Source: a virus. Taken from it: 35,783 bases of DNA. Positions 1-35,783 of this stretch are shown one piece after another. The stretch is from UHGV virus genome UHGV-0117379; one strand, 5' to 3'. The notes under the pieces were generated by a model. The model was not told the DNA's origin, searched no databases, and saw nothing but the letters and a program-made list of their open reading frames with translations. Made by a program: the position numbers and the translations under genes. How positions within the stretch are numbered: position 1 is the first letter of the stretch; every line of letters starts with the position of its first letter.

Positions 1-49
1 ACAGTAGCAAGTATGTGTACATTTGTACATAAACCGGAAGAGGAAAATC

Positions 50-613
50 ATGGCCCGTAGACCAAACGATCCGCAGCGCCGCGAGCGCATCCTGCAGGCG
101 ACGCTGGATACCATCGCGGCGCATGGCGTCCATGCGGTAACGCACCGTAAAATCGCCACCTGCGCGAATGTGCCGCTGGGGTCACTGACCTACTATTTTA
201 GCGGCATTGAGGCGTTAATTGAGGAGGCGTTCAGCCTGTTTACTGCCGAGATGTCGGCGCACTACCAGCAAGGCTTCGTCGGGGTAACGAATCAGGAGCA
301 AGCCTGTGATGCCATTGCTGAGCTGATTTTCAGCGCCCAGGTGACCACGGCGCGTAATATGAAGCTGATGTACCAGCTGTATGCTTTTTGCAGCAGTCAG
401 CCGGCGCTGAAGGCGGTGATGCAAAACTGGATGCGGCGCAGCCAGCAGACGCTGGAGCAGTGGTTCGCCCCCGATACCGCCCGCGGTCTCGACGCCTTTA
501 TTGAAGGGATGACCTTGCACTTTGTCACCGACCGCGCGCCGCTGTCGAAGGCGGCAATCCGCATGATGGTCGGGCAGCTGGCGGGGGAGAGGGCGCAGGA
601 AGAGGGGCGCTGA
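50..613 (+). CDS. TetR-family transcriptional regulator (host flank, RcdA/YbjK-like)
   Basis: ORF 23..613; N-terminal HTH ([27 protein letters not shown]) typical of TetR family; GGAAGAGGA RBS 6 nt before ATG at 50 favours this start over ATG at 23; GC-rich host-like composition. Confidence 0.7.
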
Positions 614-680
614 AGCGGCGTTTCACCCGGAATGGCTAAACGCAGGCAACAAAAAACCCATTTATGTAAACGGGATAATG

Positions 681-714
681 AAAACAATAAGTTAGATTAA
701 AAACAATAAGTTAG
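681..714. repeat. Tandem direct repeat AAAACAATAAGTTAG x2 (period 19 bp) next to integrase 3' end
   Basis: Exact 15-mer at 681..695 and 700..714, read directly in sequence. Confidence 0.8.
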
Positions 715-735
715 GTTGGTGGTCAGTGGTGGTTA

Positions 736-1788
736 TTACGGGGTAATGCCAACCGCTGCCGCCACTTTGTCGCCACTTGGCAGCGTTGCCAGAGGATTGA
801 AACGGAGCGCCGTTTCCAGATGATCCGGTGCCAGATGTGCGTAACGCATAGTCATTTTTATATCGTGGTGTCCGAGAATTTTTTGTAAGGCCAGAATGTT
901 TCCACCCGACATCATGAAGTGCGCCGCAAACGTATGGCGCAGAACGTGTGTGAGTTGACCGCGAGGGAGCACGATAGACGTTTTTTCCATCACGGATAAA
1001 AATTGAAAATAGCAGTCTGTGAAGAAATTGAACCCATCAAGCGCCATGATCTCTTCGTAAAGCTCTTTACTGATAGGGATGCTTCTGTTTTTCTTCCCCT
1101 TCGTTCTGACAAAGGTAATTCGGTATTTGGTCACCTGTGAGCGGGTAAGATTTACGGCTTCACGCCAGCGTGCGCCTGTGCTTAAGCATATCTTAACTAC
1201 CAGTGCCAGAATTGGGTCCTGACGTTTGCAATCAGCCAGCAATTCAACAATCTGCTCATGGGTAAGCCATGCCATCTCTTTTTCTGCGATGGTGAATTTT
1301 CGCATGTTCTCCAGTGGGTTCGGATACGACCATTCGCCCAGACGGGATAGTTCGCTAAAAACACTACTTAGATAGCTTTGCTCCAGGTTAATGGTGACCG
1401 GGCTTGCTCCTTTCTTCCATTTCTCGCTGAAGTAGATCTCGCCTGTCAGGCGTTTATCTCGATAGTGGGCAAACATTTTAGAGGTGAGATCGGTTGCAAG
1501 AGGATTGCCTAGAGCGTCAACCATCAGCAGCAATTTGTCATAGACATGCTGTCCAGCAGTCAGAGATTTACCATGTAGTTTGAACCATAGCTCAACCACG
1601 TCTTTCAGGGTTCGACGATCCACTGATTCGCCCAGCCAGGGCTTTGATTCGGTTTCTTCCATCGTGTGACGCTCAAAAGCCAGAGCTTCGCCTTTGGTGG
1701 CGAATTGTTTACGCACACGACGCCCACTTCGTCCGGCGGGGTAACATTCGCAAAGCCATTTCCCTGTGGTGAGTTTTCGTACTGCCAT
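736..1788 (-). CDS. int: Phage integrase, tyrosine recombinase (P2 Int family)
   Basis: ORF 736..1944 trimmed to ATG at 1786..1788 (MAVRKLTTGKW...), which aligns with the P2 Int N-terminus; C-terminal catalytic motifs HVLRHTFAAHF...GHHDIKMTMRYAHL. Confidence 0.9.
   Translation of the reverse strand: MAVRKLTTGKWLCECYPAGRSGRRVRKQFATKGEALAFERHTMEETESKPWLGESVDRRTLKDVVELWFKLHGKSLTAGQHVYDKLLLMVDALGNPLATDLTSKMFAHYRDKRLTGEIYFSEKWKKGASPVTINLEQSYLSSVFSELSRLGEWSYPNPLENMRKFTIAEKEMAWLTHEQIVELLADCKRQDPILALVVKICLSTGARWREAVNLTRSQVTKYRITFVRTKGKKNRSIPISKELYEEIMALDGFNFFTDCYFQFLSVMEKTSIVLPRGQLTHVLRHTFAAHFMMSGGNILALQKILGHHDIKMTMRYAHLAPDHLETALRFNPLATLPSGDKVAAAVGITP
756..775. other. Candidate attL core (CTGCCGCCACTTTGTCGCCA), 19/20 identical to 35736..35755
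   Basis: Direct repeat found by eye at both prophage extremities; lies inside the 3' end of int. Confidence 0.4.
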
Positions 1789-1976
1789 AAAAAATGCCCT
1801 CCAGTAGAGAGCATTTTTACTGTATGTATAACCAGTGTCAATGTATGAAATCCTACGACCATACATCTCACTGAAGCCATAATGAAGTTGGCTATTCTTT
1901 TTGCTATGTGAGCATGTAACTTTTGCGGTTAACCTGCGGCTCATTTTTATTTTAGACGCAGATATAAAAACAAAAG

Positions 1977-2168
1977 TTATCGTGAGTTTTTAGTACAGAT
2001 TTTTTTGGATTTACTAATAGTTCCATCATTGCAAACGAATTTGCCATCTGAGGTACAGTGAGAAACACCTCCCTTTTTCCCTGAGCAGGGATAATTTCTA
2101 GCATAGGTAGTTAGTGGGTTTAATAACAAAGAACATGACAAAACCACAAAAAATACCTTACCAAGCAT
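1977..2168 (-). CDS. Small secreted Cys-rich protein (63 aa, signal peptide), cargo between int and cI
   Basis: Hydrophobic N-terminus ([23 protein letters not shown]) then about 40 aa with 5 Cys; strong RBS GGGAGGA 4 nt upstream; starts 15 nt after cI stop so likely co-transcribed with cI. Confidence 0.5.
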
Positions 2169-2183
2169 AGTTTCCTCCCGGTA

Positions 2184-2753
2184 CTATTTAACATACTTGA
2201 CTGTTAAACTTATAATTTTACCAATTATTTCAATGTCTTCTATCTTGCATTCGAAGGCTCTGTTTCCACCCTCGACGAAGATTCTTCCACCGGGTAAACG
2301 AGTAATGTCACGGATCGTTATTTCGCCATCAATACTTATTACCCATTTACCATCACGTATATCATCAAATTCTTTATCACAAATAAATTCAGAATTGTTA
2401 TCTGTGATGACAAAAGGTTTTTTAAACGTAGAGGGTAGAAATCCCTTATCAAAAATATAAAAACCGTCTTTCTGCAATGCTCCATCAGACAATAAATATT
2501 TTTCTACTTCTATAGTATTTGTATTTGCTGATGCTTGCTTTGAACCATGCCCTGTTGTTAGCCAATTAAGCGAGGTGCCCGTTTCAAGGGCGCACTGGAT
2601 TACCCAATCTGCTGGAAAAATATCACGCATATAGCGCGTTGCCATGGTGCTCTTAGAAACACCTAAATGATCACAGAGAGCCTGACGAGTACCGAACCCA
2701 TATGCTTCAACTAAACGTTCTATGGCTTTCTTACCGCCGCTATTGAAATCCAC
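2184..2753 (-). CDS. cI: 186-type CI immunity repressor
   Basis: N-terminal HTH (RLVEAYGFG...CALETGTSLNWLTTGHG) and C-terminus (WVISIDGEITIRDITRLPGGRIFVEGGNRAFECKIEDIEIIGK) align with phage 186 CI as recalled; GTG at 2751..2753 preceded by GGAGGA gives 189 aa, consistent with the about 192 aa 186 CI; alternative GTG at 2840. Confidence 0.75.
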   Translation of the reverse strand: MDFNSGGKKAIERLVEAYGFGTRQALCDHLGVSKSTMATRYMRDIFPADWVIQCALETGTSLNWLTTGHGSKQASANTNTIEVEKYLLSDGALQKDGFYIFDKGFLPSTFKKPFVITDNNSEFICDKEFDDIRDGKWVISIDGEITIRDITRLPGGRIFVEGGNRAFECKIEDIEIIGKIISLTVKYVK

Positions 2754-2898
2754 AAGTCCTCCAAAGAAATCCAAAATTCGTTGACAGATTCCAAAAGCGA
2801 TCTTAAAGTTGAACCAGAAGTGTTCTTTTGGAGCCTTCACTACTAATCACGACAAACAACGGCTCGCCACAAGCCATATCTAGAAGGAATGTTGCCTT
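2754..2898. promoter_or_regulatory. Lysis-lysogeny switch region between divergently oriented cI and apl (pR/pL, operators)
   Basis: Intergenic between leftward cI and rightward apl; TTGACA at 2791..2796 with TAAAGT 17 bp downstream is a candidate pR; 186 has the same face-to-face arrangement. Confidence 0.45.
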
Positions 2899-3102
2899 AT
2901 GACACCTAACATTTCAATTACTCTGAATACACCACATGTCACAATCGAACGTTATAGCGAACTGACTGGCCTTTCTATTGATACGATTAACGACATGTTG
3001 GCTGATGGCCGACTACCTCGTCATCGTCTTCGTAAAGACAAAAAACGTGAAAAGGTAATGATTAACCTGGCTGCTCTGACTGTTGATGCTTTGTCTGCTT
3101 AA
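2899..3102 (+). CDS. apl: Apl-like excisionase/Cro-like HTH protein
   Basis: 67 aa; HTH ([28 protein letters not shown]) of the excisionase/AlpA type; first rightward gene opposite cI, as in 186. Confidence 0.65.
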
Positions 3103-3166
3103 TAGACGTCTATTTTCGCAATAAGACGCTGAGTTCGATTTTGCGATAAGTTCGGAGTTGAAAACC

Positions 3167-3676
3167 ATGTTTGATTACCAAGTTTCCAAACATCCACATT
3201 TTGATGAAGCCTGTCGTGCATTCGCACTGCGCCACAATCTGGTGCAACTGGCAGAACGTGCGGGCATGAATGTGCAGATTCTGCGGAACAAGCTGAACCC
3301 AGCTCAACCTCATTTATTAACCGCACCAGAAATCTGGCTGCTTACCGATCTGACTGAAGATTCAACGTTGGTAGATGGTTTTCTGGCACAGATTCATTGT
3401 CTGCCATGTGTACCGATTAATGAGGTAGCAAAAGAGAAACTGCCACATTACGTCATGAGTGCAACCGCAGAGATCGGGCGTGTTGCTGCAGGTGCGGTAT
3501 CTGGCGATGTAAAAACCAGTGCAGGTCGTCGTGATGCTATCAGCAGCATTAACTCTGTAACACGACTGATGGCGCTGGCGGCTGTTTCATTGCAGGCCCG
3601 TTTACAGGCTAATCCTGCGATGGCGAGTGCAGTTGATACCGTGACTGGCCTCGGTGCTTCATTCGGTTTGCTGTGA
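3167..3676 (+). CDS. cII: CII lysogeny-establishment activator (186 CII-like)
   Basis: 169 aa from ATG 3167 (GGAG 9 nt upstream); near colinear match to 186 CII (MFDFQVSKHPH...[28 protein letters not shown]...NPAM..GASFGL). Confidence 0.85.
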
Positions 3677-3683
3677 GGTGCTT

Positions 3684-3980
3684 ATGCTGACGAAAGAACC
3701 ATCATTTGCATCGCTGCTGGTAAAACAAAGCCCGGCAATGCACTACGGTCACGGCTGGATCATGGGTGAGGATGGTAAACGCTGGCATCCGTGCCGTTCA
3801 CAAGATGAATTGCTGTCTGAATTGACCACGGGGAAACGGAGAAAGTCAAAATGTATGCAGCGGAAAGTGAAGTGGTTTATCAGTTTCGTTACAGAGGGGA
3901 GAGTTATTCAGTACCTGAAGATGATTTGCTCTGTTGTTATCCGTCGTTGTCGGGCGATGGCAGTTACTTTTTCACGCTAA
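3684..3980 (+). CDS. Fil-like small protein (186 fil position), extent uncertain
   Basis: ATG 3684 with GAGG RBS; MLTKEPSFASLLVKQSP...GKRWHPCRSQ; the 3' portion overlaps the next gene in another frame, so the true end may be earlier. Confidence 0.4.
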   Translation: MLTKEPSFASLLVKQSPAMHYGHGWIMGEDGKRWHPCRSQDELLSELTTGKRRKSKCMQRKVKWFISFVTEGRVIQYLKMICSVVIRRCRAMAVTFSR

Positions 3981-4075
3981 AGGATGGGACGTTTTTACGG
4001 GGAGAGCAGGTTAAAGAGACGATACGAAAAAATGTATCTCCTCTTGAACGTTACCGTAAGAGCAAAGAACGATAG
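3851..4075 (+). CDS. Dhr-like small protein
   Basis: 74 aa; MYAAESEVVYQFRYRGESYSVPEDDLLCCYPSLSGDGSYFFTLKDG resembles 186 Dhr as recalled. Confidence 0.5.
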   Translation: MYAAESEVVYQFRYRGESYSVPEDDLLCCYPSLSGDGSYFFTLKDGTFLRGEQVKETIRKNVSPLERYRKSKER

Positions 4076-4097
4076 TTGCGTTTTGGGGATATGAATT

Positions 4098-4439
4098 ATG
4101 GCAATTAATGGCGCTGCGGCGACTGTTCCATTAAGCCCCGGTGAACGCCTGAATGGACTTAATCACATTGCGGAGTTAAGGGCGAAAGTTTTTGGCCTGA
4201 ATATTGAGTCAGAGCTTGAGCGGTTTATTAAAGATATGCGTGATCCACGGGATATCAATAGCGAACAAAATAAACGGGCACTGGCTGCCATATTCTTTAT
4301 GGCAAAAATTCCAGCTGAACGTCATAGCATCAGCATTAATGAGCTGACCACTGACGAAAAGCGGGAGTTGATTAAAGCAATGAATCATTTTCGTGCAGTG
4401 GTGAGCTTATTTCCCAGACGGCTAACCATGCCGAATTAA
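4098..4439 (+). CDS. Hypothetical early phage protein (113 aa)
   Basis: Intact ORF with GGGGA RBS; phage-like GC content; no recognisable domain. Confidence 0.55.
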   Translation: MAINGAAATVPLSPGERLNGLNHIAELRAKVFGLNIESELERFIKDMRDPRDINSEQNKRALAAIFFMAKIPAERHSISINELTTDEKRELIKAMNHFRAVVSLFPRRLTMPN

Positions 4440-4506
4440 CCAGCTAATGAAATTAATGGCGTAAACCCGCCGGGCATCCCTTTATCTAAATTCAGGAGAA
4501 TTGATT

Positions 4507-4740
4507 ATGCGTAATATTGAAACCCTCACGACTAAAACCGGACCGGATGACGCAGGGCTTAATATTTTACTGACAGAGGCTCGTCTGGAAGAACGCCGGG
4601 CAAGGGCTGAAGCAATGGCTGCCCGCCTTGATAGTCTTGCGTGTCATATCACATCCCGCCAGCTAAACCACGTCGAAGCGGCAGAACTGCTGCGTGTGAC
4701 CGCTGAAGCAATCCAGAACGAAGCGCAGGAGATCCACTAA
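4507..4740 (+). CDS. Hypothetical early phage protein (77 aa)
   Basis: ATG 4507 with AGGAG 8 nt upstream; stop overlaps next start (TAATG). Confidence 0.55.
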   Translation: MRNIETLTTKTGPDDAGLNILLTEARLEERRARAEAMAARLDSLACHITSRQLNHVEAAELLRVTAEAIQNEAQEIH

Positions 4741-4967
4741 TGGCTGATGCAATGGATCTCGTACAGCAGCGCGTTGAAGAAGAACGCCAGCGCCATATCC
4801 GTGCTGCCCGTGCCAAAACACCGGGCGTGTCTCGCGTGCTTTGCATTGAATGTGAAGCGCCAATTCCGCCAGCACGCCGCCGCGCCATTCCAGGAGTGCA
4901 GCTTTGCATTACCTGTCAGGAAATCGCAGAGCTGAAAGGCAAACATTACAACGGAGGTGCTGTATGA
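4740..4967 (+). CDS. TraR/DksA-family C4 zinc-finger protein
   Basis: CIECEAPIP...LCITCQ four-Cys motif typical of the phage TraR/DksA family; translationally coupled to flanking genes. Confidence 0.7.
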
Positions 4968-5266
4968 CAGGGGCTGTGCGTATCCATCAATTAAAAATTG
5001 CACCTAAGTATTTCAACGCTGTGGTTGCAGGTCAAAAGACGGCTGAACTTCGTAAAGACGATCGTGGCTATAAAGTTGGTGATGTTCTTTCTCTTTGCGA
5101 ATGGAAGCATGGCGTATTTACGGGTAGGGAATGGGCCGCGGTTATCTCTCATGTGCTTCCGGTTAATGACGTCATGGCAGTTTCAGAACAATGGGTGATG
5201 CTATCAATTCGCTCATTAACCCCATTAGAAGCTTTAGGATATGTTATTGCAGGAGGTGCTGTATGA
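4964..5266 (+). CDS. DUF3850/ASCH-like small protein
   Basis: ATG 4964 (GGAGG upstream; ATGA overlap with previous stop); [36 protein letters not shown] motif. Confidence 0.55.
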
Positions 5267-6120
5267 GCACCATCCTGAAATGGGCGGGTAATAAAACCAC
5301 CATTATGTCCGAACTGAAAAAATACCTTCCTGCTGGCACGCGACTGGTTGAACCTTTCGCGGGTTCTTGTGCTGTGATGATGGAGACGGATTACCCCAGC
5401 TATCTGGTTGCGGATATTAATCCTGATTTAATCAACCTCTATAAAAAGGTTGCTGCTGATTGTGAGGCGTTTATATCTCGTGCCAGAGCTTTATTTGAGG
5501 AAGCAAACAGAGAGGTGGCTTATTACAACATAAGGCAGGAGTTTAATTACTCCACTGAAATTACTGATTTCATGAAAGCGGTATATTTTCTGTATCTCAA
5601 TCGTCATGGTTACCGTGGGCTATGTCGCTATAACAAGAGCGGGTATTTCAACATTCCCTACGGTAATTATAAAAATCCGTATTTCCCTGAAAAAGAAATT
5701 CGCGCATTTGCAGAGAAAGCCCAGCGGGCAACGTTTATCTGCGCCAGCTTTGATGAAACGCTGGCGATGTTGAAGGCGGGGGATGTGGTGTATTGCGATC
5801 CGCCTTATGACGGTACGTTTTCCGGCTATCACACTGATGGCTTCACTGAAGATGACCAGTATCACCTGGCATCCGTTCTTGAACATCGATCATCTGAAGG
5901 TCATCCGGTCATTGTTTCTAACAGTGACACATCCCTGATCCGTTCGCTGTATCGCAATTTTACTCACCACTACATCAAGGCAAAACGCAGCATCGGCGTG
6001 GCAGCTGGTGAGAGTAAATCTGCAACAGAAATCATCGCTGTTTCCGGGCCGCGCTGCTGGGTAGGATTTGATCCTTCGCGTGGCGTGGATTGTTCCGTCG
6101 TGTACGGAGTGCGTGCATGA
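5263..6120 (+). CDS. dam: DNA adenine methyltransferase (Dam, N6-adenine, D12 class)
   Basis: [17 protein letters not shown] (SAM-binding) and DPPY catalytic motif; ATGA overlaps at both ends (5263..5266 and 6117..6120). Confidence 0.85.
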
Positions 6121-8531
6121 GCCATGCTGATATGAACAACTGCAGCGGCTTTAACGAGGTCGCCGCAGCATTCTCATGGAACAGCCCGAAAAAGGCCATT
6201 AACCCTTATCTGGACCCGGCGGAAGTTGCGCCGGTTTCTGCGCTTTCAAACCTGATCACTCTGTACGCTGCCGATAACGAGCAGGAACAACTGCGCCGCG
6301 AGGCACTGAGTGATCAGGTCTGGGAGCGTTATTTCTTTAATGAATCCCGTGATCCTGTCCAACGCGAAATGGAGCAGGATAAGCTAATTAGCCGGGCAAA
6401 GCTGGCGCATGAGCAGCAGCGTTTTAATCCAGACATGGCCATTCTGGCGGACGTCAACGCCCAGCCTTCCCATATCAGCAAGCCGCTGATGCAACGTATT
6501 AAATACTTCAGCAGCCTGGGCAGGCCAAAGGCTTATTCCCGCTATTTGCGTGAGACGATTAAGCCATGCCTGGAACGACTGGAGCATGTACGCGACAGTC
6601 AGCTATCCACTTCTTTTCGCTTTATGGCAAGCCATGAAGGGCTGGACGGCCTGCTGATCCTGCCTGAAATGAGTCAGGATCAGGTGAAACGCCTGTCCAC
6701 CTTGGTAGCTGCGCATATGAGCATGTGCCTTGATACAGCTTGTGGCGATTTGTATGCCACCGATGATGTTACGCCAGAAGAAATCCGCAAGACATGGGAA
6801 AAGGTGGCAGCGGAAACCCTGCGTCTGGATGTTATCCCGCCTGCGTTTGAGCAACTCCGTCGGAAAAGAAACCGCCGTAAACCCGTGCCTTATGAACTCA
6901 TTCCTGGTTCGCTGGCGCGTATGTTATGCGCCGACTGGTGGTATCGGAAATTATGGAAGATGCGTTGCGAATGGCGGGAAGAGCAGTTGCGTGCTGTTTG
7001 CCTGGTCAGCAAAAAAGCATCTCCCTATGTCAGCTATGAAGCCGTGATGCATAAACGTGAGCAGCGCCGTAAGTCGCTGGAGTTTTTCCGTTCTCATGAA
7101 CTGGTGAACGAAGACGGCGACACGCTGGATATGGAAGACGTGGTAAACGCCAGCAGCAGCAACCCTGCGCATCGCCGCAATGAGATGATGGCCTGTGTTA
7201 AAGGTCTGGAGCTTATCGCGGAAATGCGCGGTGACTGCGCCGTTTTCTACACCATCACCTGTCCGTCACGTTTCCATTCCACGCTAAATAACGGCAGGCC
7301 CAACCCGACCTGGACAAATGCGACGGTAAGACAAAGCAGTGATTATCTGGTCGGTATGTTTGCTGCATTTCGTAAGGCGATGCACAAAGCCGGATTACGC
7401 TGGTATGGCGTGCGGGTGGCTGAGCCGCATCATGACGGTACAGTTCACTGGCACCTGTTGTGTTTTATGCGCAAAAAAGATCGCCGCGCCATTACTGCTT
7501 TGTTGCGTAAGTTTGCCATTCGTGAAGACCGCGAGGAGCTGGGTAATAACACGGAACCACGCTTTAAGTCTGAGCTGATAAACCCGCGCAAAGGTACGCC
7601 AACAAGCTACATCGCGAAATACATCAGTAAGAACATTGACGGGCGTGGTCTGGCTGGCGAGATCAGCAAGGAAACGGGTAAATCCCTGCGTGATAACGCC
7701 GAATACGTTAATGCCTGGGCGTCTCTGCATCGTGTTCAGCAATTCCGCTTCTTTGGCATTCCGGGGCGTCAGGCTTACCGTGAACTGCGATTGCTGGCTG
7801 GTCAGGCGGCAAGGCAACAGGGGGACAAAAAAGCAGGTGCGCCGGTACTGGATAACCCGCGCCTTGATGCCATCCTGGCTGCCGCTGATGCTGGCTGTTT
7901 TGCCACCTACATCATGAAGCAGGGCGGCGTACTGGTTCCCCGCAAATATCACCTCATCAGAACCGCTTATGAAATCAACGAAGAGCCGACCGCCTATGGC
8001 GATCACGGTATTCGTATTTATGGCATCTGGTCACCCATTGCAGAGGGCAAGATCTGCACTCATGCGGTGAAGTGGAAAATGGTTCGTAAGGCCGTTGACA
8101 TTCAGGAGGCGGCAGCCGACCAGGGCGCTTGCGCCCCTTGGACTCGTGGCAATAACTGTCCCCTTGCTGAAAATTTGAACCAACAAGGGAAAGACAAATC
8201 AGCTGATGGGGATACCAGAACGGAGATCACCCGCATGGATGACAAGGAGTTGCACGATTACCTGCACAGTATGAGCAAAAAAGAGCGCCGGGAACTGGCA
8301 GCAAGGTTACGCCTGGTGAAACCGAAATGGCGTAAAGACTACAAACAGCGAATTACAGAGCATCAGCGTCAGCAGCTCGTCTATGAACTGAAGTCCAGAG
8401 GATTTGATGGCAGCGAGAAAGAGGTCGATCTGCTCCTTCGCGGTGGCAGTATTCCGTCAGGAGCAGGCCTGCGTATCTTCTATCGGAACCAGCGTTTGCA
8501 GGAAGATGATAAGTGGCGGAACCTGTATTAA
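6117..8531 (+). CDS. A: Replication initiation protein A (P2 gpA family rolling-circle nickase)
   Basis: 804 aa; HWHLLCF and YIAKYISK (paired active-site Tyr) motifs typical of P2 gpA; position after the early operon. Confidence 0.9.
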
Positions 8532-8623
8532 TTACGCGGGTTAACAATTCGTGCTCTTAATAATACCAGGCATATCAGGCTGATGAACGTAAAAAAACGT
8601 TTTACATCAGTAAGATTATTATA

Positions 8624-8643
8624 TACTGTAAATATAAACAGTG
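8624..8643. promoter_or_regulatory. LexA (SOS) box TACTGTAAATATAAACAGTG
   Basis: Perfect CTGT-N8-ACAG with AT-rich spacer, directly upstream of the 8685 ORF; TTTACA -35 at 8601..8606. Confidence 0.7.
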
Positions 8644-8684
8644 GCTATACATACAGTGTTGCGTGTGGTGTCATAGGAGGAAAG

Positions 8685-8873
8685 ATGCAGGACTATTTTT
8701 TGGAGTCTTTGAAGCTCCAGCGCATTGATTTTTTTCTTAAGCTTGTAGCGGCTAGTGAGTGTAGTGATGAAGAGAAGGGGCTGGCTTTGCAATGGGTTTC
8801 TGAACTGACAGATGAACTCATGGCAAAAATCAGAACCCACGAATACAACCGCTCAATGGATGTCATCAGCTGA
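8685..8873 (+). CDS. LexA-controlled small protein (62 aa), possible Tum-like antirepressor
   Basis: ATG 8685 with AGGAGG RBS immediately downstream of the LexA box; occupies the position of 186 tum; no sequence-level recognition. Confidence 0.45.
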   Translation: MQDYFLESLKLQRIDFFLKLVAASECSDEEKGLALQWVSELTDELMAKIRTHEYNRSMDVIS

Positions 8874-8883
8874 GGTGACTTTT

Positions 8884-9117
8884 ATGCGCATTGAAATAAT
8901 GATCGATAAAGAGCAGAAGATTAGCCAGTCTACCCTGGACGCCCTTGAATCCGAGCTTTACCGCAATCTGCGCCCCCTGTATCCCAAGACGGCGATCCGC
9001 ATTCGCAAAGGCAGTGCCAACGGTATCGAGTTGACCGGCTTAAAACTTGATGAGGATAAGCAGCGGGTAATGGAAATTATGCAGCAGGTCTGGGAAGACG
9101 ACAGCTGGCTGCATTAG
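8884..9117 (+). CDS. DinI-family protein
   Basis: 77 aa; MRIEIMIDKEQ...L..LESEL..NL...YP...IRIRKGSANGIELTG...DEDKQRVMEIMQQVWEDDSW matches the DinI pattern (MRIEVTI......ETWESADDW); GAGGTGA RBS. Confidence 0.75.
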   Translation: MRIEIMIDKEQKISQSTLDALESELYRNLRPLYPKTAIRIRKGSANGIELTGLKLDEDKQRVMEIMQQVWEDDSWLH

Positions 9118-9403
9118 CGAACGTTGCGGACGATAAAACTGGCTTTTACCGTCCGCAAGGTTGAACAACGAGCCGTGCGAGGCGTTAGAAATTGCCTTTG
9201 TTAGTGCCTGCTTCTCATAAGAGGCACTATATATGCTAAATGCAGTGGTTTAAGGCAGAAACATCTTGCGCGATTAGGGGCAATGAACTTAAGTTAAGTA
9301 ACGCAACCAACAGTTAAAACGGTTGTCTTAGTTATAAGGAACTTGCTGTTGTGGTTGCTGGTGACGAAGTGTACACTTCCGCGCCGTATAAGAAGGAGGG
9401 GTT

Positions 9404-9622
9404 ATGTCAAGTATCGCCGCATTGAAGCTGGGTAATCCAGTTGAACGTTTGGCACGGGTTCTGAAAGAGAACCAGGACAAGCTCAATCTGAGTAAAGATG
9501 GTTTTGTGTCCGTAGATTTGTCCAACGAAGAAGCTATGAAAGCCATCCGAGATCAGATGGATAAGCTTGAAGGCATCAAAACGAGCACTGTTAAAGCAAA
9601 ATATTATTACAGAACCCGATAA
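9404..9622 (+). CDS. Hypothetical 72-aa protein (first gene of accessory module)
   Basis: Strong RBS AAGGAGGGG; stop overlaps next start (TAATG). Confidence 0.55.
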   Translation: MSSIAALKLGNPVERLARVLKENQDKLNLSKDGFVSVDLSNEEAMKAIRDQMDKLEGIKTSTVKAKYYYRTR

Positions 9623-10464
9623 TGGCAACATTACTTTTAGCAGTGATTTTGGTTAGTGGTTTTATATATGTAAACCTATCACTTTCAACACGTTATAGAT
9701 ATAAGCGTTCCAATGGCTGGGACGCTTATTTTTTTGTGGCTGCATGGGGAATTGTCTTTTTCCTCGCTGGCGGCTTCCTTACCTTCGCTCTTAACATCAG
9801 CGGTGGGTTTCGCTGGTTTTCTAATGCGCTGAATCTGACTCCAGACAGCTTTAACGGGATGTTATCCACCACAACCGATAAACCGCAGCGCATCAATGAA
9901 ATTAAGCAAATCGCGTGGGTTGTGATTTCAATAGTTCTCGCGGCGCTGTTCGGTTGGCTAAACAAACGCCGTACTTCAAAAGGGGATCGCCGTTGGGATG
10001 CACTGGCAAAGGCAGTGGGAAACAATGCTTTTGAATCGCTGCTCATGGAAGCATCAGCTCGCCAGTTTCCTATCATTGCTACACTTTCATCACGCAAAAT
10101 CTATGTAGGGCTGGTGACTTGCCCTGCGTTGGAAAATGGATTGTCGGAACACCTTGAAATTCTCCCCTTGCTGAGCGGATATCGTGATAAAGACGACCTA
10201 ACGATAAATATCACGACAAACTATCATCAGCACTATCTTGATAGCGGTGTTATCAATGGGATGTCGCGCCTGAATATCCAGGATTTCCGTGTGCTTCTCC
10301 CTAAAGATGAAGTTGAAACCATCTCGTTTTTTGATACTGAAACGTATAACAAATTTAAAGAAAACGAAGCGCGTGACCGGAAAGACTGCCGCAAGTTGGG
10401 TGGTAAAAAGCCATCCGCACGCAGGAGAAAGACTGCTGGCGACGCAGAGCAGGGTAGTGCATGA
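9622..10464 (+). CDS. Membrane protein, 280 aa (3-4 N-terminal TM helices plus about 160 aa soluble domain)
   Basis: Hydrophobic stretches LLLAVILVSGFIYV, YFFVAAWGIVFFLAGGFLTFAL, IAWVVISIVLAALFGWL; translationally coupled to the 72-aa ORF. Confidence 0.6.
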   Translation: MATLLLAVILVSGFIYVNLSLSTRYRYKRSNGWDAYFFVAAWGIVFFLAGGFLTFALNISGGFRWFSNALNLTPDSFNGMLSTTTDKPQRINEIKQIAWVVISIVLAALFGWLNKRRTSKGDRRWDALAKAVGNNAFESLLMEASARQFPIIATLSSRKIYVGLVTCPALENGLSEHLEILPLLSGYRDKDDLTINITTNYHQHYLDSGVINGMSRLNIQDFRVLLPKDEVETISFFDTETYNKFKENEARDRKDCRKLGGKKPSARRRKTAGDAEQGSA

Positions 10465-10510
10465 CTATGCTGCATGAATTTGCATGATCGTTTGAGGATC
10501 GTTTTAGCTC

Positions 10511-10538
10511 CGGCCCGCCAGTTCAGGCGGGCTTTTTC
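10511..10538 (+). terminator. Rho-independent terminator after the membrane-protein gene
   Basis: GCCCGCC-AGTTCA-GGCGGGC stem-loop followed by TTTTT. Confidence 0.7.
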
Positions 10539-10584
10539 ATATCTCATGCAGGTGCATGAAAACCACTACACAAAGCGGGCAGGC

Positions 10585-10610
10585 GTGGCGGGGATACGAG
10601 CGCGCGCTCA
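10585..10610. other. Candidate cos site (GGCGTGGCGGGGA...)
   Basis: GGCGTGGCGGGGA at 10591..10603 matches the first 13 nt of the 186/P2 cohesive-end sequence as I recall it; lies between A-side genes and Q as expected. Confidence 0.3.
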
Positions 10611-10665
10611 TTACTTTTATAATTCTAGGGTTATAATACAGGGCTATCTTTCTAGGAGAAAACAC

Positions 10666-12318
10666 ATGTCCTTAGAGTTTATCAAAGAACAGTTGTCAGA
10701 TTTTATCTCATCTACAGAACCAGAAGTAATGGCTATACAGGGTGAATGGGGAATTGGTAAAACCTATACTTGGAATACGTTCCTAAAAGATAATAAAGAT
10801 AAGGTTGCATTTAATAGATATAGTTATGTCTCTCTTTTTGGTATAAATTCACTAGATTCTTTAAAGTATTCTATTTTTGAGAATGCAATTACAAAGGAAT
10901 ATATTGGAAATAAACCTGATTTGGAGACAGCAACAACAAACGCAAGTGGACTTTTTGAATCGTTTTCTCGAAAAGCCGCAGGTTTGTTAAAAGAAGCTCC
11001 TGTTGTAAAAAACTTCTCTACGACACTTGAAGCAATGTCATTTCTGACCGTTTCTAAAATGATTGTAGTAATAGATGACTTAGAAAGGCGTGGCAAAAAC
11101 TTAGATGTTAAAGATGTTTTAGGGCTAGTATCTCTATTAAAGGAGCAGAAGGATTGTAAGGTGGTTCTATTGCTTAACAATGGCACAGCTAGTATGGAGG
11201 ATTATTCTACTTATAAAGAAAAGGTCATTGATAGAGATATCACTTACAATCCAACACCAGAAGAATGCGCAGATATAGCCTATAAAGGTGATTTTCATGT
11301 TTATAACTTGTTAAGTAAATATTCCATTTCTTTAGGTATCAAGAATATTCGAATCTTAAAAAAGATAGAACGTTTTTTCGTGTCCTTAACACCAAATATT
11401 ATAGGTGATGTTGAGACAATTTCAAATGAAGTTGCGCATTCATTAACTCTGTATTGTTGGAGCCATTACGGATTTTCTCCAGAGGGAGATGTGCCATCAC
11501 TAGAATATATTAGGGGAGTGAGGAATATATATACTTATAATGACAAGGAAGAAGGCCATGAGAAAGTCTGGCTTAATACCTTGCTTAAATATGGATATAG
11601 AAAAACGAATGATCTTGATGAGGTTCTTATTGATATGGTTAGATATGGCTATCTTGATAAGAGCAGTTTCCAAAGACAAATAAGCCTAAGGAATGAGGAG
11701 ATTACGCGTGATAATAAACGAGGTTCCTTATCTGAGGCATGGCAGTTCTTTCATAATTCATTTGATGACAATCAAAATCAGGTTGTTGACAAGCTATATC
11801 AAGCGGTGGTTGATGGGATGAAGTATGTGACTCCAAGTGATTTAGATAATGTTGTCGGACTATATAGGGATTTCGGAGAGAATGCTAAGGCGAGTGAATT
11901 GATTGAACAGTTTATTAATTATGGTAACGATGCTCTAAAGGAATATGTTCAATCTATTTATGTGAATGTTCATCCCGTAAGAGATGCTGAGTTGTTGTCA
12001 AAAATTCAAGCCTATTCTAATATTATAAATATTGATGGTTCAATATATGATGTTCTTAAGAAATTATCAGGTCAGAATGGTTGGTCTGATAGACATGAGG
12101 AAATATTGGATGCTGCTTCAGTAGATGACTACTATCAATTATTTAAAAATGTCATTCTTGATGGTGGTGATTCAATAATAGCTACGGCGCTTAAATTCGG
12201 AAATTATAGTAATGGTTCTGATAGAATGAATCGTATAGGGAAAAAGGCAAGGGATGCCTTGATAAGAATTGGAGATGAATCGGCGATTAATAAAATACGT
12301 GTAAGGCGATTTTTGTGA
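10666..12318 (+). CDS. KAP-family P-loop NTPase (550 aa), AT-rich accessory gene
   Basis: Walker A IQGEWGIGKTYTWN (G-x-W-G-x-GKT KAP signature), Walker B MIVVIDDLER; ATG 10666 with AGGAG RBS and TATAAT elements upstream; much lower GC than phage core; flanked by terminators. Confidence 0.8.
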   Translation: MSLEFIKEQLSDFISSTEPEVMAIQGEWGIGKTYTWNTFLKDNKDKVAFNRYSYVSLFGINSLDSLKYSIFENAITKEYIGNKPDLETATTNASGLFESFSRKAAGLLKEAPVVKNFSTTLEAMSFLTVSKMIVVIDDLERRGKNLDVKDVLGLVSLLKEQKDCKVVLLLNNGTASMEDYSTYKEKVIDRDITYNPTPEECADIAYKGDFHVYNLLSKYSISLGIKNIRILKKIERFFVSLTPNIIGDVETISNEVAHSLTLYCWSHYGFSPEGDVPSLEYIRGVRNIYTYNDKEEGHEKVWLNTLLKYGYRKTNDLDEVLIDMVRYGYLDKSSFQRQISLRNEEITRDNKRGSLSEAWQFFHNSFDDNQNQVVDKLYQAVVDGMKYVTPSDLDNVVGLYRDFGENAKASELIEQFINYGNDALKEYVQSIYVNVHPVRDAELLSKIQAYSNIINIDGSIYDVLKKLSGQNGWSDRHEEILDAASVDDYYQLFKNVILDGGDSIIATALKFGNYSNGSDRMNRIGKKARDALIRIGDESAINKIRVRRFL

Positions 12319-12325
12319 TTTTTAT

Positions 12326-12347
12326 AGGGGTGATTAACCCCTTTTTA
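12326..12347. terminator. Bidirectional terminator between the KAP NTPase gene and Q
   Basis: AGGGGT-GATTA-ACCCCT stem-loop followed by TTTTTA. Confidence 0.65.
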
Positions 12348-12348
12348 T

Positions 12349-13380
12349 CTAATTTAATGAGTAATCATTAAATGCTATGATTTTTTCATTTAGCCAAGTA
12401 TTAATTTCTATAAGCCTTTTTTGTAACGGAATTAATTCATTTCGGACAAAGACTTTACTAGCCTTTTCCACATCCCCAAACCCCCCAACATTATTCGGCA
12501 TTATCCCCATCATTTGCGGCGGCACGCGGTGTGCCGCCATCATGTCGTCCCGGCTCACGTTCTTAATATTCAAAAACTCATCCTTCGCTGCGACCTCTGA
12601 CAACGGGATAATCTGAAGCCCGTCCTTTTTGCCGTTAGGCGAGTACATAAACAGGTTGCGGAAGTTGCCCGGACCTTTGGCGCTTTTCATCGCATTGCGG
12701 AGGTTGTTCACATCTTCCTGGTTCTGCGCGGCATCGGTCATGTACATGATGAAGCCTGCATGACTGCCGTTAATGTAATACTTCCGGCGGAACAGCGTGG
12801 CGGACTCGTTGAGCAGGGCTGACGGAATGGCAGAAAGATAACCTGGCAGGCCGTAGATCTCCTGGTTGATGTCCGGTTCCATCAGATGAAAAATGCTGCC
12901 TTTCGTGAACTGATACTGCTGGGTTGTAATACCATATTGCACAAACCAGTAGGTATCCAGGTCTAATCCGCGTCGGGTGTATTTTGCCAGCGCAGGTTCA
13001 AGGGCGATAACTTCACCGAAGCGGTTCGTGCGTTTCTCCAGGTAGGCGTTACCAAATACCAGATAGTCCTGCACAAAACGTGAAAAAGCCTGCTGGCTGA
13101 GCAGCGGGTGAGGGATATAGGTGCTGGTCAGAATATTGCACTTTACTGCAATCGGTGAGCTGTGATGCACGGCGGCGCGGAAGGCTCGCGCCAGTCCGTC
13201 AAAACTCACTGGCGGCTCATACCAGCGATCTGTCTGTACGCATTCCACATAGTCCAGTCGTTCGCGGCGATCCAGTACTGGAATGGGATCGCCGAAGCTG
13301 AATGCTTCGGCTGAAGTCTGGCTTTTATGCTGGGTCTGGTTCTGCGACGCAGCGCGGTTCTTCTTACTCTTTCCCATCAA
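12349..13380 (-). CDS. Q: Portal protein (P2 gpQ)
   Basis: 343 aa; FSFGDPIPV...YVEC...WYEPPVSFD...aligns with the P2 Q N-terminus; adjacent to terminase. Confidence 0.9.
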   Translation of the reverse strand: MMGKSKKNRAASQNQTQHKSQTSAEAFSFGDPIPVLDRRERLDYVECVQTDRWYEPPVSFDGLARAFRAAVHHSSPIAVKCNILTSTYIPHPLLSQQAFSRFVQDYLVFGNAYLEKRTNRFGEVIALEPALAKYTRRGLDLDTYWFVQYGITTQQYQFTKGSIFHLMEPDINQEIYGLPGYLSAIPSALLNESATLFRRKYYINGSHAGFIMYMTDAAQNQEDVNNLRNAMKSAKGPGNFRNLFMYSPNGKKDGLQIIPLSEVAAKDEFLNIKNVSRDDMMAAHRVPPQMMGIMPNNVGGFGDVEKASKVFVRNELIPLQKRLIEINTWLNEKIIAFNDYSLN

Positions 13381-15143
13381 AAAATCTCCACAATATTACT
13401 GGTATTGGCGGACTCGCCCTGCAGTGGTTCGTTAAACAGTGCGTGCATTGTTGCCCACGCCAGATCGGCGTGGCTGGTTTCTTCGCTGCGGCTGGCTTCA
13501 TACGTCGGGCGGTTGCCACTGGCGGTGGTGGCGCGACGGATTGCCATGAATGACTGCGCAATGTCGGTGTGCCCGGCGTCAAACTCCAGACGGCGGTGGC
13601 TGATAATGTCGTAGGCCTTGAGTACCAGAGCGTTTTTAACGTTGGGGTTGTAGACAAACTCCCGGACGGCAGGAAAAAACGCTTTCACGTTCTCGTAAAC
13701 CCCGTGACCGACGCCGGTTGAGTCGATACCGATGTATGTCACGTTGTACTGTTCAGTCAGTTTTTTGATGGCGTCAGCCTGGGCGCGGAAGTCCATCCCG
13801 CGCCACTGGTGACGCTCAAGAATGCGGAACTTACCGCCCGGCACGGCTGGCGGTGCCACCACCACGCACCCGGCGCTGTCGCCGTTTTGCGTACCTTTTG
13901 CCGGGTCATAACCGATCCACACTTCGCGCCAGCCAAACGGGCGCAGGGCCAGTGCATGAAAGTCGGTCCAGACTTCCCAGCTGTCCACCATGCACGCCTG
14001 CAGCTCGCTGAGCGGAAACACGGACGCGAGATCGTCCACAAACTCGCACATCAGCAGGTTCTGGTATTCGTCCGGGCTGTACTCCATGCGCAACTGGTCG
14101 AGATCGAACAGGTTACATCCGCCGCGCACAGCATCTTCCACGGTGACTATCTGGCGGTATTGCCCGTCTGCGCACAGCAGGCCGGGGGCCAGATTGCTGT
14201 GGGACAGGTCGATGTCCACCTTATCGGCTTTGTTGCGCCCACGGTTGAACAGCGCACCGGACCAGAACGGATAAGCACTGTGTGTCAGGCTGGATGGTGT
14301 GGAAAAATAGGTTTGTCGCCATTTTTTGTGAATAGCCATACCGGAAGCCACTTTGCGCAGCTCCTGGAATTTCGGTATCCAGAAATATTCATCCAGATAC
14401 AGGTTGCCGTGGTAACTCTGGGCCGTGCGGGCATTGGTGCCGAGGAAGTAAAGCGTAGCCCCGTTAGGAAGCACCATCGGATCGCCTTTCAGCTCCACTT
14501 CCACTTCTTTGGCGAAGTCGATGATGTACTGTTTAAAGACGTGGGCCTGTGCCTTACTGGCGGAAAGGAAAATCTGGTTACGTCCGGTAAGCAGGGCGTC
14601 AATCAGGGCTTCACGGGCAAAGTAAAAGGTCGCGCCGATCTGGCGTGACTTCAGCAGGTTGCGGATGCGGTTGGTTTTTCCGGCTTCCCACCAGTGGCGC
14701 TGGTAGTTGAACATGGAGGAATGGAAGATTTCTTCCAGCTTCGCAATCTGTTCATCGGTGAAAACGTTCTTTTCCGGCTGACGACGCGGGCCTTTGTTGC
14801 GGTTGGCGACGTTAGGGTTTAAGTCGGCTTCGTTGCCGCCATTGTTAAACTTGCCGATCCGCGCGTGGCGCTCCGACTGGCGCGCCAGCAGGTCAATCTC
14901 TTTGAAATCTTTCCCTTCTTTGTGCTCCTTCATGATGAGCTGGCAGTAGCGTGCGGCGGTGGTGAGCTGCATCTGATCCAGCGGCCCATAGTCACCCCAC
15001 TTGTCGCGTTTCTTCCAGCTGTGAACGGTTGCAACTTTCTCGCCCAGCATTTCAGCAATGCGGGCTACGCGATATCCCTGAAAGTACAGCAGCATGGCCT
15101 GCCGACGGGGATCGAGATCTGCGGATGTCAGTGTGGTGTTCAT
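13377..15143 (-). CDS. P: Terminase large (ATPase) subunit (P2 gpP)
   Basis: 588 aa, overlaps Q by 4 nt; typical P2 P size and position. Confidence 0.9.
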   Translation of the reverse strand: MNTTLTSADLDPRRQAMLLYFQGYRVARIAEMLGEKVATVHSWKKRDKWGDYGPLDQMQLTTAARYCQLIMKEHKEGKDFKEIDLLARQSERHARIGKFNNGGNEADLNPNVANRNKGPRRQPEKNVFTDEQIAKLEEIFHSSMFNYQRHWWEAGKTNRIRNLLKSRQIGATFYFAREALIDALLTGRNQIFLSASKAQAHVFKQYIIDFAKEVEVELKGDPMVLPNGATLYFLGTNARTAQSYHGNLYLDEYFWIPKFQELRKVASGMAIHKKWRQTYFSTPSSLTHSAYPFWSGALFNRGRNKADKVDIDLSHSNLAPGLLCADGQYRQIVTVEDAVRGGCNLFDLDQLRMEYSPDEYQNLLMCEFVDDLASVFPLSELQACMVDSWEVWTDFHALALRPFGWREVWIGYDPAKGTQNGDSAGCVVVAPPAVPGGKFRILERHQWRGMDFRAQADAIKKLTEQYNVTYIGIDSTGVGHGVYENVKAFFPAVREFVYNPNVKNALVLKAYDIISHRRLEFDAGHTDIAQSFMAIRRATTASGNRPTYEASRSEETSHADLAWATMHALFNEPLQGESANTSNIVEIF

Positions 15144-15189
15144 GGCACAAACCTACAGCCTTGAATGAAGGCTTTCCCCGCCTGCGGTT

Positions 15190-15207
15190 TGTGTGGTTGT
15201 CGGTACA
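15190..15207. promoter_or_regulatory. Ogr-type late activator site TGT-N12-ACA (P/O divergent late promoter region)
   Basis: TGTGTGGTTGTCGGTACA in the P-O intergenic region. Confidence 0.5.
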
Positions 15208-15285
15208 AATACCGCGCATTGTTTCACTGCCCTCATCACCGCAACCATAAGGCTCCAGTAAGTTTTTTCTAACGGAGCACGGCTC

Positions 15286-16119
15286 ATGACAGTGAAAGCA
15301 AAGCGTTTTCGCATCGGGGTGGAAGGTGCCACCACCGACGGACGCGAAATCCAGCGTGAATGGCTGGAACAGATGGCAGCCAGCTACAACCCGGCAGTGT
15401 ATACCGCGCTGATTAACCTTGAGCACATCAAGTCTTATCTGCCGGACAGCACCTTTAACCGCTACGGCAAGGTAACGGCGCTGTTTGCTGAAGAAATCAC
15501 GGAAGGTCCGCTGGCAGGCAAGATGGCGCTGTATGCCGACGTTGAGCCAACGGAGTCCCTGGTGGAGCTGGTGAAAAAAGGCCAGAAATTATTCACTTCT
15601 ATGGAAGTCAGCCCGAAGTTCGCTGATACGGGCAAAGCCTACCTGGTTGGCCTGGCTGCCACTGATGATCCAGCCAGTCTGGGTACGGAAATGCTGACAT
15701 TCAGCGCCAGTGCAGCCCATAACCCGCTGGCAAACCGCAAGCAGAATCCCGCCAATCTCTTTACCGCCGCAGAGGAAACGGTGATCGAACTGGAAGAAAT
15801 CCAGGAGGACAAGCCGTCCCTGTTTGCCCGCGTCACGGCGCTGTTCACCAAAAAAGAGCAGTCCGACGATGCCCGGTTCTCTGATGTGCATAAGGCCGTG
15901 GAGCTGGTCGCCACTGAGCAGCAAAACCTGAGCGCACGCACCGAAAAATCCCTGTCTGAGCAGGAAGAACGCCTGTCTGAGCTGGAGACAGCCCTGCAGG
16001 CACAACAGGCCGCCTTTAACGAACTGGTGGACAAGCTGAGCCATGAGGACTGCCGCCAGGACTACCGCCAGCGTGCAACAGGCGGCAACGCCCCCGCTGA
16101 CACTCTGACCAATTGCTGA
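15286..16119 (+). CDS. O: Capsid scaffolding protein (P2 gpO)
   Basis: FRIGVEGATTDGREI...INLEHI...YLVGLAATDDPASLGTE...ATGGNA...TNC colinear with P2 O. Confidence 0.9.
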   Translation: MTVKAKRFRIGVEGATTDGREIQREWLEQMAASYNPAVYTALINLEHIKSYLPDSTFNRYGKVTALFAEEITEGPLAGKMALYADVEPTESLVELVKKGQKLFTSMEVSPKFADTGKAYLVGLAATDDPASLGTEMLTFSASAAHNPLANRKQNPANLFTAAEETVIELEEIQEDKPSLFARVTALFTKKEQSDDARFSDVHKAVELVATEQQNLSARTEKSLSEQEERLSELETALQAQQAAFNELVDKLSHEDCRQDYRQRATGGNAPADTLTNC

Positions 16120-16135
16120 TGGAGCATAAAACCCG

Positions 16136-17191
16136 ATGAAGAAGAATACCCGCTTTGCTTTTAACGCTTACCTGCAGCAGCTGGCGCGTCTGAACGGTGT
16201 GGCAGTTGAAGAACTGTCCAGCAAGTTCACCGTGGAGCCGTCTGTACAGCAGACGCTGGAAGACCAGATCCAGCAGTCCGCCGCTTTCCTGACGCTGATT
16301 AACGTCACGCCAGTGACTGAGCAGTCCGGTCAGCTGCTGGGGCTGGGTGTTGGCAGCACCATTGCCGGAACCACTGACACCACCGCGAAAGAGCGTGAAC
16401 CTGTCGATCCGACGCTGATGGTCGATGTGGAATACAAATGCGAACAGACCAACTTTGACACGGTGCTGACCTACGCGAAGCTGGACCTGTGGGCGAAGTT
16501 TCAGGATTTCCAGGTGCGTATCCGTAACGCCATCGTGAAACGTCAGGCACTGGACCGCATCATGATCGGCTTTAACGGCGTGAAGCGTGCGAAAACCTCC
16601 AACCGTAGCGAAAACCCGCTGCTGCAGGATGTGAACAAAGGCTGGCTGCAGAAAATCCGTGAGGATGCACCGGATCACGTCATGGGCAGCACCACCACGG
16701 GCGGTGAAACCACACCGGGTGCGGTGAAAGTCGGGAAAGGTGGCGAATATGCCAACCTGGACGCCGTGGTGATGGATGCGGTCAATGAGCTTATCGACGT
16801 GGTCTACCAGGACGATGACGATCTGGTGGTGATTTGCGGTCGTGAGCTGCTGTCTGACAAGTATTTCCCGCTGGTCAACAAAGACCAGGAAAACAGTGAA
16901 AAACTGGCTGCCGATATGATCATCAGTCAGAAACGCATGGGTGGCCTGCAGGCCGTGCGTGCGCCGTTCTTCCCGCCGAATGCGCTGCTGATCACCCGTC
17001 TGGATAACCTGTCCATTTACTGGCAGGAGGACACCCGCCGCCGTTCGGTTATCGACAACCCGAAACGTGACCGGATTGAAAACTTTGAATCAGTTAACGA
17101 AGCCTATGTGGTTGAGGACTACCGCTGCGCAGCACTGGTGGAAAACATCCAGATTGGTGACTTCAGCGCCGCCGCAGAAGCCGGAGCATAA
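16136..17191 (+). CDS. N: Major capsid protein (P2 gpN)
   Basis: TRFAFNAYL...KFTVEPSV...QDFQVRIRNAIVKRQALDRIMIGFNGVKRA...colinear with P2 N. Confidence 0.9.
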   Translation: MKKNTRFAFNAYLQQLARLNGVAVEELSSKFTVEPSVQQTLEDQIQQSAAFLTLINVTPVTEQSGQLLGLGVGSTIAGTTDTTAKEREPVDPTLMVDVEYKCEQTNFDTVLTYAKLDLWAKFQDFQVRIRNAIVKRQALDRIMIGFNGVKRAKTSNRSENPLLQDVNKGWLQKIREDAPDHVMGSTTTGGETTPGAVKVGKGGEYANLDAVVMDAVNELIDVVYQDDDDLVVICGRELLSDKYFPLVNKDQENSEKLAADMIISQKRMGGLQAVRAPFFPPNALLITRLDNLSIYWQEDTRRRSVIDNPKRDRIENFESVNEAYVVEDYRCAALVENIQIGDFSAAAEAGA

Positions 17192-17194
17192 ACC

Positions 17195-17845
17195 ATGAGC
17201 CTGAGTCCCGCACGGCAGCATCGCCTGCGCGTTCAGGCTGAACAGGCCGCCCGCGAGGGCGGCAGTGTTCGCCACGCGTCGGGCTATGACCTGATGCTGC
17301 TGCAACTGGCGGAAGACCGCCGCCGTCTCAAGGGCGTTCAGTCCACGGTGAAAAAAGCGGAAATTAAGGTGGAGCTGCTGCCGAAGTACGCCGCCTGGGC
17401 AGAGGGTGTCCTGACTGCCGGAGGCGCACAGCAGGATGACGTGCTGATGTACGTGATGCTGTGGCGCATTGATGCCGGAGATTATGCCGGGGCGCTGGAG
17501 ATCGGGCGTCATGCCCTGCGTCATGGCTGGGTGATGCCGCTGGGTAACCGCAATGTGCAGACCGTGCTGGCAGAGGAAATGGCAGACGCGGCGCAGAGCG
17601 CAATGCTTGCCGCCACCGGCTTTGATGCCGATCTGTTGTTGCAGACGCTGGAGCTGACAGACGGTCTGGATATGCCGGACCAGTCACGAGCGCGTCTGCA
17701 TAAAGCGATTGGCGCTGTCCTGAGTGAAAGCAATCCGGCTTCTGCCCTTAACCATCTCAACCATGCGTTACAGCTCGATCCCCGCTGTGGCGTGAAAAAA
17801 GACAAACAGCAGCTGGAGCGCAGACTGCGCAATGACAGCCGCTGA
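17195..17845 (+). CDS. M: Terminase small/endonuclease subunit (P2 gpM)
   Basis: LPKYAAWAEGVL..GAQQDDVLMYVMLWRIDAGDYAGALEI matches P2 M. Confidence 0.9.
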   Translation: MSLSPARQHRLRVQAEQAAREGGSVRHASGYDLMLLQLAEDRRRLKGVQSTVKKAEIKVELLPKYAAWAEGVLTAGGAQQDDVLMYVMLWRIDAGDYAGALEIGRHALRHGWVMPLGNRNVQTVLAEEMADAAQSAMLAATGFDADLLLQTLELTDGLDMPDQSRARLHKAIGAVLSESNPASALNHLNHALQLDPRCGVKKDKQQLERRLRNDSR

Positions 17846-17940
17846 CAGAACGTGCCCCCGCGCACGGGCGGCACGGGGTGGCGAAAGGCATAGCCACATC
17901 AAAATCCCGTCCACCGCCCTCTATTTCAGGAGAAAGCAGC

Positions 17941-18405
17941 ATGAAGTTTGTTGCGCCAGAACAGGCACCGGAACAGGCGGAAATCATCAGAAATACGCCG
18001 TTCTGGCCTGATGTGGACCTGTCGGAGTTTCGCAGCGTGATGCGCACTGACGGCACGGTGACGCAGCCGCGTTTAAAGCAGGTTGCCCTGTCGGCAATTT
18101 CGGAGGTCAACGCAGAGCTGTATGAGTTTCGCAGACGTCAGCAGATGCTGGGATATGTGTCGCTGGCTGAGGTTCCGGCGGAACAGCTGGACGGCAAAAG
18201 TGAGCGCATTCAGCACTATTTCAACGCGGTTTACTGCTGGGCACGCGCCATGCTCAACGAACGATACCAGGACTATGACGCCACGGCATCCGGTGTGAAG
18301 CGAGGCGAGGAACTGGCGGAATCCAGCGGTGATTTGTGGCGTGACGCCCGCTGGGCCATCAGCCGGGTGCAGGATGCGCCGCACTGCACAGTGGAGCTTA
18401 TCTGA
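17941..18405 (+). CDS. L: Capsid completion protein (P2 gpL)
   Basis: IIRNTPFWPDVD...NAELYEFRRRQ...WRDARWAISRVQ aligns with P2 L; ATG 17941 with AGGAG RBS preferred over GTG 17878. Confidence 0.75.
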   Translation: MKFVAPEQAPEQAEIIRNTPFWPDVDLSEFRSVMRTDGTVTQPRLKQVALSAISEVNAELYEFRRRQQMLGYVSLAEVPAEQLDGKSERIQHYFNAVYCWARAMLNERYQDYDATASGVKRGEELAESSGDLWRDARWAISRVQDAPHCTVELI

Positions 18406-18608
18406 TGAAAGTGCGTGCGCATCAGTATGACACGGTGGACGCGCTTTGCTGGCGTCATTACGGGCGCACGCAGGGTGTCACGGAGCAGGTACTGAAGACA
18501 AATCCGGGGCTTGCCGAATACGGCCCCTTTTTACCTCACGGGCTGCAGGTGGAGCTGCCGGACATTCCGACAACCACCACCGTGCAGACCGTCCAGCTAT
18601 GGGACTGA
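18405..18608 (+). CDS. X: Tail protein X (LysM-like, P2 gpX)
   Basis: 67 aa; ...DTVDALCWRHYGRT.GV.E.VL..NPGLAE.G..LPHG..VELPD matches P2 X. Confidence 0.85.
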   Translation: MKVRAHQYDTVDALCWRHYGRTQGVTEQVLKTNPGLAEYGPFLPHGLQVELPDIPTTTTVQTVQLWD

Positions 18609-18611
18609 ATT

Positions 18612-18827
18612 ATGACGCTTGAGCGAATCAGCGCCTTTATCACGTATTGCATCGCCGTCGTGCTGGCCTGGCTGGGCGATTTGTCCATCAAGGATGCCTC
18701 AACGCTGGGCGGCCTGATGATCGGTGTGCTGATGCTGGCTATCAACTGGTACTACAAACACAAAGCCTACCAGCTTCTGCGCGACGGACAGATCTCGCGG
18801 GAGGATTATGAATCCATCAATCGTTAA
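18612..18827 (+). CDS. Holin (71 aa, two TM segments)
   Basis: Two hydrophobic helices and a charged C-terminus; lies immediately upstream of the endolysin at the P2 Y position. Confidence 0.65.
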   Translation: MTLERISAFITYCIAVVLAWLGDLSIKDASTLGGLMIGVLMLAINWYYKHKAYQLLRDGQISREDYESINR

Positions 18828-19323
18828 ACGCTGCCTTGTCGGGGCCGTGCTGGCTATTGCTGCCACGCTGCCGGGTTTTCAGCAGCTTCACACCTCCGTG
18901 GAGGGGCTGAAACTGATTGCCGATTACGAAGGCTGTCGTCTGCAGCCGTATCAGTGCAGCGCGGGTGTATGGACCGATGGCATTGGTAATACGTCGGGCG
19001 TCATTCCCGGCAAAACCATTACGGAACGACAGGCAGCAGAAGGACTGATTTCCAACGTTATACGTGTGGAGCAGGCGCTGGAAAGGTGTGTGAAGCAACA
19101 GCCGCCGCAGAAGGTGTATGACGCGGTGGTGTCGTTTGCCTTCAACGTGGGAACGGGCAATGCCTGCAGTTCCACGCTGGTGAAATTGCTCAACCAGCGG
19201 CGCTGGGCGGATGCGTGCCGACAGTTGCCGCGCTGGGTTTATGTGAAAGGTGTGTTTAATCAGGGGCTGGATAACCGCCGTGTGCGGGAGATGGCCTGGT
19301 GCCTTAAAGGCGCTGGACTATGA
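18808..19323 (+). CDS. K: SAR endolysin (GH24 lysozyme with N-terminal signal-anchor-release domain)
   Basis: N-terminal weakly hydrophobic Gly/Ala-rich TM (CLVGAVLAIAATLPGF) then EGLKLIADYEGCRLQPYQCSAGVWTDGIGNT (Glu-8aa-Asp-5aa-Thr catalytic triad of T4-lysozyme-like enzymes). Confidence 0.85.
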   Translation: MNPSIVKRCLVGAVLAIAATLPGFQQLHTSVEGLKLIADYEGCRLQPYQCSAGVWTDGIGNTSGVIPGKTITERQAAEGLISNVIRVEQALERCVKQQPPQKVYDAVVSFAFNVGTGNACSSTLVKLLNQRRWADACRQLPRWVYVKGVFNQGLDNRRVREMAWCLKGAGL

Positions 19324-19748
19324 CGCGTGCGCTGGCAGTAGTGGTGGCACTGGCACTCGTTGCGCTGGGCTGGCAGTCGTGGCGGCTTAACAGCGCCAGC
19401 CACACCATCGAAACGCAGCGCGCGGCGCTGAAAAGTAAAGCGCAGGAACTGACGAAGAAAAACAGCCAGCTGATCGGTCTATCCATTCTGGCTGAAACCA
19501 ACAACCGGGAGCAGGCGCGGCTCTACGCCGAAGCAGAACAGACCAGTACACTGCTGAGACAACGACAACGCCGGATCGAGGAACTGAAACGTGAGAACGA
19601 GGATTTACGCCGCTGGGCTGATACTCCTTTGCCTGCTGACATTATCCGGCTGCGGGAACGTCCGGCACTTACCGGAGGTGCAGCTTACCGTCAGTGGTTG
19701 TCCGCGAGTGACGCCGTGTCGGCTGGAGCAGGCTGCGCCGCGCACTAA
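19320..19748 (+). CDS. lysB: i-spanin (LysB/Rz-like)
   Basis: N-terminal TM (LAVVVALALVALGW) then coiled-coil-like charged region; ATGA overlap with endolysin stop. Confidence 0.7.
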   Translation: MTRALAVVVALALVALGWQSWRLNSASHTIETQRAALKSKAQELTKKNSQLIGLSILAETNNREQARLYAEAEQTSTLLRQRQRRIEELKRENEDLRRWADTPLPADIIRLRERPALTGGAAYRQWLSASDAVSAGAGCAAH

Positions 19749-19881
19749 CGGTGATCTGAACGCATTGCTGGATGAAACGGAGGCCGCCTGGGCGGTCTGT
19801 GCAGACAAAGTGGACATGATTATTGCGTGTCAGGAGCGAAACAGTGAACAAACCACAGTCCCTGCGCCACGCCATCAATAA
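19591..19881 (+). CDS. lysC: o-spanin lipoprotein (LysC/Rz1-like) embedded in and extending past lysB
   Basis: GTG 19591 with GAGGAA RBS; lipobox LLTLSGC; +1 frame overlap with lysB and with R start. Confidence 0.65.
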   Translation: MRTRIYAAGLILLCLLTLSGCGNVRHLPEVQLTVSGCPRVTPCRLEQAAPRTNGDLNALLDETEAAWAVCADKVDMIIACQERNSEQTTVPAPRHQ

Positions 19882-20275
19882 AGCAGTGCCTTATGTCCGC
19901 AATAACCCGGACAAACTGCATCTGTTTGTGGATAACGGTTCGCTGGTTGCCACGGGGGCCAGCTCCATGTCATGGGAGTACCGCTATACCCTGAACGTGG
20001 TGATAGAGGATTTCAGCGGCGACCAAAATTTGCTGATGGCCCCGGTTTTACTGTGGCTGCGGGATAACCAGCCCGATGCCATCAATAACCCGGCGTTACG
20101 GGAAAAGCTATTCACCTTTGAGGTGGATATTCTGCGCAACGATGTCTGTGATATCAGCCTTAACCTGCAACTGACGGAACGTGTGCTGGTCAGCACTAAC
20201 GGCAGTGTGTCGAGCGTTGAAGCTATAGCGGAACCTGATGAACCTGAAGAAATGTGGACGGTGAAACGTGGCTGA
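19844..20275 (+). CDS. R: Tail completion protein R (P2 gpR)
   Basis: ..KPQSLRHAINKAV...NPDKLHLFVDNGS...RYTLNVVIEDFSGD..LL.APVL.WLR.NQPD aligns with P2 R; GTG 19844 with AGGAG RBS. Confidence 0.8.
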   Translation: MNKPQSLRHAINKAVPYVRNNPDKLHLFVDNGSLVATGASSMSWEYRYTLNVVIEDFSGDQNLLMAPVLLWLRDNQPDAINNPALREKLFTFEVDILRNDVCDISLNLQLTERVLVSTNGSVSSVEAIAEPDEPEEMWTVKRG

Positions 20276-20732
20276 ATTGCAGAAAGTGGACGACTGGCTG
20301 AGTGCCTTGCTGGCGAATCTGGAACCAGCCGCCAGAAGCCGCATGATGCGCCAGCTGGCGCAGGAACTGCGCCGGACACAGCAGCAGAATATCAGGATGC
20401 AACGCAATCCTGATGGCAGCAGCTATGAACCGAGGCGAGTAACAGCACGCAGTAAAAAAGGCCGCATCAAACGGCAGATGTTTACAAAACTTCGCACCAC
20501 AAAATACCTGAAAACCGCCGCCAGCGCGGATTCTGCCAGCGTACAGTTTGAAGGTAAGGTGCAGCGCATCGCCCGCGTTCACCTTTACGGCCTGCGTGAT
20601 CGCGTCAGTCGAAAAGGACCGGAGGTCCGTTATGCAGAGCGTCGTTTGTTAGGCATTGCTGAAAAAGAACAAAGTTTTATATTTTACACATTAATCAGTT
20701 GGTTACAGGAAAAGGGAGGGTTGCATAAGTGA
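20268..20732 (+). CDS. S: Tail completion protein S (P2 gpS); last about 25 codons AT-rich and divergent
   Basis: MRQLAQELRRTQQQNIRMQRNPDGSSYEPR...KLRTTKYLKT...ARVHLYGLRDRV...EVRY matches P2 S; composition shifts to AT-rich about 20655. Confidence 0.85.
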   Translation: MAELQKVDDWLSALLANLEPAARSRMMRQLAQELRRTQQQNIRMQRNPDGSSYEPRRVTARSKKGRIKRQMFTKLRTTKYLKTAASADSASVQFEGKVQRIARVHLYGLRDRVSRKGPEVRYAERRLLGIAEKEQSFIFYTLISWLQEKGGLHK

Positions 20733-20819
20733 GTTTATTTTACTTCAATGAAAATATAAAATCTGCTATATATAAAAACATTTGTTATAATGATATGATT
20801 TTCTTAAGGATAGGATGTT

Positions 20820-22331
20820 ATGCGCCCCAAAATTGGTGATTTTGAATTTGGTGAGGTTTATGGAGAGAATGAGGTATTATTTCTCGATAATTACTCGAAA
20901 TATTTTTATGATATAAATAATTCATTAAGTAAACTTGATAGAAAAAATAAAATGCTCGTAATTGGCAGGAAGGGGACGGGTAAGACATTGCTTGTTAATG
21001 TCTACTGTAACGCCAAGCGAAAAAATAATTATATTGCAGTTGTGGAATCATTAAAAGATTTTGTTTTTCATGAACTTACTCACTTTCAGGGGCAGGATGT
21101 GTCTTCCACAAAATATGTACCAATTTTCAAGTGGATGATATTGGTCAATCTTGCTAAGAATATTGTAAGTAATAAAAAAGGATTTAGTGAGGATAAAATA
21201 GTTCATTTGGAAAGTTTTTTACGTTCTTTTGGCCATGTCGCGGGCGAGTTAAGGCCTGAGCAAACAGTTGAAATAACTAGGGAGTACCAAGCGTCGGGTG
21301 AGGTTGGTATCGGATTTAGATTCCCAGTATTACGTGGTGAAGCCAAAGCAAAAGATGGTGAGGTCGAGAAAACAAAAGAAACAAAAAAGAATTATTTGGA
21401 ATGTATGGAATCTTTGCAGTGTTTTATTGTTGACATGCTAAAAGAGAGTAATAAAAAAATATATGTATTTTATGATGAGTTAGATGATAAGTTTGATGCA
21501 ACAGTTGAATATAAAAATGCAATGATAAGTTTTTTAAATGCTGTTGTGTCAATTAATAAAACTCTAATGCAAAATAAAATAGATGCTAAAATTGGTGCAG
21601 TTATTCGTCATGATATAATAAATACTTTTTCATCGCCGAATATTAATAAAATCATTGAAGATAACTCTGTTACACTTGATTGGTGTTCTGCTGGAGAACG
21701 AGCAAGTGATTCTGAGATTTTTGATATGATTGCTTTTAAGATCAAAAACTCCACTGATTATTATAATGATTTAAATGGTTCTAATTTGTTCGGGAAAATT
21801 TTCACTGAGAGAGTTGCAGGTGAGCATAGCTCTATTTATATTTTACATAGAACTCTAGGTCGCCCAAGAGATGCCGTTAGGATGCTAACTTATATTCAAG
21901 ATGAATATGGAGAAAATACTGAAAGATTTGAAAGTTCCATGTTTACAAAGATTTCTAAAAAATACTCATCTTATCTTTTACGTGAAATTAGATCTGAGCT
22001 TGCGGGACATTTAAGTGATTCAGAAATAGATGACAGTTTTTCTCTTTTACGTTCAGTAAAAAAAAGAGGTTTCACTCCACATTTAATCAAGGAAAAATTT
22101 GAAGAATTGAAGTTAGGAGATGGTACATTAACGCTTAATAAAATACTGAGTTGTTTATTTAAAGTCGGTGCTATCGGGAATGTACTCAGGAGATCTAAAA
22201 CAGATGGCGGAGATGTTTATTTGTGGTCATTTAATGATGAAGATTTAGAAATGGACCCAACGTTGAATTTTGAAATACACTGTGGTTTGTGGGATGCACT
22301 AGGAATTATCAAGCCTAAACTTAGGCAATAA
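20820..22331 (+). CDS. P-loop NTPase, 503 aa, AT-rich accessory gene inserted between S and V (candidate anti-phage/abortive-infection protein)
   Basis: Walker A GRKGTGKT, Walker B IYVFYDELDD, later LGRPRD; about 230 aa C-terminal domain of unknown fold; GC far below neighbours; TATAAT at 20786..20791, AGGA RBS, own terminator. Confidence 0.75.
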   Translation: MRPKIGDFEFGEVYGENEVLFLDNYSKYFYDINNSLSKLDRKNKMLVIGRKGTGKTLLVNVYCNAKRKNNYIAVVESLKDFVFHELTHFQGQDVSSTKYVPIFKWMILVNLAKNIVSNKKGFSEDKIVHLESFLRSFGHVAGELRPEQTVEITREYQASGEVGIGFRFPVLRGEAKAKDGEVEKTKETKKNYLECMESLQCFIVDMLKESNKKIYVFYDELDDKFDATVEYKNAMISFLNAVVSINKTLMQNKIDAKIGAVIRHDIINTFSSPNINKIIEDNSVTLDWCSAGERASDSEIFDMIAFKIKNSTDYYNDLNGSNLFGKIFTERVAGEHSSIYILHRTLGRPRDAVRMLTYIQDEYGENTERFESSMFTKISKKYSSYLLREIRSELAGHLSDSEIDDSFSLLRSVKKRGFTPHLIKEKFEELKLGDGTLTLNKILSCLFKVGAIGNVLRRSKTDGGDVYLWSFNDEDLEMDPTLNFEIHCGLWDALGIIKPKLRQ

Positions 22332-22332
22332 T

Positions 22333-22360
22333 AAAAACGCCCTTTAATAGGGCGTTTTTA
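22333..22360 (+). terminator. Rho-independent terminator after the inserted NTPase gene
   Basis: AACGCCCT-TTAAT-AGGGCGTT then TTTTT. Confidence 0.8.
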
Positions 22361-22393
22361 TTTAAAGTTGTCATTCTTTCTTTAAATTATCAT

Positions 22394-22411
22394 TGTGCCA
22401 AATCTCTTACA
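22394..22411. promoter_or_regulatory. Ogr-type late activator site TGT-N12-ACA upstream of V (PV)
   Basis: TGTGCCAAATCTCTTACA about 40 nt upstream of V start. Confidence 0.5.
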
Positions 22412-22451
22412 ATTCTAAATAGATGAATTAGTCTTTGTTCTGTTTGATAAT

Positions 22452-23036
22452 TTGGAAATGAATACACAACTGACAGAAATCATGCGCCTTATCACCAACC
22501 TGATCCGCACTGGTGTAGTCACCGAAGTGGACAGGGAAAACTGGCTTTGCCGGGTGAAAACAGGCGACTTAGAAACCAACTGGATCAGCTGGCTGACCCT
22601 GCGTGCCGGGAATGCCCGGACATGGTGGCGACCATCGGAAGGTGAGCAGGTGGTGCTGCTGAGTCTGGGCGGCAATCTGGAGACCGCCTTTGCGCTGCCC
22701 GCTGTCTATTCGAATCAGTTCGCACCACCGTCGACGTCGGCGGACGCCTGCGTGACAGAACATCCTGACGGTGGCTGGTTTGAATACGAACCCGCCACCG
22801 GGCGCTGGTATGTCAGGGGCATCAAATCCATGGTTATTGAGGCTGCCGACAATATCACCCTGAAAACCAGTGAGTTTGTGCTGGAGGCTGACCGCACGCG
22901 TATTAATAGTGAAGTAGTGATCAATGGCGGCGTTACCCAGGGCGGCGGTGCGATGAGTTCTAACGGAATTGTGGTTGATGCACATCAGCATACTGGCGTC
23001 CTGAAAGGCGGCGACACAACCGGAGGCCCGGTATGA
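22452..23036 (+). CDS. V: Baseplate spike/assembly protein V (P2 gpV)
   Basis: MIRTG.V.E.D....CRV.TG...T.W..WLT.RAG..RTWW.PS.GEQV..L..GG.L.TAF.LP..YS...P.PS.SADA colinear with P2 V. Confidence 0.85.
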   Translation: MEMNTQLTEIMRLITNLIRTGVVTEVDRENWLCRVKTGDLETNWISWLTLRAGNARTWWRPSEGEQVVLLSLGGNLETAFALPAVYSNQFAPPSTSADACVTEHPDGGWFEYEPATGRWYVRGIKSMVIEAADNITLKTSEFVLEADRTRINSEVVINGGVTQGGGAMSSNGIVVDAHQHTGVLKGGDTTGGPV

Positions 23037-23392
23037 CGCTTTATAGCGGGATGAACAATACCAGCGGCAAAGCTATTACTGATATTGACCATCTGCGCCA
23101 GTCGGTGCGGGACATTCTGCTGACACCGCAGGGTAGCCGCATTGCCCGCCGGGAATATGGTTCCCTGCTGTCGGCACTGATAGACCAGCCACAAAATCCG
23201 GCGTTACGCCTGCAGGTCATGTCGGCAGTGTATGTGGCGCTGAGTCGCTGGGAGCCACGGCTGACGCTGGATTCCATCACCATCAACAGCAACTTTGACG
23301 GTTCTATGGTGGTGGAGCTGACCGGGCGGCGGAATAACGGTGTGCCTGTGTCCCTTTCCGTATCAACAGGAGCAGAGAATGGCAGTGATTGA
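23033..23392 (+). CDS. W: Baseplate wedge protein W (gp25-like)
   Basis: 119 aa, GPW/gp25 family signature (LLTPQGSRIARREYGS), position after V. Confidence 0.85.
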   Translation: MTLYSGMNNTSGKAITDIDHLRQSVRDILLTPQGSRIARREYGSLLSALIDQPQNPALRLQVMSAVYVALSRWEPRLTLDSITINSNFDGSMVVELTGRRNNGVPVSLSVSTGAENGSD

Positions 23393-24287
23393 CCTTTCGC
23401 AGTTGCCTGCGCCGCAGATTGTGGATGTGCCGGACTTTGAGACGCTGCTTACCGAACGCAAGGCAGAATTTGTGGCGCTTCATCCGAAAGATGAGCAGGA
23501 AGCAGTGATCCGCACGCTGGAACTGGAATCTGAACCCGTCACCAAATTGTTGCAGGAGAATGCTTACCGTGAGTTGCTTCTGCGCCAGCGCATTAACGAA
23601 GCCGCGCAGGCTGTGATGGTGGCTTACGCGATGGGCGGCGATCTTGACCAGCTCGCTGCCAACTACAACGTGAAACGCCTGACGGTGACGCCTGCTGATA
23701 ATGACGCTGTGCCGCCCGTTGCGGCTGTGATGGAAAGCGATGAAGCGTTACGCCTGCGTGTGCCCGCAGCCTTTGAAGGGCTTTCAGTTGCGGGGCCAAC
23801 TGCAGCTTATGAATTTCATGCACGAAGCGCCGACGGTCGGGTGGCGGATGCCAGTGCAACCAGCCCGGCACCTGCAGAGGTGGTGCTGACTGTTCTTAGC
23901 CGCGAAGGCGATGGAACTGCAGAAAAAGACCTGCTGGACGTGGTGGAAAAAGCTCTGAACAGTGAGAACGTCCGCCCGGTGGCTGACCGTCTGACGGTTC
24001 GCAGCGCAGAAATCATCCCGTACCGCGTGGAAGCCACCATTTTTCTCTATCCGGGACCGGAAGCAGAGCCGGTAATGGCAGCGGCAAAAGCCAGTCTGCA
24101 GAAGTATATCGCCAGTCAGACGCGTCTTGGCCGGGATATTCGCCGTAGCGCCATCTTTGCCGCCCTGCATGTTGAGGGTGTGCAGCGTGTGGAGCTGGCT
24201 TCGCCGCTGGCGGATGTGGTCCTGAACAAAACACAGGCGGCATCATGTACGCAGTGGAGCGTAACCAACGGAGGAACGGATGAATAG
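23379..24287 (+). CDS. J: Baseplate protein J (P2 gpJ)
   Basis: 302 aa from ATG 23379; baseplate J family, position. Confidence 0.85.
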   Translation: MAVIDLSQLPAPQIVDVPDFETLLTERKAEFVALHPKDEQEAVIRTLELESEPVTKLLQENAYRELLLRQRINEAAQAVMVAYAMGGDLDQLAANYNVKRLTVTPADNDAVPPVAAVMESDEALRLRVPAAFEGLSVAGPTAAYEFHARSADGRVADASATSPAPAEVVLTVLSREGDGTAEKDLLDVVEKALNSENVRPVADRLTVRSAEIIPYRVEATIFLYPGPEAEPVMAAAKASLQKYIASQTRLGRDIRRSAIFAALHVEGVQRVELASPLADVVLNKTQAASCTQWSVTNGGTDE

Positions 24288-24885
24288 TCTGCTGCCACCG
24301 GGTTCAACACCACTGGAGCGCCGACTGGCGCAAACCTGCAGCGGGATTTCTGATCTGCAGGTGCCGCTGCGTGACTTGTGGAATCCGGCAACCTGTCCGG
24401 TCAGTTTCCTGCCTTATCTCGCCTGGGCGTTCTCTGTGGATCGCTGGGACGAGGGCTGGACAGAAAGCGTCAAGCGCCAGGTGGTGAAGGATGCTTTTTA
24501 TATTCATCAGCATAAAGGGACCACCAGTGCCGTGCGGCGGGTGGTGGAGCCGTTCGGCTTTCTGATCCGCATTATTGAGTGGTGGCAGACCGGAGAGGCA
24601 CCGGGCACGTTTCGCCTGGATATCGGCGTGCAGGACCAGGGCATCACTGAAGATACCTATCTGGAACTTGAGCGACTGATAAGCGATGCCAAACCATGTA
24701 GCCGTCACATGATCGGCATGTCCATCAATCTGCAGACCAGCGGCCCGCATTGGGTGGGAGCCGCCAGCTATCTTGGCGAAGAAATCACGATCTATCCGTA
24801 TATCAACGAAACAATTATTTCCGGCGGCACCGCGCATGAAGGCGGGGCGGTCCATGTTATTGACACAATGAGAGTGAATCCATGA
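24280..24885 (+). CDS. I: Tail/baseplate protein I (P2 gpI)
   Basis: 201 aa; position and size as P2 I. Confidence 0.8.
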   Translation: MNSLLPPGSTPLERRLAQTCSGISDLQVPLRDLWNPATCPVSFLPYLAWAFSVDRWDEGWTESVKRQVVKDAFYIHQHKGTTSAVRRVVEPFGFLIRIIEWWQTGEAPGTFRLDIGVQDQGITEDTYLELERLISDAKPCSRHMIGMSINLQTSGPHWVGAASYLGEEITIYPYINETIISGGTAHEGGAVHVIDTMRVNP

Positions 24886-26435
24886 GCACAAAATTTTATA
24901 CCCTGCTGACGGATATTGGCGCGGCGAAACTTGCCAGCGCCGCCGCGCTCGGTGTGCCTTTAAAAATTACCCATATGGCGGTCGGCGATGGCGGCGGAAC
25001 ATTACCAACGCCGGACGCAAAGCAGACAGCACTGGTAAATGAGAAACGCCGGGCTGCGCTGAATATGCTCTATATCGACCCGCAGAACAGCAGCCAGATT
25101 ATTGCTGAACAGGTGATCCCTGAAAACGAGGGCGGTTGGTGGATACGTGAAGTGGGCCTGTTTGATGAGTCCGGGGCATTGATTGCCGTGGGCAACTGCC
25201 CGGAAAGCTATAAGCCGCAACTGGCTGAAGGCAGCGGGCGTACCCAGACCGTGCGTATGGTGTTGATTACCAGCAGCACGGACAATATCACCCTGAAAAT
25301 CGACCCTGCCGTAGTGCTGGCAACCCGCAAGTATGTGGATGATAAGGTACTGGAGCTGAAGGTGTACGCGGATGATCAGATGGCAAAACATCTTGCCGCA
25401 CCGGACCCGCATTCACAGTATGCACAGAAAGAAAGTCCTACGTTTACCGGGACACCCAAAGCGCCAACGCCAGCGGCGGGGAATAACACCACGCAGGTTG
25501 CGACCACCGCGTTTGTTCAGGAGGCACTGACGGCTCTTATTAATGGTGCGCCAGCCACGCTGGACACGCTGAAAGAAATAGCCGTAGCCATTAACAATGA
25601 TCCGAAATTCAGTACCACCATTAACAATGCGCTGGCACTGAAAGCGCCGCTGTCGAGTCCGGCACTCACCGGAACGCCAACAGCCCCCACGGCGGCGCAG
25701 TCGGTCAACAATACACAGATTGCCACCACGGCTTTTGTGAAATCGGCGATTGCGGCAATGGTGGGTTCTGCACCTGCGGCACTGGATACACTGAACGAAC
25801 TGGCGGCGGCGCTGGGGAATGACCCGAACTTTGCCACGACAATGCTTAATGCACTGGCAGGTAAACAACCGCTGGACAATACGCTGACTAATTTGAGTGG
25901 AAAGGATGTTGCTGGTCTTCTCGCATACCTTGGTTTGGGAGAAGGCTCTGCATTACCTGTTGGTGTCCCTGTTCCGTGGCCTTTAGCAACTCCGCCAACA
26001 GGCTGGTTGAAATGCAACGGTGCGCCATTTATCGCCTCCCAATATCCGAAGCTTGCTCTCGCTTACCCCGGTCTTTTGCTGCCAGACCTGCGCGGTGAAT
26101 TTATTCGTGGATGGGATGATGGGCGAGGGGTTGATCCAGGGCGTTCGATAGGGTCTAGCCAGGGATGGTCTCCAGGATCGCACGTCCACGGCTTGGAAAT
26201 TTGGACATCGGCTAGCGGCAGCATCCCAACTAGTACAACTGTACCATCGCAGAACGGTAGGGAGTTAGGGCCAGCAGCGACAGCAGGCGACGGCGGCGTT
26301 ATCCGATCACTTGGCGGCAGCGGCGGGACAAACAACAACTCTGCTACTTCTGTGACTACGCAGAGCCCCACCTTTGGAAACCAAGAAGGTTACCCGCGCA
26401 ACGTCGCATTTAACTATATCGTGAGGGCAGCCTGA
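24882..26435 (+). CDS. H: Tail fibre protein H (constant N-terminus; two about 70-aa internal repeats; C-terminal variable part inside invertible segment)
   Basis: P2-H-like N-terminus MSTKFYTLLTDIGAAKLA; tandem repeats PTFTGTPKAPT..TQVATTAFV...LDTL.E.A.A...DP.F; C-terminal tail-collar-like domain (WLKCNGAPF...YP.L....P..L.PDLRGEFIRGWDDGRGVD). Confidence 0.85.
   Translation: MSTKFYTLLTDIGAAKLASAAALGVPLKITHMAVGDGGGTLPTPDAKQTALVNEKRRAALNMLYIDPQNSSQIIAEQVIPENEGGWWIREVGLFDESGALIAVGNCPESYKPQLAEGSGRTQTVRMVLITSSTDNITLKIDPAVVLATRKYVDDKVLELKVYADDQMAKHLAAPDPHSQYAQKESPTFTGTPKAPTPAAGNNTTQVATTAFVQEALTALINGAPATLDTLKEIAVAINNDPKFSTTINNALALKAPLSSPALTGTPTAPTAAQSVNNTQIATTAFVKSAIAAMVGSAPAALDTLNELAAALGNDPNFATTMLNALAGKQPLDNTLTNLSGKDVAGLLAYLGLGEGSALPVGVPVPWPLATPPTGWLKCNGAPFIASQYPKLALAYPGLLLPDLRGEFIRGWDDGRGVDPGRSIGSSQGWSPGSHVHGLEIWTSASGSIPTSTTVPSQNGRELGPAATAGDGGVIRSLGGSGGTNNNSATSVTTQSPTFGNQEGYPRNVAFNYIVRAA
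25928..25947. other. Invertase crossover site (gix/cix-like), left copy inside H
   Basis: CTTGGTTTGGGAGAAGG is an inverted repeat of 27796..27812. Confidence 0.55.
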
Positions 26436-27037
26436 TGAATAAAGCCGTATTAAATAGCGAACTCATTACTACAAAGGCAGGAAACATTACCGTTTATAAT
26501 TTTGATGCTGAGACGAAGGAATATCTTTCCACATCAACCGAATACCTTGCTGTGGGTGTCGGTATTCCGGCGTATTCATGCTTAGATGCACCAGGTACAC
26601 ATAAAGCCGGTTATGCAATCTGCCGCTCTGCAGATTTTAACTCATGGGAATATGTGCCAGACCATCGCGGTGAAATCATCTATAGCACCGAAACAGGAGA
26701 ATCGAAAGAAATCACATCTCTGGGTGATTACCCTGAAAATACAACCACTATCGCCCCGTTAACGCCATATGATAAATGGGATGGTGAGAAATGGGTGACG
26801 GATACTGAGGCACAGCATAGCGCCGCAGTAGAAGCGGCAGAAGCACAGCGCCAGTCACTGATTGATGCAGCAATGTCTTCCATCAGTCTGATTCAACTGA
26901 AATTACAGGCCGGACGGAAGCTGACGCAGGCAGAAACAACCCGACTTAACGCTGTGCTGGATTATATTGACGCGGTGACGGCAACAGATACCAGCACCGC
27001 GCCTGATGTCATCTGGCCTGAACTGCCGGAGGCGTAG
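26435..27037 (+). CDS. G: Tail fibre assembly protein G (Tfa), current orientation
   Basis: 200 aa; ATGA overlap with H stop; C-terminal ...DVIWPELP typical of the Tfa family. Confidence 0.8.
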   Translation: MNKAVLNSELITTKAGNITVYNFDAETKEYLSTSTEYLAVGVGIPAYSCLDAPGTHKAGYAICRSADFNSWEYVPDHRGEIIYSTETGESKEITSLGDYPENTTTIAPLTPYDKWDGEKWVTDTEAQHSAAVEAAEAQRQSLIDAAMSSISLIQLKLQAGRKLTQAETTRLNAVLDYIDAVTATDTSTAPDVIWPELPEA

Positions 27038-27449
27038 GCCATTCAATATCTGGCGCACCGGAAGTATCGACCAGTTCCAGTGCGTCCAGATAATCCAGCC
27101 ACAAATTATATTGCACCAGTTCCTCACCTTTCAGGCGACCAATCGCCGCTTTACCAGGCCATTGCTTACTGTTTATGTATTCGTTGACCTGATTAATCAA
27201 TTGCTGCTTTTTCAGTTCGGCTGCGGCAATTTGTTCCTCATGAGTTGGCGGTGGAATATCAATCCATGCAGGCATTCCGTCGATGACACCTCTGTATTTT
27301 CCTTCTGGTGCTTCCTTCATAAATTCGGCAGCAACAGTGTCGTCAATTTCGATTCCATCATCGGGCCATTCGCCGGATTCCTGATAAGCGATTTTAAGCT
27401 CCACAGGGAAAAACGCATTTTTATCGGCACTGAAAATATATTTCTGCAT
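27009..27449 (-). CDS. Alternative tail fibre assembly protein (G'), opposite strand within invertible segment
   Basis: 146 aa; C-terminal ...DIEWPTPP Tfa signature; convergent 29-nt overlap with G as in Mu U/U'. Confidence 0.75.
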   Translation of the reverse strand: MQKYIFSADKNAFFPVELKIAYQESGEWPDDGIEIDDTVAAEFMKEAPEGKYRGVIDGMPAWIDIPPPTHEEQIAAAELKKQQLINQVNEYINSKQWPGKAAIGRLKGEELVQYNLWLDYLDALELVDTSGAPDIEWPTPPAVQAR

Positions 27450-27451
27450 TT

Positions 27452-27795
27452 CTACCGTCCTATCGAAATATAACTGAATCTGTATTGCTGTGAGATATCA
27501 CTGGTTGCCACACGCCACGCTGAATTACTGATATGTTCAAAATTTACAGACAAAACCTGCGGGGCAGGAATCGACGGGTCTGACTGAACGGCATCAGACA
27601 TAACACTGACTGAAACCATCGGCTGATTAGGGAATGGTATAGGGAAGTGTCCACTGATAAAGCGGGTCGTGTTTCCTGAAAAAGTGCCAAACTGAACAAT
27701 ATATCCACCTGGTAGCCTGAACCATCCCGAACCAGAAGCGAATGCTCCCATATCCGGTATCTGATTATCTCCTGTGCCCACATCCCTTTTCGCCG
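27452..27795 (-). CDS. Alternative tail-fibre C-terminal variable segment (H'), start-less fragment to be fused to H after inversion
   Basis: ORF 27452..27850 on minus strand ends one nucleotide before G'; its 5' end runs into the crossover site; no plausible independent start. Confidence 0.55.
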
Positions 27796-27818
27796 CTTCT
27801 CCCAAACCAACGTTTAAG
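27793..27818. other. Invertase crossover site (gix/cix-like), right copy
   Basis: TTCTCCCAAACCAACGTTTAAGAAAA resembles the Gin gix consensus TTATCCAAAACCTCGGTTTACAGGAA as recalled; inverted copy of 25928..25947. Confidence 0.55.
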
Positions 27819-27877
27819 AAAATGCAGAGGTAACAGCTAACTGGCATCATCTCCGGTTTTTATTCAGGGGGATGATC

Positions 27878-28444
27878 ATGCTTATTGGCTATGTACGCGT
27901 GTCAACAAATGACCAGAACACCGATTTGCAACGTAATGCACTGAACTGCGCGGGATGTGAGCGGATTTTTGAGGACAAAATCAGTGGCACTAAGTCCGAC
28001 AGACCGGGGCTGAAAAAACTACTCAGGACACTATCGGCAGGAGACACGCTGGTTGTCTGGAAGCTGGACAGGTTGGGGCGCAGTATGCGGCATCTTGTTA
28101 CGCTGATAGAAGAGTTGCGCCAGCGTGGTGTGAATTTCAGAAGCCTGACTGACAGTATTGATACCAGTACCCCAATGGGCCGTTTCTTTTTTCATGTCAT
28201 GGGTGCCCTAGCTGAAATGGAACGCGAACTGATAGTTGAACGTACCAGGGCGGGGCTGGCTGCAGCTCGTGATAAAGGCAGAGTAGGTGGACGCCGTCCT
28301 AAGTTGACCACCGAACAGTGGGCACAGATTGGACGCTTACTCGAGGCCGGAGAATCAAGACAGCGTATTGCACTGATTTTTGATGTGGGTGTTTCCACAA
28401 TTTATAGAAAATTTCCGGCAAATAAGAGTAATGAATCCCCCTGA
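27878..28444 (+). CDS. Serine DNA invertase (Gin/Cin/Pin/Hin family)
   Basis: MLIGYVRVSTNDQNTDLQRNAL...VVWKLDRLGRSM.HL....EL..RG.NFRSLTDSIDTS.PMGRFFFHVMGALAEMERELI.ERT.AGLAAAR.KGR.GGR.PKLT close match to Mu Gin / P1 Cin as recalled. Confidence 0.9.
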   Translation: MLIGYVRVSTNDQNTDLQRNALNCAGCERIFEDKISGTKSDRPGLKKLLRTLSAGDTLVVWKLDRLGRSMRHLVTLIEELRQRGVNFRSLTDSIDTSTPMGRFFFHVMGALAEMERELIVERTRAGLAAARDKGRVGGRRPKLTTEQWAQIGRLLEAGESRQRIALIFDVGVSTIYRKFPANKSNESP

Positions 28445-28492
28445 ATCAGCATTATGTTGATTATCCCTGCAAGCAGACAAATACCGTTATTT

Positions 28493-28510
28493 TGTGTGAA
28501 TAACGACACA
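28493..28510. promoter_or_regulatory. Ogr-type late activator site TGT-N12-ACA upstream of FI (PF)
   Basis: TGTGTGAATAACGACACA about 75 nt upstream of FI start. Confidence 0.5.
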
Positions 28511-28586
28511 ACTGCGCTTAGCTGTTTGTCAGGCACAATCACTTCAACATAGGGCGAAGCCTAATCCAATCAGGAGGTTCGCCACT

Positions 28587-29759
28587 ATGGCTCAGGATTA
28601 CCACCACGGGGTGCGCGTTGTTGAAGTCAACGAAGGCACCCGATCTATTACCACGGTGAGCACCGCCATCGTGGGTATGGTCTGCACGGGCGATGATGCC
28701 GATGCAAAAATGTTTCCTCTTAATAAACCCGTGCTGATCACTGATGTGCTGACTGCCAGCGGTAAAGCGGGTGAGTCCGGTACTCTGGCCCGTTCGCTGG
28801 ATGCCATCGCTGACCAGGCAAAACCCGTGACCATTGTTGTGCGTGTGCCGCAGGGTGAAACGGAAGACGAAACCACGACCAATATCATCGGCGCAGTGAC
28901 TGCTGAAGGTAAAAAAACAGGTATGAAAGCCCTGTTATCTGCCCAGTCACAGCTCGGCGTTAAACCGCGCATTCTCGGCGTGCCAGGCCACGACACCAAG
29001 GCGGTAGCTACTGAGTTGCTGAGCGTGGCGCAAAGCCTGCGTGGATTTGCTTACCTGTCAGCGTATGGCTGCAAGACAGTGCAGGAGGCGATCACTTACC
29101 GCGAAAACTTCAGCCAGCGCGAAGGGATGCTGATCTGGCCTGACTTTACTGGCTGGGACACGGTGCTGAATGCCGAAGCAACGGCATATGCCACCGCCCG
29201 TGCGCTTGGTCTGCGCGCCAAAATTGACGAGCAGACCGGATGGCACAAAAGCCTGTCCAATGTGGGCGTGAACGGTGTCACCGGAATTTCTGCAGATGTG
29301 TTCTGGGATCTGCAGGACCCGGCAACCGATGCAGGTCTGCTGAACCAGAACGACGTCACCACGCTTGTGCGTAAAGACGGTTTCCGCTTCTGGGGGTCCC
29401 GCTGCCTGAGTGATGACCCGCTCTTTGCCTTCGAAAACTACACCCGCACGGCGCAGGTGCTGACGGACACGATGGCAGAAGCACACATGTGGGCGGTGGA
29501 TAAACCGCTTAACCCGTCGCTGGCCCGCGACATTATCGAAGGTATCCGCGCCAAAATGCGCAGACTGGTCAGTCAGGGCTATCTCATTGGTGGTGATTGC
29601 TGGCTGGATGAGTCGGTGAACGACAAAGACACGCTGAAAGCCGGAAAACTCACCATCGACTACGACTACACGCCAGTGCCGCCACTTGAAAACCTGATGC
29701 TGCGTCAGCGCATCACCGATCAGTACCTGGTGAATTTCGCCAGCCAGGTCAGCGCGTAA
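28587..29759 (+). CDS. FI: Tail sheath protein FI
   Basis: 390 aa, contractile sheath family, GGAGG RBS; P2 FI size and position. Confidence 0.9.
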
Positions 29760-29768
29760 GGGGACAAC

Positions 29769-30284
29769 ATGGCTTTACCACGCAAATTAAAACACCTGAA
29801 CCTGTTTAACGACGGGAACAACTGGCAGGGGATCGTTGAGTCGCTGACGCTGCCGAAATTTACCCGCAAATATGAGAAGTATCGCGGCGGCGGAATGCCG
29901 GGTGCGGTGGATGTGGATCTGGGGCTTGATGACAGTGCGCTGGACACAGAATTTTCCATTGGTGGTACTGAATTGCTGCTGTTTAAACAGATGGGTAAAG
30001 CCACGGTGGATGGCATCCAGCTGCGCTTTACCGGCTCTATTCAGCGTGACGATACCGGGGAAGTGCAGGCCGTGGAGCTTGTCGTGCGTGGACGTCACAA
30101 AGAAGTGGATTCCGGCGAGTGGAAGACGGGCGAAAGCAACACCACCAAAGTGACCAGTACCAACAGCTACGCGAAGCTGACCATCAATGGTGAGGTGCTC
30201 TATGAAGTGGACCTTATCAACATGGTGGAAATTGTGGACGGTGTGGACCTGATGGAAGCGCACCGCAACGCCCTCGGCCTCTGA
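29769..30284 (+). CDS. FII: Tail tube protein FII
   Basis: 171 aa, immediately after sheath; P2 FII-like (LNLFNDGN...LPKFTRK). Confidence 0.9.
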   Translation: MALPRKLKHLNLFNDGNNWQGIVESLTLPKFTRKYEKYRGGGMPGAVDVDLGLDDSALDTEFSIGGTELLLFKQMGKATVDGIQLRFTGSIQRDDTGEVQAVELVVRGRHKEVDSGEWKTGESNTTKVTSTNSYAKLTINGEVLYEVDLINMVEIVDGVDLMEAHRNALGL

Positions 30285-30338
30285 TATATCTGAACGGCGC
30301 GGGATACCGCGCCAGAACCCAATTGACAGGACAGCAAA

Positions 30339-30641
30339 ATGAGCGATAAGCAGACTGAAAAGACCATTCAACTGGATACCCCCATCAAGCGCGGTAAAAC
30401 AGAAATCACCGAAATTGTGCTGCGTAAACCGCAGTCCGGTGCGCTGCGCGGTACACGCCTGCAGGCCATTATGGATATGGATGTAAACGCGATGATGACC
30501 GTGATCCCCCGCATCTCCAGTCCGGCACTGACTGCACAGGAAATTGCAGAGATGGACCCGGCAGATCTCACTGCCATGTCGGTTGAGGTTGTCACTTTTT
30601 TGTTGAAGAAGTCGGTGCTTGCCGGTTTACCGACAGCCTGA
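30339..30641 (+). CDS. E: Tail assembly chaperone E
   Basis: 100 aa, precedes tape measure, ends just after slippery heptamer. Confidence 0.85.
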   Translation: MSDKQTEKTIQLDTPIKRGKTEITEIVLRKPQSGALRGTRLQAIMDMDVNAMMTVIPRISSPALTAQEIAEMDPADLTAMSVEVVTFLLKKSVLAGLPTA

Positions 30642-30774
30642 CGGTTGACGATCTGGTGGCAGATATCGCCACCATTTTTCACTGGCCGCCATCCGTTACT
30701 GACGTTATGCCGCTGACCGAAGTGCTGGAATGGCGGTATAAAGCGATTCAGAGAAGCGGGGCCAACGATGAGTG
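30339..30774 (+). CDS. E+E' -1 frameshift fusion product (tail assembly chaperone long form)
   Basis: Slippery T-TTT-TTG at 30596..30602; the -1 frame stays open to TGA at 30772..30774 (VEEVGACRFTDSLTVDDLVADIATIFHWPP...); conserved arrangement in P2-like and lambda-like phages. Confidence 0.6.
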
Positions 30775-33700
30775 ATAACAACCTGCGTCTGCAGGTCATT
30801 CTTAATGCGGTTGACAAGCTCACCCGCCCATTTCGATCTGCGCAGGCCAGTTCAAGAGAACTGGCTGCTGCTGTCAAAAAATCCCGCGATGCAATAAAGC
30901 AGCTTGATCAGGCCGGGAGCAGTCTGGACAGCTTCCGAAAGCTGCAGGCAGAAAATCAGAAATTAGGCGACAGGCTGAACTATGCCCGCCAGCGTGCAAA
31001 TTTGCTCAGTCAGGAACTGGGAGCGATGGGGCCGCCTTCGCAACGTCAGGTTGTTGCTCTGGGCCGTCAACGGCTGGCTGTTCAGCGCCTGGAAGAACGC
31101 CAGAAAAAGCTGCAGCAGCAGACGGCGCTTGTGCGTGCTGAACTGTACCGGGCGGGAATTTCTGCGAAAGACGATGCGGGAGCAACTGCCCGTTTAGCCC
31201 GTGAAACATCACGTTATAACCAGGAACTTTCGAAACAGGAGGCGCGGCTGAAGCGACTGGGGGAAGCTCAGCGCAGGATGAATGCAGCGCGTGCCAGTTA
31301 TGCCCGTTCGCTGGAGGTGCGTGATCGTATTGCAGGTGCCGGAGCCACCACCACGGCTGCAGGGCTGGCAATGGGTGCGCCAGTGATGGCGGCAGTAAAA
31401 AGCTATACCAGCATGGAAGATGCCATGAAAGGTGTGGCAAAGCAGGTCAATGGTCTGCGTGACGATAATGGCAACCGCACTGCACGTTTTTATGAAATGC
31501 AGGATGCCATCAAGGCTGCCAGCGAACAGTTGCCGATGGAAAACGGTGCGGTGGACTTCGCTGCACTGGTTGAAGGTGGTGCGCGCATGAACGTCGCAAA
31601 CCCTGACGACAGCTGGGAAGATCAGAAACGTGACCTGCTGGCCTTCGCCAGTACGGCAGCAAAGGCGGCAACAGCCTTTGAGCTGCCAGCGGATGAACTG
31701 TCAGAAAGTCTGGGGAAAATCGCCCAGCTCTACAAAATCCCCACCCGCAATATTGAACAGCTCGGTGATGCGCTGAACTATCTGGATGATAACGCCATGT
31801 CGAAAGGGGCAGACATCATTGATGTGATGCAACGTCTGGGCGGTGTGGCTGACCGTCTGGATTATCGTAAAGCGGCGGCGCTGGGTTCCACCTTCCTGAC
31901 ACTGGGCGCTGCGCCAGAGGTTGCAGCCAGTGCAGCAAACGCGATGGTGCGTGAATTGTCCATTGCCACCATGCAAAGCAAGAGTTTCTTTGAAGGGATG
32001 AATCTGCTGAAACTCAATCCTGAAGTGATTGAAAAGCAGATGACGAAGGATGCGATGGGAACCATCCAGCGCGTGCTGGAGAAGGTAAACGCGCTGCCGC
32101 AGGACAAGCGCCTGTCTGCCATGACTATGTTGTTTGGTAAAGAGTTTGGCGATGACGCGGCGAAACTGGCAAACAACCTGCCGGAACTGCAGCGTCAGTT
32201 AAAACTGACAGCGGGCAATGATGCGCTCGGCTCCATGCAGAAAGAATCCGACATTAACAAGGATTCACTTTCTGCGCAGTGGTTGCTGGTCAAAACCGGA
32301 GCGCAGAACACCTTCAGCAGCCTGGGCGAAACGCTGCGCCAGCCGCTGATGGATATTCTGTACACGGTGAAAAGCGTCACGGGGGCGTTGCGTCGCTGGG
32401 TGGAAGCTAACCCGGAACTGACAGGCACACTGATGAAAGCATCGGCTGTTGTGGCTGCGGTTACCGTCGGCCTCGGCACCTTAGCGGTGGCGCTGGCTGC
32501 AGTGCTGGGGCCGCTGGCAGTGATCCGTCTGGGATTCTCTGTGTTGGGTATCAAAACGTTATCTTCCGTTACGGCAGCAGTAACTCGAACCAGCAGCGCG
32601 TTGTCCTGGCTGGCTGGCGCACCACTGGCACTGCTGCGACGCGGGCTTGCTTCATCGGGCAACGCCGCAGGTTTACTTACTGCGCCGTTGTCGTCTTTGC
32701 GCCGCACGGCATCACTGACGGGAAATGTCCTGAAAACTGTAGCAGGTGCGCCGGTTGCACTTTTGCGGTCTGGATTATCCGGTTTACGTGCTGTTGCTGT
32801 GATGTTTATGAATCCTCTGGCGGTACTGCGCGGTGGACTGGCCGCCGCAGGCACGGTGCTGCGAGTACTGGCATCTGGTCCACTGGCGATGCTGCGCGTT
32901 GCCCTGTATGCCATATCTGGTCTGTTAGGTGCTCTGCTCAGTCCGATAGGTCTTGTGGTTACTGCACTGGCGGGCGTGGCGCTGGTTGTCTGGAAATACT
33001 GGCAACCCATCACCGCATTTCTCGGTGGCGTGGTGGAAGGATTCAAAGCGGCGGCAGGTCCCATCAGTGCAGCGTTCGAACCGCTTAAGCCCGTGTTCCA
33101 GTGGATTGGCGACAAAGTGCAGGCGCTGTGGGGCTGGTTTACTGATCTGCTGACGCCCGTTAAGTCGACCTCTGCCGAACTGCAGAGCGCAGCGGCAATG
33201 GGGCGGCGATTCGGGGAGGCACTGGCGGAAGGGCTGAATATGGTCATGCATCCGCTGGACTCCCTGAAATCCGGCGTTTCCTGGTTGCTGGAGAAGCTCG
33301 GCATTGTCAGTAAAGAGGCCGCAAAGGCAAAACTGCCGGAAAGCGTGACGCGTCAGCAACCTGCGACGGTGAATGCAGACGGTAAAGTGATGATGCCATC
33401 GGGTGGTTTTCCATCATGGGGATATGGCTTTGCGGGGATGTATGACAGCGGCGGGTATATCCCGCGCGGGCAGTTTGGCATCGTCGGTGAAAACGGGCCG
33501 GAAATTGTTAACGGCCCGGCAAATGTGACCAGCCGGAGAAATACAGCTGCACTGGCTGCCGTTGTTGCCGGAATGATGGGCGTTGCTGCCGCGCCAGCAG
33601 AGCTTCCACCGTTGCACCCTTTGGCACTTCCCGCGAAAGGTGGAGAAGCAATTGTGAGTCGCGCAGCCACTGTGCCGCTCGTTCAACGGATTGAGGCACC

Positions 33701-33845
33701 GACGCAGATCATCATTCAGACGCAGCCAGGACAAAGTGCGCAGGATATTGCGCGGGAGGTGGAACGCCAGCTTGATGAACGTGAACGCAGGCTGAAGGCA
33801 AAAGCCAGGAGTAACTACAGCGATCAGGGGGGATACGACGCATGA
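30768..33845 (+). CDS. T: Tail tape measure protein T
   Basis: 1025 aa, coiled-coil N-terminus, hydrophobic Gly/Ala-rich middle, position after E/E'. Confidence 0.9.
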   Translation: MSDNNLRLQVILNAVDKLTRPFRSAQASSRELAAAVKKSRDAIKQLDQAGSSLDSFRKLQAENQKLGDRLNYARQRANLLSQELGAMGPPSQRQVVALGRQRLAVQRLEERQKKLQQQTALVRAELYRAGISAKDDAGATARLARETSRYNQELSKQEARLKRLGEAQRRMNAARASYARSLEVRDRIAGAGATTTAAGLAMGAPVMAAVKSYTSMEDAMKGVAKQVNGLRDDNGNRTARFYEMQDAIKAASEQLPMENGAVDFAALVEGGARMNVANPDDSWEDQKRDLLAFASTAAKAATAFELPADELSESLGKIAQLYKIPTRNIEQLGDALNYLDDNAMSKGADIIDVMQRLGGVADRLDYRKAAALGSTFLTLGAAPEVAASAANAMVRELSIATMQSKSFFEGMNLLKLNPEVIEKQMTKDAMGTIQRVLEKVNALPQDKRLSAMTMLFGKEFGDDAAKLANNLPELQRQLKLTAGNDALGSMQKESDINKDSLSAQWLLVKTGAQNTFSSLGETLRQPLMDILYTVKSVTGALRRWVEANPELTGTLMKASAVVAAVTVGLGTLAVALAAVLGPLAVIRLGFSVLGIKTLSSVTAAVTRTSSALSWLAGAPLALLRRGLASSGNAAGLLTAPLSSLRRTASLTGNVLKTVAGAPVALLRSGLSGLRAVAVMFMNPLAVLRGGLAAAGTVLRVLASGPLAMLRVALYAISGLLGALLSPIGLVVTALAGVALVVWKYWQPITAFLGGVVEGFKAAAGPISAAFEPLKPVFQWIGDKVQALWGWFTDLLTPVKSTSAELQSAAAMGRRFGEALAEGLNMVMHPLDSLKSGVSWLLEKLGIVSKEAAKAKLPESVTRQQPATVNADGKVMMPSGGFPSWGYGFAGMYDSGGYIPRGQFGIVGENGPEIVNGPANVTSRRNTAALAAVVAGMMGVAAAPAELPPLHPLALPAKGGEAIVSRAATVPLVQRIEAPTQIIIQTQPGQSAQDIAREVERQLDERERRLKAKARSNYSDQGGYDA

Positions 33846-34327
33846 TGATGGTGCTGGGATTGTACGTGTTTATGCTGCGCACCGTTCCGTATCAGGAACT
33901 GCAGTATCAACGCAGCTGGCGACATGCGGCAAACAGTCGGGTAAACCGACGTCCGTCCACGCAGTTTCTGGGACCGGAAAACGACATGCTGACGCTTTCC
34001 GGTGTTCTTATGCCGGAAATAACAGGCGGCAGGCTGTCGTTGCTGGCACTGGAGCAGATGGCAGAACAGGGGAAAGCATGGCCCCTGATTGAAGGCAGCG
34101 GCACGATTTACGGCATGTATGTGATTGAGGGACTGAATCAGACTAAAACGGAGTTTTTCCGCGATGGTATGCCGCGCCGGATTGAGTTCACCCTGTCGCT
34201 CAAACGGGTGGATGAATCCCTGTCCGATATGTTCGGTGATCTCAGTGCGCAGCTGAATAATTTGCAGGATACGACAACGTCTGCCTTAAGCGATATCAGT
34301 AAAACGGTGGGAGGGCTGCTGTCGTGA
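33842..34327 (+). CDS. U: Tail protein U
   Basis: 161 aa, ATGA overlap with T; P2 U position. Confidence 0.85.
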   Translation: MMMVLGLYVFMLRTVPYQELQYQRSWRHAANSRVNRRPSTQFLGPENDMLTLSGVLMPEITGGRLSLLALEQMAEQGKAWPLIEGSGTIYGMYVIEGLNQTKTEFFRDGMPRRIEFTLSLKRVDESLSDMFGDLSAQLNNLQDTTTSALSDISKTVGGLLS

Positions 34328-35424
34328 ATTTCAGCTCTGAACTGCTTAACAAAGGCAACAAAACTCCGGCATTCAGCATCAGTATTGAGGGTAAGGATAT
34401 CACCACTGTGCTGGATAATCGCCTGATGAGTCTGACGCTGACGGACAATCGGGGCTTTGAAGCGGACCAGCTTGATCTGGAGCTGGACGACGCCGACGGA
34501 AAAATCGTGCTGCCGCGCCGTGGTGCGGTCATTACGCTGGCGTTGGGCTGGAAGGGGCAGTCGCTTTTCCCGAAAGGAGCATTCACGGTGGACGAGATTG
34601 AACACACTGGCGCACCGGACCGCCTGACTATCCGGGCGCGAAGTGCTGATTTTCGTGAAACCCTGAATACCCGCCGTGAAAAATCGTGGCACAAGACCAC
34701 CGTTGGGGAAGTGGTGAAGGAAATAGCTGCGCGGCACAAACTGAAGATGGCATTGGGTGAAGACCTGTCGGATAAACCTGTGGAGCATATAGACCAGACC
34801 AATGAGAGTGACGGCAGTTTTCTGATGCGGCTGGCGCGCCAGTACGGTGCTATTGCGTCGGTGAAAAATGGCAATCTGTTATTCATCCGGCAGGGACAGG
34901 GTAAAAGCGCCAGCGGTAAACCACTACCGGTTATCACTATCACACGTAAGGACGGCGACAGTCACCGCTTTACCCTGGCAGATCGCGGAGCCTACACGGG
35001 CGTAATTGCCAGCTGGTTGCATACCCGCGAACCCGCGAAGAAAGAAAGCACCACGGTGAAGCGTAAGCGCAGGACTAAGAAGCAGAAGAAAGAGCCGGAA
35101 GCGAAGCAGTGCGATTACCTGGTGGGTACAGATGAAAACGTGCTGGTACTTAATCACACCTATGCCAACCGGAGCAACGCCGAACGGGCGGCGAAAATGC
35201 AGTGGGAACGCCTGCAACGTGGCGTTGCGTCATTCTCGCTACAACTGGCAGAAGGTCGGGCGGATCTCTACACGGAAATGCCAGTGAAAGTCAGAGGCTT
35301 TAAACAGCCGATAGATGATGCGGAATGGACTATTACCACCCTGACGCATACTGTCAATCCGGATAACGGTTTTACGACCAGTCTGGAGCTTGAAGTGAAG
35401 ATTAATGATTTCGAAATGGAATGA
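34324..35424 (+). CDS. D: Tail protein D
   Basis: 366 aa, overlap with U, P2 D position and size. Confidence 0.9.
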   Translation: MNFSSELLNKGNKTPAFSISIEGKDITTVLDNRLMSLTLTDNRGFEADQLDLELDDADGKIVLPRRGAVITLALGWKGQSLFPKGAFTVDEIEHTGAPDRLTIRARSADFRETLNTRREKSWHKTTVGEVVKEIAARHKLKMALGEDLSDKPVEHIDQTNESDGSFLMRLARQYGAIASVKNGNLLFIRQGQGKSASGKPLPVITITRKDGDSHRFTLADRGAYTGVIASWLHTREPAKKESTTVKRKRRTKKQKKEPEAKQCDYLVGTDENVLVLNHTYANRSNAERAAKMQWERLQRGVASFSLQLAEGRADLYTEMPVKVRGFKQPIDDAEWTITTLTHTVNPDNGFTTSLELEVKINDFEME

Positions 35425-35514
35425 TTCTTCGTAATAGAGAACTTTTAAGTTTTCAAAATGGAATAATGCGGTATCATTATTGTGAATTTAGCAAAAATGG
35501 GGAGAACTCGAAAA

Positions 35515-35733
35515 ATGATGATTTGCCCACTGTGTGGAAGTGCCGCCCATACTCGCAGCAGTTTTCAGGTATCTTCATTGACCAAAGAGCGTTACAACCA
35601 GTGCCAGAACATTAACTGCAGCCATACTTTTGTTACCCATGAAACTTTTGTTCGTTCGATTGCAACGCCAAAAGAGTCAAATCCGGTTCAGCCGCATCCA
35701 ATGAAATCAGGACAGGTGGCGCTCTCTCTTTGA
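35515..35733 (+). CDS. ogr: Ogr/Delta-family zinc-finger late transcription activator
   Basis: MMICPLCGSAAHTRSS...KERYNQCQNINCSHTFVTHE...PHP matches P2 Ogr (CPLC...CQNVNC); 72 aa from ATG 35515. Confidence 0.85.
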   Translation: MMICPLCGSAAHTRSSFQVSSLTKERYNQCQNINCSHTFVTHETFVRSIATPKESNPVQPHPMKSGQVALSL

Positions 35734-35735
35734 CT

Positions 35736-35755
35736 CTGCCGCCAATTTGTCGCCA
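35736..35755. other. Candidate attR core (CTGCCGCCAATTTGTCGCCA)
   Basis: 19/20 identity with 756..775; begins 3 nt after ogr stop, the position where P2-family attP sits between ogr and int. Confidence 0.4.
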
Positions 35756-35783
35756 TCGTTAAAAAACAGTGCTTCTAACATCA

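Follow-up and report, generated by a model that had tools for sequence, protein, structure and literature searches.

The 63-aa open reading frame (ORF) between the cI repressor and integrase genes of the virus genome UHGV-0117379 belongs to the uncharacterised YdcA family, of which it is a phage-borne representative, and is not an orphan sequence. The window (the whole stretch of DNA that was analysed, 35,783 nt) is a P2/186-like prophage. In Escherichia coli the ORF is linked approximately 1:1 to one type of cI, and it behaves as part of the immunity cassette. The sequence itself is not novel, and its product already carries the PGAP name 'YdcA family protein'. The ORF is cI-linked cargo of the lysogenic operon, with a product predicted to be exported. 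It is plausible that this product is a lysogen-expressed factor acting in the envelope or in DNA entry.

Gene order and signals behind cI

The features of the region are itemized below in window coordinates.

736–1788, minus strand: integrase gene (int), 350 aa, Pfam Int_N and Phage_integrase, ATG at 1788 (MAVRKL...)
1790–1818, minus strand: 13-bp RNA hairpin AAAAAUGCUCUCU-ACU-GGAGGGCAUUUUU flanked by A and U tracts, abutting the int ATG
1917–1979, minus strand: long RNA hairpin starting at the ORF stop codon, without a U-run on the minus strand
1977–2168, minus strand: YdcA-family gene, 63 aa, from the ORF list (stop codon 1977–1979, ATG 2166–2168)
1980–2099, minus strand: mature domain, 40 aa with four conserved Cys, from alignments, dN/dS and model
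2100–2168, minus strand: predicted Sec signal peptide, residues 1–23, with a probable cut after T-Y-A23, from family conservation
2173–2179, minus strand: Shine–Dalgarno sequence GGGAGGA, read from the sequence, kept in the BL21 copy
2184–2753, minus strand: cI repressor gene of the 186 type, 189 aa, Pfam Phage_CI_repr and Phage_CI_C
2899–3102, plus strand: Apl/Cox-like excisionase and repressor (phrog_575, E = 1e-29), first gene of the divergent lytic operon
3158–3676, plus strand: CII-like activator (Pfam Phage_CP76, E = 3e-42)

The stop codon of cI (TAG, 2184–2186) is separated from the ORF by a spacer of exactly 15 nt (2169–2183), which reads TACCGGGAGGAAACT on the minus strand. The earlier note on this DNA had placed a 63-aa ORF 15 nt after cI with a very strong ribosome binding site and no intervening terminator, and all three points hold. 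The Shine–Dalgarno sequence lies within the spacer, and the ribosome binding site is strong because its GGAGG core is 5 nt ahead of the ATG. A scan between cI and the ORF found no terminator-like site. No promoter was found on the minus strand in the 3′ end of cI, and the 15-nt gap leaves no room for one, so the ORF has no promoter of its own there. The GC content of the ORF is that of the adjacent 3′ half of cI (31–38%). The true start of cI is probably the GTG at 2753, after GGAGGA, judging from the sequence and the length of 186 CI, and the frame is open to 2840.

The position of the ORF and its ribosome binding site are consistent with its being expressed together with cI on the lysogenic transcript. 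In 186 the CII protein drives the establishment promoter pE, which reads through cI (186 annotation). Located 15 nt past cI and preceded by a strong Shine–Dalgarno sequence, the ORF would therefore be the second gene of a lysogenic (pL/pE-type) operon, and as such it would be made whenever CI is made, i.e. in every lysogen.

The ORF is absent from both P2 and 186, where int directly follows the repressor gene as the earlier note had stated; in 186 the overlap of cI with int is 1 nt, and in P2 a distance of 115 nt separates C from int. The note had also set the ORF between cI and int. This is correct, but int is not immediately next, as its ATG at 1788 is 188 nt past the ORF stop codon. The RNA of this interval (1990–1770) folds with z = −5.4. 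The long hairpin at 1917–1979 is terminator-like only on the plus strand (at 1923–1939 in the scan). The shorter hairpin at 1790–1818 looks like a terminator or attenuator from its sequence, and the int Shine–Dalgarno sequence GGAGGG (1797–1802) is inside its 3′ arm. Phages 813R9, KP12 and 4LV2017 have an int that is 97% identical to this one in nucleotide sequence, with the homology ending near 1848; the shorter hairpin is within an int-linked segment that is conserved up to ~1848. At the same place before int, 813R9 carries a T-run and a hairpin whose sequence differs.

A YdcA-family protein with a predicted signal peptide

The ORF protein matches the NCBIfam model NF007463 (YdcA family, PRK10040.1-2) with 115.8 bits against a curated cutoff of 93 (E = 5.3e-34, profile positions 1–58 of 58), and phrog_6000 with E = 1.9e-34 (positions 1–56 of 56). 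Precomputed matches to the Pfam family PF27300.1 exist for P0001, which represents the cluster that includes the exact ORF sequence, and for nearly all homologues. Our own Pfam scan used a model set that did not contain PF27300 and returned only PF22906 (E = 0.075), which is noise; a weak NCBIfam match to the lpg1681 family (E = 0.11) was likewise taken as noise. The family comprises 445 cluster representatives, and the exact ORF sequence is present on >1000 contigs. Plasmids seldom match: there are 57 hits among 72,556 records, mostly from Acinetobacter and Rhizobium.

One of the closest known members is YdcA of E. coli K-12 (b1419; NF007462/NF007463/NF007464, PRK10040; PF27300), which likewise has a Sec signal peptide and a four-Cys core of ~35 aa. 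The core common to the two proteins starts with PCSG(K/S)KGG(V/I) and ends with (T/S)IS.SKK.C. The phage protein belongs to the subfamily model NF007463 and not NF007462, and its signal peptide is unrelated in sequence to that of K-12 YdcA. The genes also differ in their surroundings: K-12 ydcA is located in the chromosomal cybB-rydC-ydcA-hokB neighbourhood, whereas the phage ORF is in a prophage lysogenic operon behind cI. The name 'ydcA' in the gonococcal genetic island refers to one half of a toxin–antitoxin pair, ydhB/ydcA (PMC5127880), with no sign of homology.

Export, cleavage and disulfide formation of the ORF protein are inferred from its sequence. The predicted signal peptide opens with the charged stretch MLGK, continues with a hydrophobic core from V5 to L16 (mean Kyte–Doolittle value 2.86) and N17-P18, and closes with T21-Y22-A23. 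A23 is invariant in an alignment of 29 sequences and at least 90% conserved in one of 46. Apart from A23 the N-terminus is not conserved in sequence (its dN/dS is ~1 between genera), yet throughout the family it is always hydrophobic and ends in Ala. The charged start, the hydrophobic core and the near-invariant A23 support the cleavable signal peptide claimed earlier, and the structure prediction that the note had suggested (AlphaFold2) gives a helix at residues 3–15, in keeping with it.

The mature domain would be 4.3 kDa in size and lysine-rich, with a pI of 9.7 and a net charge of +7. In the model it has a pLDDT of 80–92 and contains a small beta hairpin. The earlier note had counted five Cys in a mature part of ~40 aa. 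The length is right, and the whole protein has five Cys, but the mature domain has four because Cys12, which is not conserved, lies in the signal peptide. The four are C28, C38, C46 and C58, spaced C-x9-C-x7-C-x11-C, and the spacing C-x9-C-x6/7-C-x11-C occurs in 84 of 84 homologues. The core has a net charge between +2 and +7 in all 84, and in the alignments it hardly varies between alpha-, beta- and gammaproteobacteria. Purifying selection on the mature domain is strong (dN/dS 0.02–0.04); compared with the BL21 copy there are nine synonymous changes and one non-synonymous change.

The only relative in the PDB is Dis2 (Lpg0823; 7MUD), a protein of the type IV secretion system (Dot/Icm) of Legionella that is periplasmic, adjoins the outer membrane and has lobes pinned by disulfides (PMC8486379). 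Both lobes are matched by phmmer (E = 3e-5), and each carries the motif CS.K.GG(I/V)..C...G..VCN(D/N)G..S. Dis2 is also the top Foldseek match of the ORF model. The profile search gives E = 3.2e-4. The sequence similarity to Dis2 is modest and takes in the signal-peptide region. Unlike Dis2, the ORF has no association with type IV secretion, being located in a P2/186-like prophage. The UniRef name 'Conjugal transfer protein' finds no support in the context, as no type IV secretion families recur in the neighbour survey. Elsewhere the YdcA domain is found at the N-terminus of secreted nucleases of the Endonuclease_NS, SNase and PLD types, which have three unrelated folds.

Linkage to the repressor and the cI–int slot

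The cI type and the ORF region each occur at 641 places in complete E. coli genomes, in 638 and 631 of the 5,426 genomes respectively. The ORF region is thus present in ~11.6% of them (about one in nine), including the laboratory strains BL21 and HS. Of 30 genomes that were sampled, all 30 have an annotated CDS at the match. None of the E. coli phage records in the phage collection that was searched has the gene.

The order of repressor followed by YdcA is seen in E. coli, Yersinia, phages of Pasteurellaceae and Oceanisphaera (where the repressor is of the S24 type). In the neighbour survey the commonest upstream neighbour is Phage_CI_repr (9 of 75), with HTH_3 in a further five. The Haemophilus phages HP2 and S2 (Peduoviridae) have an ORF of the same family directly after a 186-type cI and before int; the HP2 copy is at 2486–2668 of NC_003315, on the minus strand. 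Its ATG overlaps the cI stop codon (TAATG), whereas the ORF in the window follows a 15-nt gap with a Shine–Dalgarno sequence, and the next gene in HP2, orf1(S), encodes an exported OB-fold (tRNA_anti-like) protein. The gene is unannotated in both HP2 and S2 as well as in several phages of Acinetobacter and Moraxella, an annotation gap that affects reference phage genomes.

In phages whose int is 97% identical, the slot holds a 349-aa uncharacterised protein, PD-Lambda-1, or a YdcA-like gene together with a KAP NTPase. Because phages with the same integrase carry other cargo there, the ORF can be regarded as lysogenic-operon cargo. A search of PADLOC-DB 2.0 matched the ORF to none of its families; in the same run, slot neighbours of related phages matched PD-Lambda-1 and PDC-S20. 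A minor defence hotspot between integrase and primase has been described in P2-like phages (PMC13586616, which covers roughly 8,000 P2-like prophages).

The term moron, used in the earlier note, suits the ORF in part. It is an extra gene absent from P2 and 186, and its slot is filled otherwise in phages that have the same int. Its insertion is not independent, and a moron in the strict sense it is not, because it lacks its own promoter, has the GC content of the 3′ half of cI and is linked ~1:1 to cI.

Possible roles and comparison with known systems

We tentatively propose, with a likelihood a little short of even, that the ORF encodes an exported, polyanion-binding YdcA mini-protein of the lysogenic operon that confers an exclusion trait at the level of the envelope. 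The precursor would be exported by means of its Sec signal peptide and cleaved after Ala23, and the mature peptide would be oxidised in the periplasm to form two disulfides. The basic mini-domain may then bind a polyanion, for which the most specific guess would be incoming DNA, with LPS or outer-membrane and peptidoglycan surfaces as alternatives. The lysogen would thereby gain an envelope-level trait, for example a block to the entry of superinfecting or other foreign DNA. That the domain is a periplasmic polyanion- or DNA-binding module acting as an exclusion factor is suggested with low confidence from the nuclease fusions, the charge and analogy; the fusion to nucleases could equally mean tethering to a surface or envelope. 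Phage tails usually shield DNA on its way through the periplasm, and phage DNA may therefore be out of reach of a soluble DNA binder. The literature searched contained no report of a transcript, protein or phenotype for the prophage gene, and a search for locus-tag-based expression of the BL21/REL606 copy found none.

A more far-reaching form of this proposal, which we consider unlikely, treats the YdcA domain as a two-disulfide, constantly positive mini-fold that binds DNA in the periplasm or outside the cell. It would be the targeting module of secreted nucleases of three folds and would form the lobes of Dis2, while the free prophage form, expressed with the repressor, would intercept foreign DNA from superinfecting phage or natural transformation. 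Natural transformation can delete prophages, and such interception would fit the phage-borne copies in the naturally competent Haemophilus, Moraxella and Acinetobacter.

The phage copy might instead be a host-fitness factor that acts as chromosomal YdcA does, in periplasmic acid or organic-acid stress and envelope stress, with no effect on other phages. The whole core is common to the phage and K-12 proteins. Deletion of ydcA makes E. coli W sensitive to 3-hydroxypropionate at 300 mM, and acid induction of ydcA under YdcI has been reported (PMC7642389). The phenotype comes from a single study and is without a mechanism, and these data on chromosomal YdcA do not concern the phage (PMC7642389). 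A stress role also leaves unexplained both the recurrent place behind phage repressors, in a slot that otherwise holds defence genes, and the nuclease fusions. We consider it unlikely.

Rather more doubtful is receptor masking or the blocking of an envelope machine, in which the mini-domain would dock on a complex of the outer membrane, be it a secretin, a pilus, a type IV secretion system or a porin, the way Dis2 docks on the Dot/Icm outer-membrane cap, and, like Cor, Llp and Tip, would stop phage adsorption, phage injection or conjugation. The only solved relative is indeed a type IV secretion system subunit beside the outer membrane (PMC8486379), and exclusion proteins of the lysogeny module are well known from Glo, Ltp and Sie2009 (PMC3952083). 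However, a core that is almost identical from Rhizobium to Haemophilus is a poor fit with a species-specific protein receptor, the ORF protein has neither lipobox nor membrane anchor, and Dis2 is itself dispensable (PMC12716638).

The earlier note had raised an antimicrobial peptide among its suggestions, and the small, cationic mature peptide, presumably stabilised by disulfides, does resemble defensins. A secreted antimicrobial or bacteriocin that kills competitors is nevertheless very improbable, and the suggestion finds no support: a Sec signal alone brings a protein only as far as the periplasm; the ORF list and the neighbour survey contain no export, immunity or lysis partner beside the ORF; constitutive expression in the lysogen would expose the producer itself; and no immunity gene accompanies single-copy chromosomal homologues, for example K-12 ydcA.

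Still less probable is a short lipidated, anchored peptide like Cor or Llp, with Cys12 in V-L-S-C as its lipobox. VLSC loosely resembles [LVI][ASTVI][GAS]C, but this reading is rejected because Cys12 is not conserved. Where present in homologues it follows F, I or V (LLFC, LLIC, ILVC), and these are not lipoboxes; the leader would be only 11 residues long, hydrophobic residues go on past Cys12, and Ala23 shows little or no variation in the alignments. A chance ORF in AT-rich spacer DNA, in keeping with its shortness, the AT-rich region and a 50-aa ORF that overlaps it in another frame, is scarcely conceivable and is already refuted by the profile match (E ~1e-34, past the curated cutoff), the dN/dS of 0.02–0.04, the 445 cluster representatives and the CDS in 30/30 sampled genomes.

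The phage gene is present in ~11.6% of complete E. coli genomes, under very strong purifying selection and always paired with one repressor type. A function for it would also give a function to K-12 ydcA and offer a lead for Dis2 of Legionella Dot/Icm, which is currently without known structural relatives. If the proposed DNA binding or entry block is true, the 4.3-kDa domain would be among the smallest prophage-encoded exclusion factors, and one that is easily synthesised. The cI–int slot of P2/186-like phages would then be an exchange site for defences at the envelope level and in the cytoplasm (PD-Lambda-1, KAP NTPases).

For the proposed polyanion-binding exclusion factor a precedent of mechanism is provided by HxsA, the effector of the HXS antiphage system. 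HxsA is processed and periplasmic, and the proposal is that it engages incoming phage DNA electrostatically and halts its entry (PMC13128918). HxsA differs in its radical-SAM maturation, its peptidoglycan-binding domain and its HxS repeats, and is not homologous to the ORF protein. In its location the ORF is like the exclusion genes of lysogeny modules (Glo, Ltp and Sie2009), as it lies between the repressor and integrase genes and has the same orientation as the repressor. Ltp of TP-J34 and Sie2009 of Tuc2009 are small exported proteins, expressed from the prophage, that prevent the injection of DNA (PMC3952083); they have a lipid or membrane anchor, belong to the Gram-positive envelope and are unrelated to the ORF in sequence. 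Glo of the Vibrio phage K139 is not a homologue (BLASTP E = 0.16, 7/30 identities) and is not a four-Cys mini-domain. It is a soluble periplasmic protein of 137 aa, annotated in GenBank for phage exclusion, whose gene has cI on one side and int on the other within the lysogenic operon, and its exclusion has been shown in K139, a P2-family phage, according to secondary citations (PMC3952083, PMC4870250). By analogy of position and probable compartment, Glo is the best functional analogue of the ORF protein.

Gene order at the left end of the prophage

The window carries a P2/186-like (Peduoviridae) prophage adjoining a TetR-family host gene (window 23–613), annotated as rcdA where this region matches other E. 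coli genomes. The left end of the window carries a block of three genes on the minus strand, faced by two genes on the plus strand:

736–1944, minus: open frame of int, with the true start at ATG 1788 (MAVRKL...)
1977–2168, minus: the ORF, 63 aa, between int and cI
2184–2840, minus: cI of the 186 type (Pfam Phage_CI_repr and Phage_CI_C)
2899–3102, plus: apl/cox-like gene
3158–3676, plus: cII

The stop codon of cI (TAG) is at 2184–2186 and the ATG of the ORF at 2166–2168, so the gap is exactly 15 nt, reading TACCGGGAGGAAACT on the coding strand. The GGAGG core of the Shine–Dalgarno sequence lies 5 nt upstream of the ATG. The terminator scan found no terminator-like site between cI and the ORF, and the promoter scan found no minus-strand promoter in the 3′ end of cI. 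The earlier note's placement of the ORF 15 nt after cI, with a strong ribosome-binding site and no intervening terminator, is thus borne out, on the minus strand. Its order of cI, ORF and int is also correct, but int is not directly adjacent, being separated by a structured spacer of 188 nt. The cI gene probably starts at GTG 2753, preceded by GGAGGA; the resulting 189 aa approximates the 192 aa of 186 CI, and the mechanically called frame (218 aa from GTG 2840) probably over-extends. A pR-like promoter (TTGACA, 17 nt, TAAAGT) is located at 2781–2809 on the plus strand, within the over-extended part.

The fold of a 221 nt RNA covering the ORF–int spacer has z = −5.4. A long hairpin (1917–1979, minus strand) starts at the stop codon of the ORF and lacks a U-run on the coding strand. 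The consensus scan scored 1923–1939 as terminator-like on the plus strand, and the hairpin could therefore stop antisense transcription. A second hairpin, of 13 bp (1790–1818, minus strand), is immediately 5′ of the int ATG. It has an A-tract upstream and a U-tract downstream, sequesters the int Shine–Dalgarno sequence (GGAGGG), and looks like an intrinsic terminator or attenuator separating the cI cargo from int. Pairing of the U-run with the A-run hid it from the consensus scan. A sigma-70-like site (TTGACA, 17 nt, AAAAAT; 1841–1813) overlaps this hairpin. At the same spot phage vB_EcoM-813R9 has a hairpin of other sequence (AGCCCTC-TGATAT-GAGGGCT, then TTTTT).

Elsewhere in the window, two cargo genes (9622–12318, plus strand) lie between the replication gene (6090–8531) and the portal gene (12349–13380), in the classic P2 gpA–gpQ defence hotspot. 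The first encodes 280 aa without a family match, and the second a 614-aa KAP-type P-loop NTPase matching the PADLOC candidate system PDC-S49. The early region (5191–6120, plus strand) encodes a Dam-like, D12-class N6-adenine DNA methyltransferase (Pfam E = 3e-76).

A conserved member of the YdcA family

The ORF matches NCBIfam NF007463 (PRK10040.1-2) with 115.8 bits (E = 5e-34; curated cutoff 93) and phrog_6000 over the whole profile (E = 2e-34), and the precomputed Pfam domain of its cluster representative is PF27300. The exact protein sequence is present on more than 1000 contigs, and PGAP labels it 'YdcA family protein' in many RefSeq E. coli genomes; both sequence and family are thus already in databases. 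The whole core is shared with E. coli K-12 YdcA (b1419, 57 aa; K-12 sequence verified), which is described as a small protein that has a signal sequence, a predicted periplasmic location and no known function (bioRxiv 10.1101/2024.02.12.579971). Searched exhaustively with HMMER, 1.84 billion cluster representatives yielded 445 family members at E ≤1e-3.

Conservation was judged from alignments of 29 and 46 homologues together with 84 genomic copies. The first ∼20–25 residues vary in sequence, are always hydrophobic and end with an alanine that is invariant in the smaller alignment and nearly so in the larger. The core that follows is almost invariant, ending (T/S)ISKSKK.C. All 84 copies have the cysteine spacing C-x9-C-x6/7-C-x11-C, with a core net charge of +2 to +7. 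The mature part differs from the BL21 copy by nine synonymous changes and one non-synonymous change (dN/dS 0.02), and dN/dS is 0.04 against strain TUM13773; by this measure the mature domain is under strong selection. Signal peptides compared between genera are drifting (dN/dS ∼1). The family match, the selection and the 445 members exclude a chance ORF. The ORF is thus a genuine gene, belonging to a known, uncharacterised family, and its identity and placement are almost certain.

Linkage to the repressor

Among 5,426 complete E. coli genomes this cI type occurs at 641 places (638 genomes) and the ORF region also at 641 (631 genomes); the equal place counts suggest a linkage of about 1:1. The ORF region always has at least 90% nucleotide identity, whereas most cI copies have only 80–90%. 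The ORF and the 3′ half of cI share a GC content of 31–38%, and int has 47–52%. The gene is present in BL21 and HS. In 186, cI and int overlap by 1 nt, and in P2 the C–int distance is 115 nt, so that relative to both phages the ORF is extra. To that extent the moron proposed earlier survives; the linkage and the GC content shared with cI show that the gene is no free-standing insertion.

Prophages of ∼11.6% of the complete E. coli genomes contain the gene. None of the 50,697 records in the phage collection is an E. coli or enterobacterial-host phage carrying it; it may be rare for prophages of this immunity type to be recovered as free phage. The int–YdcA–cI region (window 700–3200) is found with 99.4% identity in E. 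coli NZ_CP148585.1 (55.6 kb) and NZ_CP148400.1 (55.2 kb), deposited as plasmids; excision, an episomal state or faulty assembly could each explain this.

Phages 813R9, Klebsiella KP12 and 4LV2017 have an int 97% identical to that of the window, with homology ending at about 1848, ∼60 nt upstream of int. Among those examined, the cI–int slot holds an unknown 349-aa protein in 4LV2017 and a DUF4041 + T5orf172 protein matching the defence system PD-Lambda-1 in 813R9. E. coli TUM13773 has the order cI, YdcA-like gene, KAP NTPase (PDC-S20), int. Since phages with the same int type carry other genes there, the slot is a cargo site.

The placement of a YdcA gene behind the repressor is conserved. Scanning a single genome for each species gave 80 loci in alpha-, beta- and gammaproteobacteria, 20 of them in recognizable P2-like prophage context. 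Upstream, the most frequent neighbour is a phage CI repressor (Phage_CI_repr 9/75, HTH_3 5/75); downstream it is an integrase (5/76). Three Yersinia loci (L009, L010, L030) have the order cI–YdcA–int, and in two from Pasteurellaceae (L080, L082) the gene directly follows cI, with int ∼1 kb further downstream. Haemophilus phage HP2 has a translationally coupled version, an unannotated 60-aa family gene (2486–2668) whose ATG overlaps the cI stop (TAATG), followed by an exported tRNA_anti-like (OB-type) domain protein and then int; in phage S2 the match, again unannotated, falls at these same coordinates. The repressor is of another class (HTH_3 + Peptidase_S24) in a P2-like prophage of Oceanisphaera, where the gene follows it in an operon. 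The surroundings of the family member in Moraxella Mcat17 and Acinetobacter phage Ab11510-phi are hypothetical genes, with a tail gene or another large gene downstream.

The literature searched yielded no description of the tight pairing with 186-type repressors (Enterobacteriaceae, Yersinia, Pasteurellaceae), the missed gene in HP2 and S2, the recurrent YdcA–nuclease fusions, or the relationship of YdcA to the Legionella Dot/Icm subunit Dis2. Prophage cargo genes of unknown function are unsurprising in themselves, and the mechanism of this one is what we infer; a phage-borne, cI-linked YdcA gene is common, conserved and easy to test.

Expression, export and a possible envelope function

According to their annotations, the pL transcripts of 186 and K139 run through cI into downstream genes, as does pE in 186. 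Because these read past cI, by analogy the ORF should be expressed whenever CI is. We infer from the sequence Sec export, cleavage by signal peptidase I after T-Y-A23, and two disulfides. The mature peptide would have 40 aa (4.3 kDa, pI 9.7, net charge +7) with C28, C38, C46 and C58. The earlier note assigned five cysteines to the mature part; the protein has five, but Cys12, which is not conserved, belongs to the signal peptide. The only solved relative is Dis2 (Lpg0823) of the Legionella Dot/Icm system, which matches in both lobes (phmmer E = 3e-5; profile E = 3e-4) and is the top Foldseek match (37% identity over 38 columns, but E = 0.55). Its two similar lobes are held by five disulfides next to the outer membrane; it had no structural homologue at publication (PMC8486379) and is dispensable for assembly of the Dot/Icm system (PMC12716638).

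In longer family members the domain comes right after the signal peptide, with one of three unrelated nuclease folds on its C-terminal side, or is repeated (P handles are cluster representatives):

YdcA + Endonuclease_NS: P0174, P0195 and locus L037 (5989–6936, Methylococcales MAG)
YdcA + staphylococcal-nuclease-like (SNase): P0126
YdcA + PLD-type: P0199
Tandem YdcA repeats: P0079, P0082, P0083, P0086

Some other members add a basic region resembling PBCV_basic_adap. The nuclease fusions and the invariably positive core point to a polyanion-binding module, with DNA as the most specific candidate. On this reading the lysogen would make a mini-protein that, by binding DNA or some other polyanion of the envelope in the periplasm, would confer an exclusion-type trait. 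We put this mechanism forward tentatively, as somewhat less than an even chance.

A role in stress tolerance, as reported for the chromosomal gene, is unlikely: deletion of ydcA makes E. coli W sensitive to 3-hydroxypropionate, and the gene is reportedly acid-induced under YdcI (PMC7642389). Slightly less likely is docking on an outer-membrane machine in the manner of Dis2. An antimicrobial peptide, for all the small size and basic pI, is very improbable, and a lipoprotein formed via Cys12 marginally more so.

For polyanion binding with exclusion there is a precedent in the recently described HXS system of E. coli, for whose processed periplasmic effector an electrostatic block of phage DNA entry has been proposed (PMC13128918). 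In K139 (L091, 1781–3099) a BRCT-domain orf2 precedes glo. At Oceanisphaera locus L022 (5459–6180) the YdcA-like gene follows a 169-aa protein with a 'DNA ligase' PHROG match and weak similarity to K139 orf2 (E = 0.003); as an orf2-like protein precedes each, this gene may occupy the position of glo. The protein of the ORF has no sequence similarity to Glo, a soluble periplasmic exclusion protein (PMC3952083) encoded in the related phage K139 in the same cI–int slot as the ORF is here.

Follow-up and report, generated by a model that had tools for sequence, protein, structure and literature searches.

A putative tumA-tumB SOS induction operon of the Fels-2/PSP3 type behind a double LexA operator in a P2/186-like prophage

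Described SOS induction operons and the prophage setting

Coliphage 186 carries after gene A a LexA-repressed promoter, p95, whose de-repression in the SOS response yields Tum, a protein that sequesters the CI repressor reversibly (PMC7708051; PMC3121763). The two modules of Tum are fused in one 146-aa frame, with internal starts giving the DinI-like Tum72, and tum is followed by orf97 and the terminators t95a and t95b. In Fels-2 and PSP3 a stop codon divides tum in two (Lemire et al. 2011, PMC3121763), and the upstream of the two PSP3 genes carries the antirepressor activity (PMC3121763); the PSP3 annotation describes tumA as 'similar to 5' end 186 tum; UV induction of prophage' and tumB as 'similar to dinI and 3' end of 186 tum'. 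The Fels-2 operon STM2726-2728 responds to a DNA-damaging mutagen, and STM2727, raised 5.5- to 14.8-fold, heads the table of the LexA regulon (PMC2225428). All survivors of lexA loss in Salmonella LT2 were without Fels-2, the prophage to which the lethality of the lexA-null state is ascribed (PMC12626290). [quoted passage not shown]

The stretch of DNA analysed here (35,783 nt, referred to as the window) is a P2/186-like (Peduoviridae) prophage with the gene order int, cI, apl-like, cII, fil-like, several small ORFs, methyltransferase and gene A (Phage_GPA type, ending at 8531). The operon that follows gene A (Table 1) is an already known system, the Fels-2/PSP3-type tumA-tumB SOS induction operon. 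Positions 8500-9400 are 99.3% identical to Klebsiella phage ST15-OXA48phi14.1 and similar to 58 phage records, mostly from Klebsiella, with others from Escherichia, Salmonella (including Fels-2) and Yersinia. The left flank of the window (1-642) has no match among E. coli genomes, so the host of the prophage is probably other than E. coli, and a search of the whole window against Rfam gave zero matches.

Table 1. Coordinates of the tumA-tumB operon, its control elements and the putative target gene in the window
Feature	Position	Strand	Basis or remark
-35 hexamer TTTACA	8601-8606	+	By inspection; 17 nt upstream of TACTGT; equivalent of 186 p95
-10 hexamer TACTGT (left arm of LexA box 1)	8624-8629	+	Invariant in nearly all loci
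LexA box 1, TACTGTAAATATAAACAGTG	8624-8643	+	Core 8626-8641; spacer 8/8 A or T
LexA box 2, core GTGGCTATACATACAG	8639-8658 (core 8641-8656)	+	One core base in common with box 1
Shine-Dalgarno AGGAGG of tumA	8675-8680	+	Four bases ahead of ATG; AGGAGG/GGAGGG kept among loci
tumA-like gene, 62 aa (ORF62), ATG start, phrog_698, predicted CI antirepressor	8685-8873	+	Homology, conservation
Shine-Dalgarno GAGGTG of tumB	8872-8877	+	In the intergenic gap
tumB, DinI-family protein, 77 aa	8884-9117	+	Pfam PF06183, 1.4e-24
Strong hairpin	9120-9162	+	End of conserved module; fold of 9112-9250 z = -3.3
186-type CI repressor, putative TumA target	2184-2840	-	Maximal ORF; true start uncertain

Comparison with the described systems highlights both the shared layout and the differences in detail. 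The Fels-2 operon (STM2728, STM2726.1, which is called STM2727 in LT2, and STM2726) occupies the same position after gene A; STM2728 is 98% identical to the 62-aa protein of the window and is followed 10 nt on by the DinI-family gene, and the -35 hexamer and box 1 are identical in the two prophages, while box 2 differs at a few bases. Fels-2 differs from the window in host, CI allele and int type, and has a third gene (243 aa, the size of 186 orf97) where the window has unrelated cargo after tumB. Bunny et al. 2002 reportedly found the LT2 prophages not to be strongly UV-inducible. PSP3 shares with the window the split two-gene layout behind a LexA box after gene A, but its TumA belongs to phrog_1993 and that of the window to phrog_698, the two being linked through profiles alone. 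Phage 186 likewise has a LexA-repressed promoter after gene A, with the box starting at the -10 TACTGT (annotated as TTCACA-18-TACTGT in p95, compared with TTTACA-17-TACTGT in the window), both of its Tum modules are homologous to those of the window, and its partner is likewise a CI-type repressor. PSP3 and 186 have a single LexA box, whereas that of the window is double.

Similarity to most relatives stops just past tumB, at about 9115 or 9188. The hairpin at this end of the conserved module has no U-tract 3' of its stem and is possibly a terminator or a transcript-stabilising element. The region beyond it, which stands where 186 has orf97, holds variable cargo, namely a 72-aa ORF, a 280-aa membrane protein and a KAP-family NTPase that matches the PADLOC candidate defence family PDC-S49 (5.7e-28); the nearest relative has a TIR-domain protein at this site. 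TumA and TumB match no defence family in PADLOC.

The double LexA operator and its promoter

Box 1 begins 93 nt past the gene A stop codon, and TACTGTAAATATAAACAGTG is the sole exact CTGT-N8-ACAG within the window. The 16-nt core by itself is weak (0.35 matches expected, and at least one match in 28 of 100 shuffles), whereas the 19-mer TACTGT-W8-ACAGT is stronger, with 0.05 matches expected when 2 mismatches are permitted. The textbook LexA consensus is TACTG(TA)5CAGTA, with which box 1 agrees at 17 of 20 positions. Overlapping box 1 is a second box with the left arm GTGG, as in colicin operators, and together the two form the double element CTGTAAATATAAACAGTGGCTATACATACAG at 8626-8656, which reads CTGTAAATATAAACAG-TGG-CTATACAT-ACAG and has matches in 0 of 100 shuffles. 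This 31-nt double operator is present in 25 of the 46 loci examined; it was not found among them in 186, PSP3 or the Pantoea/Erwinia clade. A box at the equivalent place accompanies the ORF62 homologue in 37 of 41 loci, the other four comprising three with a one-base box variant and one on a contig too short to tell.

A preliminary description of this region had pointed to one 'perfect' SOS box over the promoter of a small ORF, with a DinI-family gene next, as a Tum-like induction module after gene A. The overlap of box and -10 hexamer and the presence of both ORFs bear this out, and the layout agrees with the annotated p95/LexA/tum region of 186. The word 'perfect' holds for the core but not for the full consensus, and box 1, although present as claimed, belongs to a double operator whose second, overlapping box had been overlooked.

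When about 45 upstream regions are anchored on the box, an A-run and then TTTACA or TTCACA are seen 17 nt before TACTGT almost throughout, while the 17-nt interval itself differs freely among loci. The -35 hexamer, the spacing and the box are kept in Escherichia, Klebsiella, Citrobacter, Enterobacter, Serratia, Pantoea, Erwinia, Tatumella and others, and it is this phylogenetic footprint, together with the annotation of 186 p95, that sets the -35 and -10 hexamers at the positions given in Table 1. Transcription should, on this prediction, start near 8636, so that both boxes would span about -12 to +23. A generic promoter and terminator scan reported no plus-strand promoter here; it overlooked the SOS promoter because TACTGT shares just 3 of 6 positions with TATAAT. 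We do not claim a terminator between gene A and the promoter, where the hairpins reach a modest z (-2.3) and lack a U-tract.

The operators of colicin operons share the 31-nt pattern CTGT-N8-(A/C)CAG-TGG-N8-ACAG, which aligns column by column with the double element of the window. The colicin double SOS boxes are reported to be occupied by two LexA dimers and to guard against untimely lethal expression (PMC2994835). Although the downstream genes differ, the colicin and window operators both control a product that kills the producer cell, and by analogy the colicin reasoning would fit a gene that triggers prophage lysis. The -10 hexamer lies upstream of box 1 in colicin promoters but inside box 1 in the window. 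The 47-nt double operator of Fels-2 matches more than 1,200 plasmids, and on small Col-type plasmids the match is found just upstream of the colicin gene.

A relaxed search also found a candidate second LexA site remote from tumA, TACTGTATGTATAACCAGT at 1818-1836, which on the minus strand lies between a perfect TTGACA (1841-1836) and AAAAAT (1818-1813), with the int ATG (1788) some 49 nt downstream. At least 120 viral contigs carry the motif CATTGAC(A/C)ACTG(G/T)-N8-ACAGT, and 107 of these encode an Int homologue (47-100% identical) that begins 29-34 nt downstream of it. The box has at least 37 variants, differing in the spacer, and the conservation of the arms is biased because these were fixed by the search pattern. 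When a diverse set of 22 int leaders is folded sequence by sequence, 20 give a hairpin (z below -2) whose 3' arm contains the int Shine-Dalgarno. The stem sequences differ among leaders, and RNAalifold gave no consensus structure for them, since the aligned leaders do not have their hairpins in register. In most other prophages with the ORF62 family int abuts cI and there is no box, while the window has a 63-aa signal-peptide ORF between the two genes. A shallow literature search found no description of a LexA-controlled int in P2-like phages. To judge from these motifs, excision in this prophage lineage may be wired to SOS separately, via a LexA-boxed int promoter and a hairpin that sequesters the Shine-Dalgarno.

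TumA, TumB and the split architecture

The length of ORF62 is 62 aa in 36 of 42 copies (41 related loci and the window), and synonymous changes among the copies leave the protein preserved. A 96-aa reading from 8583 was rejected, as it would cross the operator and the extension is not conserved. The family is large (493 clusters at 90% identity, 88 representatives at 50%) and its members are mostly named hypothetical; in phage and genome records the 62-aa protein itself appears as 'hypothetical' or, mistakenly, as 'levan regulatory protein'. ORF62 matches no family in Pfam or NCBIfam, and its PHROG family, phrog_698, is labelled 'unknown function', as are the PHROG families linked to it.

BLASTP gives no alignment of ORF62 with either 186 Tum or PSP3 TumA, and a narrow ORF62 profile, built from homologues at least 81% identical, reaches a probability of 27% against a profile of Tum N-terminal (Tum-N) homologues. 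A broad profile was made from representatives less than 50% identical to each other, taken from the exhaustive search that was required to reach distant members. With it, hhalign aligns ORF62 with the N-terminal half of 186 Tum at a probability of 97% (P 1e-10), and hmmsearch gives 33-35 bits to 186 Tum residues 6-43 in the same N-terminal register; divergent ORF62 representatives visibly bridge the ORF62 and Tum-N families. The reciprocal Tum-N profile finds ORF62 at 11 bits and PSP3 TumA at 15 bits, while the ORF62-family profile scores PSP3 TumA weakly (3.4 bits). Among PHROG families, 186 Tum-N matches phrog_698 at 5.7e-6, ORF62 matches phrog_1993, the family of PSP3 TumA, at 0.0022, and both ORF62 and 186 Tum-N match phrog_8554. 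From the broad-profile, reciprocal-profile and PHROG matches we conclude that ORF62 is a predicted TumA-type protein, homologous to the antirepressor half of 186 Tum. The AlphaFold2 model of TumA is a two-helix hairpin (helices 2-23 and 28-61, pLDDT 89) with the conserved Cys of the family in its turn; a Foldseek search of the model against viral structures returned non-specific helical hairpins, none of them at E <=0.001.

The assignment of the second protein is more direct. TumB matches Pfam PF06183 over its full length with 86.6 bits (cutoff 24.2) and the E. coli DinI structure 1GHH with 42 bits over residues 1-75, and its acidic C-terminus, DEDKQRVMEIMQQVWEDDSW, aligns with that of DinI. 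It is 86% identical to PSP3 TumB, 87% identical to the Fels-2 DinI-family protein and 40% identical to residues 71-145 of 186 Tum (E 1e-24). Against NCBIfam PRK10597, the host DinI equivalog, it scores 54 bits where the cutoff is 111, which marks it as a phage paralogue of the TumB type and not a chromosomal dinI. The gap between tumA and tumB is 10 nt, and all DinI-bearing loci have a purine-rich Shine-Dalgarno right after the tumA stop and the next ATG about 10-20 nt on. A hairpin at 8862-8879, terminator-like in the generic scan, was rejected as a regulatory element, its conservation in relatives being absent.

The TGA stop at 8871-8873, the short gap and the fresh ATG place the two modules in separate reading frames, the architecture of PSP3 and Fels-2 and not the fused one of 186. 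None of the 41 loci with an ORF62 homologue has a fused gene; about 22 have a separate DinI gene and about 19 have no DinI gene. In the 186-type subfamily, at least 102 clusters (of 120 among the matches listed) consist of a stand-alone protein 63-92 aa long, in some cases named 'Tum protein', and no full-length 146-aa protein is found among the 186-type Tum-N matches listed. Two 186-type loci (L046 and L047) have a boxed small gene and no DinI; at one such locus, gene A is followed by a LexA box and a gene for a 63-aa Tum-N protein, and DinI is absent downstream. The loci that keep the box and the small gene without DinI suggest that the LexA box and TumA are the invariant core and DinI an optional passenger, and the fused Tum of 186 looks like the exception on these gene layouts.

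The preliminary description had placed the antirepressor and the DinI-like moiety on separate polypeptides, which is correct (stop at 8871-8873, second ORF from 8884), but had called this split unusual, which it is not, since PSP3 and Fels-2 are published as split and all 41 related loci are split or without DinI. Its statement that Tum is related to DinI is upheld by the homology of the DinI-like ORF to the C-terminal half of Tum. Of the alignment to 186 Tum that it had proposed as a check, the DinI-like part succeeds at 40% identity, while for ORF62 it fails by BLASTP and succeeds by profile (97% probability).

Proposed mechanism, alternatives and implications

The CI repressor of the window is 33% identical to 186 CI (E 8e-38). 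Both Phage_CI_repr and Phage_CI_C of Pfam match, while Peptidase_S24 scores just 16 bits, under its cutoff, and no Ala-Gly/Ser-Lys LexA-like motif is seen in CI by eye. With no Peptidase_S24 match above cutoff, direct RecA-mediated cleavage of CI is unlikely, so that an antirepressor would be needed.

We consider it very probable that this region serves a 186/Fels-2-type (Peduoviridae) prophage as its SOS induction operon, with TumA acting on CI. LexA control, damage induction and antirepressor activity in this scheme are taken from the literature on 186, PSP3 and Fels-2. In a healthy lysogen two LexA dimers would sit on the double overlapping operator, which would cover roughly -12 to +23 of the TTTACA-17-TACTGT promoter, and keep the operon off. 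DNA damage would lead to RecA-stimulated self-cleavage of LexA and free the promoter, and a single mRNA would then give TumA (62 aa) and TumB (77 aa). TumA would bind the non-self-cleaving 186-type CI and block its DNA binding, presumably by a stoichiometric and reversible sequestration as in 186, and the inactivation of CI would de-repress the early lytic promoter and lead to lytic growth. TumB would most likely bind RecA filaments and tune the strength or duration of the SOS signal, and appears to be an accessory and not the trigger.

The conservation of the two putative partners is uneven. Across 33 prophages with both genes, pairwise identity has a median of 79% among the TumA proteins and of 43% among the CIs, and the two do not co-vary (Spearman rho -0.15), which is unexpected for a specific protein-protein pair. 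TumA pairs at least 95% identical occur with CIs that are mostly 35-72% identical, and ST15-OXA48phi14.1 and the window, with TumA 98% identical, have CIs that are 38% identical. Within CI, 28 of 63 positions in the N-terminal DNA-binding domain are conserved at 90% or more, compared with 15 of 99 in the C-terminal domain. The lack of co-variation implies that TumA either recognises a conserved CI surface or acts on another target. As the comparison of identities has it, the phrog_698 TumA (65-100% identical, with CIs about 27-70% identical) might recognise the CI N-terminal domain across immunity types.

The other target could lie in the SOS system itself, with TumA and TumB as modulators acting on host RecA or LexA and the prophage induced otherwise or not at all. 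The far stronger conservation of TumA than of CI and the absence of co-variation would agree with this, as would the linkage of the TumA gene to a RecA-binding DinI homologue, and LexA-binding phage proteins are known, GIL01 gp7 among them (PMC4551915). We nevertheless regard it as improbable, since 186 Tum acts on CI (PMC3121763; PMC7708051) and the part of Tum concerned is the one to which ORF62 is homologous, since the CI is 186-type, scores below threshold for a cleavage domain and so needs some antirepressor for SOS induction, and since the conserved N-terminal domain of CI offers a common target. It is more improbable still that the DinI-like TumB is the induction effector, acting via RecA or CI, and ORF62 an unrelated small SOS-induced protein. 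Early work called dinI-like genes 'tum homologues', RefSeq gives the name 'RecA filament binding protein DinI' to each of the four tum CDSs of 186, and the high conservation of TumB (86% identity to its PSP3 counterpart) and the lack of TumA/CI co-variation could be read in the same way; against this, about 19 of the 41 ORF62 loci, as well as L046 and L047, keep the box and the small gene without DinI, ORF62 and the N-terminal half of Tum are homologous, the PSP3 antirepressor is the upstream gene (PMC3121763), and non-polar dinI deletions in Gifsy prophages left induction unchanged (PMC3121763).

The operator could also be questioned: the LexA box might have arisen by chance or have decayed, leaving the operon of this prophage either silent or constitutively expressed. 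The 16-nt core does arise in 28% of shuffles, and the CAG of box 1 has become CAT in ST15-OXA48phi14.1 and in an Erwinia prophage, so the operator can decay. Both boxes of the window are intact, however, and the double operator arises in 0 of 100 shuffles; box, -35 hexamer and spacing are kept across genera while flanking bases vary, and Fels-2, whose operon is damage-induced, has the identical -35 hexamer and box 1. We find this reading extremely hard to credit.

The value of this assignment lies mainly in annotation, as the 62-aa protein can now be named a TumA-like, LexA-controlled antirepressor. The contrast in conservation between TumA and CI and the LexA box before int may be less ordinary than the operon itself. 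Gifsy antirepressors mediate cross-induction between co-resident prophages (PMC3121763), and if TumA is generic it might cross-induce co-resident P2-like prophages. A joint reading, in which a generic phrog_698 TumA is combined with a colicin-like delay and a separate SOS wiring of int-dependent excision, is tentative and in our view rather doubtful. In this Klebsiella-type prophage and its clinical Enterobacterales relatives, SOS-triggering antibiotics should induce by antirepression and not by repressor cleavage. If confirmed, the pairing of one TumA with many CIs, the double operator and the boxed int would bear on cross-talk between co-resident prophages and on the coupling of excision to DNA damage.

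Divergence of CI and conservation of TumA

Comparison of the same prophages (the window and the related loci L002-L043) highlights the difference in conservation between the predicted antirepressor TumA and its putative target, the CI repressor, with a median pairwise identity of 79% for TumA versus 43% for CI. CIs paired with near-identical TumA proteins are mostly only 35-72% identical to each other, the better conserved portion being the N-terminal domain, and co-variation of TumA (8685-8873) with CI (2184-2840) is absent across the prophages compared. In LexA box 1, which overlaps the -10 of the tumA-tumB promoter, the right arm has changed from CAG to CAT in two relatives, independently. 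This change should weaken LexA binding, and tumA could be leaky in these prophages.

The phrog_189 profile (151 positions, 'RecA filament binding protein DinI') takes in the Tum N-terminal module, so that the DinI label falls both on phage 186 Tum as a whole and on its N-terminal half. The families of stand-alone TumA proteins, phrog_698 (window), phrog_1993 (PSP3) and phrog_8554, all carry the annotation 'unknown function', and some sources name the 62-aa window protein 'levan regulatory protein'.

Features of the window and of box 1 in its relatives
Feature	Genome	Position	Strand	Remarks
int promoter/box/hairpin region	window	1789-1841	-	LexA-like box, -35, -10, hairpin
Second LexA-like box	window	1818-1836	-	in front of int
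63-aa ORF	window	1977-2168	-	phrog_6000, 'unknown function'
Strong hairpins downstream of tumB	window	9120-9162 and 9201-9230		combined z -3.3
72-aa ORF	window	within cargo, 9189-12318		phrog_9843
280-aa membrane protein	window	within cargo, 9189-12318		phrog_3630
614-aa KAP-family P-loop NTPase	window	within cargo, 9189-12318		PADLOC candidate defence family PDC-S49, 5.7e-28
Box 1 variant, CAG to CAT	L002, Klebsiella phage ST15-OXA48phi14.1	7249-7268		
Box 1 variant, CAG to CAT	L039, Erwinia piriflorinigrans prophage			

Cargo downstream of tumB

A mosaic boundary lies directly 3' of tumB, the DinI-family gene, and is followed by a cargo region; in the closest relative, a TIR-domain protein takes the place of the window's KAP-family NTPase. 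This cargo site is probably the P2-type defence hotspot. The two hairpins downstream of tumB are followed by no U-tract on either strand.

The region in front of int

While cI and int adjoin in most relatives, the window has a small ORF inserted between them, whose product contains several Cys residues and has an N-terminus resembling a signal peptide. A second LexA-like box is found on the int side.

This box is flanked by a perfect -35 (TTGACA) and a -10 (AAAAAT), with the start codon of int (1788) ∼49 nt further downstream, and the int Shine-Dalgarno sequence sits inside a hairpin 3' of the box. The box occurs in 37 variants among viral contigs, in which the hairpin stem sequences also vary. 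A shallow search found no literature on a LexA-boxed int promoter in P2-like phages. In at least 107 viral contigs, Int homologues are preceded by the window's arrangement of promoter, box and hairpin, which suggests that int expression is under SOS control in the prophage lineage of the window.

What the first reader, a model, noticed from the sequence alone, without database searches (positions are those of the whole stretch)
9404..10464. Accessory two-gene module (72-aa protein plus 280-aa membrane protein) in the post-A variable region (P2 tin/old hotspot position)
In P2 the slot between gene A and cos carries tin and old and is a known hotspot for swapping anti-phage systems. Here it holds a translationally coupled pair: a small soluble protein and a protein with 3-4 TM helices plus a cytoplasmic domain. 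The pair has its own strong RBS and a downstream terminator. The architecture resembles small-sensor plus membrane-effector abortive-infection or exclusion systems. Neither protein is recognisable to me.
Basis: inference. Interest (0 to 1): 0.6.

Follow-up and report, generated by a model that had tools for sequence, protein, structure and literature searches.

The report
Membrane Sm-like protein pair, P2 hotspot
A P2-like prophage carries, next to its packaging site, a self-contained two-gene cassette (a small protein plus a 3-helix membrane protein with an Sm/Hfq-like domain inside the cell) that belongs to a large, unnamed family and is a plausible but untested anti-phage or membrane module.

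Summary
Two real, translationally coupled genes lie at 9404-9622 (72 aa) and 9622-10464 (280 aa), between the replication gene A/DinI block and cos. Both are under strong purifying selection.

New findings:
- The 280-aa protein has 3 TM helices (predicted N-out, C-in) and a cytoplasmic domain with an Sm/LSm/Hfq-like fold.
- Its family is large (about 3,200 clusters at 50% identity) and matches no Pfam, NCBIfam, PADLOC or PDB entry.
- A small ORF sits directly upstream in nearly every relative, and is recognisably homologous in 29 of 47 loci.
- The cassette moves on its own. It occupies accessory slots of P2-like, lambdoid and siphovirus prophages, including the HK97 gp15 moron position, and also ordinary chromosomal sites.
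- The "own terminator" belongs to the conserved P2 cos flank.
- The KAP NTPase next door lies across cos and is a separate acquisition.

Function is untested. Rousset 2022 catalogued the pair but did not assay it. My best guess (about 0.4) is a prophage-expressed inner-membrane exclusion or abortive-infection complex. A non-defence membrane function is nearly as likely, because distant chromosomal copies are not in defence islands.

The parts
9157..9403 (+). Upstream non-coding region that travels with the cassette. It contains the invariant palindrome ACTTAAGTTAAGT (9287-9299), a candidate weak promoter TTGCGC (9266-9271)-N18-TAAGTT (9290-9295), the inverted repeat GCAACCAACAG...CTGTTGTGGTTGC, and the palindrome GTGTACAC.
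   Evidence: Alignment of 9 loci. Similarity starts at about 9157 even in backbones whose gpA is only 35-40% identical and that lack DinI (L015, L037). The consensus scan found no strong sigma-70 promoter. RNAalifold gave no convincing covariation.
9393..9401 (+). Shine-Dalgarno sequence AAGGAGGGG for the small gene
   Evidence: Read directly from the sequence. Conserved in the alignment.
9404..9622 (+). Small partner protein, 72 aa (phrog_9843). Predicted short helix, beta-hairpin (KDGFVSVDL) and long amphipathic helix, with a basic C-terminus.
   Evidence: pLDDT 72. dN/dS 0.16-0.27. An iterative HMM search of 4,005 small ORFs found 29 homologues, and every one was the ORF immediately upstream of an M280 homologue.
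9622..10464 (+). Inner-membrane protein, 280 aa (phrog_3630). TM helices at 1-19, 37-55 and 91-112, a linker of two helices (122-147), a cytoplasmic Sm/LSm/Hfq-like beta-barrel (about 149-238), a C-terminal helix (239-259) and a basic disordered tail. Signature motifs are RKxYVG...PLLSGYRDKD...TNY...FD.
10457..10607 (+). Right boundary of the cassette: the conserved P2-type cos region. It carries a terminator-like hairpin (10512-10533 plus a T run) and a cos-like 19-mer GGCGTGGCGGGGATACGAG (10582-10600). It is backbone rather than cargo, and probably terminates the cassette transcript.
   Evidence: The same segment is present in Klebsiella phage ST13-OXA48phi12.1 and at the end of the linear Cartapus record, both of which lack the pair.

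Best explanation
The pair is an autonomous, horizontally mobile accessory cassette ('moron') of temperate phages. It encodes an inner-membrane complex.

Proposed working model:
- The 280-aa protein inserts with three TM helices, placing an Sm-like beta-barrel in the cytoplasm.
- Like other Sm-fold domains, this domain probably forms a hexa- or heptameric ring under the membrane, bundling 18-21 TM helices.
- The small partner is made in step with it through translational coupling and probably binds its conserved cytoplasmic face as a regulator or gate.
- Expressed from the prophage, the complex most likely protects the lysogen against other phages at the membrane. It would either obstruct genome entry (superinfection exclusion) or dissipate the membrane potential after sensing a phage nucleic acid or protein through the conserved K159/Y161/S185/R188/Y201 surface (abortive infection).

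Shown here: gene structure and coupling, purifying selection, deep co-conservation of the two genes, independent mobility, and location in accessory or defence slots of several prophage types.

Predicted here: topology and the Sm-like fold.

Inferred only: oligomerisation, partner binding, expression in the lysogen, the trigger, and any anti-phage effect.
For: (1) Hotspot location. The pair fills the DinI-to-cos slot of the P2 gpA-gpQ hotspot, which is a documented reservoir of anti-phage systems (PMC9122126; PMC13586616).

(2) Same cassette in other prophage accessory slots:
- next to attP after int in Cronobacter phiES15;
- between the repressor and int in Pseudoalteromonas C5a;
- at the cI-proximal edge of a Shewanella P2-like prophage;
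- in a Vibrio lambdoid prophage;
- in the nin-type region of a Hafnia lambdoid prophage;
- between the major tail protein and the tape measure protein in an Aeromonas prophage. This last site is where the HK97 gp15 exclusion moron sits (PMC3594210).

(3) Independent mobility.
- Pairs 99-100% identical sit in backbones with only 84% gpA and 64-71% DinI identity, and the reverse also occurs.
- GC is 44-46% in the pair against 53% in the backbone.
- The pair is the only cargo in about 10 of 41 loci. In the rest it is followed by at least 15 different cargo lengths, including a SEFIR-domain gene, SieB and PIN_12.

(4) Obligate two-gene unit. A small ORF ends within a few nucleotides of the large gene's start in nearly all relatives. 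In 29 of 47 loci it is detectably homologous, with zero false hits among 4,005 decoy ORFs. The Aeromonas partner carries its own N-terminal hydrophobic helix, which places the partner at the membrane.

(5) Design precedent (my own knowledge). A TM anchor plus a small cytoplasmic beta-barrel or sensor domain is the layout of known membrane effectors such as CBASS Cap15 and lambda RexB with RexA.
Against: - No experiment exists for this pair.
- No PADLOC hit at E<=1, no Pfam or NCBIfam family, and no solved relative by sequence.
- The large family also occurs as an isolated pair in ordinary chromosomal contexts (Pseudomonas fluorescens group, Paludibacterium, Pseudogulbenkiania, a cyanobacterium, Binatia).
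- Among 129 neighbours of 17 distant loci, only a few PADLOC models are hit and most neighbours are housekeeping.
- No diversifying selection: the periplasmic loop has dN/dS 0.08 and the whole protein is below 0.1 apart from the tail.
- Roughly a quarter of P2 hotspots carry non-defence cargo such as partition systems (PMC9122126).
- Known exclusion proteins are usually single genes.
- Ring formation and ligand binding are assumed from the fold alone.
Confidence: 0.4

Rival explanations
1. Non-defence membrane function. The pair is a general envelope or physiology module, for example an ion or stress-related channel-like complex or a membrane-tethered RNA-binding factor. It exists in bacterial chromosomes and has been picked up by temperate phages as a host-fitness (lysogenic-conversion) gene.
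For: - Large family with uniform architecture (3,199 clusters, nearly all 230-336 aa).
- Conserved chromosomal position in the Pseudomonas fluorescens group next to an HTH-cupin regulator and an OMP gene.
- Housekeeping neighbours in other phyla, with few defence hits.
- Uniformly strong purifying selection and no arms-race signature.
- The 3TM plus Sm-like beta-domain layout recalls MscS-type channels (my own knowledge).
Against: - Patchy, cassette-like distribution.
- Repeated capture in accessory or defence slots of at least five prophage types.
- Morons with chromosomal homologues can still be exclusion genes, as with gp15/YebO (PMC3594210).
Confidence: 0.3
2. Toxin-antitoxin or addiction cassette. 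The membrane protein is a toxin that damages the membrane, and the small upstream protein is its antitoxin and perhaps autorepressor. The cassette would stabilise the prophage or itself rather than targeting phages.
For: - Small gene first, overlapping the start of the larger gene, in nearly all relatives.
- Isolated, mobile two-gene islands in unrelated chromosomal sites.
- An invariant palindrome overlaps the candidate -10 element and travels with the cassette.
- TTAAGT/ACTTAA half-sites recur upstream in several distant loci (10 observed, about 3 expected).
Against: - No similarity to any known TA family.
- The half-site enrichment is weak and confounded by AT-rich intergenic sequence.
- Many TA systems act in phage defence, so this rival overlaps the best explanation.
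Confidence: 0.12
3. Phage life-cycle accessory. The pair serves the carrying phage itself during induction or infection, for example in membrane steps of DNA entry or exit, lysis timing or replication anchoring. It may be co-expressed with the SOS-controlled orf62-DinI/Tum operon just upstream.
For: - A perfect LexA box (TACTGTAAATATAAACAGT, 8624-8643) precedes orf62-DinI.
- Only a hairpin without a U-tract (about 9125-9159) separates that operon from the pair, and no canonical terminator was found there.
- The spacing from DinI to the pair is constant (about 290 nt) in most P2-like loci.
Against: - The pair is found in only 127 of 5,426 complete E. coli genomes, i.e. in a minority of P2-like prophages.
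- It occurs in backbones without DinI (L015, L020-23, L037-40).
- It sits at unrelated positions in other phage types and in non-phage chromosomes.
- It has no homology to core phage functions (PHROGs of unknown function only).
Confidence: 0.13
4. Three-gene system. The pair works together with the downstream KAP-family NTPase (10666-12318) as one defence system.
For: Adjacency on the same strand in this window. KAP NTPases are defence-associated (PADLOC PDC-S49, E=4.5e-28).
Against: - The conserved cos region and a terminator-like hairpin lie between them. In the linear virion DNA they would therefore lie at opposite ends (inferred from the cos position).
- GC is 44-46% for the pair against 33% for KAP.
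- The pair occurs alone or with other cargo in most loci. KAP follows it only in the loci identical to this window.
- By its PADLOC name, PDC-S49 appears to be a single-gene candidate (my reading of the naming scheme).
Confidence: 0.03

Closest known systems
HK97 gp15 moron (superinfection exclusion; YebO family)
   Same: Prophage accessory cassette encoding an inner-membrane protein. In an Aeromonas prophage the pair lies immediately upstream of the tape measure gene, after the major tail protein; gp15 likewise sits just before the tape measure gene (PMC3594210). Both have chromosomal homologues outside prophages.
   Different: gp15 is a single small protein with no partner and no Sm-like domain. 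There is no sequence or fold relationship. An exclusion phenotype is shown for gp15 and is untested here.
Lambda RexA/RexB abortive-infection pair (my own knowledge)
   Same: A two-gene prophage module with a polytopic membrane component and a second protein thought to control it.
   Different: No homology. RexB has 4 TM helices and no cytoplasmic domain. The sensor RexA is the large soluble protein, whereas here the soluble partner is only 54-103 aa. Gene order and sizes differ.
P2 tin and old; Rst systems of P2/P4 hotspots (PMC9122126)
   Same: Same genomic slot (gpA to cos/gpQ). Same pattern of rapid cargo swapping.
   Different: No homology to Tin, Old or any PADLOC model. The pair is listed in Table S5A only as 'hypothetical + hypothetical' and was not among the cloned systems.
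Sm/LSm/Hfq proteins
   Different: No Pfam LSM or Hfq sequence match. The signature is different (PLLSGYRDKD). There is an insertion between beta4 and beta5. The domain is fused to three TM helices. Ring formation and RNA binding are unknown.
MscS-type mechanosensitive channels (my own knowledge: 3 TM helices followed by an Sm-like beta domain, heptameric)
   Same: Overall architecture (3 TM helices plus an Sm-like beta domain on the cytoplasmic side) and similar length.
CBASS Cap15-type effectors and SNIPE (PMC13190303)
   Same: Defence proteins anchored in the inner membrane whose cytoplasmic domain senses or acts on something at the membrane. SNIPE shows that acting at the genome-injection site is a real strategy.
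   Different: No cyclase and no nuclease domain here. No homology. The relation is conceptual only.

Membership tests
Known or candidate anti-phage systems (PADLOC-DB v2.0.0) | Significant match of a component protein to a system HMM | tested here: not met
   0 families at E<=1 for both proteins. The neighbouring KAP NTPase does hit PDC-S49.
Moron / hotspot cargo of temperate phages | Present or absent between conserved backbone genes; exchanged independently of the backbone | tested here: met
   Found in 127 of 5,426 E. coli genomes. Identity of the pair is decoupled from gpA, Dam and DinI identity. It appears in different slots in different phage types.
Moron / hotspot cargo of temperate phages | Base composition different from neighbouring genes | tested here: met
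   GC 44-46% against 53% for the backbone and 33% for KAP.
Moron / hotspot cargo of temperate phages | Own promoter and terminator allowing expression from the repressed prophage | tested here: inconclusive
   A conserved upstream region travels with the cassette, but no strong sigma-70 match was found. The terminator-like hairpin belongs to the conserved cos flank. Expression was not measured.
Sm/LSm/Hfq superfamily | Sm fold (N-terminal helix plus five strongly bent beta-strands) | tested here: met
Sm/LSm/Hfq superfamily | Sm1/Sm2 or Hfq sequence motifs (Pfam LSM, Hfq) | tested here: not met
   No such Pfam hit at E<=1. No PDB relative by profile search.
Sm/LSm/Hfq superfamily | Hexa- or heptameric ring that binds RNA | not testable with these tools
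   No multimer prediction or binding assay is available here.
MscS-like channels | Homology of the TM3/beta-domain core (Pfam MS_channel) or a fold match to MscS | tested here: not met
Characterised superinfection-exclusion proteins (SieA, SieB, T4 Imm, gp15/YebO) | Sequence family membership | tested here: not met
   No Pfam, PHROG-annotated or NCBIfam match to any of them.
Characterised superinfection-exclusion proteins (SieA, SieB, T4 Imm, gp15/YebO) | Blocks phage genome entry without blocking adsorption | not testable with these tools
   Needs adsorption and DNA-injection assays.
Type II-like toxin-antitoxin modules | Small upstream gene overlapping a larger downstream gene, co-inherited | tested here: met
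   TAATG overlap. An upstream small ORF is present in nearly all loci.
Type II-like toxin-antitoxin modules | Toxicity of one component neutralised by the other; homology to a known TA family | tested here: inconclusive
   No homology to known TA families. Toxicity and neutralisation cannot be tested here.

The most novel reading that the evidence does not exclude
The pair defines a previously unrecognised, widespread class of membrane-anchored Sm-like ring proteins with an obligate small partner, and this class is a new anti-phage mechanism. For example, an Sm ring under the inner membrane could capture incoming phage nucleic acid or a phage protein, then plug genome entry or open a pore. Temperate phages of several families would trade this module at their defence hotspots.
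Probability: 0.2. Interest if true: 0.75.

Novelty: new variant of a known kind. Interest (0 to 1): 0.5.

Why it matters
P2-type hotspots are a proven source of new immune systems, and much of their cargo remains unexplained.

This cassette is a well-defined unit of about 1.3 kb that can be cloned. It is often the only cargo in its slot. It recurs in accessory slots of unrelated prophages. It belongs to a family of thousands of sequence clusters that has no name, no domain model and no structure.

A membrane-tethered Sm-like domain with a fixed small partner is an architecture that I did not find described for phage defence in the literature searched here. If it protects against phages, it would add a new membrane-level mechanism and would annotate a large set of "hypothetical" gene pairs. 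If it does not, it still identifies a sizeable uncharacterised bacterial membrane protein family. It would also correct a propagated misannotation, since the small partner is labelled "multidrug ABC transporter ATPase" in NCBI records.

Tried and rejected
- PADLOC, Pfam and NCBIfam on both proteins gave nothing meaningful. PHROGs returned only families of unknown function.
- PDB profile searches gave only noise for both proteins.
- MscS homology is not supported.
- Rfam on 8400-10800 gave only a sub-threshold chance hit.
- RNAalifold on the upstream region showed no convincing covariation (covariation term +1.08).
- The sigma-70 scan found no good plus-strand promoter between DinI and the pair.
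- A search for inverted repeats upstream of distant homologues found no common operator. The TTAAGT half-site count is only weakly enriched.
- A test for diversifying selection in the periplasmic loop was negative.
- A test for defence-island context of distant chromosomal copies was largely negative.
- The three-gene reading with KAP was rejected on the cos position, GC content and co-occurrence.
- Literature: no functional report was found. The pair is absent from the tested systems of Rousset 2022 and from the DefensePredictor supplements. No supplements were held for Moura de Sousa 2026.
- The afdb50 fold library was unavailable.
- The antisense ORFs at 9328-9546, 9407-9631 and 9726-10097 were treated as spurious, because selection acts in the plus-strand frames.
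Full report
WHAT IS THERE

The two ORFs exist exactly as reported: 9404..9622 (72 aa, here called S72) and 9622..10464 (280 aa, here called M280), both on the + strand. The stop of S72 overlaps the start of M280 (TAATG at 9620-9624). M280 has no Shine-Dalgarno sequence of its own, while S72 has AAGGAGGGG at 9393-9401. Translational coupling is therefore the natural reading.

Both are real genes. Across P2-like loci that differ by up to 16% in nucleotide sequence, dN/dS is 0.16-0.27 for S72 and 0.06-0.08 for M280. Within M280 the C-terminal beta-domain is the most constrained part (0.02). The basic tail is the least constrained (0.37).

SURROUNDINGS

The order of features is as follows.
- Dam methylase, then gpA (6090-8531).
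- A perfect LexA box, TACTGTAAATATAAACAGT (8624-8643).
- orf62 (phrog_698) and a DinI/Tum-like gene (Pfam DinI, E=2.7e-24), ending at 9117.
- A conserved hairpin without a U-tract (about 9125-9159).
- The cassette itself.
- A segment of about 150 bp (10457-10607) that is conserved in P2-like phages whatever cargo they carry.
- A KAP-family NTPase (10666-12318; PADLOC candidate PDC-S49, E=4.5e-28).
- A terminator (12326-12342).
- The portal gene Q on the minus strand.

The conserved 150-bp segment holds the terminator-like hairpin at 10512-10533. It also holds GGCGTGGCGGGGATACGAG at 10582-10600. From my own recollection this closely resembles the P2/P4 cohesive-end sequence. It also resembles the GGCGAGGCGGGGAAAGCAC-type motif visible in the cos-adjacent P4 loci printed in Rousset's Table S2A.

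The same segment occurs in Klebsiella phage ST13-OXA48phi12.1 and at the very end of the linear record of phage Cartapus. Neither phage has the pair.

Three conclusions follow.
- The pair fills the right-end slot (DinI to cos), and KAP fills a separate left-end slot (cos to Q).
- The "downstream terminator" is backbone, not part of the module.
- GC content marks three compartments: backbone 53%, pair 44-46%, KAP 33%.

THE LARGE PROTEIN (M280)

Hydropathy and the AF2 model (mean pLDDT 81) give three TM helices, at 1-19, 37-55 and 91-112. Loop 1 and the stretch after TM3 are strongly positive across the family (mean net charge about +3 each). Loop 2 is neutral. By the positive-inside rule the N-terminus faces the periplasm and the C-terminal domain is cytoplasmic. 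This is a prediction.

There is no sequence-level match to Pfam LSM, Hfq or MS_channel and none to any PDB chain. No MscS structure appears among the listed fold matches.

Across homologues down to about 23% identity, the invariant residues are G13 (TM1), G43 (TM2), Y161, G163, P182, S185-G186-Y187-R188 and Y201. K159, D189, K190 and F237 are nearly invariant. Together they form the signature RKxYVG...PLLSGYRDKD...TNY...FD.

THE SMALL PROTEIN (S72)

FAMILY SIZE AND THE TWO-GENE UNIT

An exhaustive profile search finds 3,199 clusters at 50% identity with E<=1e-3, of which 2,452 have E<=1e-10. Almost all are full-length proteins of 230-336 aa. Yet no Pfam, NCBIfam or PADLOC model exists for the family, only PHROGs of unknown function.

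In nearly every locus fetched, a small ORF of 54-103 aa ends within a few nucleotides of the M280 homologue's start. I then ran an iterative HMM, seeded with S72 homologues, against all 4,005 small ORFs (six frames) from 47 loci. It recovered 29 hits, and every one was the immediately upstream ORF, with no false positive. These reach loci where M280 identity is only 27-34% (Shewanella, Paludibacterium, Pseudogulbenkiania, Alkalimonas, Nitrincola, Mixta).

In the remaining loci (Pseudomonas, Hafnia, phiES15, C5a, a cyanobacterium, Binatia) an upstream ORF of the same size and position is present. By eye it shares the pattern "dG-h-x-h-d-h, then an amphipathic helix", but the HMM does not detect it. 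The Aeromonas partner has an N-terminal hydrophobic helix.

Deep co-conservation plus start/stop overlap argues that the two proteins work together, probably as a complex. This is an inference.

MOBILITY AND CONTEXT

In 41 P2-like loci the pair always sits between gpA (with or without orf62-DinI) and cos/Q. The distance from its stop to the portal gene ranges from about 300 bp to 3,064 bp. The shortest distances, where the pair is the only cargo, occur in about 10 loci. There are at least 15 size classes overall.

Known neighbours include a SEFIR-domain gene in Klebsiella phage ST15-OXA48phi14.1, SieB and PIN_12 in E. coli, and KAP in this window.

Pairs that are 99-100% identical occur in backbones whose gpA is 84% identical and whose DinI is 64-71% identical. 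Conversely, backbones 97-98% identical in gpA carry pairs only 85-90% identical. The conserved upstream region of about 250 bp, starting near 9157, moves with the pair even into backbones lacking DinI. The pair is found in only 127 of 5,426 complete E. coli genomes.

Outside P2-like phages the same two-gene unit is found in these places.
- Next to attP, after int, in Cronobacter phage phiES15.
- Between the repressor and int in Pseudoalteromonas phage C5a.
- At the cI-proximal edge of a Shewanella P2-like prophage. This resembles the K139-type hotspot described by Rousset et al..
- In a Vibrio parahaemolyticus lambdoid prophage.
- Between an exoribonuclease gene and antiterminator Q in a Hafnia lambdoid prophage.
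- Between the major tail protein (phrog_807) and the tape measure protein of an Aeromonas prophage. This is the position of the HK97 gp15 exclusion moron (PMC3594210).

It also occurs as an isolated pair in ordinary chromosomal neighbourhoods. One is a conserved site in the Pseudomonas fluorescens group. Others lie beside malic enzyme, rsmI/lppC, PEP carboxylase and methylmalonyl-CoA mutase in other phyla. Among 129 genes within 4 kb of 17 such distant loci, Pfam shows mostly housekeeping functions. PADLOC is hit by only a handful, and several of those are generic.

WHAT IS KNOWN FROM THE LITERATURE

Rousset et al. 2022 (PMC9122126) defined the gpA-gpQ hotspot and tested ten loci from it. The E. 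coli versions of the pair (WP_000094764 and WP_021556032) appear in their Table S5A only as "hypothetical + hypothetical". Their sequences are absent from the tables of tested systems.

Moura de Sousa et al. 2026 (PMC13586616) confirm rapid cargo turnover at this hotspot, but tested novel loci only from P4. The pair is not in the DefensePredictor supplements held here. Full-text searches for Sm-like membrane proteins in phage defence returned only WYL regulators. I therefore regard the pair as catalogued but functionally uncharacterised.

HOW IT MOST LIKELY WORKS

I commit, at about 0.4, to a prophage-expressed inner-membrane complex that acts against other phages. The proposed steps are these.
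- M280 oligomerises through its Sm-like domain into a ring beneath the membrane, as Sm-fold domains characteristically do. This is established knowledge for the fold but untested here.
- S72 binds the conserved cytoplasmic face (loop 1 and the Sm domain) as a gate or regulator.
- A phage component engages the invariant polar surface (K159, Y161, S185, R188, Y201).
- The outcome is either a block of genome entry or loss of membrane potential.

Everything beyond gene structure, coupling, predicted topology and fold, co-conservation, mobility and hotspot residence is inference.

RIVAL EXPLANATIONS

The strongest rival (0.3) is a non-defence membrane function that phages carry as a host-fitness gene. 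It is favoured by the many chromosomal, non-island copies and by uniformly strong purifying selection with no arms-race signature.

A TA/addiction reading (0.12) fits the gene order and the cassette-borne palindrome ACTTAAGTTAAGT that overlaps the candidate -10 element. It overlaps the defence reading.

A life-cycle role linked to the SOS-controlled DinI operon (0.13) is weakened by the pair's rarity among P2-like phages and by its different positions elsewhere.

A three-gene system with KAP (0.03) is rejected on the cos position, GC content and co-occurrence.

NOVELTY AND SCORE

The kind of element, swappable hotspot cargo or moron of temperate phages, is well known. The protein family and its architecture (3 TM helices plus a cytoplasmic Sm-like domain with an obligate small partner) are not described in any library or paper I could search. 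I rate it a new variant of a known kind, with interest 0.5.

It is a good, cleanly delimited experimental candidate and a large unannotated family. There is no functional evidence, and there is a real chance that it is not a defence system. The most novel reading not excluded is a new class of membrane-anchored Sm-ring anti-phage effector. I give that about 0.2 probability, and it would merit about 0.75 interest if true.

Noticed in passing
window 10666-12318 (+), terminator 12326-12342: A KAP-family P-loop NTPase (550 aa; Pfam KAP_NTPase 5.5e-07, PADLOC candidate PDC-S49 4.5e-28, phrog_4740). GC is only about 33%. It lies between cos and the portal gene, so it is a separate, probably defence-related, cargo in the left-end slot of the hotspot.
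   Followed up: partly
window 10457-10607: Conserved P2-type cos region: a terminator-like hairpin (10512-10533) plus a cos-like 19-mer GGCGTGGCGGGGATACGAG (10582-10600). It is shared by P2-like phages with different cargo on both sides. The last codons and the stop of the 280-aa gene (10457-10464) fall inside this backbone segment, so the cargo/backbone junction lies at the gene's 3' end.
   Followed up: yes
window 8624-8643, upstream of orf62 (8685-8873) and the DinI-like gene (to 9117): A perfect LexA box, TACTGTAAATATAAACAGT, and the only CTGT-N8-ACAG match in the window. It suggests a 186-like SOS-controlled orf62-DinI/Tum operon immediately upstream of the cassette. No canonical terminator separates the two, only a conserved hairpin without a U-tract at about 9125-9159 that shows compensatory changes between loci.
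   Followed up: partly
homologues of window 9404-9622 (P0075, P0081-P0083, P0086, P0091, P0092 and others): NCBI and UniRef records name this roughly 70-aa protein 'multidrug ABC transporter ATPase'. No ABC or ATPase domain is detectable, so this looks like a propagated misannotation.
   Followed up: partly
window 9203-9228, 9287-9299, 9303-9360, 9369-9376: The upstream region carries several conserved symmetric elements. These are the hairpin AGTGCCT...AGGCACT (some compensatory changes), the invariant palindrome ACTTAAGTTAAGT, the 12-bp inverted repeat GCAACCAACAG/CTGTTGTGGTTGC, and GTGTACAC. TTAAGT/ACTTAA half-sites also occur upstream of the small gene in several distant loci (10 observed against about 3 expected). 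A perfect palindrome, TTAAGTTTAT-AT-ATAAACTTAA, is present in Hafnia (L061:7680-7701). This may be an operator, but it is unproven.
   Followed up: partly
window 9404 to about 9730, compared with L012, L015, L044, L046: Mosaicism inside the cassette. The upstream region, the small gene and the first 36 or so codons of the large gene are nearly identical between loci (dS 0.04-0.26). The rest of the large gene is much more diverged (dS 0.8-1.4). This points to a recombination breakpoint within the module.
   Followed up: partly
L082:6820-8825 (Aeromonas MAG prophage): The pair sits between the major tail protein and the tape measure gene. No tail-assembly chaperone genes are called there. Either the chaperones are unrecognised or were displaced, or the prophage is defective.
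   Followed up: no
L087-L090 (Pseudomonas fluorescens group), genes at 8111-9828 of L087: The chromosomal version of the pair (66 aa plus 275 aa, overlapping by 13 nt) sits at a conserved site directly downstream of an XRE-HTH/cupin regulator and next to an OMP beta-barrel gene. The position is maintained in four independent records (one complete Pseudomonas poae genome and three metagenome or sequencing-run contigs).
   Followed up: partly

What the first reader, a model, noticed from the sequence alone, without database searches (positions are those of the whole stretch)
10540..12348. AT-rich KAP-family P-loop NTPase as a stand-alone cargo gene bracketed by terminators
It carries the KAP Walker A signature GEWGIGKT and a DDLER Walker B, in a 550-aa protein without obvious TM segments. 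The GC content is far below the phage backbone. It has its own sigma70-like promoter and RBS, an upstream terminator (10511..10538) and a bidirectional terminator (12326..12347). KAP NTPases recur in defence islands, but very few are functionally characterised. A single-gene KAP system carried at a P2-family hotspot is a good candidate for an undescribed anti-phage or abortive-infection function.
Basis: partly seen in the sequence, partly recalled or inferred. Interest (0 to 1): 0.7.

Follow-up and report, generated by a model that had tools for sequence, protein, structure and literature searches.

The report
Soluble KAP-type ATPase cargo gene
A P2-like prophage of E. coli carries, between its DNA-packaging (cos) site and its portal gene, a swappable single gene for a soluble KAP-type ATPase that is probably an untested anti-phage defence gene of an already recognised kind.

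Summary
Window 10666..12318 (+) encodes an intact 550-aa protein. It has a KAP-type Walker A (GEWGIGKT) and Walker B (IDDLER), no membrane helices, and 34% GC against 51% for the window. It has its own Shine-Dalgarno sequence, a conserved -10 box and its own terminator.

Two points need correcting. The downstream hairpin is not bidirectional. The phage cos site (10573..10607) lies between the upstream terminator and the gene, so the cassette fills a cos-to-portal slot.

In related prophages that slot holds SieB, an AAA+HNH pair or a 42%-identical homologue, or it is empty. The upstream 72-aa and 280-aa membrane-protein genes are a separate module.

The protein belongs to a large fixed-architecture family (1267 hits to 50%-identity cluster representatives) found here only on mobile elements. 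The family is under purifying selection (dN/dS 0.13). Its C-terminal 300 aa is an alpha-solenoid with no enzyme-like fold.

It is not PifA or QatA, hit no Tmn model, and only weakly matches the PADLOC candidate PDC-S49. Rousset et al. 2022 already listed this exact protein in P2 hotspots but did not test it. Single-gene KAP defences were validated elsewhere in 2026. Verdict: a likely defence gene, a new member of a known kind, with no phenotype yet.

The parts
10512..10541 (+). Intrinsic terminator that ends the upstream 72-aa/280-aa operon. It lies outside the cassette and belongs to the conserved backbone.
   Evidence: 8-bp stem with 7 GC pairs, followed by TTTTTCA. It is also present upstream of cos in loci that carry other cargo.
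10573..10607 (.). Phage cos region. The 19-nt cohesive-end homologue is 10582-10600 (GGCGTGGCGGGGATACGAG). This is the left boundary of the variable slot.
   Evidence: 20/22 identity to the P2 cosR/cosL junction, plus collinear flanking matches. The same 22-mer followed by TACGAGCGCGCGC occurs in L001, L002, L003, L004, L011, L012 and L013, and the sequences diverge right after it. P2 cos annotation.
10632..10637 (+). Candidate -10 box (TATAAT) of the cassette's own promoter. A second TATAAT lies at 10618-10623. The -35 is weak.
   Evidence: Read from the sequence. GGGTTATAAT is conserved in the 78%-identical variants L022 and L023. The consensus scan did not call it, for lack of a -35.
10654..10659 (+). 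Shine-Dalgarno sequence AGGAGA, six bases before the ATG.
   Evidence: GGAGA/GGAG is conserved in the variants.
10666..12318 (+). CDS of the 550-aa soluble KAP-type P-loop NTPase (stop codon included).
10666..11400 (+). N-terminal NTPase domain with helical lid (residues 1-245). Includes Walker A (10741-10764), Walker B (11071-11088), invariant N171 (sensor-1 position) and the invariant NIR motif (227-229). A poorly ordered helical insert (about residues 60-130) sits where other KAP proteins carry TM helices.
11401..12315 (+). C-terminal all-alpha domain (residues 246-550, about 16 helices). Solenoid-like, with no enzyme-like fold. Carries an invariant ES..N..R motif at 538-545.
12326..12347 (+). 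Intrinsic terminator of the cassette, on the + strand only. Right boundary of the slot, abutting the stop codon of portal gene Q (12349..13380, - strand).
   Evidence: The - strand tail is A-rich. Each variant cassette brings its own different hairpin.

Best explanation
This is a one-gene accessory cassette (promoter, SD, CDS, terminator; about 10608-12348) in the variable slot between cos and portal gene Q of a 186/P2-like prophage. It encodes a soluble member of the KAP superfamily of P-loop NTPases.

Most likely it is an anti-phage or inter-element defence protein that works as a nucleotide-dependent sensor-switch.

Inferred steps:
1. The faster-evolving C-terminal alpha-solenoid binds a protein of an incoming phage.
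2. Binding changes the nucleotide state or oligomeric state of the AAA+/STAND-like NTPase domain.
3. No nuclease, TIR, SIR2, protease or membrane domain is present. The output is therefore either NTP-driven sequestration or remodelling of the bound phage (or host) complex, or runaway NTP hydrolysis.

Shown here: gene integrity, motifs, lack of TM helices, domain architecture, cassette autonomy, slot sharing with known exclusion genes, restriction to mobile elements, and purifying selection.

Inferred only: the defence function, the trigger, and the output.
For: Cassette autonomy. The same gene (>=99% identity) follows DinI directly (L002), an HsdR_N-domain gene (L001), or the 72+280-aa pair (window). 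A 78%-identical variant follows yet another gene (L022). Each variant has its own SD, -10 box and terminator.

Slot. In sister prophages the sequence diverges exactly after cos. There the cos-Q interval holds SieB (L013), AAA ATPase + HNH (L012) or a 42%-identical KAP homologue (L003), or it is empty (L011). Rousset et al. 2022 showed the A-to-Q region of P2-like phages is a defence hotspot and listed this protein there.

Prevalence. 123 of 5426 complete E. coli genomes carry it, and every copy inspected lies next to the portal gene.

Mobile contexts of homologues:
- lambdoid prophage moron region beside an AbiJ-like gene (L015-L017);
- integrase-bearing islands, some with an AlpA/HTH_17 gene (L008, L018, L019);
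- about 110-kb phage-plasmids (L025);
- a Burkholderia phage genome end beside RelE and HNH genes (L026).
PHROG 4740 gives a full-length match.

Selection. dN/dS is 0.13 at 78% aa identity. All six ORFs examined are intact. One of the 124 E. coli records has the gene next to an IS2 and truncated at its 5' end.

Active-site residues are invariant.

Relation to defence candidates. PADLOC PDC-S49 matches at E = 4.5e-28.

Precedent. KAP NTPase plus an uncharacterised C-terminal region gave phage resistance that needed both Walker B and the C-terminal region (PMC13552941). Reve is a single-gene KAP system in P4 hotspots (PMC13586616). Tmn raises ATP turnover on sensing T2 RIIB (10.64898/2026.03.01.708804).

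The C domain diverges faster than the N domain and has a repeat/solenoid fold typical of binding modules.
Against: There is no phenotype. Rousset et al. catalogued the gene but did not test it.

Only 3 of the 8 additional P2-hotspot systems they cloned showed activity on their panel, so hotspot location alone is not proof.

No effector domain is detectable, so the output step is a guess.

The match to PDC-S49 is weak and partial, at 70-100 bits for all family members tested, and PDC-S49 is itself only a candidate.

The Pfam KAP score is modest (29.6 bits) and covers only part of the model.

Some distant homologues sit in contexts that are not clearly defence islands, for example L014.
Confidence: 0.55

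Rival explanations
1. The KAP protein is the cytoplasmic component of a three-gene system together with the upstream 72-aa protein and the 280-aa three-TM protein (9404..10464). The membrane protein would be the effector, as in the TIR + TM system of phage AC1.
For: The pair precedes KAP genes in the window, in E. coli L023 and in Salmonella L003, although the Salmonella KAP protein is only 42% identical. TIR + TM systems exist at this hotspot. The protein lacks an effector of its own.
Against: The pair is 94% identical between the window and Salmonella while KAP is 42% identical, so the two did not co-diverge. The pair occurs with SieB, with AAA+HNH, or with nothing downstream, and with a SEFIR/TIR gene in a Klebsiella phage. 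KAP occurs without the pair in L001, L002 and L022. A strong terminator and the cos site separate them. Homologues in other elements have no such neighbours.
Confidence: 0.06
2. It is an accessory gene that benefits the phage or host in some way other than blocking other phages. Possibilities are a counter-defence factor, a modulator of prophage induction, replication or packaging (given its position next to cos and the portal/terminase genes and its ORC/Cdc6-, TnsC- and MuB-like fold), or a lysogenic-conversion function.
For: Not all hotspot cargo is defensive; plasmid-partition genes and cytolethal distending toxin also occur there. The closest folds are DNA-associated initiator-clade AAA+ proteins. 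No effector domain is present. No phenotype is known.
Against: Presence or absence varies among near-identical prophages, and the slot can be empty (L011), so it is not needed for the phage life cycle. The same family occurs in unrelated element types with different replication and packaging systems. The fold matches are generic (12-14% identity). The family is related to a PADLOC defence-island candidate.
Confidence: 0.25
3. It is a member of an already characterised KAP defence family (Tmn, PifA or QatA) and works the same way: membrane-linked ATP or Mg2+ loss, T7 exclusion, or the Qat pathway.
For: It shares the KAP Walker A/B signatures and the Y..K.I motif with PifA. Like PifA it is a single gene on a mobile element.
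Against: PADLOC holds PifA and QatA models that score PifA at 963 bits, but they do not hit this protein at E <= 0.1. The profile comparison with PifA aligns only the NTPase core, at probability 21.8%. tblastn against plasmids matched only 21 Escherichia records, and those inspected are about 110-kb phage-plasmids, not F-type pifA plasmids. There are no TM helices, unlike Tmn. There are no qatBCD neighbours.
Confidence: 0.03
4. It is a decaying or selfish remnant with no function for phage or host.
For: One E. coli copy lies next to an IS2 and is truncated at its 5' end (H22/H82).
Against: dN/dS is 0.13-0.28, the ORFs are intact across 42-99% identity, and the catalytic residues are invariant. 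At least 817 clusters keep the architecture.
Confidence: 0.02

Closest known systems
[quoted passage not shown]
   Same: A single gene on a mobile element. A KAP NTPase domain is followed by about 300 aa with no known domain. In EF_KAP both the Walker B motif and the C-terminal region are required for defence. tblastn shows N-domain-only similarity to Enterococcus plasmid proteins.
   Different: [quoted passage not shown] The hosts are Firmicutes. The C-terminal regions are unrelated as far as can be told. This family has not been tested.
[quoted passage not shown]
   Same: A single-gene KAP-type system in a cos-adjacent hotspot of the P2/P4 phage-satellite pair in enterobacteria. Validated against several phage families.
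   Different: It is carried by P4-like satellites, and that paper reports P4 and P2 almost never exchange defence genes. The sequence is not held in the library, so homology could not be tested.
PifA of the F plasmid (T7 exclusion)
   Same: A KAP-superfamily NTPase without predicted TM helices in the NTPase domain, on a mobile element, acting as a single protein. It shares GxWGxGKT, DDLxR and a Y..K.I motif.
   Different: 741 aa. Only the NTPase core aligns (hhalign probability 21.8%, E = 1e-3). The PADLOC PifA model does not hit this protein. The C-terminal parts are unrelated.
Tmn (Gao et al. 2020; YobI/KAP-type transmembrane NTPase)
   Same: A single-gene P-loop NTPase defence of the KAP/YobI kind. 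The NTPase is activated by a phage protein (T2 RIIB), and ATP turnover is part of the output.
   Different: Tmn has two TM helices inserted in the NTPase domain and acts at the membrane through Mg2+ export and plasmolysis. This protein is soluble and hit no PADLOC model other than PDC-S49 and PDC-S20.
PADLOC candidate PDC-S49
   Same: Best defence-database match: E = 4.5e-28, residues 6-429 aligned to positions 9-441 of a 624-position model. It is a single-gene candidate.
   Different: Only 70-100 bits for every family member tested, and never across the last about 120 residues. It is a sister family rather than the same one. No paper in the library mentions PDC-S49.
STAND NTPase defences (Avs, bacterial NLR-like proteins)
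   Different: There is no N-terminal effector domain. NB-ARC scores 14.5 against a cut-off of 23.5. No Avs model in PADLOC is hit.
P2 old and tin; SieB (exclusion genes of the same prophage region)
   Same: AT-rich, non-essential, independently expressed cargo in the A-to-Q region of P2-like phages.
   Different: The proteins are unrelated. In P2, old and tin lie on the A side of cos. This cassette, like SieB in L013, lies on the Q side of cos.

Membership tests
KAP family P-loop NTPase (Pfam PF07693; Aravind et al. 2004, from my own knowledge) | Pfam KAP_NTPase model scored above its gathering threshold | tested here: met
   29.6 bits against a cut-off of 20, residues 8-193 on profile positions 6-224 of 293. 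The precomputed PF07693 tag is present on the close homologues but absent from most distant ones.
KAP family P-loop NTPase | Walker A of the form GxWGxGK[ST], and Walker B of the form hhhhDDL[DE]R | tested here: met
   GEWGIGKT (26-33) and VVIDDLER (134-141). The key residues are invariant in 40 sequences. They align to PifA GAWGSGKT and MDDLDR.
KAP family P-loop NTPase | Two or four TM helices inserted in the NTPase domain between Walker A and Walker B (typical of many members, not all) | tested here: not met
   The highest 19-residue hydropathy mean is 1.35. The insert at about residues 60-130 is helical, partly disordered and polar.
KAP family P-loop NTPase | An alpha-helical (superhelical) region C-terminal to the NTPase | tested here: met
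PifA | Match to the PifA family model, or full-length similarity to F-plasmid PifA | tested here: not met
   PADLOC PifA model PDLC02361 scores PifA at 963 bits but does not appear for this protein at E <= 0.1. hhalign aligns only 178 columns of the NTPase core, at probability 21.8%.
Tmn | TM hairpin within the NTPase domain, and a match to a Tmn model | tested here: not met
   No TM helices. No PADLOC hit other than PDC-S49 and PDC-S20. That PADLOC-DB holds a Tmn model is my own knowledge and was not checked here.
QatABCD | A QatA-like NTPase encoded next to qatB, qatC and qatD | tested here: not met
   QatA models exist in PADLOC and do not hit this protein. The neighbours are cos and the portal gene.
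PADLOC candidate PDC-S49 | Full-length, high-scoring match to a PDC-S49 model | tested here: inconclusive
   E = 4.5e-28 but 96.5 bits, covering residues 6-429 only. Five other family members score 70-100 bits with partial coverage.
STAND / Avs-type defence NTPases | Tripartite architecture: effector domain, STAND NTPase, repeat sensor | tested here: not met
   No effector domain. NB-ARC is below its cut-off. No Avs hit.
P2-like prophage hotspot cargo (Rousset et al. 2022) | Variable gene between replication gene A and portal gene Q, next to cos | tested here: met
   Layout. The same protein accessions are listed in their Table S5A.
Reve (P4 hotspot KAP system) | Sequence similarity to the Reve protein | not testable with these tools
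   No supplementary file with the sequence is held.
Anti-phage defence system (any) | Reduces phage infection when expressed | not testable with these tools
   It is not among the systems cloned by Rousset et al.. No paper was found under its accessions.

The most novel reading that the evidence does not exclude
This fixed-architecture family of soluble, effector-less KAP NTPases (1267 hits to 50%-identity cluster representatives, on P2-like and lambdoid prophages, phage-plasmids and small integrative islands) is a widespread defence that needs no killing domain. It would block infection purely by NTP-driven capture or remodelling of a phage protein.

In P2-like phages its placement between cos and the end of the late P-Q operon has a further consequence. 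That operon has lost its own U-tract terminator here. Late antisense read-through could therefore switch the gene off during the carrier phage's own lytic growth.
Probability: 0.12. Interest if true: 0.6.

Novelty: new member of a known kind. Interest (0 to 1): 0.35.

Why it matters
If it is active, this would add a very common soluble KAP family to the validated defence repertoire. The family is present in about 2% of complete E. coli genomes and reaches Vibrio, Shewanella, Pseudomonas, Salmonella, Klebsiella phage-plasmids and Burkholderia phages. It would also give a tractable E. coli model for a basic question: how does a KAP NTPase with no recognisable effector stop a phage?

The finding also sharpens the map of the P2 hotspot. 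In this 186-like lineage the swapping slot begins exactly at the right edge of cos. This matters for how cassettes are exchanged and for which end of the packaged genome they occupy.

It is not a surprise to specialists. The gene is already catalogued and the class was validated in 2026.

Tried and rejected
- Sequence search of the PDB: nothing significant.
- NCBIfam: nothing.
- BFVD Foldseek: generic AAA+ ATPases with TM-scores of 0.31 or less.
- The afdb50 library was not available.
- Literature searches for PDC-S49, the protein accessions and phrog_4740 found nothing.
- The 2004 KAP paper is not in the library.
- The Reve sequence could not be obtained.
- A three-gene system with the upstream membrane proteins was considered and rejected on distribution and divergence.
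- The 614-aa reading frame was rejected as an annotation artefact that runs through the terminator and cos.
- A 'bidirectional terminator' was rejected.
- I suspected that a Bacillus SPbeta-like phage hit might be YobI. It is a 565-aa hypothetical protein, not YobI.
- No consistent partner gene was seen across distant contexts.
Full report
**What is there**

The window is a 186/P2-like prophage of E. coli, 99.9% identical over the region to strain MB06173. It carries an integrase, a CI-type repressor, a Dam methylase, replication gene A, DinI, then the region of interest, then portal Q and terminase P on the opposite strand.

The finding's ORF is real. Frame +0 of 10666..12318 is open for 550 codons in DNA of 34% GC. 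The chance of that is about 2e-21, and the other five frames hold 26-81 stops.

The true start is the ATG at 10666, six bases after AGGAGA. All 39 aligned homologues begin at the MS(L/V/I) of the 550-aa form. The 614-aa version annotated in some RefSeq records reads through a terminator and the cos site.

Their key residues are invariant across the family. Pfam KAP_NTPase passes its threshold, at 29.6 against 20 bits. There is no membrane segment.

Both terminators exist. Three things need correcting:
- The downstream hairpin works only on the + strand. Its complement has an A-rich tail.
- The promoter is a conserved perfect -10 box with a weak -35, and the consensus scan did not call it.
- The P2-type cos site lies at 10573-10607, between the upstream terminator and the gene.

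**The slot**

The cos 22-mer followed by TACGAGCGCGCGC is identical in seven related prophage loci, and the sequences diverge immediately after it. In this lineage the interval from cos to the stop codon of Q takes several states:
- empty (L011, about 170 bp as in P2);
- SieB (L013);
- an AAA ATPase plus an HNH endonuclease (L012);
- a 42%-identical homologue of this protein in Salmonella (L003);
- this gene.

The cassette therefore sits at the extreme left end of the packaged chromosome. That is the Q side of cos, whereas P2 old and tin sit on the A side. Each KAP variant brings its own SD, -10 box and a different terminator hairpin.

**Stand-alone or not**

The 72-aa and 280-aa (three-TM) genes at 9404..10464 look at first like partners, because they also precede the Salmonella homologue. 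They are 94% identical between the two loci, however, while the KAP proteins are 42% identical. They also occur with SieB, with AAA+HNH, or with nothing downstream. A Klebsiella phage that matches this region at 97.7% carries a SEFIR/TIR gene there.

Conversely, the KAP gene occurs directly after DinI (L002), after an HsdR_N-domain gene (L001), and after an unrelated gene (L022). A strong terminator and cos separate the pair from the KAP gene.

**The family**

A word-indexed search gave more than 1000 hits. The best 120 were all about 550-630 aa at 95-100% coverage, from Enterobacteriaceae, Vibrio, Shewanella, Pseudoalteromonas, Pseudomonas, Aeromonas and marine metagenomes.

An exhaustive phmmer search used only the C-terminal 301 residues against 1.84 billion cluster representatives. 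It found 1267 hits (817 at E <= 1e-10). Among the best 150, essentially all full-length proteins carry the domain at the same position, about 250-550 of 540-600 aa. The architecture is fixed, and the C domain was not seen in any other domain combination among those hits.

Where context could be read, the gene is on mobile elements:
- the P2-like cos-Q slot (E. coli, Salmonella);
- a lambdoid prophage moron region beside an AbiJ-like gene (Cronobacter);
- small integrase-bearing islands, some with an AlpA/HTH_17 gene (Pseudomonas, Cycloclasticus);
- about 110-kb phage-plasmids of E. coli and Klebsiella;
- the genome end of Burkholderia phages beside RelE and HNH genes;
- rhizobial and Legionella plasmids.

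One locus (L014) is not obviously mobile. PHROG 4740 ('unknown function') matches full length.

In complete E. coli genomes, 123 of 5426 carry the gene. One copy lies next to an IS2 and is truncated at its 5' end.

dN/dS is 0.13 between the two E. coli variants at 78% aa identity, and 0.28 against the Salmonella homologue. All ORFs are intact, and all are 32-34% GC.

**Structure**

AlphaFold2 with the family alignment gives pLDDT 83. Residues 1-245 form a P-loop alpha/beta core plus a helical lid. A poorly ordered helical insert (about 60-130) lies between the second strand and Walker B. That is the position where Tmn carries its TM hairpin and EF_KAP one of its two TM helices.

Several residues are invariant and sit where AAA+ sensor-1 and lid arginine residues usually lie: N171, R141, R102 and an NIR motif at 227-229. 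That placement is my inference.

Among distant members the N domain keeps 55% identity and the C domain 35.5%. That pattern is expected if the C domain is the specificity module.

**Comparison with known systems**

The PADLOC database holds PifA and QatA models. Neither hits this protein. The only hits are the single-gene candidate PDC-S49 (E = 4.5e-28, residues 6-429) and a marginal PDC-S20.

Every family member I tested scores only 70-100 bits on PDC-S49 with partial coverage. This is therefore a sister family not covered by a dedicated model. No paper in the library mentions PDC-S49.

A profile comparison with F-plasmid PifA aligns only the NTPase core (probability 21.8%) but shows the shared KAP motifs. 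The protein is a divergent, soluble member of the KAP superfamily. It is not a member of the PifA, Tmn or QatA families.

**Literature**

Rousset et al. 2022 defined the A-to-Q region of P2-like phages as a defence hotspot. Their Table S5A lists these very accessions (WP_023147874, WP_053891075) as 'KAP_NTPase', in arrangements identical to L001 and L002. The protein is absent from the tables of cloned systems.

In 2026 two papers made the class concrete:
[quoted passage not shown] For EF_KAP both Walker B and the C region are required, and the effect is not abortive (PMC13552941).
- 'Reve', a single-gene ATPase/KAP system from P4-satellite hotspots, protects E. coli (PMC13586616).

Tmn senses T2 RIIB, raises ATP turnover and exports Mg2+.

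**Mechanism**

Shown: an autonomous, expressed-looking, selected single gene for a soluble KAP NTPase with an alpha-solenoid tail, in a slot that otherwise holds exclusion genes.

Inferred:
1. It defends against other phages or satellites.
2. The tail recognises a phage protein.
3. Recognition switches the NTPase.
4. With no effector domain, the output is NTP-powered sequestration or remodelling, or NTP drain.

I put 0.55 on the overall defence-switch reading, and much less on any particular output.

A speculative extra: the P-Q late operon has lost the U-tract terminator that P2 has at this position. Late transcription may therefore run antisense through the gene.

**Verdict**

It is a good, cheap experimental candidate rather than a surprise.

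Noticed in passing
window 10573-10607: The phage cos site (cohesive-end homologue GGCGTGGCGGGGATACGAG, 10582-10600) lies upstream of the KAP gene. In this 186-like lineage the variable cargo slot is the cos-to-Q interval, and sequences diverge exactly after ...TACGAGCGCGCGC. P2 old and tin lie on the other side of cos.
   Followed up: yes
window 9404-9622 and 9622-10464: A 72-aa protein (phrog_9843) and a 280-aa three-TM protein (phrog_3630, weak DUF2207_C match) form a conserved pair between DinI and cos. The pair is 94% identical between E. coli and Salmonella prophages and is present in 52 complete E. coli genomes. Its function is unknown. It precedes many different cargo genes.
   Followed up: partly
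window 20820-22331: A second AT-rich island (GC 0.30-0.38) between the tail-completion gene (20268-20732) and the baseplate gene (22452-23036). It encodes a 503-aa P-loop ATPase (GRKGTGKT; YDELDD) that matches phrog_13260 (unknown function). It has only sub-threshold ORC-CDC6-like and AAA_7 hits and no PADLOC family. From my own knowledge this is the position of P2 orf30. It is a second candidate cargo NTPase in the same prophage.
   Followed up: partly
window 12319-12348, - strand: The late P-Q operon has no U-tract terminator after Q here, whereas P2 has tQ at this place. Late transcripts may therefore read antisense into the KAP gene.
   Followed up: no
L012 4771-6670 and L013 4784-5329: Sister prophages carry an AAA ATPase + HNH endonuclease pair, or SieB, in the same cos-Q slot.
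   Followed up: partly
L001 3267-5918: In the most common E. coli arrangement seen, the KAP gene is preceded on the A side of cos by an 883-aa 'HsdR N-terminal domain' protein (S1/HSDR_N in Rousset Table S5A). This is another uncharacterised hotspot gene.
   Followed up: no
window 2001-2500: A further low-GC patch (0.35) around the repressor gene region (ORF 2184-2840, - strand). Not examined.
   Followed up: no
L025 (NC_018651 91460-93154) and L026 (PV072766 50061-51794): Full-length homologues at about 26-27% identity on about 110-kb E. coli and Klebsiella phage-plasmids, and at the genome end of Burkholderia phages next to RelE-like and HNH genes.
   Followed up: partly

Follow-up and report, generated by a model that had tools for sequence, protein, structure and literature searches.

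Genes and Signals between S and V

The stretch of DNA analyzed here (the window) is the 35,783-nucleotide virus genome UHGV-0117379, from a P2-like prophage. Its tail completion gene S and its baseplate gene V flank a single cargo gene, which lies in a block of low GC content (Table 1). The GC content of this block is around 0.30, against 0.57 elsewhere, and the GC profile stays between 0.26 and 0.38 over positions ~20600–22450, with flanks at 0.55–0.62. By aligning the window to two phages in which the site is empty (NC_049342 and NC_047818, ~95% identical to the window phage), we placed the breakpoints at ~20645, i.e., at codon ~126 of S, and at ~22476, i.e., at codon ~6 of V. An earlier reading made from the sequence alone (the sequence-only reading) had recognized the low-GC block and set it at 20655–22362, which is slightly too narrow at both ends, since the alignment breakpoints lie further out.

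Table 1. Features of the S–V locus in the window
Feature	Position	Strand	Basis or remark
S, tail completion gene, 154 aa	20268..20732	+	Phage_tail_S (Pfam) on the S orthologue in L007
Replacement block (cassette): S 3′ end, cargo gene, terminator, P_V region, first ~6 V codons	20645..22476		GC profile; alignment to the empty site of L001
Promoter-like element TTCAAT-N17-TATATA	20744..20772	+	Upstream-region alignment across unrelated contexts; putative
Extended −10 element TGTTATAAT	20783..20791	+	Direct reading; putative
Ribosome-binding site region (AAGGATAGGA)	20806..20815	+	Direct reading
FunZ/Sll1717-family P-loop ATPase, 503 aa	20820..22331	+	ORF; full-length NF047389 match
Rho-independent terminator, 14-bp perfect stem, A-tract 5′, T-tract 3′	22330..22362	+	Hairpin dG, z-score
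Ogr-type activator site TGT-N12-ACA of P_V	22394..22411	+	Direct reading; equivalent site annotated in P2
V, baseplate gene	22458..23036	+	Phage_base_V on the V orthologue; first ~6 codons within the swapped block

The exchange extends into the adjoining structural genes. The last ~25–29 codons of S, from ~20645 onwards, are an AT-rich and divergent S-like allelic variant that belongs to the swapped cassette. The protein ends with ...RRLLGIAEKEQSFIFYTLISWLQEKGGLHK in the window and with ...RRLLGVNDDVEAMTRDMILQWLAG in the empty-site phages, and the pattern LLG[IVF]...[IL][ILF]x[WH]L is retained at the C-terminus in P2, in the empty-site phages, and in the cargo-bearing ones. The alignment thus bears out the earlier suggestion that the block had replaced about the last 25 codons of S. 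At the other end, the late promoter P_V keeps its Ogr-type site, as had also been proposed. The center of the site lies 55.5 bp upstream of the V start codon, a spacing identical to that of the empty-site phage L001.

The sequence-only reading had also credited the gene with its own promoter and terminator. The terminator is well supported (dG −24.1 kcal/mol, z = −6.8) and is retained in the Enterobacter copy; an Rfam search of the block returned only sub-threshold matches, all on this hairpin. No terminator was found between the S stop codon (20732) and the cargo start codon (20820), and since none follows S, the hairpin downstream of the cargo gene probably ends the late O-operon transcript as well as the cargo transcript. 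As for the promoter, it remains putative. The TATAAT of the earlier reading can be read directly within the extended −10 element. The consensus promoter scan did not report it because its −35 region is poor, and only the window and the allele of E. coli ATCC 8739 carry it among the aligned copies. Another element, TTCAAT-N17-TATATA, is conserved upstream of the gene in the window, in ATCC 8739, in the Enterobacter remnant, and in a Providencia prophage. Both are best taken as consensus-like matches, the scan having reported no more sites than in shuffled sequence. The core of the ribosome-binding site, GGAT[AG]G[GA]A, is invariant in the five aligned copies.

A Known Accessory Slot

According to its annotation, P2 itself carries the nonessential Orf30, a terminator, and the P_V activator site in this interval, which corrects the statement that V follows S directly in P2. 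Three moron regions, i.e., TO, Z/fun, and orf30 (between S and V), have been described in P2-like phages (PMC3091744, PMC6823313), and defence hotspots have been reported within the P2 tail genes (PMC13586616). Elsewhere in our phage collection, the S–V slot holds at least five other inserts, unrelated and 0.26–0.97 kb long. Hence, the view that S–V is not a classical hotspot has to be abandoned. The comparison of S–V junctions across P2-like phages that the sequence-only reading had called for does delimit the insertion, and it does so in a slot that was previously described and is variously occupied. By sequence, we identify the block as a moron cassette that occupies orf30 (S–V), a known accessory slot, in a P2-like prophage. 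The TO region of the window phage carries, as a separate gene, a genuine KAP protein.

The Cargo Protein Belongs to the Family of P2 Fun(Z)

The block encodes, as anticipated, one P-loop NTPase of 503 aa. We found that this protein matches the NCBIfam model NF047389 ("P-loop ATPase, Sll1717 family") with 271.8 bits (E 1e-80, for a cutoff of 75 bits), residues 10–494 aligning end to end with positions 1–454 of the 454-position model. The Fun(Z) protein of P2 belongs to the same family (209.3 bits, E 1.1e-61), and BLASTP aligns the two proteins over 395 aa with 23% identity (E 4e-14). They have in common the motifs GxKGTGK[TS], D..D, R263xD265, W288, RPRD, and YS..E. The Walker A (GRKGTGKT), Walker B (FYDELDD), and RPRD motifs of the earlier reading are all present, and the core residues, i.e., Walker A GxKGxGK, Walker B D..D, RxD after β4, W288, P-R-D, and S383/E389, are invariant in 41/41 family sequences, window protein and Fun(Z) included. 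RefSeq, moreover, has a name for the protein (WP_001247533.1) and annotates its 99.9%-identical counterpart from E. coli ATCC 8739, and the label "FunZ" is found on distant homologues carried by plasmids, so the system cannot be called novel, as had been supposed.

The family is large. At least 1426 cluster representatives (clusters at 50% identity) match NF047389 at E ≤ 1e-30, and most among the 150 representatives listed are 473–552 aa long and match over their full length. Its members are stand-alone proteins of ~480–525 aa, a description that the window gene fits. Other resources gave little. Pfam, run on the cargo protein alone, returned only sub-threshold Walker A matches; single-sequence and profile searches of the PDB recovered only P-loop segments; PADLOC gave no match and holds no model for either the cargo protein or Fun(Z). 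Literature searches found nothing on "Sll1717", nor anything on the mechanism of Fun/Z after 2021. "FunZ protein" clusters are, however, listed among the predicted defence genes in the DefensePredictor tables.

The predicted fold begins with an N-terminus of only ~40 aa made of short helices, followed by an AAA+ core (aa ~40–290) that includes a disordered insert (140–189), a lid (aa ~295–395) with the RPRD motif at 348–351, and a winged helix (aa ~398–495). What had been described as an uncharacterized C-terminal domain of ~230 aa is thus predicted to be the AAA+ lid and the winged helix. The protein is predicted to be an AAA+ module resembling those of ORC/Cdc6, TnsC, and STAND proteins, completed by a lid and, at the C-terminus, a winged helix; we recognized no effector domain in the model. 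Only generic AAA+ proteins (TM < 0.4) came out of a Foldseek search against BFVD, a viral library, with no informative phage match.

Distribution, Mobility, and Selection

The cargo gene is missing from the ~95%-identical sister phages, about 44 close relatives being devoid of it. Of 5426 E. coli genomes, 9 carry the gene, whereas 1346 match the phage backbone. This patchiness, together with the low GC content, agrees with the view that the gene is inserted, horizontally acquired cargo. The other possibility that the sequence-only reading had considered, a conserved morphogenetic component, does not apply to a gene that close relatives lack, and the cargo reading is favored for that reason.

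The cassette itself travels as a unit. Between the window and E. coli ATCC 8739, the block differs by 3 mismatches in 1832 bp and the flanks by 3.2% (Fisher p = 1.5e-19), i.e., 99.8% identity in the cassette against ~96.8% in its flanks. From these genome comparisons, we showed that the gene has recently been swapped between P2-like phages and that it is non-essential for the phage. Flanking repeats have been cited as a signature of site-specific recombination for fun (PMC8987985). At the edges of our block, we found only a 13-nt imperfect inverted repeat, which is probably due to chance since the Citrobacter cassette lacks it, and we rejected site-specific recombination via flanking repeats. 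Recombination within the short homologous S and V arms fits the exchange better than repeat-driven insertion.

A homologue 73% identical to the cargo protein occupies the S–V slot in Citrobacter. In a decayed Enterobacter prophage with broken structural genes, the homologue is intact and adjoins DarT-DarG, and others were found at prophage edges, in chromosomal islets, and on plasmids. The gene is always solitary: among 80 homologue loci, no neighbor family is present at more than 4. A PADLOC/Pfam scan of the 145 nearest neighbors at 80 distant loci found R-M, MADS, integrase, and Fic genes only sporadically. The dN/dS values (0.06–0.17) indicate purifying selection.

Proposed Function and Alternatives

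Fun(Z) has been established by experiment as an exclusion/Abi gene with a wide range (PMC8594841; P2 annotation), and when cloned alone, it leads to strong and broad phage exclusion (PMC8594841). The P2 annotation adds that fun is nonessential, acts in the lysogen, and renders lysogens sensitive to FUdR. By analogy, the most likely function of the window protein would be that of a single-gene anti-phage ATPase, acting in the lysogen by exclusion or abortive infection. The defence role suggested by the sequence-only reading thus stands as the best-supported function, through the Fun(Z) family, without its novelty. We consider it probable that the block is an S–V moron cassette whose one Sll1717/FunZ-family ATPase is expressed in the lysogen and protects it against unrelated virulent phages. 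The gene would be transcribed in the lysogen from its own putative promoter. With no terminator downstream of S, late O-operon transcripts probably read through into it as well. The lysogen would then be protected in the way that Fun(Z) protects against T5-like, T-even, rV5-like, and Felix O1-like phages. With an identity of only 23%, the target range, and even the function, could differ from those of Fun(Z).

How the protein would act is conjecture, because we found no effector domain, and we put forward the following scheme as a tentative possibility. At rest, the protein would be a monomer with bound nucleotide. The cue would be specific to the phage: one of its proteins, or its DNA in an abnormal or replicating state, might be touched via the insertion that follows strand β2 and via the winged helix. 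This would trigger an ATP-dependent oligomerization on DNA, as for ORC/Cdc6, TnsC, or MuB, and the oligomer would keep the phage from replicating or from expressing its genes, with a possible cost to the cell. As the protein lacks an enzymatic effector domain, the part of effector might fall to the assembled ATPase or to a host factor that is recruited. A wider extension, which we regard as doubtful, is that the whole FunZ/Sll1717 family constitutes a minimal, effector-less immune ATPase, an ORC/TnsC-like AAA+ module with a winged helix, whose polymers would form on the DNA of the phage or on intermediates of replication and block these. If so, this would be a defence principle apart from nuclease-, NADase-, or pore-based effectors, and the window gene, a divergent allele (23% identical to Fun(Z)) in another P2 hotspot, would provide a natural second example with which to address trigger specificity.

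The gene could instead serve the lytic cycle, as the last and late-expressed gene of the O operon, encoding a DNA-binding AAA+ factor for replication, host takeover, or counter-defence. It lies on the same strand as R and S, the interval 20732–20820 is free of terminators, the hairpin after the cargo gene would then close the late operon, and the predicted fold resembles replication initiators and loaders. However, the sister phages at ~95% identity do without the gene, homologues reside outside phages, on plasmids and in islets of the chromosome, and one persists in a decayed prophage with broken structural genes, and the characterized relative, Fun(Z), is nonessential and active in the lysogen; we judge a lytic role improbable. 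Persistence in the decayed prophage would also suit a selfish or regulatory element devoid of anti-phage role, for example a toxic ATPase with a stabilizing effect on the prophage, or a protein that senses nucleotide or DNA stress and alters host physiology, as would a solitary and effector-less gene. The FUdR sensitivity that P2 fun confers on lysogens points the same way, since it reveals an effect on host physiology within the family. Yet the block contains no antitoxin-like partner, small ORF, or Rfam RNA, and the phage exclusion by Fun(Z) alone (PMC8594841) is difficult to reconcile with such an element, to which we give little chance.

That the gene does not stand alone in the manner of FunZ, but forms part of a larger system already known, i.e., RADAR (as RdrA), BREX (as BrxC), STAND/Avs (as a sensor), or DS-41, is very improbable. 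S and V directly flank it, with no RdrB adenosine deaminase (hence the rejection of RADAR), Brx protein, or other partner, no neighbor recurs across 80 loci, the DS41_1 match reaches 26 bits for a cutoff of 370, and the protein has neither sensor repeats nor an N-terminal effector domain. The preferred reading remains the lysogen-expressed, FunZ-type anti-phage ATPase.

Comparison with Known Systems

DS-41 (DefensePredictor construct AAA2, WP_033812887.1), a validated single-gene defence of the AAA type, resembles the window protein as a P-loop ATPase of ~502 aa from E. coli accessory DNA. It nevertheless belongs to a different family: the window protein matches its equivalog model (NF053860) over the N-terminal half only, and P2 Fun(Z) gives no match to this model. 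The KAP NTPases (PF07693) were set aside as well, with no match for the cargo protein and one weak match among 40 family members. The modelled AAA+ core with a helical insertion after β2, the lid with its Arg motif (RPRD), and the C-terminal winged helix recall ORC/Cdc6, TnsC/MuB, the archaeal SSO1545-type AAA+ proteins (initiator-like clade), and the STAND NOD. Unlike these, the window protein contains a disordered insert of ~50 aa, and its DNA binding is putative. Because all Pfam matches are sub-threshold, including NACHT, NB-ARC, and nSTAND for the cargo protein and family members, we assign it to none of the ORC/Cdc6, TnsC/MuB, and STAND groups at the sequence level. An Avs/NLR-like STAND identity was rejected, as the protein stops once the NOD-like fold and its winged helix are complete, and so was an MHD-like His487 as a STAND hallmark, this residue being a Phe in Fun(Z).

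The locus resembles P2 orf30 in its slot between S and V, its AT-rich dispensable cargo, its terminator before P_V, and the retained Ogr site. It differs in that the cargo is unrelated to Orf30, is 1.5 kb long and on the + strand, and that the exchange takes in the S 3′ end and the first V codons. With P2 Fun(Z) (NP_046777.1), the window protein shares full-length membership in one NCBIfam family, the size class (503 aa, and 528 aa for Fun(Z)), the core motifs, and the status of a lone, AT-rich, nonessential moron gene. The two differ in Walker B (DELDD in the window protein, DGID in Fun(Z)) and in place: the window gene occupies the S–V (orf30) slot and is on the strand of the late genes, and P2 fun is found on the opposite one, between G and FI.

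By sequence, the cargo is therefore a distant Fun(Z) relative in an accessory slot already described, and not a novel system, and the gain for this locus is a corrected annotation and not a discovery. For the family, which comprises at least 1400 clusters at 50% identity in many bacterial phyla, without a solved structure, and which routine defence annotation overlooks because it is missing from PADLOC, the prediction of an effector-less AAA+ module with a winged helix offers a concrete starting hypothesis for Fun(Z)-type exclusion. The locus shows that Fun(Z) relatives move between different hotspots of P2-like phages, the Z slot in P2 and the S–V slot here, in cassettes of one gene that bring along their own signals and even reach into the ends of the adjoining structural genes.

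The S-V slot and its cassette

The window spans a whole P2-like prophage (see the table). Its GC content falls to 0.26-0.38 across ~20600-22450, against 0.55-0.62 outside. By megablast, the R-S...V-W flanks were matched in 45 phage records, only one of which, Klebsiella phage Kp4865-2, carries the block; the other phages among the matches listed are ~95% identical over a span of 1.93 kb, versus 3.6 kb in the window. Aligning the window to NC_049342 and NC_047818, whose empty sites are annotated, fixed the two breakpoints. The left one lies within S, where synonymous AT-rich codons take over for R-L-L-G before the last ~25 residues diverge, and the right one falls at codon 6 or 7 of V. The sequence-only reading had thus correctly described a low-GC block that replaces the 3' end of S and contains an ORF, a TATAAT and a hairpin terminator, with boundaries slightly too narrow. 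It was also right that the Ogr site is intact: the 68-bp empty-site spacer, including the Ogr-type TGT-N12-ACA, is swapped for an AT-rich version that retains this motif 55.5 bp from the V start codon, as in the empty site.

Features of the window and of the S tails compared with it
Feature	Sequence	Coordinates	Strand
Integrase	window	736-1944	
CI-type repressor	window	2184-2840	
Replication gene A	window	6090-8531	
DinI-like protein	window	8812-9117	
Low-GC block in the TO region	window	9622-12318	
Q/P, then tail genes through to D	window	D at 34324-35424	
Left breakpoint	window	~20645	
S tail	window	20645-20732	
S tail, Citrobacter prophage (L007)	L007	7790-7859	
S tail, empty-site phage (L001)	L001	1350-1415	
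Inverted repeat arms	window	20662-20674; 22433-22445	
TTCAAT-N17-TATATA	window	20744-20772	
Extended -10	window	20783-20791	
Cargo ORF (503 aa)	window	20820-22331	+
Hairpin and T-tract	window	22330-22362	
TGT-N12-ACA	window	22394-22411	
Right breakpoint	window	~22476	
Z/fun slot	window	27006-28444	
Alternative tail-fibre assembly gene	window	27009-27449	-
Fibre C-terminal segment	window	27452-27850	-
Hin-like serine invertase	window	27872-28444	+
Decayed prophage with cargo homologue, Enterobacter sp. Bisph1	JXAG01000040.1 (L006)	7258-9744	

The block had been credited with its own promoter and terminator. The terminator stands: 3' of the cargo gene, a hairpin whose 14-bp stem is free of mismatches runs into a T-tract (dG -24.1 kcal/mol, z = -6.8). 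The TATAAT is present within the extended -10 TGTTATAAT, and TTCAAT-N17-TATATA is kept upstream of homologues in three unrelated contexts; since the promoter scan found no excess of such sites over shuffled sequence, both elements are consensus-level candidates. A 13-nt imperfect inverted repeat, AAAAAGAACAAAG / CTTTGTTCTGTTT, lies at the block edges; it is absent from the Citrobacter cassette and is probably due to chance in AT-rich DNA.

The site itself is not new. V had been said to follow S directly in P2, outside the classical hotspots. [quoted passage not shown] Defence hotspots inside tail genes are also reported in a 2026 survey of 1511 P2-like prophages (PMC13586616). Comparison of junctions showed that the slot is polymorphic among phages in the collection: it is empty in Fels-2, SopE-phi, 4LV2017 and 500465-1, and is filled by unrelated sequences, ~0.57-0.97 kb long, in Cartapus, SEN8 (encoding an FRG-domain protein), RE2010, ST437-OXA245phi4.1 and ST11-VIM1phi8.4.

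The two other slots are occupied in the window as well. The TO slot, between A and Q, holds a second low-GC block (0.32-0.36) encoding a 280-aa protein that matched no family, together with a P-loop NTPase of the KAP family (614 aa; Pfam PF07693, E 6e-7; PADLOC candidate PDC-S49, E 5.7e-28), and is probably a further defence candidate. The Z/fun slot, after H and G, contains an invertible tail-fibre module. A DinI-like gene (Pfam PF06183, E 2.7e-24) lies downstream of A.

Exchange of the cassette

Every cargo-bearing phage differs in the final ~25 residues of S, and the pattern LLG[IVF]...[IL][ILF]x[WH]L is kept despite this. In Citrobacter freundii, a homologue with 73% identity occupies the S-V slot with its left breakpoint at the same codon (after ...AERRLLGI), and the S tail is AT-rich but again different. 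Because the tails vary yet this codon is shared, the S 3' end behaves as part of the swappable cassette. Compared with the E. coli ATCC 8739 P2-like prophage, the block shows 3 mismatches in 1832 bp and the flanks 237 in 7314 (Fisher p = 1.5e-19); near-identity reaches into S/R and V for a few hundred bp. Such a tract between diverged flanks marks a recent exchange of the cassette through homologous recombination in conserved arms, which fits the rapid "swapping" reported for P2-like prophages (PMC13586616). The cassette is rare: of 5426 complete E. coli genomes, 1346 match the backbone and 9 have the cassette.

A divergent member of the FunZ/Sll1717 family

The cargo protein matches NF047389 ("P-loop ATPase, Sll1717 family") end to end (NCBIfam, 271.8 bits, cutoff 75), and phrog_13260 over its full length, to which PHROGs assigns no function. 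Its tblastn against phages recovered P2 fun(Z), whose product is 23% identical over 395 aa (BLASTP, E 4e-14) and itself scores 209 bits with NF047389 over its full length. In a 41-sequence alignment, residues invariant in both proteins are Walker A GxKGTGK[TS], Walker B D219/D222, R263-x-D265 after strand beta-4, W288, R348-P-R-D351 and Y382-S383...E389. The ATCC 8739 prophage carries a 99.9%-identical copy, and RefSeq WP_001247533.1 bears the family name. As slot, family and RefSeq name were all known beforehand, the gene is a divergent addition to a known family in a known slot: the earlier idea of defence cargo was reasonable, its novelty was not.

When 1.84 billion cluster representatives were searched by profile, 1426 matched at E<=1e-30 and 3660 at E<=1e-10; lengths of 473-552 aa and full-length alignments predominate among the 150 matches listed. 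Family loci (one genome per species) span Pseudomonadota, Bacteroidota, Bacillota, Actinomycetota and others. Bacillus plasmid homologues (25-27% identity) are labelled "FunZ" or "hypothetical protein" depending on the record; full-length members with 25% identity are encoded by ~94.7-kb plasmids of B. anthracis and by further plasmids of the Bacillus cereus group.

The Enterobacter sp. Bisph1 homologue (82% identity) was first seen as a smpB-adjacent island by DarT-DarG, which is ruled out by what surrounds the gene: remnants of R and of a frameshifted S, and a V stub of 34 residues. With its terminator kept and its P_V site decayed, this locus is a decayed P2-like prophage in which the cargo alone is intact. 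The remnant adjoins smpB, and the DarT-DarG pair lies 1.2 kb downstream. Elsewhere, a Providencia copy adjoins an integrase at a prophage end, Vibrio copies lie at the edge of another prophage type and in a two-gene islet after carAB, a Bacillus copy adjoins Schlafen-like and Upf1-like helicases, and plasmids of Vibrio and Bacillus carry further copies. In a set of 80 distant loci, no neighbouring gene family recurred in more than four; integrases, R-M and MADS components and Fic proteins turn up sporadically as nearest neighbours, with no partner. Against four homologues, dN/dS is 0.06-0.17, with dS near saturation.

Predicted structure and function

The AlphaFold2 model, built from 40 homologues (pLDDT 82, pTM 0.82), is confident save for an insert at residues 140-189. 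The C-terminal region, earlier called uncharacterised, is predicted to be an AAA+ lid, with RPRD at a helix start, followed by a winged helix. We take this RPRD position to be that of the sensor-2/GxP motifs of AAA+/STAND proteins. The modelled region resembles the lid and winged-helix part of SSO1545, the winged helices of NB-ARC, ORC2 and Orc1/Cdc6, and Fur/MarR/PadR regulators. No nuclease, NADase, protease, transmembrane or repeat domain was found in the protein, and PDB sequence searches found no solved structure for any family member. Per-member Pfam scans touched AAA, AAA_16, nSTAND3, ORC-CDC6-like, NPHP3_N and NACHT, all below threshold, so we assign the family neither to the initiator clade nor to STAND.

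Fun(Z), the only characterised member, is nonessential, blocks T5 when cloned and makes lysogens FUdR-sensitive (P2 record annotation). Its mechanism was stated as unknown (PMC8594841), and the literature searched gave no later mechanistic work. By homology and context, the cargo gene is likely to act alone against phages, expressed from the prophage. With no terminator after S, late O-operon transcription probably reaches it too, and this leaves room for a role in the lytic cycle; against such a role, the gene is absent from sister phages and homologues live outside phages. For the anti-phage function, the mechanism that we tentatively favour from the fold, by analogy with ORC/Cdc6, TnsC and MuB, is possible rather than probable: a trigger would induce ATP-driven oligomerisation on DNA, with contacts made by the winged helix and by the post-beta-2 insertion. 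The remaining interest lies in the Fun(Z)-family mechanism and its predicted effector-less AAA+ and winged-helix architecture, and in a clean case of cassette exchange taking in the ends of the flanking structural genes S and V.

Comparison with known defence systems

Membership of RADAR, BREX, Avs and KAP fails in each case on defining features. The only other NCBIfam match of the cargo protein, scoring 26 bits where the cutoff is 370, is DS-41 (WP_033812887.1), a validated AAA-type system of one gene that comes from DefensePredictor. The relation is distant, and the family is a different one. In the tables of the DefensePredictor paper, "FunZ protein" clusters are themselves predicted defence genes, remotely similar to RdrA.

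Follow-up and report, generated by a model that had tools for sequence, protein, structure and literature searches.

In a P2-like Klebsiella prophage, the cassette that lies between the tail-fibre gene H and the sheath gene FI is a Pin/Gin-type DNA-inversion switch by which one receptor-binding fibre tip is exchanged for another. We assign a probability of roughly 0.93 to our full reading, namely a Pin/Gin-type site-specific inversion switch, probably dependent on Fis and an enhancer, for the fibre tip of a temperate P2-like phage of K. pneumoniae. This is a real switch, and its activity is almost certain; it is also a textbook case, ordinary and already known in kind, because public genomes carry the same prophage in both orientations, and it adds nothing on mechanism. 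Judged by its sequence, the source phage is essentially Klebsiella phage KP12 (OM835953), which matches the cassette at 99.9% identity and has a record that already annotates a "DNA invertase"; our search of the literature found no paper describing inversion in this particular Klebsiella prophage.

In the window (the whole stretch of DNA that was analysed, 35,783 nucleotides), Pfam searches identified Tail_P2_I and sheath domains, and a GPA replication protein, a CI repressor and an integrase are encoded elsewhere in it. P2_Phage_GpR, Phage_tail_S, Phage_base_V, GPW_gp25, Baseplate_J, Phage_tube and Phage_P2_GpE were all found in the identical locus. These P2-specific families and the gene order R-S-V-W-J-I-H-G ... 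FI-FII-E-T-U-D are those of a P2-like (Peduoviridae) tail module, as had been proposed in a preliminary description of this DNA.

Two fibre tips between inverted crossover sites

The longest inverted repeat within the 24-30 kb region has arms of 27 nt (25918-25944 and 27796-27822) that are 81% complementary, and in these arms lie two inverted, imperfectly palindromic 26-bp sites with matching 2-bp cores, as expected for the Din family (Table 1). The cores are compatible, since the AA of the right site reads TT on the minus strand and the left site carries TT. Both sites are conserved, the right one differing from e14 pixR at a single position and the left one from pixL at three, and both share their half-site pattern with cix of P1 and gix of Mu. 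A degenerate palindromic pattern with up to three mismatches occurred at exactly two places in the 35.8-kb window, compared with 0.00 in 100 shuffles, and no third site was detected in the window by a scan that allowed up to seven mismatches. Shufflon-like multiple inversion, as in one P2-like prophage of EPEC, was considered and rejected, given that these scans revealed no third crossover site in the window. The preliminary description had correctly proposed inverted 26-bp sites, but its placement of them at 25928..25947 and 27793..27818 was off by 4 to 10 bases.

Table 1. Features of the invertible cassette and their positions in the window
Feature	Position	Strand	Remarks
Gene H, current form, 517 aa	24882-26435	+	Phage_tail_fib N-terminal domain and Collar
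H constant N-terminal part, residues 1 to ~349	24882..25929	+	ends at crossover point
Left crossover site, pixL-like, 26 bp	25918..25943		TTCTCGCATACC-TT-GGTTTGGGAGAA, core TT 25930-25931
Variable tip A, residues 355-517	25944..26435	+	now expressed; collar domain, Gly-rich C-terminus
Tip A tail-fibre assembly chaperone, TfaE-like, 200 aa	26435..27037	+	Caudo_TAP, E=1.6e-32
Tip B chaperone, silent, 146 aa	27009..27449	-	Pfam Caudo_TAP, E=9.3e-34
Silent tip B, 114 aa and stop	27452..27796	-	Pfam Gp53-like_C, E=4e-9
Right crossover site, pixR-like, 26 bp	27797..27822		TTCTCCCAAACC-AA-CGTTTAAGAAAA, core AA 27809-27810
Probable extended -10 element, putative invertase promoter	27842..27850	+	TGGCATCAT
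Serine DNA invertase, 188 aa, Pin/Gin/Cin/Hin family	27878..28444	+	Pfam Resolvase and HTH_7
P1 cin enhancer-homologous interval	27896..27967		two G-N13-C 15-mers, candidate Fis sites

The left site forms an in-frame part of H, in which codons 346-354 encode LLAYLGLGE. The constant part of H carries a P2-type N-terminal fibre domain (Pfam Phage_tail_fib, residues 1-150, E=3.6e-65) and is fused to whichever tip adjoins this site. At present this is tip A, whose Collar domain (PF07484) occupies H residues 361-408 (E=1.4e-11) and which shows a relationship to the gp37 tip of T4 (structure 2xgf, E=3e-14). Among solved structures, no relative of tip B was found by sequence, and no similarity between the two tips could be detected (BLASTP E=25). 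NCBIfam offered no specific equivalog for the fibre proteins or for the invertase. When the segment was inverted in silico at the site centres, the constant part of H became joined to tip B in an in-frame protein of 468 aa (H'), which has its first 354 residues in common with the present 517-aa product.

The start of the tip A tfa gene overlaps the H stop codon (ATGA), and its product is 89.5% identical to e14 TfaE, while the tip B chaperone is 54% identical to e14 TfaP. The two tfa genes are convergent and overlap by 29 bp, and both silent genes are intact ORFs. The locus has the architecture of a host-range cassette, with a constant N-terminus outside the segment, two oppositely oriented C-termini and their chaperones inside it, and both fusions in frame. 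This agrees with the preliminary description, which had placed two alternative H C-termini with cognate Tfa genes in opposite orientations between the sites, had seen a collar-domain tip as the one currently expressed and the silent tip as unrelated in sequence, and had envisaged that inversion would swap the tip on the constant H N-terminus.

Invertase and proposed mechanism

Directly downstream of the segment, an ORF at 27872-28444 with its probable start at 27878 encodes a resolvase catalytic domain with a serine nucleophile (E=7e-53) and a C-terminal HTH_7 domain (E=1.5e-15), the combination typical of small serine recombinases. The match of this protein to structure 3uj3 of Mu Gin (E=3e-93) includes the aligned stretch GYVRVSTNDQ, and the protein retains R42 as well as the catalytic Ser9, whose mutation had been named beforehand as evidence against a switch. 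First described as a close homologue of Gin and Cin, the enzyme is indeed homologous to both (73% identity to Mu Gin and 77% to P1 Cin), but its closest relative is e14 Pin (85%). PADLOC returned nothing for the invertase.

The switch is probably Fis/enhancer-dependent, as suggested by the invertase residues; the 5' end of the gene contains a candidate enhancer. The residues uniquely conserved in Fis/enhancer-dependent invertases are K47, K/R48, K/R51, Q151, R154 and L155 of Hin (PMC3798978). All six positions are represented here by K46, K47, R50, Q150, R153 and L154 (Hin numbering minus one), as in Gin, Cin and Pin. For P1, the recombinational enhancer is annotated at nt 19-90 of the cin gene, and in the homologous interval two candidate Fis 15-mers (27899-27913 and 27948-27962) occupy the same positions in the window, e14 and Mu, with a start-to-start spacing of 49 bp in all three. 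The spacing in Hin is 48 bp, to which we gave no weight. Over the interval, the window agrees with P1 at 56/72 positions, with Mu at 52/72 and with e14 at 63/72; because this DNA also codes for the N-terminus, where the invertase is most conserved, such conservation is not independent evidence for an enhancer.

A consensus scan that required a -35 hexamer detected no sigma-70 promoter upstream of the invertase. In an alignment of the window, e14, Mu and E. coli, the spacer was divergent except for T53, G54, G55, C56, A57, T58, A60 and T61, which were invariant (alignment columns 53-61) and are the basis for the probable extended -10 element at 27842-27850, an element that the consensus scan did not pick up. 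A weak terminator-like hairpin at 27839-27858, overlapping the conserved TGGCATCAT block, was not regarded as reliable. Fis dependence is what we infer for this system, as are the invertase promoter and the switching rate.

In the mechanism that we propose, the 188-aa invertase would be expressed from a weak promoter of its own that lies immediately outside the segment. Bound as dimers to both inverted 26-bp sites, it would bring these into synapsis with the enhancer, which would be occupied by Fis and lie in the 5' part of the invertase gene. The central TT/AA dinucleotides would then be cut, half of the complex would rotate, and religation would leave the 1.88-kb segment (25930-27810) inverted. 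The constant part of H, in the late baseplate/fibre operon, would be the sole point of entry for transcription and translation, so that each orientation would yield one fibre: at present H(1-354) with the collar tip and the TfaE-like chaperone (517 aa), and after inversion H(1-354) with the gp53-like tip and the other chaperone (468 aa). The virions released by a population of lysogens would therefore be mixed, with two receptor specificities among them.

Both orientations in public genomes

The preliminary description had taken the detection of only one orientation as an argument against a switch, and both were found. The exact 468-aa H' is present in K. pneumoniae on 97 contigs and the present 517-aa H on 197, each assembly giving one consensus orientation. 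One K. pneumoniae locus (L008) corresponds to the in-silico inverted window with only 2 mismatches in 13,407 bp, both of them SNPs outside the segment; compared with the window as it stands, it differs only within 25945-27795. The same cassette, at 93-97% identity, is also present in prophages of E. coli, where both orientations occur; the inverted junction is contiguous in 31 genomes (identity up to 99%) and the present junction in 84. In comparison with one E. coli locus (L001), the collinear flanks stop and the inverted block starts within the repeat arms. Across assemblies, the segment is found in both orientations, as is characteristic of the Din family. The question of orientation was settled by the exact-protein look-up and contig retrieval; when the full-length inverted sequence was used as a query against the phage collection, no record reached at least 80% coverage, the best being the E. 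coli prophage CP019275 (76%, vs 48% for the present orientation).

The same orientations could in principle be old and fixed in separate lineages, the cassette being a fossil from an e14- or P2-like ancestor, and that no strong invertase promoter was detected would fit such a history. We nevertheless consider it highly improbable, since an opposite-orientation copy only 2 SNPs per 13.4 kb away implies an inversion that is very recent relative to point mutation, and since both exact fibre proteins are common, the silent genes are both intact and the invertase, identical in the E. coli and Klebsiella copies, keeps its catalytic and regulatory residues. Extremely improbable, in our view, is that the orientations differ through RecA-dependent homologous recombination of the host rather than through the invertase. 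Inverted repeats can in principle recombine in this way, but the longest identical run in the repeat is ∼15 nt (GGTTTGGGAGAAG plus core), far below the length of efficient RecA substrates, and the repeats are bona fide pix-type sites beside an intact Pin homologue. Moreover, an 18-nt repeat between the two tfa genes, longer than that identical run, was not associated with a matching rearrangement in the loci examined.

It could also be argued that the switch does invert but chiefly benefits the host or other elements, for instance through an invertase acting in trans, with both tips conferring the same host range. Din-family invertases are known to cross-complement, two invertases reportedly act on flagellar phase variation in Salmonella (Kutsukake 2006, as cited in PMC4272514), and the identical invertase is very widespread (a cluster of 2365 members, with the exact sequence on more than 1000 contigs). 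We regard this as very unlikely, because the tips are of unrelated domain families and a chaperone is dedicated to each of them, which is the arrangement of receptor-binding alternation, and because action in trans would supplement tip switching rather than replace it.

Relation to known switches and host range

Closest to the tip-swapping switch described here is the e14 P-segment/Pin system of E. coli K-12, as judged by the invertase, the crossover sites and the chaperones. The segments are of similar size (1.88 kb here and ∼1.83 kb in e14), the e14 gene order stfP-tfaP / tfaE-stfE / pinE matches, and the invertase lies downstream of the segment in both. However, the fibre gene of e14, a defective lambdoid prophage, is truncated, whereas here H is full-length and the P2-like tail module intact, and the tip sequences differ. 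Mu G/Gin and P1 C/Cin follow the common logic of a constant Sc with opposed Sv-U and Sv'-U' units and have 26-bp sites as well, and their enhancer is located at the 5' end of the invertase gene, where the candidate lies here; the Mu G order Sc-Sv-U / U'-Sv' / gin matches the present architecture. Their segments are larger (3 kb in Mu and 4.2 kb in P1), and their fibre and chaperone sequences differ from the present ones, the chaperones being 25-30% identical. In P1 the invertase gene flanks the opposite side of the segment, and cixL is found at the 3' end of the gene. The core dinucleotide here, TT/AA, is that of P1 and not the GA/TC of Mu.

Invertible tail-fibre segments have also been described in P2-like prophages of EPEC E2348/69 (PMC4272514), and inversion was shown by sequencing for the segments of e14 and of P2-like prophages of EPEC, with confirmation by PCR for e14 (PMC4272514). 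An invertase has further been noted at the P2 Z/fun hotspot (bioRxiv 10.1101/2024.10.15.618418). The segments of P2-like prophages occupy the same location and do not differ in kind from the present cassette, although three sites and three tips, instead of the two here, occur in some relatives.

By analogy with the Mu and P1 precedents, the two tips would be expected to give different host ranges, and their membership in unrelated families (Collar and Gp53-like_C) fits the expectation of differing specificity. Since K. pneumoniae is capsulated, we treat this difference in host range as an assumption. Tips, chaperones and invertase are 90-100% identical between K. pneumoniae and E. coli prophages, so that Klebsiella might be the target of one tip and E. 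coli or other Enterobacteriaceae that of the second; that the two orientations give one P2-like phage a cross-genus host range is a tentative idea, and we think it rather unlikely. If it were true, the switch would be a vehicle for the transfer of the prophage and its cargo genes between genera, like Mu G(+)/G(-).

The value of these observations is mainly for annotation and practical work. Lysates would be expected to be mixtures of two specificities, which is relevant to host-range assays and phage typing and also bears on the therapeutic or engineering use of KP12-like phages. In this widespread P2-like prophage of K. pneumoniae and E. coli, the tail fibre has two alternative products, one of which normally appears in annotations, wrongly, as a small "phage tail protein" of its own or "gp53-like domain-containing protein".

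Orientation of the fibre segment in related genomes

The preliminary description placed a Gin/Cin-type invertible cassette in this region, with two alternative C-termini of the tail-fibre gene H and their own tail-fibre assembly chaperone (tfa) genes lying in opposite orientations between two crossover sites. This arrangement is borne out by the pairing of tip A with the first tfa gene on the plus strand and of tip B with the second on the minus strand, and we regard the invertible fibre cassette as real and its original interpretation as correct and well supported. The cassette lies between H and FI, within a complete P2/186-type prophage carrying an integrase, a CI repressor, gpA and the tail genes R, S, V, W, J, I, H / FI, FII, E, E′ and T.

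Features of the fibre cassette
Feature	Coordinates	Strand	Characteristics
H, 517 aa	24882-26435	+	P2-type N-terminal fibre domain, E = 3.6e-65; Collar domain, residues 361-408
Left 26-bp site	25918-25943		inside H; TTCTCGCATACC-TT-GGTTTGGGAGAA; codons 346-354, peptide LLAYLGLGE
Tip A, expressed	25944-26435	+	relative of T4 gp37 tip structure 2xgf, E = 3e-14
First tfa, 200 aa	26435-27037	+	Caudo_TAP; 89.5% identity with e14 TfaE
Second tfa, 146 aa	27009-27449	-	Caudo_TAP; 54% identity with e14 TfaP
Tip B, silent	27452 to right site	-	Gp53-like_C
Right 26-bp site	27797-27822		TTCTCCCAAACC-AA-CGTTTAAGAAAA
Invertase, 188 aa	27878-28444 (ORF from 27872)	+	Resolvase + HTH_7

The silent tip was indeed unrelated to the expressed collar-domain tip, the two sharing no similarity by BLASTP (E = 25) and belonging to different domain families (Gp53-like_C versus Collar); a search for relatives of tip B among solved structures returned none. 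The stop codon of H coincides with the start point of the first tfa gene. The convergent tfa genes share 29 bp (27009-27037); a search between them revealed no terminator-like site, and an 18-nt inverted repeat (26956-26973/27082-27099, 89% complementary) reflects their conserved C-termini.

Inverting the segment in silico at the site centres (25930-27810) preserved the reading frame and joined H(1-354) to tip B in a 468-aa protein, with the second tfa gene beginning two bases after it. The proposed swap of tips on a constant H N-terminus is matched by a known product: public protein records place exactly this sequence, named "phage tail protein", on 97 contigs of K. pneumoniae, against 197 contigs for the 517-aa H of the window. 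Four loci encoding the 468-aa form were retrieved for comparison. The K. pneumoniae locus of GCA_029877445.1 differed from the in silico inverted window at 2 of 13,407 positions, both outside the cassette, and its mismatches to the window as it stands, these two SNPs aside, ran from 25945 to 27795, exactly between the repeat arms. In an E. coli prophage (L001), the whole cassette lies in the opposite orientation, and the alignment switches from collinear to inverted within the repeat arms. The cassette is therefore not confined to a single orientation. Among E. coli genomes, 31 contain the predicted inverted junction (701 bp) as one contiguous match of up to 99.0% identity, and 84 contain the present junction contiguously.

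Since copies in opposite orientation differ by only 2 SNPs in 13 kb, the inversion is recent. Together with the intact enzyme and intact sites, this favours an active inversion switch, by far the best reading of these sequence comparisons.

Crossover sites, invertase and enhancer

The strongest inverted repeat within 24-30 kb is the pair 25918-25944/27796-27822 (27 nt, 81% complementary). The preliminary description had recognized the same two sites, but its coordinates (25928-25947 and 27793-27818) were 4 to 10 bases off. Both 26-bp sites are imperfect palindromes, and the AA core of the right site reads TT on the opposite strand, so the two cores match as required for recombination between inverted sites. 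A degenerate palindromic pattern, allowing 3 or fewer mismatches, matched only these two sites in the 35,783-bp window (0.00 in 100 shuffles), and a scan tolerating up to 7 mismatches revealed no third crossover site.

The start of the invertase follows its alignment to Gin, Pin and Cin. The protein, correctly described as a Gin/Cin homologue, is 85% identical to PinE of the E. coli K-12 prophage e14, 77% to P1 Cin, 73% to Mu Gin and 100% to the invertase of prophage L001, and its match to the crystal structure of Mu Gin, 3uj3, has E = 3e-93. Both Ser9 (the nucleophile) and Arg42 are kept. Fis/enhancer-dependent invertases uniquely conserve K47, K/R48 and K/R51 in helix B of Hin, as well as Q151, R154 and L155 in its DNA-binding domain (McLean et al., PMC3798978); the invertase described here has K46, K47, R50, Q150, R153 and L154 at these places, in agreement with Gin, Cin and Pin. 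The gene is exactly flanked, from ribosome-binding site to stop codon, by a perfect 12-nt inverted repeat (27862-27873/28435-28446, ATTCAGGGGGAT/ATCCCCCTGAAT). Such a repeat is expected by chance about once per 6 kb; this one may be coincidental or may mark mobility of the invertase gene.

In the P1 record, the Cin enhancer is annotated at cin nucleotides 19-90. The homologous interval in the window, 27896-27967, shares 56 of 72 positions with P1, 52 with Mu and 63 with e14; its two G-N13-C 15-mers (27899-27913 and 27948-27962) occupy the gene positions that they have in Mu and e14. We consider it probable, and no more because the same DNA codes for the most conserved part of the invertase, that this interval acts as a recombinational enhancer. 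The spacer that leads from the right site to the invertase start codon is divergent except for TGGCATCAT (27842-27850), which is invariant across the window, Mu, e14 and E. coli and is probably an extended -10 element driving the invertase gene; a consensus scan requiring a -35 hexamer gave no match at this block. On its minus strand, the block supplies the ATG from which gene callers annotate the silent tip separately, as ORF 27452-27850.

That the cassette is merely a fossil is unlikely given its intact genes and the near-identical copies in opposite orientation. RecA could in principle invert a segment between repeats, but this route is also unlikely here, the repeat being just 27 nt long, 81% identical and a bona fide pix site adjoining a Pin homologue. 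The invertase might possibly act in trans on other loci, a role that would add to the fibre switch rather than substitute for it.

Known systems and host range

The cassette is a standard element of a kind already described. It follows the same logic as Mu G/Gin and P1 C/Cin, and its sites share their half-site pattern with Mu gix and P1 cix as read from the Mu and P1 records. It agrees with the e14 P segment in size (1.88 kb here, ∼1.83 kb there), gene order and one chaperone, the right site being 1 base off pixR and the left site 3 bases off pixL. Coexisting orientations of such segments have been reported in e14, with additional confirmation by PCR, and for EPEC E2348/69 in two of its P2-like prophages (Goldberg et al., PMC4272514). 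In a recent preprint, a Klebsiella ST14 prophage under experimental evolution is reported to have undergone a ∼5-kb inversion beside a DNA invertase; given the greater length of that segment, the phage may be a different one.

By analogy with Mu and P1, the switch would alter host range. Since the cassette is common to Klebsiella and E. coli, a cross-genus host range mediated by the two tips is allowed, short of demonstrated, and this possibility is the sole mildly novel point.

Over the cassette, the window shares 99.9% identity with Klebsiella phage KP12 (OM835953), in whose record a DNA invertase is already annotated; its identity to the Klebsiella phages of the Kp48xx-2 series is 95%. The KP12 tail-fibre gene is split into two CDS of 1269 and 243 nt (positions 3001-4553 of the KP12 locus, L002), and its match is 2 bases shorter than that of the window, which points to a frameshift or to indel errors in the deposited gene. 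The taxonomy line of this record (Vequintavirinae) is at odds with its P2-like genome.

Cargo genes elsewhere in the window

On the plus strand, tail-completion gene S and baseplate gene V flank a gene for a 503-aa P-loop ATPase (20820-22331; NCBIfam Sll1717 family, E = 1.2e-80), which gave only weak matches to anti-phage models. This slot is empty in KP12, holds a PcfJ-domain gene in an E. coli relative and carries a frameshifted copy of the ATPase gene in one further locus (L007). It has the look of a variable slot for cargo and may serve in defence. Two more cargo genes (9622-12318, plus strand) occupy the P2 old/tin hotspot, flanked by replication gene A and the portal gene. A family search with the 280-aa product gave no match; the 614-aa product is a KAP-family P-loop NTPase matching the PADLOC candidate defence model PDC-S49 (E = 5.7e-28).
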